Origin: Vermamoeba vermiformis
Taxonomy: Eukaryota
Length of the DNA stretch: 20,000 nucleotides
Reading direction: 5' to 3'
NCBI GenBank assembly: GCA_045837725.1
Contig: JBEWZL010000091.1
Span: 46,377 to 66,376, forward strand
Under the pieces are notes generated by a model that did no database searches, was not told the origin of the DNA, and saw only the letters and a list, made by a program, of their open reading frames with translations. A program made the position numbers and the translations under genes. Positions 1 to 20,000 of the stretch are shown here, in pieces. How positions within the stretch are numbered: position 1 is the stretch's first letter; every line of letters starts with the position of its first letter.

Positions 1-1669
1 ACCGAGTTAAAGTCCAAGCAATTTGAAAACATGCACGTGATTTTTAGCTGCGGCTATTTTATCGCATTGAAAATTGGTCGTTACGGCCCTGATAGCAGAC
101 AACTTTTCGTCTACAAAGCTGACCCTGATAATCTCACAAATGTACCTAGTGACCCTATAACTATACTACGTGCGTGTCTATAGTGTCTGACTGTGATTTA
201 GACTAATTCAAATTCATGAATAGAATTCCCAAGCCGTACTTCCACCAGCTACGACGCGCATATTCTCAGTCATCGGTATTTACTGCACAGAGAAACAGTT
301 GATATGTAAGTCTATATTAGTATCAAAATATAGACTTAAAGAGCAACAGAGGTGTCGGAAACTCTTCGATGATGGTTTACGATTTGCAGCAAAGTGCTAC
401 AGTTCCGCTGGCAAAATTTTCGTTCGAAGGCTATGTACTATTCTTGAACGAAGAGTATGTAGTGACTGCAAGAAGAGGATTCCCTACAGAACTCTACATT
501 CTTGAATGGAGAAAGGTATGTTCCTTAGCGCGCGTCATGAGCGTACGTACTTATTTCTTCCGTTAAAAGGCAAGCGGGAAAATTGACCCAGAGAGCATGA
601 TAAAGATAGAAAGCGATGCAAAAGTATATGATGCGGCTGTTTCTGGTGATAGGGTCAGTTCTCGTTCAGCAGCGATTTTCACGTACTAACCTCTTGTAGT
701 TGCTGTTGTTCAAATATAAGGACGGTGACACTGTGGATAGTTTGGCATTGTGGGATTTAAAAACCAAGAAATTACTCTTAACGATGGAAGGTGAAGATAT
801 TTTACCAGATGTACGTCAACACGAGGTTGTTTTTGAAGAAATTCTCTAGTTCTGATAGCTAATTCCAGAGCAAAATATCTTGTTTTCACGGGGACTTTTG
901 TTTCCTTATTGGCCTTGACCGTACGATAGCATTAGATTTGTCGACTGGAGCTGTAATTCAGCGCATTAGCATTGGCGAAATTATCAACATTGAACCTATT
1001 CTCGATGAAGACGGACTGTGCGGGAAGTTCTATATTGTAGGGGCACTCACGCGAGGAATTTTAGATTTAAGTAGTCCTCTGATCAACAGAAAGTTCCAAG
1101 TTATAGTTTTGCCCGCCGTTCATTCGATTAAAGCTGCTATGGATAATATTCAACGTGTGGAGGTCGTGTACGGCGATTTATCGAAAACCTTTCCAGAGTT
1201 GTGCAAAACTGAACCTCGTCACATCGAATCGCAAGTACTGTTAGTTAAAGAAAAAAAGTTCAGGTATCAAAAACATTTCTGCGATTGATTGCTTTCGCTC
1301 ATAATCTTGCAGGTACATTCTTGTGTTCAACTGTAAGGGAGAAAAGAAAGAGGAGACGTCAAGAATTGTAAAGAAGTTGTTGCTGCGTGCGACGAAACTA
1401 CCACATAGCGACAATTGTCCCATTCATTGCGTTACTTTAGACTGGGTTGCCGATGCCTTCGATGAACGGTAATATCACCCAGTTACAAATCTAAACTCTT
1501 GTAACCTGTTTGTAGATTGGACGGTGAGGGAGGGAACATACTGCAATCACTGCGTGGCTATGGTCCATCGATATTGATGTACGAAGAGTGGAGCGAGACC
1601 GATGGTTGGATACCTACGAATGTTCCAAACTCGTTTGATCTAAAGAAACTCAAAAAGCAGATGAAATGA
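1..1669 (+). CDS. 5'-truncated multi-exon gene, beta-propeller/WD40-like protein of unknown function
   Basis: Exons join in frame across GT-AG introns (e.g. 170-223, 306-349, 516-569, 1264-1312) and incorporate ORFs 369.. and 938..; the product ends EEWSETDGWIPTNVPNSFDLKKLKKQMK, TGA at 1667-1669. Motifs such as MVYDLQ and LALWDLKTKKLLLTMEG resemble propeller blades. The family assignment is inference. Confidence 0.7.
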
Positions 1670-1718
1670 CGAAAGTAATTAGTATTTTATGTACAAATTT
1701 ACAAGCACACGTAAATTA

Positions 1719-4700
1719 TTACGAGAACAAGTCAATCAAGTCATCGGCAGTCAGCTTGGTGGAGATTTCGGACTTGCGCAGAGCTCCTTCAGCGAGCTTT
1801 CTCTTCTTTTCTTGCAGCGCGAGAATGCGGTCTTCGACAGAGTTTTGTATGGTGAATCGGATCACGTGCACAGGTTTGGTTTGGCCGACACGATGCACAC
1901 GGTCAATGGCTTGTTCTTCAGCTGCTGGATTCCACCAAGGATCCAACAGGAATACGTTGTTAGCTTCAATCAAGTTCAAACCAAGACCTCCTGCCTTCAG
2001 AGACATGAGCAGAATGGTGATGTCCTCTTTCTCTTTAAAGGCGTCAATTTGTTGTTTGCGCTTTTGAATATTCATCGAGCCGTCCAAGCGAGAGAATGTC
2101 CAACCATGCTCTTTGAGCGGGTATTCAATCAAGTCTAACATGCTCGTCCATTGGCTGAAAATAATGGACTTGCACTTGGGATCTTTTTCTTTAACTTTCT
2201 TTAGCTCTTCCAACAACGCTTTGACCTTTGTGCTCGATTTAATGGCTCGTCCAGGCATTACGTTGAAAGATCCGATATCAATGTCCAAGTTGTTTGATTT
2301 GACGACGTAAGGCTTCATCGAATCCTCCTTCTGCGGAACAGTTAATTTCACGAAGCAAGAGAGCGTACAATTACTTACCAAATCAGCATTGCACACAGGA
2401 CAAGCAAAACTAGCAGTGCCCTTTTCGATCTTAATTTGATTGGTGTTGTTTGCCGTTGCATCGGACTTTGGGTCGTCATCAGTCTTCTTCGTCTTGACGC
2501 ACGACTTGCAGAACACGTGCTTGCATGAACTGATGACGGGGTCTTCAAGTACGTCATTGCAAACTGGGCACACCGTCACTGCACTCTCTTTGGAGTCGTC
2601 TTTCTTGGTTTCAGCTTCTTTTTCTTGGGGTTTATCGTCCTTGCTCTTCTCATCTTTCTTCTCATCACTGTCGTTGTTGTTGCTTGACTTCTCGGGCGTC
2701 GTATCTTTCTTGCCTTTCATCTTGCTTCCTTTCTCGGTTGTCTTTTTGTTCTTGCTTGCGCGCGTTGTGACTTTAGTCTTCTTTTCCTCGACATTACCAA
2801 GGAGCACTTGTCCTTTGACTGCTAAATAGGGGTGATCGCAGGCTTGACGTAGCCTCAGCAACAGCACCAAGATGTGCGTGTAGTTTTGAATAATAGTGCC
2901 TGACTTGACATAGTCATCGAATTCGACTTTGGACTTGGCATACATGGCTTGATAAATATCGTCCTCCTGCAACAGCGAAGTTAGTGTCTTGTTTTGGAAG
3001 GTCGTGATTTATGTTACTAGTCGTACCTCTTTAGAGAAGGCATCGGCTCTAAGGATGACGTTTCGTTCAGGAAGTGTTAGGATTGGTTTGCCATCAATTT
3101 CCATGTCCTTAGTTCGGCAGATCAAAATTGGATGCAAAATCGATTGAAGCAAAGCAAATCCCTTTTGAGTCAATCTGTCGGCAATAGATGACTTCCAGAA
3201 CGAGTAGTCAGCGTAGGGACTGTACTGCAAGAACTTCAACAAGCTGTACAAGTCGTCCAAGCTGTTTTGGATGGGAGTGCCCGTCATAGCCCATCTTTTC
3301 TTGGCATCGAGAGCGCAACACGCACGTGCTTGACGCGTCGCTCTGTTTTTGATAGAGTGCGCTTCGTCTAAAACAACGCGGTACCATTTGACTTTCTGTG
3401 AAGGACCAAGCGGATCCGTTTCCACTAAGGCAATGAATTAGCAACTGATTAATAGTTAGCCTAAAATATACCTTTGGGGTACTCGCTCGCAATTGTAGCA
3501 TACGTGCTGATAACAACATCGTATTCTGCGAGTTCTTTTGCACTCTTTGAGCGTGTTTGTCCGTGGTGAATTCTCACTTTGCTGTGAGGGTTGACGTTAG
3601 CATGTTTGGACTTGATGTTTGAGGTACTTACAAAAGACCATCAGCGGACTTGGTGGTAATTTCTTTGTACCACTGACTGACGCAAGACAACGGGCAGATA
3701 ATGAGCGTAGCTTTGCGTTTGGGGTCTGGTTGTTTGGCTTTCGATTTTCCTTTGACACGCTCGGCTTCAGCAGCGGGAGTATTGTGGATGATGCACGAGA
3801 GCATTTCACTGGAAGAGTCGTTAGTTATCCTGAAGGACCAGACCATAAGAAATAACATACATAGTTTTGCCCAAACCCATTTGGTCCGCAACAATGCCAC
3901 CAGCAGGCTCCATGCCCTCTCGCTTCGTCATCCACGCAAGCGCTTGTTTCTGGTACTTGAACAGCGGAACTTTAAGATCTTTCGGCGTATCGAGTTCGTC
4001 TTTGAGTTCTTTTGGACTCTGCAAGATCTTATTGACGAGGGACTGCACTGGTTGGGAGGTGTATTGCGGTTGTGCATCAATGCGAAGAGGAGCTTCGGGT
4101 TTGTTGGAAATGCTCGGTACTGCGTGCACATTGTTAGATTGACTCCACTGAGAACGAAAACGACTTACGGTCGGGAGTGTGAGTCAGCAGATCAGTTGTA
4201 AGTCCAGACATCATCGTTGAAGACAAGATTGACGAGATGGAATCAATGCTCGGCAACTCTCCCGAGGCTGTCGAGTTCGGTGAATTACCAAACGAAGTTG
4301 TGGACATAAGTGGCTTGGACCCTAGATCGTGCCATCGTTAGCAAAAAAGAAAGTAATCCTTGGGCTAACGTACGTTTTGAATCTTGTGCTGCGATAAAAG
4401 AGGCCCAGTCTGTCTTGAACGGATTTTCGTTGCCAGTAGTTTCAGTAAACGCTGAAACAGAATTAAGTTAGTTTAACGAAGCTGCACAGGTTCGCATCAT
4501 ACGTTTCTTTACGGGTATACTATGACCACTGCCGATATTGAGTTCAATGTGCCTTGGCGGCGCTGGATCCAACTGAACGAGACCTTAGCGCCAAATGCCT
4601 TATAGAATTAGTACTTACGAATGGTGCAAACAATTCTTTCATCACGGGGTCGGTAGCCTTGCTCGGGTCAAATGTTGGCATGATACCAGAGAGCTGTGCA

Positions 4701-6288
4701 GCCCCGACCAGTGGAGGCTTTGGCTGTGAAGTAGGCAGAGGGTACGGCAACGTAACCACAACCTTTGGAGGTCGAGGAGGCTCGGGCTTGATAGGAACTG
4801 TAGGAGGCGTCGTGGCCTGTTGTTGAGAAGCAGTGTCTAGTGAAGAGATTGTCTGCGTGTTATTCAGAACTTGTTTGAGCATCTCATCGGTCTCCATCAT
4901 CGACTTGCGAATACGCTCGACAAAATCTTCGTCTTCAGCTTCAGTCGCATTCAGCTTCTCTGCAATCTTGCGCAACTCTTCTGCTGACACTTCTCGTTTA
5001 ATGACTCCGTCGACCTTCTGTTTCTTGGCGGCTGGTTCTTCGTCTTGAGAATCAATAATTTCTTCCACCTTCCGCTTTTGTCCAGTCAACGTTCCATTTT
5101 CAGCCATGTCGTTGTCAACGATAACCACCTCGTCATCGCTCGTGTGATTGAGAGTGCTCGATTGAGGGACTTGTGTTTGTTCATCGTTCACCAAGTCCAG
5201 CAACTCTTCCATGAGCTGACTCTCGTTTTGTTGGGAGAACTGTTCTTGACTCTGCTCCACGGAGAATTCATTGCCTTTCAACGCCTCGAGAGCCAACAGC
5301 AGCTTGCGTCGCAATTCAGGATCGTTTATTTGAAGTACTGACTCGAGGTCATCTTCAGATAAGCTTTCCAATATCTCGCCATCAATGCCTTCCTCTTCAA
5401 GGTTCTTTTTGTAATCTTTAGCATCAGGAAAGTTCATCTCGAACCAAGCAGTGACCTCATCGACACTCCAATCTGACAGTGGTTTCTTTGGCTGCAGGGA
5501 CTTGTTAGATAAACGTAAATCACCTCACTGACTCACTTTCTGCATTGATTCGTTCAAAATTTCAATTTCTGGTTCAACTTCTTCGTGGTCGACGACAACA
5601 CGGGGGGACGCTATGTCTAAAATAAAAATGAATAAACTCGGCTAACAACCGTAGGTAGTGTACCTTTCGGATTAATGAACGTGTACACCAGATCCGAAGC
5701 TGGATTGTGTACTGGGGCACCAACTTCATGATTTACCACGCCACCGAACACAATGATATCATTATGCCTAAAATACGATATCAGTATTTGATACAAAGCA
5801 GAAAGCAGTGACGTACTTCAATATAGCTTCTTTGACGCGAATTCCATTTACAGCTAGACCGTTCAAACTGTTGTTGTCGGTAAGTTTGTATTGAATATTA
5901 TCACCATCTTCGATGCGTTCGATAATAGCGTGGACTCGCGATATCAATTTTGGCATTTTCGGAGAATCAAGTACGCTGGCCGGATGTCAGTAATCTATTG
6001 ACGAATAGTGCAATACAGATGCTTACATATCGCTAGCTTGTGACAATCTACCAAGTTTGAGCGTTTTTGGTTGCAAATTTATAACCGCAGGCGTATTAGG
6101 GCTGGATCGAGGAATTAATATTAGAATATTTTATTTTATTTGTATTTAGCTAAAATAACCATTGTAAAATATTGCCAGAGTTTTATAATAATTTTAACGA
6201 TTATTCAGTATTTAATTTTGACTTACCCCGCGATCTGAGGGTCAACCAGCTGTAAAAAGGCAAAACTATTATCGTGTGGCGAGTTCAT
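1719..6288 (-). CDS. Rad5/Rad16-like SNF2 ATPase with C3HC4 RING and N-terminal FHA and SAM domains (multi-exon)
   Basis: Motif I GGIVADQMGLGKT, Ia TLIICPLS, II VVLDEAHSIKN, III MTGTPIQN, RING CPVC..CKHVFCKSC..CPVC, HELICc SLKAGGLGLNL/QAIDRVHRVGQ. FHA: LKLGR..ISRVHA..DNNSLNGLAVNG. SAM: WSVDEVTAWFEMNFPDAKDYKKNLEEEGIDGEILESLSEDDLESVLQI..RRKLLLAL. Putative ATG at 6288 (MNSPHDNSFAF). Confidence 0.92.
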
Positions 6289-6557
6289 ATTATTCCTACG
6301 TTCAAATATCTAATTAACTTGAATTTGAAGCGCAGTTGTGGTGCACCCTCGATCTGATTTCTTCGAAGAAAAATATTCGAATAAATAACTTGATTTGCAC
6401 CACAAAAGATTAGCCTTCTAGTTGTCTATAATTGGAAGTATGCTCTATTGTGTTTGTTTAAATTTGGTTCTTCACTGAATCGCGCGATTCAACCAGGGCT
6501 CGCAGCGGAGATCGAAACCCACGGCGATTTACACACTCATTTTTAAAAGATTCAGCT

Positions 6558-8425
6558 ATGAGCACCAAAGAAGCAGAAAATTTAGAGCTACTGCAGCACG
6601 ATCATCATGGCGATGATTGGAAGATGGATGTAGCCAAGCTCGGTCCTTTCAAAAAGACAGACGAAGATCTTAAATCAATTAAAGATAAAAAGAAGAAAAA
6701 ATTCTATAAGAAGCAAAACGAACTTATTGATGAGCTCGAGAAGATAGAATCTGGAGAGTTGTCGAATAAAAAAGAAGAAGAGCGTATTGGTAAGTTTTTA
6801 AACACGAAATATAATATTGACCATACTGCTGGTACCCAAATACGCACGAGGATTTTTTTTATAAAGTTTTGTGGACCAAATGGACAACTTCTGATCAATT
6901 TCCAAATCTAGCTCGTCGTGGCCAAGTTGCTGTCCGTTTGTCCTTCGCCTTGAACGTAGTCTTAATCGGAATAAAATTAGCCATCGTAATTCGATCAGGC
7001 TCAATCTCGGTTATCGCATCGGTAATCGACTCATGTTTGGACATTGTTTCTGGCTCAATTATTTTCGTAACTAGTTGCTTGATGCGCCGCAAGGTAAGTA
7101 TCGATGAAAATATCATAACACACTTCGTTTATATTGGTAAATCTTTGTTTAAATTTCTTTTACGGAGTTTGGTTTGTGCCCATCTAATTTCCTTTTGTGT
7201 TTATCGCAGAATAAATATAAATACCCGGCCGGAAAGACCCGTTTAGAGCCTCTCGGAATCGTAGTATTCGCAACATGTATGTTTACAGCATCTTTTCAAG
7301 TAGTGGTAAGTTGCAAAATACAAAAATACGGAAATTTGTTCTAATTACGTTCTGTGAACAGACTGAAGCAATCCGACGGCTCATAAACCAGGAACAGACT
7401 TTGGAGATTGACATATGGTCTATTGCTGGTCTTGCCGCTGTCGTACTTATCAAGCTATTTTTGCTTGTGTTTTGTATTACGTACGCTAAAGGAAGCGAAT
7501 CCGCAGCAGCTTTGGCCCAAGATCACCGAAATGACGTTATTTCGAACTCTTTCAGCATTGCAGCGGTATTACTCGCTTTCTACTATGTTTGGTGGTTGGA
7601 TCCTGCTGGTGGTATGGCAATTGCTCTTTACATCATGATTAATTGGTAAGTTCCTTAGCTATTCGGAGTTCATGTCATATTCTAACAATAGTATATTAGG
7701 GCCATTACTGGTTTACGTATGTTGCTGTCTCGGAGTTAGTAGATGTTCTTTCTAACGTATTTTTAGGCTTGGTCCGTATGTTAACTGGCAAGGCAGCAAA
7801 GCGTGAGTTTGTACAAAAGATCACGTTCTTGTGCTGGAATCATCACCCGCAAATCAAGGCCATTGATACCGTCCGTGCGTACCACTTGGCTCACGGTTAC
7901 TTGGTCGAAGTCGATATCATCCTTGACGAAGGCATGGCCTTGAAGTAAGTTTTTCCGCATCGATGCGCAGGAATGTGTAACTCAATGACTTCAGGGACGC
8001 ACACGACATTGGTGAGACTCTTCAGAACAAGCTCGAGAAATTCCCAGGTAAGCACGCACAATCAATGATGAAACGTGGTTTGCCTAACAGATTTATTTCG
8101 TATTTTAGAAGTCGAGCGCTGTTTCGTGCACTTAGATTACGAAGCGCGCCACGCTCCTGAACACGGCTCTATTTTCGAAGAGACCGAAAAGGAAAAGGCG
8201 GCAAGACTGAAGAAGGAAGAGAAGGCTAAAGCCAAGGCTGAAAAGAAGCAGTCCAATAGCCTTAAGAACAGCACCGAGGATTTGAAGAGCAGCGTTGAAT
8301 TGAAGACTAGCGGTAGCATTGAAATGAAAAAATCAACTTCATCTAGATCAATTTCAGAGCTCTCGGGATCCGAGGAGAAAGAGCGAATCGATGCTCACGC
8401 TGGAAAAAAATTGAACAAGGCCTAA
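6558..8425 (+). CDS. Cation diffusion facilitator, Mn-CDF (plant MTP8-11-like) metal tolerance protein (multi-exon)
   Basis: N-terminal KFYKKQNELID, SGSISVIASVIDSCLD (DxxxD), KYPAGKTRLEPLG, AQDHRNDV, WLDPAGG, IDTVRAYH..VEVDI, AHDIGETLQNKLE..EVERCFVHLDYE. Includes a 17-nt microexon at 7700-7716. Confidence 0.93.
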
Positions 8426-9172
8426 TGTAAGCCTATGGTTTGTAAATAAATAGTTTACGATCAGCGGAGTGCCAAATTTCAGTTTGTGATTTCCGTTTTT
8501 GTCTCATATTTACAGCGTTTTTGTTTGCGGCATTATTTGAAGCTCGTGTATACTAAAAGAAACAACAAAGGACAAGCCTTTTTGACGTGTCAAAAGCAGA
8601 TCTGTATTATTAACAGGCCGATCTTGTTCCGCACGTCTCGAAGCTTCCTTTTGTGCAGTGTATATTATTTTTATTATTTATATGTATTATTTATGGTATA
8701 GAATTAATTAGATATAACAAGGTATGTTCCCGCTTTATTTAATGACATACGAATAATAATAAATTACATCCGTCATAATAAATCAAACAAAATATCTACC
8801 ATTGGTCCAGTTAAATTCTAGAACCTACCTGGTCGTTGGTCTGGTTACAGCTCTAAAATTAAGCTGTCCTGTATTCGAAATCTAGAAACTTGCACGAAGG
8901 AAATTTGTTCTGAAGCATTACTTTTGTAGCTTAATGATATCTTATGTATTTAAATTTATTTAATGTCGCGATCTACTCAAATTTAGCCATCTAGATCATC
9001 TGATCGTTGCTTTCCCGAGAACACTTGATAAATCATTTAACATAAAATATTAAAATAAGAACCTTCTAAAAGAAAACATTGCTTTCCTTATTATTCCTGA
9101 CGGATGTCATTAAATAGATTTTTTGGAATTCAATAGAGAGGCACATAATTAACGCTATTTTAGTTTAGAATA

Positions 9173-12100
9173 ATGGCCAGCGAAAAGAATGTAAATAGTA
9201 CGGACGCTAAAGGCGGAGAGGATTTGCCCGTGGATGTTTCCAATCAAAGGCTCACAAAATTGCCGAATTGGGTCTACAACTCGCATGCCCTGTCCATGCT
9301 GAATGCGAAGAATAACAAGTTAGCTAGACTAGGCAAAAAAATATTCAAATTAACGCGACTGACGCACTTGAACTTGCGTAACAATAATTTGAAGAAGTTG
9401 ACGCGAGGAAATAGACTGGGTATCGAGAAGTTAACGTCACTACGGTATTTGGATCTGGGTCAAAATCAACTATCTAGATTACCAGTATCTATAGCGCAAT
9501 TGGCCCGATTAGATTCTCTCAGTATTGATCACAATCATTTAACACAGGTACGGCGCCGAGATCTCGCTGAGTAAATTACGATATTAATAACGGTATTTTT
9601 ATAGCTTCCTCGAGAGATGGCCACAGGGTTATCTAGACTACAGATACTTCATTTGGATTACAACAACATCGGCCCTACTTTGTTCAGTGCGACCAAAGCA
9701 CGTGAATCTTTTGACGGAGATGACAGTTCGGAAGAAGACGAAGAAGAGCCGATGCCAAATCAAACTATTATAACCGCAAATGGAGAGGCGTTTGATATTA
9801 GCACGAGCTGGAGTTCAACTCTGAAGCATCTAAGCGTTTCTTGGAACAGGCTAGTCGAATGCCCGGATGGCTTGGCACGTTTGGCGAGCTTGACTTACTT
9901 AGATCTCAGTCACAACCAATTGCGAGAGCTGCCTGACGACATTGGAAACTTGAGTCTCCTCCACACTCTAATCGCGAGCAGTAATCCGATCGAAACGCTT
10001 CCCTCGACCCTTCACAAGTTACACAATTCATTGCACACGCTGCACTTGGACTACAATAGGCTTCAGTTCATACCTCCTCAAGTTTATCAACTTACTAAGC
10101 TTGCCGAATTGAAACTGAACAACAACTTGATCGCTGAAATTGGTCACAACATTTCGCAACTGACGTCATTGAAGGTGCTGCATTTGAATGACAATAGAGT
10201 GCGCTACATCCCATTTGAACTCACAACGCTACCCGTGGTTCAAAGCGCAGTAGTCGACGTCTCAACAGGCATTCCGCTGACAGATATCAATCAACACGAT
10301 ATTCACAGCATTTTGTCGATGTCTGAGGAGACTCTGAGTCATAGCAACGAAGCAACTTTTGCCGTGCATCTCGAAGGCAATCCTCTGGAAGACCAAATCC
10401 CGCGCGAAGTTCTTAAGCTCGGCAATGCTGCTGTGATCTCATTCGTGCGATCAATCAATCAATCCAAAGCAAAGTGGCGCCGTGTCAAGCTGATGTTTGT
10501 TGGAGAGGAGAACGTAGGAAAGTCGACCTTGTTACGTATCTTGACCAGCAAGTTCTCGTCGGATTCTGCGGCCTCCAATTCAGCACAAGGAACAGGCTCC
10601 GAGCCTTCGATTTCCAATACTGTATCGGTGCTCAACTTACTAGGCTCGTCATCTGCTCCCAGCATACCCGTATCACTAAGTGCTGAGGTACCTACTCCAC
10701 GTGACTTGAATAAGAAAGCTACAGTGCGAGACCTTGGCAATTCAGCGGAGAAAAACAAAGCAACTGACGGAATCAAGATTTACGATTGGTTGCCTGAGAT
10801 GGACGAAGACATAACGAGCACGTTATCGCCCGAACAGATGGAAGACCTCAGCAAATATCCGTTGGTTTATTCTTGTTGGGACTTTGCTGGACAGGATGTG
10901 TATGTATTTTGATTATTGTTACAGCAATACGTTTACTAATAATACAAACAGGTACTACCCGACGCATCAATTTTTTTTGAGCGGCCGTTGCATCACATTG
11001 CTGATGTTCAACTTGACCGATGTTAAAGGATCTCGCATCGAGTACTGGTTGAAGGCGATTAAACAACGAGCTGGTGTTGGAGTGGGAGCTCCTGCTTGTC
11101 TATTAGTGGGTACTCACCGCGATGACAAAAGAGTTGCTGACGAGCGCATTTGGACCGACACTTTGGCCAAGCTGAAGCAGAAATATCAAAGCAAATTCCC
11201 GTTCATTAAGGGCTACTTCGCTATCAGTTGCAAGAGCTTCAAAGGCATTCGAGAGTTGAAGAACAAAGTCCTCGACTTGACGCTCAGCTCTCGTGTTATG
11301 TCACAGCAAGACGTGCCACTTGGTTGGGTCATGCTTGTCGATCACATCAAGCGAAAGAGACAACAAGAGCAAATAATTAACGTGGCACAATTCGCTCAGT
11401 TCGCACGATCATGTGCCGGTGTGGAAGTACCAGATATTCCGACGTTGGTACGATTCTACAACTCTGTTGGTATTCTGTCATTTTTCGATGACACTAGCGA
11501 CGACGCGCAATTTTTGAAGTTCATCAATATCAACAAACAGCCCAGCAAGAGCACCATGTTAAACGAGTTGGTCATTTTAAATCCTCAATGGATCGCCGAT
11601 TTGATGTCGACTATCATCACAATCAAGCACTCGTTTGCAAAGGACGGTGTGTTGATGGAGTCAGATCTGCCTCAGATATGGCGAGACTATCCCACGGCCA
11701 TGTACGATGCACTGTTGAACCTGCTGGAGAAGTTCGAAGTGGCTTACAGACTAAGAAATTCCAATTTGATTGTCTCACCTGCTATTACTTTCTTGGCGAA
11801 GCTACCAATGCGCTACGAACGAATCAAACGCAAGAACAGACCTGGACGTAGCAACACTGTGTTTGCACTCAATTATCAAGACCCAGAAGTACCGGATTCA
11901 ACAGAAGATATGACCGGTGGACGCGAGAGAAGTGGCACTGTCATCGTTCATGATTCATTGCCGCCATTTGATATGAGTGCCCTGGAGAGCCCGCCAATCA
12001 ATGACATTACTAACTCGGTCACGAAATCTCCTCGGGATAGTCCACTTCGAGAGGCAAGAGATGACGCGGGGTTGAAGAAAGCAACGAAAGGCAGCGCTGC

Positions 12101-15100
12101 AGTTACACGCACGGATCGAAGCAAGAGTTTTGACTTGGGCAAGAAGCACGCGATCACCAGCATTAACTTGACCAACCTGCCAAAGCCTTTCGAGAAGTCC
12201 GAGACGTCACCAAAGGAAAAGAAAGAAAAAGAGAAGGAAAAAGATAAGCGCAAGAGTCCACGAAGAAAACGACGAGACAGCGACTTGGCTCCGCGACGAA
12301 CCCCGTTGGCGAAGAGTGATAATGCCGTTCAATCCCTGAGCGCGGAAAAACTGATTTCACCTCCGCTCGTGCAAACCGTGGGATTACCCACTGGCGGATC
12401 ATTGGACTCCGTTATAGAACAGCCTTTACCTGCACAGGTTGTAAATTTGAAGACATCGGCCGAGGCTCTTGACGACAGTCTTGAAAGCAGCGTTGATAGC
12501 GATATGAGTTCCGATGAAGATCCGGTCAGTCCAATGAAAAAGAAAAAAGACCGCTCAAAGCGTGAAAAGAAGAAAGAAAAGTCAAAGAAGGCAAAGTTGA
12601 TCAGAAATTCAAGCGGAAAGATTAAGATTAGCTCGACTGTGAACTACTCTCCAGAACCCAGAGACGAAACTAAGGCTATTGCTATCAAGGGTGTGTTGAA
12701 GAGAACCCCGAGCAGATCCAACAACGAAACGCCCGTTGGATCGCCGGCCATGAACACGAGCAGCAGCACGGTGTCTTTTGATGTACGCTCGTCACCCGAG
12801 TCAAGCAGCGCGAGTAACAGTGAGCGAGCTAGTTCCCCAAGAGCGGAGCGCGGACGTGACAGTGCGGGCATTAAGATTGTTGTGCCTTGCCTGTTGCCCA
12901 AAGAGCCCAACTTGAAGATGTTTGACGCGTTGTGGCCTGAACCATTCGCTGAATTCACTTCCGACCCTGACTCGATCAACTACGATGAAATGTCTGGCAA
13001 CCTGATCGTATCTATCGATGGAAATGATCAAGGCAATTCTCAAGACTTCTTGCATCCCATGGGGCGTGTGTTATTGTTCGACTTCATGCCGTTAGGATTT
13101 ATGGTAAGTTGAATGGTAGTGGTAATTTCCTGGCTAACACCGTGCTTTCAGTCGCGACTTATTGTTAGGACTTTGCAGCTACGACAGATCAAACCACTTT
13201 ATTTCTGGCGCCATGGTATTATGTTGGATTTAATCAACGAAGACACTGCTTTTACATCGCGCGGTTTGATCGTGTTTGATGAACTTAATTACAACCTTCA
13301 CATTCGCATTCGCACCAAAAAGAACAAAGAAGGCGTGGACGACAAAGGGTACATCAAACCAGCAGCGCAGTTGATGATGTTGCTCATGGACAACATCAAC
13401 ATTTTGTTGTCTCACTCGTGGTTCAAATTCTCGAAACAGCCAGAGATCAGAATTCCGTGTTCGCACTGCTTGGAGCAGAAGTTTGATAAGCTCTGGACTG
13501 ACCCGAATGCCGTGCCCTCAGTCATGAACATTTGTTGGTTCACGCTGGAAGAGTGCCTGATGCGAATTTACACGGGTTCCGATCACGTTGTTTGCTCCGT
13601 GACTCGACAATCGGAACGCGTCGTGAACCTCTTCTCTAACAATACTCGCATGCGCAAATTGTACAACAACTACGCACTCAACTCAGGACTTAGGCTCGTA
13701 CACGACGCGAGAAGAGTAAGACAATCCGTTCCCTTTAGTAACGTACACTTACCTTTATATTTTACAGCGTTTTGAACCGACTGTAAAGGCGAACGTACCT
13801 CTGTCTGACATTTGCCCTGATTTAACGTTCTCGTTTTTGTCGGCAAACTCTGAAAACAACATATCAAGCTTGTTGGTCAACTTCGATGACTTTGTTCTCG
13901 AACGAAAGCTCGCAGTTGGTGGTTTTGCGGAAATTTTTGTTGGCAGACAAAAGCCCAAGGAGTCCGAATACTTCAACGACGACAAAGTATTTGCAATCAA
14001 AGTATTGTTGAACCAAATGAAACAAGTCACTCTGCCACCAAGTCCTCGAAGTGCCCAGCCGACTCCCGAAAAGCCCGCGACAGACACTAACGCTCCTTCA
14101 ACAGTGCAACCAGTTACACCAGAGGTCGAAACACCTGCCGTGCAAAACCCAGAACCGAGCGGCACTGTTTCACCTCCGCCTGAGGAAGTCGTTGTCACTA
14201 ATCAAGAGGTCTCGCAGCAACAGCTATTGCAGCTTCAGAACTTAGAGCGTGCCAAACAGTCCTTTGCACCACAAGAGGTTACTGGAACTGAAGCTGATGA
14301 GCTCATGGATCGAGAGGCCTTTACACTGTTAGGCGAGACTTTCCGTGAATTGCAGCACGAAGTGTTTGTCATGTGTCAACTTCGTCATCCAAACATCGTT
14401 ACGCTGCACGCATTATCCATCAACCCTGTGGCACTGTTCATGGAGTTCTATCCGTTAGGCTCGCTGGACAAGTACTTGAGAGCTGCCATCGAAGGTCGCT
14501 CTGCTTCATCATCCCCACGTGGCATCGAACAACCAAAGGCGCTGAGCTGGAAGTACCGCGTGAAGGTAGCATTAGATATAGCTCAAGGAATGAACTACTT
14601 GCACGGAGAAGACATCATTCATCGTGATTTGCGATCACCAAACGTGTTGATAACCGACTTAAGCGACGAGGCAGAAGTAGTTGCCAAGGGTATGTATCTA
14701 GGATCTCTTTTTGGTTTGAGTGTACTAACGGTTGCAGTCACGGACTTCGGAATGGCTCAATATTTAGCTGGATCTCTTTATGGGGGTGATTTTAACGGTA
14801 CGTTTCCTGTCTGTGTGCCATGAGCTAATAATTTACGTAGAATGTTGGACTGCACCCGAAGTTCAAGAGGGACAAGAATACAACAACAAGTGCGACGTGT
14901 ACAGTTTTGGAATCATAATGTGGGAGTTGTTGCAGATTGGTTATCCATTCATGGAGTTCAACGATAAATATGGCTCTGTGCCACGATCGGAGTTTGCACG
15001 TGCTGTCACCAATGGGCTTAGACCTTCAATTCCAAATAGCGTGCCGGATGAGTATGCCAGCGTTATAACGTAAGTATTATTTAATGCCACAATTTGTTGT

Positions 15101-15221
15101 ATCAACTGTTTTGATTAGGTTATGTTGGCAATCAAGCCCAGATCTACGTCCTAGTTTTAGTGAGGTTGCGGAATTGCTTTTGCCCTTGTTGAAAATCTGT
15201 GAGAAATGGCTGCCATTGTAA
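9173..15221 (+). CDS. Roco protein: LRR - Roc GTPase - COR - TKL kinase (multi-exon)
   Basis: Many LxxLxLxxNxL repeats; Roc VKLMFVGEENVGKST, ATDGI, WDFAGQ, YYPTHQFFLS, VGTHRD; COR VILNPQWIADLM, FMPLGFMSRLIVR; kinase AVGGFAEI, FAIK, HRDLRSPN, DFG, WTAPE, DVYSFGII. Last exon ends CWQSSPDLRPSF..WLPL, TAA at 15219-15221. Confidence 0.95.
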
Positions 15222-15228
15222 TGTAAAA

Positions 15229-15576
15229 TTAAAGTTTGTTTGATAAAGCCTTTTGTTGCTGCCTAATAATATAATATAATATTTCGTCGTCTTCGTCGGA
15301 CTTTTTTCGTTTTTTGTTTTCTTTAAGTTTTTCCATTTTTTTGTTATTTTCTCTTTCCAACTCGTCGTCATCCAGATCTGTAAATAACCACAAATTTAGA
15401 ATTTATTGTGAAAAAATTTGCAACTATTTTTCCTTACGTTTATTTCTTTTTTATCGCTTTCTGCTTGATTCGCGTTTTCATTTTCGTTTCCTTCGTCTTT
15501 ATTATAAGAAGATGGCTCGGCATAGTCTTCACCATTATTTACATCGTTGTTTTCATCTACCGCCGAGCACTTGATC
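15229..15576 (-). pseudogene. 3' fragment of an acidic/Lys-rich gene convergent with Roco, apparently 5'-truncated and frameshifted
   Basis: Coding-like AVDENNDVNNGEDYAEPSSYNKDEGNENE.., intron GTAAGG..TTACAG at 15437-15378, then LDDDELERENNKKMEKLKENKKRKKSDEDDE..KL*. The natural-looking frames differ by 1 nt across the intron, and no clear 5' exon or ATG was found. Confidence 0.4.
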
Positions 15577-15947
15577 TGCAACCGGATTTACGTTGACCTC
15601 GTCGATAGAGCGTTATTATTCGTTTCAAACACCTCTTCGGGGTTATTAAACTTCGTTATCAGCCAAATGAAAAAGAACAACAAATTCTTGATCGGTGGCA
15701 AGACTTTGTTGCTCTTTTACGCCTATCGTGTTTGAACACCAAAACTGTACGACCTACTAGTCGCTACTTGATTTTTCTTTCTAGTAACCAATGATAGAAA
15801 ACAAAGACGATGAGCAGTAAGTTAATGACTTCCGTTCGATGTCTGCTAATAAAATTAGCTTCAAAGAAAAGAAAAATTGATAACGCTACCGAGGAAAGGT
15901 CTGGAAAGAAAGCCAGGAAAGGTACACTCCCTTCTTCGGAGATTTAA
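15574..15947 (+). pseudogene. Degenerate fragment, possibly the C-terminus of a DDE transposase
   Basis: One frame reads DLQPDLR*PRR*SVIIRFKHLFGVIKLRYQPNEKEQQILDRWQDFVALL, weakly like SPELNPIELIFAFVKHIL..QQIVLAF of the neighbouring transposase. It is followed by an intron (15817-15858) and a basic tail. In-frame stops are present. Confidence 0.3.
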
Positions 15948-15966
15948 AATATTTTTTTGAAAGAAA

Positions 15967-16012
15967 TATTATTGTTGTCCGGATTCAAATCCCGCCAAAA
16001 ATAATTTATAAA
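15967..16012 (+). repeat. 46-bp segment, copy 1 (direct repeat of 16777-16823)
   Basis: tattattgttgtccggattcaaatcccgccaaaaataatttataaa vs tattattgttaaccgggctcaaatccccccggaaaattgtttataaa. Confidence 0.8.
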
Positions 16013-16159
16013 TAGTTCCCACCCCGTAAATATTATGAATTTTATAAATTATTTTAAGTAAAATTCAAAATTTGAATAATGTATTACACGGGACGTTCGC
16101 AACCCGGGTAGAGCGTGCCTGCGTGCGAATACACAAATATACAATATTTTAAAGAGACT

Positions 16160-16316
16160 TATTTTATTACTTTATTACTACGGTTACACGATTCAAACAC
16201 ACGCAGAACTCGTTTGGCTTGACTACTCTTAGCAGCACGGAGCAAGGCAGTGACGGAAGTGTTTGGACTTACCTTCGCGGTGTAGGCGGCTTCCGTGGCA
16301 CTCAGGACTTTGACAA
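16160..16316 (-). ncRNA. Candidate short spliced non-coding transcript (left arm)
   Basis: TTGTCAAAGTCC.., donor GTAAGT starting 16272, GCTAA, CAAG acceptor at 16218 (55-nt intron), two AATAAA (16163-16176). No ATG ORF is conserved with the other arm. Transcription is inferred only. Confidence 0.3.
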
Positions 16317-16469
16317 CGCGAAAAAAACAAAAAAGTTTCGTGACACATCTTAGCTCACCTTCCAAATGCGGTCAAAATGACAAGATATCTCGGAAATTCT
16401 TGTCGGAAAACTGGAATGACCAATCATTTGGAAGGATTGAGCTTTGTTTACGTCACGCAATTTTTTCAT

Positions 16470-16625
16470 TTGTCAAAGTCCAAGTGCCACGGAACCACGA
16501 ACGCACGCCGTCGGAGGTAAGTTTAAAACTTGTTGCTGCATTGCTGCCTTGGTAAAGCGCTAAGAGTGTTCAAGCCATTTGTCGGATCTGTATGTGTTTG
16601 TACCATGCAACCCGTAATAAAATAC
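16470..16625 (+). ncRNA. Candidate short spliced non-coding transcript (right arm)
   Basis: TTGTCAAAGTCC.., donor GTAAGT 16517-16522, GCTAA 16559-16563, CAAG ending 16574 (58-nt intron), AATAAA 16616-16621. Transcription is inferred only. Confidence 0.3.
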
Positions 16626-16776
16626 TGTGGTTTAGCATATATTGTGTAATTTATGTCTATTCGCTTGCACGTACGCTCGGTGCCGGCCGCAACGCACGTT
16701 ATTATTATTGAAATTATGAATTTTTAAAATAATTAAAATTCTAAACAAAATTTAAACTATTTACAGGGTTCGAACT

Positions 16777-16823
16777 TATTATTGTTAACCGGGCTCAAAT
16801 CCCCCCGGAAAATTGTTTATAAA
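16777..16823 (+). repeat. 47-bp segment, copy 2 (direct repeat of 15967-16012)
   Basis: See copy 1. A partial inverted third copy (tttataaacaattttccgggg) ends the window at 19980-20000. Confidence 0.8.
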
Positions 16824-17152
16824 ACTCTTAAAATTAAAATTAAGTTTCAATTCTATTAAAATATTGAATTATGAAACAACGATAAACAAATTAATTATCA
16901 GAACGAACAATTTAAAATGATTTAACAATTAATATTAATAAATTACGGCAGTAACGGATGCACGCAGATCGACGGATGTGTTCGTTAAATTATTTTGTCG
17001 TGACTGATTTGAGACAACACCGGAACTAACCTTTATTTTAAACATAAATATATGTATACAACAACATGAATACCAAAACTACAAAAAACAAAGAAAGTCA
17101 CGAGCGCGAGATTGGCGAGGAGAGCGAGCAAGCAGTGGGAGCATGGAGCATT
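16803..17152 (+). repeat. Left long inverted repeat (visible part)
   Basis: Reverse complement of 19631-20000. Segment 16941-17084 matches 19703-19846 with one mismatch (17044) by eye; the outer AT-rich part is more diverged and has indels. Confidence 0.95.
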
Positions 17153-17173
17153 GGATTGTCGTTGCGTTGTATT

Positions 17174-18337
17174 TTATACACGCTGCTTGAGAGGATTTAA
17201 GCAGTGAAGGTAACATTTGAAAACTAACGTACGAGTAACCATTTGGAATGCTAAGACGATTTGCTGTTGCAGGGTTAGATCGCGATTGTAATAGTTTCGA
17301 AGGATATGCTTAACGAACGCAAATATAAGTTCGATGGGATTTAGCTCGGGTGAGTACTTGGGCAATAACTTCAGCTGAATTTTTAGCTTATCTAAGTACT
17401 GTACTAACTCGGCGAATCCTTCAGCACTAGTATGAATGCGAGAATTATCTACAATCAGGTAGTCACCTTCGCGTAGAACATCGCGCGTTACACACCAACG
17501 AACAAAAGAATTGAAGTCCGAGTGACAGTTCGTTTTGGGTCGAATTACACCAACGATTGGCTCCGTCTCTGGGTCGATACTAAACAATTAATACGTTGAT
17601 GACAAAGCTTTACATCATACCATGTAAGTATAATAGCTGATAGAGTTGGTTCATTTAACGGACCACGCTCATTCATTATTACAGGTTGGCCAACTCTGCT
17701 TCGGCCACGCAGTCTGCGAACATCTGTGAACAATTAGGTATGTAAATTATTTAATTGCTGGTCAAATTTACCTTTCTTTTTAAATGAGACTTCATCGATA
17801 AATTTGATTCGGCAAAGTGGCAAAAATATCACCGCTTTGAGATACTCCTCATAATAAGCAATATTATCAGGAGTATACTTGTGCACCTGTTTGTACGATG
17901 CAACTTTATAACTCCTATTTAACGATTAGTAATCTGTGTTCTAACACTTAACGAACATACCAGCGCCACGAGCGGAGCACATCATAAACCCAGTCGGGCT
18001 TAATATCAGTCTCAAGTAGTCGATTGATATGCTGACATATCTCCTTGGCATGAAGGCTGCAATCGGACTTCAACAAGGCCCAAATCAGTGCTTCGATTAG
18101 CTGTTTCTCTTCGTCAGAGAACTTAGAATAGCGATGCCCGCCCCACTTCATTGGGTGGAAACTGTCATCAACAACCTTTCTCTTCCAGTACTTGATTTGG
18201 TCTCTAGAGAGATTGGTCACCCGACAAACGAGCTTCGCCGGGTAAGTCAGTGCAGCAGCCCCTCCGCAAGCTCTTCGAAGATAAAACTCCCGCAGTTTAC
18301 GAAGTCGTTGATGACTTGCAGACTTGTTGTTATTCAT
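17174..18337 (-). CDS. IS630/Tc1/mariner-superfamily transposase (DDE_3-like), DD38E, 4 exons, ~342 aa, intact
   Basis: Exons 18337-17961, 17914-17772, 17723-17621 and 17579-17174 sum to 1029 nt in frame. HTH-like N-terminus (AKLVCRVTNLSRDQIKYWKRK; VYDVLRSWRWSYK), KFIDEVSF, LIVDNSRIH, LPKYSPELNPIELIFAFVK; 38 residues between the second D and the E. Confidence 0.93.
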
Positions 18338-18488
18338 TCTGTTGAAAGTAAGCAATTAGATTTGACACGTGGCGACTTTAAATAGAGTTTCCTGCTTTCA
18401 TTCAAATTTCAGTAAGATCTATCGGAGATTTCTACAGCGAGGAGTATCTCTTAAATGCTTACGTGTCATCGATAATTGCTAATGCAAC
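18338..18488. promoter_or_regulatory. 151-bp bidirectional promoter with dyad symmetry
   Basis: Both genes are preceded by ACGTGTCA-N4-TAATTGCT-..-CAACA-(GA)-TG: minus strand acgtgtcaaatctaattgcttactttcaacagaATG, plus strand acgtgtcatcgataattgctaatgcaacATG. Palindromic AGATCT lies near the centre (18415-18420). Confidence 0.75.
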
Positions 18489-19631
18489 ATGTTAAGCGCA
18501 ACAACACTTGCCTTGCAAGCGTCACAACAATACAAGCACATGAAGGTCAGAGCTCCAACTCCACGACGTTCAGACTTCAGTTCACAGCATGACTATGATC
18601 AAGCCATGCTAAGTTACTACCAAAAGAAGAACCAAGTTCACGCCTACAATCTTCGTCAAGACCAAAAGAGACTCGAGTTCATCAGCAATGGCTTGGCACA
18701 GGGAGAAGCCTTAGTCAACAAAGTGAAGCTCAAGCGTACTGCTAGCCAAATGAGTGATGATGTGGACCAATTGAACGATGTCCAGCTCGAGCGTAAATCA
18801 AAACGTGGCCGTCCTTCAAAAGTGAATTCAATCGATGTACCAAAGGCAGGCACTCCTGCAGGTAAGTTAGTTAGTGCATATATTAGTTAATAATTGAAGA
18901 ATTGAAATTAGGTATTCAAAAGGCTGCGCAGTTTTTCACTACTAATTGCCGAACTGCTAACCCACGATTCAATTCTGAGGCAGAAGCAGAGCAGGCAGCC
19001 ACGGTAAATAACATAAATATTGTTGAAATGCAATTAACCATCGAATAGAAGCTATTTAATAATTTGAACAAAACGAACGCTGCAATAATTCACATAACTG
19101 ACGATGACGGAGAGCTAGACTTACGTGGTCAACTTCCAGGTAAGCAAAATCAAATCCAAGCATTTCTAATTAAAATTCAGACCTTGACCTTGCCAACGAA
19201 GTCGAATTGCCTGCACAACAGGTGTCAGTAGCTCCGTCAAAAGTGTTCGTTAAGAATGAATTCAGTGCTCGACACAAAGTCAGCTACGACTTTTGGCTCA
19301 AAGTATTACCTAGCGAACTGCACTGCTATGCTGATCAACTTGCAACAAGTGGTATTCATGATAAGCATCTAATGGGACTCGACAGCACGATTATTTGGCA
19401 ATTGACGAACGATTTCTCTCTCTGTTGCGAAGTCAAAATTGCTGTGGATAACTATAAGTACGTAGTGTTATTTATAATTATTTGTACTTACGACGACGCA
19501 CTAGGCAATCGTTGAGCTTAAACCAGTTCAACACTAATAATACTAACGTCCGTCCGGTACCACCCGTACCGCCAGCACCAGGTGATGAAAAATCACTTCC
19601 AAGTACTCCAGTACTACCAAACTATCCATAA
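18489..19631 (+). CDS. Transposon accessory protein, ~319 aa, 5 exons: AT-hook-like motif, SAM-like domain, Pro-rich tail
   Basis: Exons 18489-18861, 18912-19003, 19049-19139, 19181-19457 and 19505-19631 sum to 960 nt in frame. KSKRGRPSK (AT-hook core GRP); FWLKVLPSELHCYADQLATSGIHDKHLMGLDSTIIWQLTNDFSLCCEVKIAVDNYK fits the SAM hydrophobic pattern; ends RPVPPVPPAP..PVLPNYP*. Confidence 0.8.
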
Positions 19632-20000
19632 ATGCTCATGTTCTCTCCGCTTGCTCGCTCTCCTCGCCGATCGCTCGCTCGTGACTTTCTTCGTTTTTTT
19701 TGTTGTAGTTTTGGTATTCATGTTGTTGTATACATATATTTACGTTTAAAATAAAGGTTAGTTCCGGTGTTGTCTCAAATCAGTCACGACAAAATAATTT
19801 AACGAACACATCCGTCGATCTGCGTGCATCCGTTACTGCCGTAATTCAGGCTTGATTTATTTAATTTTAATTAATTATAATTATAATTATTTACTGTTAA
19901 AATGTTTAATTAATTTGTTTATCGTTGTTTCTAATTCAACTTTTTAATGAAATTGAAACTTACTTTTAATTTTACGAGTTTTATAAACAATTTTCCGGGG
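19631..20000 (-). repeat. Right long inverted repeat (runs off the window)
   Basis: Reverse complement of 16803-17152; starts at the stop codon of the accessory gene and contains AATAAA at 19750-19755. Confidence 0.95.

Follow-up and report, generated by a model that had tools for sequence, protein, structure and literature searches.

The DNA analysed here, referred to as the window, is a stretch of 20,000 nt from Vermamoeba vermiformis (assembly GCA_045837725.1, contig JBEWZL010000091.1, positions 46,377–66,376 of the forward strand), numbered from its first letter. The segment of interest (15967–20000) contains two intact genes with introns, which point away from each other on either side of a 151-bp centre and are enclosed by inverted repeats. 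The original prediction had described two unrelated ORFs joined head to head, and their ATGs are found at 18337 on the minus strand and 18489 on the plus strand; the symmetry centre, which it had placed near 18417, corresponds to a midpoint between the ATGs at 18413 and to a midpoint of the inverted repeats at about 18402. Introns in both genes were placed by GT–AG boundaries and continuity of the reading frame. All seven predicted introns are 41–50 nt long and the frames stay open to give products of 342 and 319 aa, a pattern from which both transcripts would be expected to be spliced.

The leftward gene (17174–18337, minus strand) has four exons (18337–17961, 17914–17772, 17723–17621 and 17579–17174) separated by introns of 46, 48 and 41 nt, and it encodes a transposase of 342 aa. 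Its last exon matches the Pfam family DDE_3 (PF13358; E-value 2.7e-12, 47.2 bits against a cutoff of 28.6), and the catalytic triad is found in the spliced model within the motifs FIDEVSF, LIVDNSRIH and SPELNPIE, with 38 residues between the second aspartate and the glutamate (D44 to E83 in the numbering of the last exon). The DD38E family Intruder is reportedly restricted to animals. Four relatives were found at E-values of 0.001 or below among 507 candidates scored, and all four carry PF13358. These DDE_3 transposases (P0001–P0004) are the closest proteins, at 28–36 % identity; they have SPELNPIELIF and a C-terminal KCYLHC in common with the Vermamoeba protein, and residues D44, N45, H49 and S76–F86 of its last exon are invariant among them. 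The D-to-E spacing was counted in two of them and is 38 residues in P0001 and 44 in P0002. For exon 1, where the superfamily has its N-terminal helix-turn-helix DNA-binding region, the only Pfam matches are sub-threshold ones, to MerR_1 (0.0025), HTH_29 (0.0093), HTH_33 (0.026) and HTH_28 (0.064).

Gene 2 (18489–19631, plus strand) encodes 319 aa in five exons (18489–18861, 18912–19003, 19049–19139, 19181–19457 and 19505–19631), with introns of 50, 45, 41 and 47 nt. Exon 1 contains an AT-hook, KSKRGRPSKV, in which the core RGRP is flanked by K/R residues. The protein belongs to no Pfam family and has no kinase or zinc-finger Pfam match, and a single homologue was found among 1.84 billion representative proteins (P0005, 174 aa; E-value 5.9e-5, 32 % identity over 71 residues). 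The label of SAM domain given to this protein in the original prediction fares differently by sequence and by predicted structure. Neither exon 4 nor P0005 has a Pfam match at an E-value of 1 or below, SAM families included, and a profile search of the PDB returned nothing relevant. The AlphaFold2 model of exon 4, built from a two-sequence alignment, has five helices and a mean pLDDT of 63.7, with values of 70–81 over most of residues 30–91 and a dip to 58 in the block 61–70. When this model was compared by VIA-align, the best nine matches were all SAM domains (Z 5.5–6.8, rmsd 2.2–2.7 Å, 57–61 residues), at Z-scores below 8 that may reflect a common helical arrangement. Foldseek gave nothing at an E-value of 0.001 or below, most of its top matches being SAM domains, and the ESM Atlas gave SAM clusters at 0.78–0.79 only. 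A SAM-like five-helix fold for exon 4 is a candidate with moderate support from the predicted fold and none from Pfam. A canonical host SAM-domain gene is also present in the window, at 4544–5524. Gene 2 has no sequence relation to it (hhalign to the host SAM domain, E-value 0.29). In third-position G+C content, gene 2 (0.416) and the transposase gene (0.443) both fall below all seven host ORFs tested (0.465–0.57).

The 151 bp between the two genes (18338–18488) probably form a divergent promoter region, and a promoter motif common to both genes had been predicted. A TTTAAA-like box and the 8-mers ACGTGTCA and TAATTGCT are mirrored before each ATG, the 8-mers occurring in the same order upstream of both. 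The reverse complement of 18338–18415 aligns to 18416–18488 with a score of 27, as against 15.5±2.9 for shuffled sequences, of which 4 in 1000 reach 27.

The common inverted repeat predicted downstream of both genes was recovered as arms in which 16803–17152 pairs with 19631–20000 (86 % over 372 columns, BLAST E-value 7e-102). In a local alignment 335 of 363 ungapped columns are identical, and the homology extends to 17172 on the left and 19611 on the right. Within the arms, identity is 98 % over a sub-block of 152 nt, 91 % over one of 69 nt, 87 % over one of 63 nt and 100 % over one of 25 nt. Each repeat is about 390 bp long and consists of a terminal motif of about 44 nt, an AT-rich tract of 120–130 nt (84–85 % AT) and an inner segment of 230 nt. 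The left repeat (16779–17172, plus strand) begins with the terminal-motif unit R2 (16779–16822), followed by the AT-rich tract (16823–16940, 85 % AT); its inner segment runs to within 2 nt of the transposase stop codon (17174–17176). The right repeat (19611–20000, minus strand) includes the second AT-rich tract (19847–19977, 84 % AT), which like the first had been anticipated, and overlaps the last seven codons of gene 2, stop included; it is visible up to position 20000, where the window ends, so that the outermost 24 nt or so of the R2 mirror, and possibly a mirrored R1, lie beyond. Because both genes stop where a repeat begins on its inner side, their 3′ UTRs and polyadenylation signals are probably provided by the repeats, which may also act as terminators.

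To the left of R2 stands a further terminal-motif unit, R1 (15969–16010, plus strand), which was identified by pattern match, starts with TTATTGTTGTCCGGATTCAAATCCC and is 80 % identical to 16777–16811. The repeated segment of 46–47 bp in the original prediction is accounted for by these two units of about 41–44 nt, the sequence TTATTGTTNNCCGGNNTCAAATCCC having two plus-strand copies, at 15969 and 16779, against a chance expectation of none. Each unit is preceded by the dinucleotide TA (15967–15968 and 16777–16778); the first of these, read from the sequence directly outside R1, is a candidate copy of a target-site duplication, and if the whole element is flanked by such a duplication its right-hand copy would lie beyond the window. 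In contigs of a public DNA run (X1) the left end has two limits: one contig matches the window from 15969 onward only and another from 16777 onward only, each with a different flank before it. A third contig, described below, keeps R1 beside R2. R1 may form the extremity of the left end or be the solo end of a sister element, and both the contig that starts at 16777 with an unlike flank and the one that keeps the two units together bear on whether it belongs to the element.

Between R1 and R2 lies X (16011–16779), a palindromic, non-coding, MITE- or foldback-like insertion of 769 bp. The second dyad, predicted near 16392, is indeed present as a self-complementary span from 16008 to 16782 centred at about 16395 (E-value 1e-63). 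The arms of X make up nearly the whole of it and are about 70–78 % alike (278 of 355 ungapped columns identical); it has imperfect terminal inverted repeats of its own, subterminal tracts of 81–85 % AT, and TA on both sides (16009–16010 and 16780–16781). The longest stop-to-stop frame wholly within X is 66 aa, and a frame of 89 aa (16286–16555) starts in X and passes its right end. One X1 contig fuses 16008 directly to 16780, skipping 771 nt with two letters (TA) common to both sides of the joint; this is a single contig of depth 188.7 whose shorter side is 23 letters, taken at a likeness threshold of 85. At least two variants of X occur among the X1 contigs. X is thus short and non-coding, with inverted-repeat ends, TA on both sides and a contig that lacks it. 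For the second dyad, the likeliest reading is that a MITE-like palindrome inserted as an element in its own right, with TA on either side. The left palindrome and the two-gene element have about 50 terminal nt in common, with no homology of their arms beyond. The termini of X are unlike the terminal motif of the two-gene element, and a different transposase may therefore move it. The alternative offered originally, in which an element lies directly against the diverged end of a sister element, comes closer to these findings than its main proposal does: the common terminal nucleotides fit it, and the palindrome is set apart by one contig.

Depths in run X1, which are k-mer depths of contigs and do not equal copy number, are 400 for the flank, about 267 for the contigs of X that resemble the window, and the 188.7 of the joint lacking X. 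The summed contig depth of the bin 16613–16813, which covers the terminal motifs, is 10358 as against 400 for the flank, in a bin that includes the AT-rich tract and may draw in unrelated contigs at 85 % likeness. Interior contigs have 1.2–1.7 times the depth of the flank, so that this very element may or may not be mobile, and one contig (18021–19732) extends without a change in depth from exon 1 of the transposase gene across gene 2. These contig depths point to termini that are repeated and a gene-bearing interior of low copy number. A metagenome run (X4) contains diverged variants of the 3′ end of gene 2. In an RNA run from a diverged strain (267 of 427 reads less than 90 % alike) the depth on the element is essentially zero.

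The element is a multi-gene member of the IS630/Tc1/mariner superfamily, of a kind known from ciliates, and the original prediction of such an element with long inverted repeats holds on the DDE_3 match, the D, D and E residues and the two intact gene models. The region from 16779 (or 15969) to beyond 20000 is probably one autonomous cut-and-paste DNA transposon in which gene 2 is an accessory gene and X a separate insert. Its host is an intron-rich protist, and the LRR-Roc-COR-kinase gene next to the element would suit one that is amoebozoan-like. On the transposon reading, gene 2 is probably the element's own: it sits between the repeats with its stop at a repeat edge, it has the mirrored promoter motifs and the low third-position G+C content, it is joined to the transposase gene in a contig of single depth, and variants of it occur in X4. 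Both genes would be transcribed outward from the mirrored centre, and the transposase presumably recognises the terminal motif, cuts the element out and integrates it anew at TA. X, being non-autonomous, would have inserted at a TA between the tandem units R1 and R2. The product of gene 2 may be an element-encoded accessory or architectural protein, which could bind the AT-rich tracts of the repeats and help to pair or bend the ends, or could instead regulate the element. Host HMGB1, a DNA-bending protein on which Sleeping Beauty depends and which assists its synapsis, provides a precedent for an architectural cofactor and a functional parallel for gene 2 (PMC7827188).

That gene 2 is instead a passenger, either a host gene that was captured or trapped or else a decaying chimera, and plays no part in the life cycle of a Tc1/IS630-type transposon, seems to us unlikely. 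The protein has no family in common with known transposon accessory proteins, the context of its sole homologue is unknown, and both AT-hooks and SAM-type domains are commonplace in the chromatin and signalling proteins of hosts, a SAM domain being present in the host SAM gene of this very window; the reported rarity of IS630/Tc1 elements with cargo (PMC11544213) has also been set on this side. However, gene 2 is intact across five exons, resembles the transposase gene in its promoter motifs, in stopping at the repeat edge and in a third-position G+C content lower than that of seven out of seven host ORFs, is unrelated in sequence to the host SAM gene, and has diverged variants of its 3′ end in X4. 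If it were mere cargo, the locus would amount to a new but unexceptional transposon family in which a MITE is nested.

Two further readings concern the extent and the make-up of the element. The repeats could be about 1.2 kb long (15969–17172, with a mirror beyond 20000) and the palindrome integral to each; host-like sequence does stop at 15968, R1 has the same terminal motif as R2, and the window ends short of where a mirrored palindrome would appear. Yet the X1 contig that joins 16008 to 16780 lacks the 771 nt, another begins at 16777 beside an unlike flank, and X has its own imperfect terminal repeats with TA on both sides, which makes such a composite very improbable. Still harder to credit is the main proposal of the original prediction, a family of homologous exchangeable cassettes in which copies carry different genes in one frame of promoter, 3′ UTR and repeat. 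The mirrored promoter motifs and the identical repeats downstream of both genes agree with it, and since the terminal-motif bins have a much higher summed depth than the interior, many other units may share these ends. The inverted repeats, however, suffice to explain the identical flanks of the two genes, the promoter similarity extends to no more than two 8-mers and has a score that some shuffles reach, the arms of the neighbouring palindrome, which contains short frames only, are homologous to the repeats in just the outermost nucleotides, and the deep bin may owe its depth to unrelated contigs attracted by its AT-rich tract. The shared frame thus reduces to the repeats of about 390 bp and a short mirrored promoter motif, and a cassette system is without support.

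In the textbook picture, eukaryotic transposons of the Tc1/mariner/IS630 type have a single gene. To our knowledge, relatives with several genes come almost exclusively from the germlines of ciliates, where the additional genes are likewise of unknown role; the locus described here holds an intact two-gene element in a protist of another kind. Its transposase is divergent, at no more than 36 % identity to any protein found, the family of gene 2 is almost empty, with one remote homologue, and the AT-hook and SAM-like make-up of gene 2 suggests a testable role at the AT-rich repeats. Confirmation would provide a simple system for studying how long-repeat transposons assemble their ends, and the superfamily would gain a lineage. 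Going further, and with considerable doubt, one might picture a transposon lineage of free-living protists with its own architectural cofactor, whose AT-hook would sit on the AT-rich tracts and whose SAM-like domain would self-associate, bending and bridging the repeats for the transposase; the scaffold of terminal motif, AT-rich tract and inner segment would then be common to non-autonomous palindromic relatives such as X, which the gene 2 protein could also serve. Such a cofactor would do from within the element what HMGB1 of the host does for Sleeping Beauty.

Among known systems, the Tc1-like/IS630 elements of the Sleeping Beauty/Tc3 type have the same DDE_3-type domain, with D, D and the E in SPxLNPIE, and likewise have inverted repeats of hundreds of bp with TA beside the ends. 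The Vermamoeba element differs from them in having two genes and not one, in its introns, in a promoter that appears to be central and divergent where theirs is in the left repeat, and in inverted repeats within which no inner direct repeat of the terminal motif was found. Its SPELNPIE aligns to the SPDLNPIE of Sleeping Beauty, with an overall similarity that is marginal (E-value 0.038), and the DD34E spacing of the Tc1 family proper is absent from its transposase, which has 38 residues and not 34. X resembles Stowaway-like and other Tc1/mariner MITEs and foldback elements in being small and non-coding, with inverted repeats, TA on both sides and an insert-free configuration in DNA reads, and differs from them in arms that are nearly the whole element and of limited likeness. 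The ciliate TBE and, reportedly, Tec elements also combine a transposase of this superfamily with extra genes of unknown role between the repeats, one gene being on the opposite strand. For Oxytricha TBE, PMC4724952 describes inverted repeats that bear telomere repeats and, between them, three ORFs: the transposase (42 kD), a reversed ORF (22 kD) and a zinc-finger/kinase ORF (57 kD). Compared with the TBE ORFs by description only, the present element has two genes and not three, and an accessory protein that is AT-hook/SAM-like and not zinc-finger/kinase; telomeric C4A4 repeats are absent from its arms as far as these fall within the window. In contrast to the ciliate elements, the host genes here have the standard code and short introns.

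The layout given in the original prediction proved accurate. Comparison of the segment 15500-20000 with the whole window recovers the inverted repeat, the second palindrome and the direct repeat as its three non-trivial relations. These are an inverted repeat of 16803-17152 against 19631-20000 (86 % over 372 columns; E-value, 7e-102), a self-complementary stretch at 16008-16782 centred near 16395 (E-value, 1e-63) and a direct repeat of 15942-16012 against 16750-16823 (73 %). In a repeat search the inverted repeat breaks up into four blocks, of 152 nt (98 %), 69 nt (91 %), 63 nt (87 %) and 25 nt (100 %); when the arms are aligned locally with gaps, 335 of 363 ungapped columns are identical and the homology reaches 17172 and 19611. 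Each arm is tripartite: the terminal motif is followed by a tract rich in AT (16823-16940, 85 % AT, in the left arm; 19847-19977, 84 % AT, in the right), and this by some 230 nt of ordinary composition that form the inner segment. At 68 % identity or above, the terminal motif does not recur as a direct repeat further inside the repeats. The right arm runs up to the end of the window, and about 24 nt mirroring 16779-16802 lie outside it.

The minus-strand gene between the repeats is predicted to contain four exons (18337-17961, 17914-17772, 17723-17621 and 17579-17174) separated by three GT-AG introns of 46, 48 and 41 nt, and their in-frame join has 342 codons. The last exon matches the DDE_3 family of Pfam (PF13358; E-value, 2.7e-12), and the first has helix-turn-helix matches that are all sub-threshold. 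The catalytic residues are located in FIDEVSF, LIVDNSRIH and SPELNPIE, the last of which aligns with SPDLNPIE of the Sleeping Beauty transposase, and the spacing between the second D and the E is 38 residues. In a search of a collection of 5.8 billion proteins that covered its longer members (236-2000 aa), four of the 507 candidates scored had E-values of 0.001 or below; each of these is a DDE_3 transposase encoded on a short metagenome contig, is 28-36 % identical to the query and has in common with it a C-terminal KCYLHC. The DDE_3 match, the catalytic motifs and this level of identity to the closest relatives place the transposase, as judged from its sequence, in the IS630/Tc1 part of the superfamily, as a divergent member. 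A search for loci related to P0001, one of the four relatives, returned a single contig of 1114 bp without context, and the transposase exon has no relatives in viral_contigs. An extra 3′ intron (17232-17183) was considered and rejected, because the unspliced C-terminus retains the KCYLHC shared with the relatives.

Gene 2 lies on the plus strand, with five predicted exons (18489-18861, 18912-19003, 19049-19139, 19181-19457 and 19505-19631; 319 codons) and introns of 50, 45, 41 and 47 nt. It had been described as an AT-hook/SAM gene, and the AT-hook is borne out by a canonical core, KRGRPSK, in exon 1; the SAM assignment has no Pfam counterpart and persists as a predicted SAM-like fold. Searches of the exons against Pfam gave no match at an E-value of 1 or below except one irrelevant row (0.11). 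When 1.84 billion representative proteins were scanned exhaustively by HMMER with exon 4, the one relative to emerge was P0005, a protein of 174 aa with 32 % identity over 71 residues (E-value, 5.9e-5); it is seen on one contig of 3212 bp, matches no relevant Pfam family and has no relatives in viral_contigs. Word-based searches of longer proteins with exon 4 and with alignment A1 (306-2000 aa for the latter) returned nothing, the sole row obtained with A1 in a PDB profile search was irrelevant (E-value, 1.1), and the ESM Atlas yielded leads only below 0.9.

A single-sequence AlphaFold2 model was of no use (pLDDT, 37.7); with a two-sequence alignment five helices are predicted over residues 29-90, with pLDDT mostly 70-81 and 58 in the block 61-70. 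Foldseek found no significant match to this domain model, SAM domains making up most of the top rows, and the best nine rows from VIA-align were all SAM domains, aligned over their entire length (57-61 residues) at 2.2-2.7 Å. Since their Z values of 5.5-6.8 can stem from common helical arrangements, we call the modelled exon 4 domain only SAM-like, short of membership of the SAM family. A complex prediction for two copies of the domain scored 0.02 and is counted neither for nor against self-association.

The two ATG codons are separated by a spacer of 151 bp. When each half of the spacer is read toward its gene, the two align with a score of 27, against 15.5 ± 2.9 for shuffled sequences (4 of 1000 shuffles reach 27), and both contain a TTTAAA-like box followed by ACGTGTCA and then TAATTGCT, in the same order and at near-equal spacing. 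We read the spacer as a small, mirrored and putatively bidirectional promoter. The inverted repeats together with this putative promoter explain the impression of two homologous cassettes in the original prediction; the halves of the element are otherwise without similarity, and the idea of exchangeable cassettes is without support.

We think it probable that gene 2 is an integral accessory gene of the element rather than cargo. In favour of this, it is placed between the repeats and has the mirrored promoter in common with the transposase gene. It terminates at the inner edge of the right repeat, its stop codon being about 20 nt or less from the mirrored position of the transposase stop. The contigs of X1, a DNA run containing 92 % of the words of the stretch, were compared with the window, and a single one of them connects gene 2 with the 5′ exon of the transposase gene. 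The GC3 values of gene 2 (0.416) and the transposase gene (0.443) are both lower than those of all seven host ORFs tested (0.465-0.57), and no relation was detected between the gene 2 domain and the canonical host SAM gene of the same window. That gene 2 is instead cargo is about half as probable; this reading would suit an orphan whose homologue, P0005, comes without context and whose functional link to transposition is putative.

Binding of the element ends, cutting and reinsertion at TA are the established chemistry of this superfamily. Here the transposase would bind the terminal motif units, cut at the ends and reinsert the element at TA, a chemistry to which its domain and catalytic residues point. 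Long repeats with AT tracts would need bending or bridging, a step for which Sleeping Beauty recruits host HMGB1 (PMC7827188), and the gene 2 protein, with its AT-hook and SAM-like domain, might bend or bridge the ends of the two-gene element, or repress that step. Multi-gene relatives of Tc1/mariner are documented in ciliates, where the TBEs are reported to carry three ORFs, one on the opposite strand, between inverted repeats bearing telomere repeats (PMC4724952), and cargo-bearing IS630/Tc1 members are described in another report as newly found (PMC11544213). The ciliate elements are like the two-gene element in principle but unlike it in genes, repeat type and host biology, and searches of the main text of open-access papers turned up no AT-hook or SAM-type accessory gene in the Tc1/IS630 superfamily.

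The terminal motif, TTATTGTTNNCCGGNNTCAAATCCC, occurs at two sites in the window, 15969 (R1) and 16779 (R2), both on the plus strand and each directly preceded by TA, where none is expected by chance; its pattern was found at no locus in metagenome_contigs or viral_contigs. One X1 contig matches the window only from 15969 and another only from 16777, with unrelated sequence before each match, and these positions are therefore the ends of repeated units. In one X1 contig 16008 is connected straight to 16780, skipping 771 nt, with two letters (TA) that fit both sides; this is the picture expected of a 769-bp insert, the palindrome X (16011-16779), between a duplicated TA, although the joint is in a single contig whose shorter side, of 23 letters, was placed at 85 % likeness. 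With a depth of 188.7 the X-less contig is below both the unique flank (400) and the window-like contigs of X (about 267), which fits a polymorphic or heterozygous insertion of X, the alternative being another locus. X1 also contains variants of X with small indels and a 75-nt deletion.

The stop-to-stop frames of X are short: none that lies wholly within it is longer than 66 aa, and a frame of 89 aa (16286..16555) extends past the right end. X is equipped with imperfect ends of its own and with AT tracts in subterminal position; its similarity to the two-gene element is confined to the terminal motif, perhaps with the first part of the AT tract (score 64, against a shuffle maximum of 46). Homology of the palindrome arms to the repeats beyond the terminal 50-115 nt or so was rejected, with scores of 30-40 against shuffle maxima of 36-45. 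We conclude that X is a separate MITE/foldback-like element at a TA between R1 and R2. The second dyad of the original prediction is present, and is most likely a separate insertion, missing from one X1 contig, rather than a continuation of the left module. R1 may belong to the two-gene element, as its outermost part, or be the solo end of a sister element.

Over 16204-16588 the sole X1 contig covering the palindrome core differs from the window at eight sites and one indel, unlike the flanks and the two genes, where X1 and the window are identical; either there are several copies of X, or the palindrome is different or erroneous in the assembly of the window. R1 (15969-16012) is itself nearly palindromic (hairpin of −5.8 kcal/mol; 15 of 18 positions pair by eye), which is why one alignment extends the large palindrome to 15981 and 16802. 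The terminal motif has a T-loop-like look, an idea that was dropped when tRNA and Rfam scans of the window returned nothing. Just before the left end of the transposon there is a short plus-strand ORF (15810-15947) with a possible 42-nt intron and a possible GT donor near 15921; a host gene here may be interrupted by the whole insertion, or may carry it in an intron.

Contig depth in X1 is 397.5-400 in the host flank, 468-518 over the 3′ two-thirds of the transposase gene and 675 for the contig that runs from transposase exon 1 through the centre and gene 2, and the summed depth of bins with terminal motifs and AT tracts (1336, 10358 and 1262) is much above that of the interior. Contig depths are not copy numbers, but this pattern suggests a two-gene element with a low-copy interior and repeated ends. 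Identical (100 %) pieces of it occur at low depth in X4, an aquifer metagenome in which the host flank is also present, and in X5, whose runs are labelled as another organism; the host seems to be a minor component of both. Contigs of X4 are identical to the window until 17847, 19596 or 19637 and then pass into diverged yet recognisably related sequence, which hints at further family members with a 3′ end resembling that of gene 2.

The introns of the host, a eukaryote, are about 45 nt long. The neighbouring genes encode a SNF2-family helicase into which a RING finger is inserted, a RAD5/HLTF-like architecture by Pfam (1719-4201, minus strand), a canonical SAM protein (4544-5524, minus strand; SAM_2, E-value, 3.6e-11), a cation-efflux (CDF) transporter (about 6460-7650, plus strand) and a large, multi-exon ROCO-type protein (9164-14823, plus strand) with LRR, Roc GTPase (a weak match), COR-A, COR-B and protein kinase domains. 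The ROCO-type gene suggests that the host may be amoebozoan-like. An RNA run with the same species label comes from a strain that has diverged, gives no coverage of the element and so is uninformative on the expression and splicing of the element. Its reads at 14300-15650 are mostly less than 90 % identical to the window, so that the species label spans clearly diverged strains or species, and the differences in the kinase exon tend to recur every 3 nt. A T-rich low-complexity stretch at 15283-15350 draws numerous RNA reads whose loose ends are long poly-T runs, and the apparent expression peak there is probably an artefact.

Follow-up and report, generated by a model that had tools for sequence, protein, structure and literature searches.

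An imperfect palindrome of about 760 bp, first delimited at positions 16013-16776, interrupts a stretch of 20,000 nucleotides (the window), and the question is whether such a structure is an assembly artefact, a source of RNA, or part of a mobile element. Here, we describe evidence that the palindrome is genuine and that it is probably the body of P*, a nonautonomous foldback MITE of about 850 bp belonging to the IS630-Tc1-mariner group, with a second transposon, Y, lodged in its right tip. P* is most likely a known kind of element and not a pair of RNA genes.

Setting of the palindrome

The window is intron-bearing eukaryotic DNA, and its first 15,200 positions are filled by RING/helicase, cation-efflux, and LRR-Roc-COR-kinase (Roco) genes, as judged from the list of open reading frames and from Pfam. 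The Roco gene may hint at an amoebozoan source. On the minus strand, at about 15270-15790, a small expressed gene converges on the Roco gene; it probably contains an intron, located at about 15381-15436. The read evidence came from a single read mapping of 4 of the 24 runs listed: one DNA run (X1, possibly the window's own sample), one aquifer metagenome (X4), and two RNA runs (X21 and X23). Reads of the RNA runs (147 and 175 placed, respectively) fell on the small gene (about 15280-15650), for the most part with 90 to 99% likeness and with many fixed differences from the window; thus, their source is a diverged strain. An AT-rich small hairpin at 15671-15718 was matched below threshold by models of the plastid psbA 3' UTR. 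About 200 bp upstream of the small gene, the minus strand of the P* terminus carries at 15984-16000 what we take to be an E2F/CDE-CHR promoter-like motif. The features discussed below are collected in Table 1.

Table 1. Coordinates of the features of P*, transposon Y, and the neighboring kinase gene
Feature	Positions	Strand	Remarks
LRR-Roc-COR-kinase (Roco) gene	9173-15220		Long low-complexity inserts (ORF list, Pfam)
TA before P* left end	15970-15971		Presumed target-site duplication
P* left terminus	15972-16010	+	39 bp, homologous to Y terminus; presumed transposase-binding end, judged from sequence
Left arm	16011-16385		Noncoding
Centre	16379-16404		7-bp stem and 12-nt loop (fold); bridged by X1 contig
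Right arm	16398-16779		Noncoding
TA within P* right terminus	16780-16781		Mirror of 16009-16010; presumed target site used by Y
Y left terminal inverted repeat	16782-17152	+	About 370 bp
Y transposase gene	17174-18337	-	Predicted product of 342 aa; three predicted introns (17960-17915, 17771-17724, 17620-17580)
Y intergenic centre	18340-18490		Weakly symmetric; presumed two-way promoter
Y second gene	18489-19633	+	Intron-bearing; presumed end; donor-like sites at 18860 and 19138
Y right terminal inverted repeat	19631-20000	-	Cut by window end

Symmetry, centre, and fold

When 16013-16391 was aligned end to end with the reverse complement of 16392-16776, 269 of the 415 columns matched; 349 columns were ungapped, with 77% likeness, and there were 24 gaps. 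The alignment score of 192 was compared with 1000 dinucleotide shuffles (mean, -92; maximum, -45) and with 1000 shuffles within 20-nt blocks (maximum, 6). This was the check named in the original prediction, and the score lay far above both controls, so the palindrome is genuine. On both strands, RNA folding gave a long single hairpin, with z values of -15.3 and -18.8 (20 shuffles each). The arms are collinear reverse complements up to a centre of about 12 nt, as had been proposed, and a 7-bp stem with a 12-nt loop is present there.

A 386-bp contig of X1 spans 16204-16588 and reaches more than 180 letters to each side of the centre, differing from the window by 8 letters and 1 gap. Because it bridges the centre, the palindrome junction is present in short-read data. 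The divergence of the arms and this contig together rule out an assembly fold-back, in agreement with the earlier view of the locus.

The proposed alternation of conserved and variable blocks did not survive testing. Clustering along the arms was no stronger than under uniform mutation with equal numbers of matches and gaps, whether for the whole arms (P of 0.17 to 0.86 in four measures; 368 matched simulations kept of 6000) or for their inner part (P of 0.16 to 0.71; 770 kept of 6000). Coding arms were rejected: no reading frame common to both arms was found, spliced or unspliced, and only 2 of the 24 gaps are multiples of three. The statement that no open reading frame explains the palindrome is therefore upheld.

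Termini and junctions of P*

Although the palindrome itself stands, the bounds first given to it were too narrow, since the left end of P* is at 15972 and the right tip falls beyond a transposon that starts at 16782. The 15972-16010 terminus resembles the end of the transposase-coding Y at 16782-16821, with 31 of 40 columns matching, and TA precedes both. With blastn, 15967-16012 was found as a direct repeat of 16777-16823 (47 columns, 81%, E of 2e-4). The common terminus pattern, which was derived from these two sites, has no further occurrence in the window and appeared in none of 200 shuffles.

Two single contigs of X1, each with 23 to 25 letters on its short side, supply the junction evidence. 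One runs along the right arm as far as 16782, after which 25 letters repeat the left terminus (15984-16008 side) in reverse complement, matching at 25 of 25 positions when compared by eye. The simplest reading of this contig is a copy of P* that lacks Y and is symmetric to its tips. P* accordingly has terminal inverted repeats, at 77% in the arms and 25/25 in the outer terminus of that contig. The other contig joins 16008 to 16780 at a depth of 189, with 23 letters on the short side and a TA that fits either side. As the two ends of Y are near-identical, this joint is what would be expected of the right junction of Y, read on the minus strand, if the palindrome tip follows. A single insertion of Y thus explains both contigs and the window, and under this nested reading, X1 holds both the occupied and the unoccupied form of the TA at 16780-16781.

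If Y occupies a TA that lies 39 bp inward from the right end of P*, the last 37 bp or so of P* would lie just past 20000, and the left tip would resemble a direct repeat of the start of Y, as it does. Y should end near 20021, to be followed by TA and then by the last approximately 37 bp of P*. The length of P* would then be about 847 bp, made up of 15972-16781 and the approximately 37 bp expected past 20021. The original prediction had proposed to check whether an inverse copy of 16392-16802 follows beyond 20000; the X1 contig instead joins the Y terminus to the 39-bp tip at TA. The join is direct and includes no copy of 16392-16779, which speaks against the palindrome being half of Y's end. 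The earlier idea of an end-to-end junction of two related elements nevertheless came close to the best reading.

Further flanks were seen in X1. One contig departs from the window at 15969, where 255 unrelated letters precede the terminus. This second flank at the TA at 15970-15971 belongs either to the far end of this copy or to one end of a different copy, and it is not assignable to the right end of this copy. Among the loose ends listed, other flanks also join at 16776 and 16777. No empty site for P* was found among the X1 loose ends and pieces listed.

Transposon Y

Y is about 3.2 kb long, and its inverted repeats (16803-17152 and 19631-20000) are 86% alike over 372 columns. In the splice model predicted for its first gene, which was the one of six open three-intron models to pass a donor/acceptor filter, the putative triad, D166-D252-E291, is DD38E; the gene matched Pfam DDE_3 (E of 2.7e-12). 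The last exon returned 1315 relatives at E<=0.001, the best being an unnamed protein with 79% identity. Other transposase searches returned only distant bacterial or viral relatives, among them bacterial DDE_3 proteins. For the second gene, no Pfam family was found, and the Atlas matches were weak, none of them usable. It encodes a KRGRP motif, which we take to be AT-hook-like. Both genes run outward from the intergenic centre, the halves of which align with a score of 29 (P of 0.003 against shuffles), but 1.5% of 1980 centres placed in the window reach that score. Judged by its sequence, Y is apparently an intact, intron-bearing, two-gene DD38E IS630/Tc1 transposon. Duplication of TA is the rule for the IS630-Tc1-mariner group, according to the available text of PMC8533490.

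In the aquifer metagenome X4, the interior of Y (17162-19676) was covered without the repeats, mostly at 99% likeness or more and at a depth of 2 to 5. Zero reads of X4 fell on P*, and a depth of 2 to 5 is too low to show absence.

Proposed history of P*

On the foldback explanation, P* would consist of TA, the 39-bp terminus, the left arm, the 12-nt loop, the right arm, the inverted 39-bp terminus, and TA. The transposase of Y or of a close relative would recognize the common termini and cut and paste P* into TA sites. Y, at about 3.2 kb, would later have landed at the TA 39 bp inside the right end. The arms may have arisen by a single inverted duplication, or may stem from a parent whose middle was deleted, leaving its two long ends; they would then have drifted while the tips were kept alike. 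The right-hand TA, the mobility of P*, the identity of the transposase, and the origin of the arms are all deduced in this scheme, and it is speculation whether the present copy, with a Y-type end beside its right arm, could still move alone or with Y.

Beyond the first 45 bp or so, no significant similarity was found between the arms and Y. Local scores fell within or at the top of the shuffle range, and derivation of the arms from the repeats or interior of Y was therefore rejected. A match of 16 in 17 between 16595-16611 and the start of transposase exon 2 (17888-17904) was also set aside, as it is not collinear and a level of 14/17 was reached in 94.5% of 200 shuffles. This match is probably due to chance; a branch-and-acceptor-like stretch lies ahead of it on the arm's minus strand.

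Two features of the arms are not accounted for by pure drift. The left arm has an outward donor-like site, AG/GTAAGT, at 16274-16267 on the minus strand, followed by a YAG 50 nt further on; the right arm has the same outward site at 16515-16522, with no YAG until 119 nt. In addition, 14 of 17 positions agree between the centre of P* (16382-16398) and the middle of Y (18414-18430). This is the best non-self match in the window, with a P of about 0.015 to 0.05 for a comparison chosen post hoc, and a longer alignment of the two centres was not significant (P of 0.15). The donor-like sites and the centre match could be leftovers of a parent that had the layout of Y.

Copies and versions

At least two versions of P* exist, about 2% apart. 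The second, seen in X1, differs by at least 15 substitutions and 6 small indels within 16179-16654 and by a 75-bp skip. At a depth of 365, the centre contig is consistent with two versions of 250 to 260 each, and it may be a mosaic of majority letters. Two flank contigs of 385 and 627 bases have 0 differences from the window, which leans towards separate loci for the two versions without proving it; alleles of one locus are possible. At 88% likeness or more, only about two inner-arm versions were seen in X1. Summed depth, which is not copy number, was raised to 1267 and 13281 at the termini, compared with 400.

Loose ends of X1 at 16054 and 16056 are mutually reverse-complementary around TTA, which marks another copy of P* with a different insertion, bearing inverted ends, at the TTA of 16054-16056. 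In the accessible part of PMC3814204, a target of this size is ascribed to PIF/Harbinger elements. Between the versions, a paired change at 16279 and 16509 turns G-C into A-T on both arms; because both are CpG sites, deamination or conversion is sufficient to explain it. Of the 8 C>T/G>A differences between versions, 4 lie at CpG sites, a hint of cytosine methylation on P*.

The recent copies remain a residual puzzle for the foldback reading: the arms are 23% apart, more diverged than the repeats of Y at 86%, while the copies are only about 2% apart.

Alternative explanations

The best surviving alternative, which we consider unlikely, derives P* from a larger autonomous element with the same termini, either as its solo palindromic terminal repeat or as a stub left by internal deletion. 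P* would then be a Thon-like leftover of recombination and would not itself have been amplified. The palindromic repeats of Thon are about 700 bp long, and six solo copies are reported in the part of PMC3464196 at hand. The long repeats and two outward genes of Y, together with the donor-like sites of the arms, would suit gene remnants, and the small number of inner-arm versions fits a structure that did not multiply. However, both ends of P* carry transposon-type termini in inverted orientation, as is needed for mobility. The palindrome is also not part of Y's own ends, and no parent was found in the collections searched.

Slightly less probable is a gene-less miniature of the design of Y, which would retain a functional promoter at its centre as well as splice donors and would produce either a pair of short outward RNAs or a single long hairpin. 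The 14/17 match between the two centres would be in keeping with it. The design meant here runs from a symmetric two-way promoter through one gene to a terminus on either side. If this were true, the diverged arms would resist cruciform deletion, and the RNAs would feed silencing of the family or fire spliced transcripts into neighboring genes.

It is very improbable that the locus is, as the original prediction had offered, a pair of divergent RNA genes or a source of hairpin RNA or siRNA, taken here as noncoding, spliced, possibly element-borne, and driven by a two-way promoter at the centre. Such genes would agree with the outward direction of AG/GTAAGT in both arms and with the 50-nt intron-like stretch in the left arm. 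Of the 5 other AGGTAAG sites in the window, 4 lie, by our interpretation, where open reading frames break off. The similarity of the centre of P* to that of Y also points this way, and a read-through transcript is predicted to fold at about -290 kcal/mol. However, the right arm has no matching acceptor, and the centre-to-centre alignment with Y falls short overall. The Rfam search of the palindrome gave no family at gathering score, its sole inside match at E<=10 being a microRNA model with an E of 2.7; U1 and other Rfam RNAs were rejected, as was a tRNA or B-box gene, the tRNA search having found none.

The differences between versions also argue against RNA genes. Substitutions fell on arm-matched positions in 12 of 15 cases, compared with 69% expected, and 4 lay inside runs of 7 to 12 matches; the matched blocks are thus without protection, as far as a number as small as 15 sites can tell. 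RNA depth over the palindrome was <=0.18 in X21 and X23 (46-48% of each read). The kinase exon at 15000-15166 was likewise empty in both runs, and with reads from a diverged strain, this is a weak RNA test.

Finally, the unit might be 16011-16779 alone, a TA-flanked insertion between a 39-bp fragment and Y, with the 16008-16780 joint as the palindrome-free allele and the loose end at 16782 as an inverted insertion into the same TA; the joint does omit precisely 771 bases, its depth being about half that of the flank (189 versus 400), with a TA that fits both sides, but this reading would need two independent insertions in opposite orientations at the same TA of the 39-bp fragment, leaves that fragment unexplained, and has little to recommend it when nesting predicts both contigs from one event, given the near-identical ends of Y.

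Searches for relatives

An exact scan with the inner-arm pattern found nothing in viral or metagenome contigs, and one with the terminus pattern found nothing in metagenome, viral, or prokaryote contigs. With blastn, 15960-16800 had no plasmid match, and a 45-bp AT-rich match of the same segment in 6 phage records was taken as chance. Among 82 loci of transposase relatives, the ends of P* and Y gave one match of 27 bp (E of 0.058), and nothing similar was found at the four such loci that were checked for inverted repeats. A literature search, a weak check made without the host name, returned no title describing P*.

Comparison with known elements

As a probable foldback element, P* has counterparts in several lineages. 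Whole-foldback or long-TIR MITEs of Caenorhabditis elegans include PALTA1/2/4_CE, CeleTc2, CeleTc5, and Tc6, and in the available text of PMC3814204, these are, like P*, noncoding, with nearly the whole element forming one inverted repeat. Tc6, CeleTc2, and CeleTc5 are classed there with the TA-duplicating Stowaway/Tc1-mariner MITEs. P* differs from them in its size of about 850 bp and in arms that are only 77% alike, the likeness being one of description and not of compared sequences. According to the same text, simple deletion does not explain the origin of whole-foldback MITEs.

Submariner_Ps1, a MITE of Pandoravirus salinus described with Submariner_Ac1 of Acanthamoeba in the portion of PMC4495683 at our disposal, is nearly palindromic, like P*, and has the TA duplication that is presumed for P*. 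The ends of Submariner_Ps1 are about 83% like those of an amoebal Tc1/mariner element, and the similarity is confined to the ends, as it is between P* and Y. In contrast to P*, Submariner_Ps1 measures 243 bp and has 30 copies in a virus, and the partner transposase has a D-E spacer of 75 to 86 residues, compared with 38 in Y.

The multigene design of Y resembles that of Thon/Sardine and Anchois of Paramecium and TBE of Oxytricha, which are IS630/Tc1 transposons with extra open reading frames (PMC3464196 and PMC4724952, as excerpted). Within these sources, such a design is otherwise described from ciliates. The palindromic repeats of Thon, at about 700 bp, occur alone too, and Anchois is 3.6 kb long. 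Unlike the ciliate elements, Y has repeats that do not contain the palindrome, two genes running outward from the centre, and no tyrosine recombinase that we could see, and its host has a Roco gene and standard stops in its gene models. The Intruder (DD38E/IT) family shares the D-E spacing of the Y transposase but is described as an animal sibling family of Tc1, and equal D-E spacing need not mean common origin (PMC8533490, in the text available).

Implications

The palindrome is thus explained as a mobile-element structure with corrected boundaries, and current understanding is not overturned. What the locus offers is a matched pair in a little-studied protist: an apparently intact two-gene IS630/Tc1 transposon and a probable foldback element with similar ends. 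With arms 23% apart and copies about 2% apart, a P* family could be used to date the formation of the arms against the amplification of the copies. Because the aquifer metagenome holds an almost identical interior, Y may be considered as a candidate for an active transposon on which genetic tools could be built.
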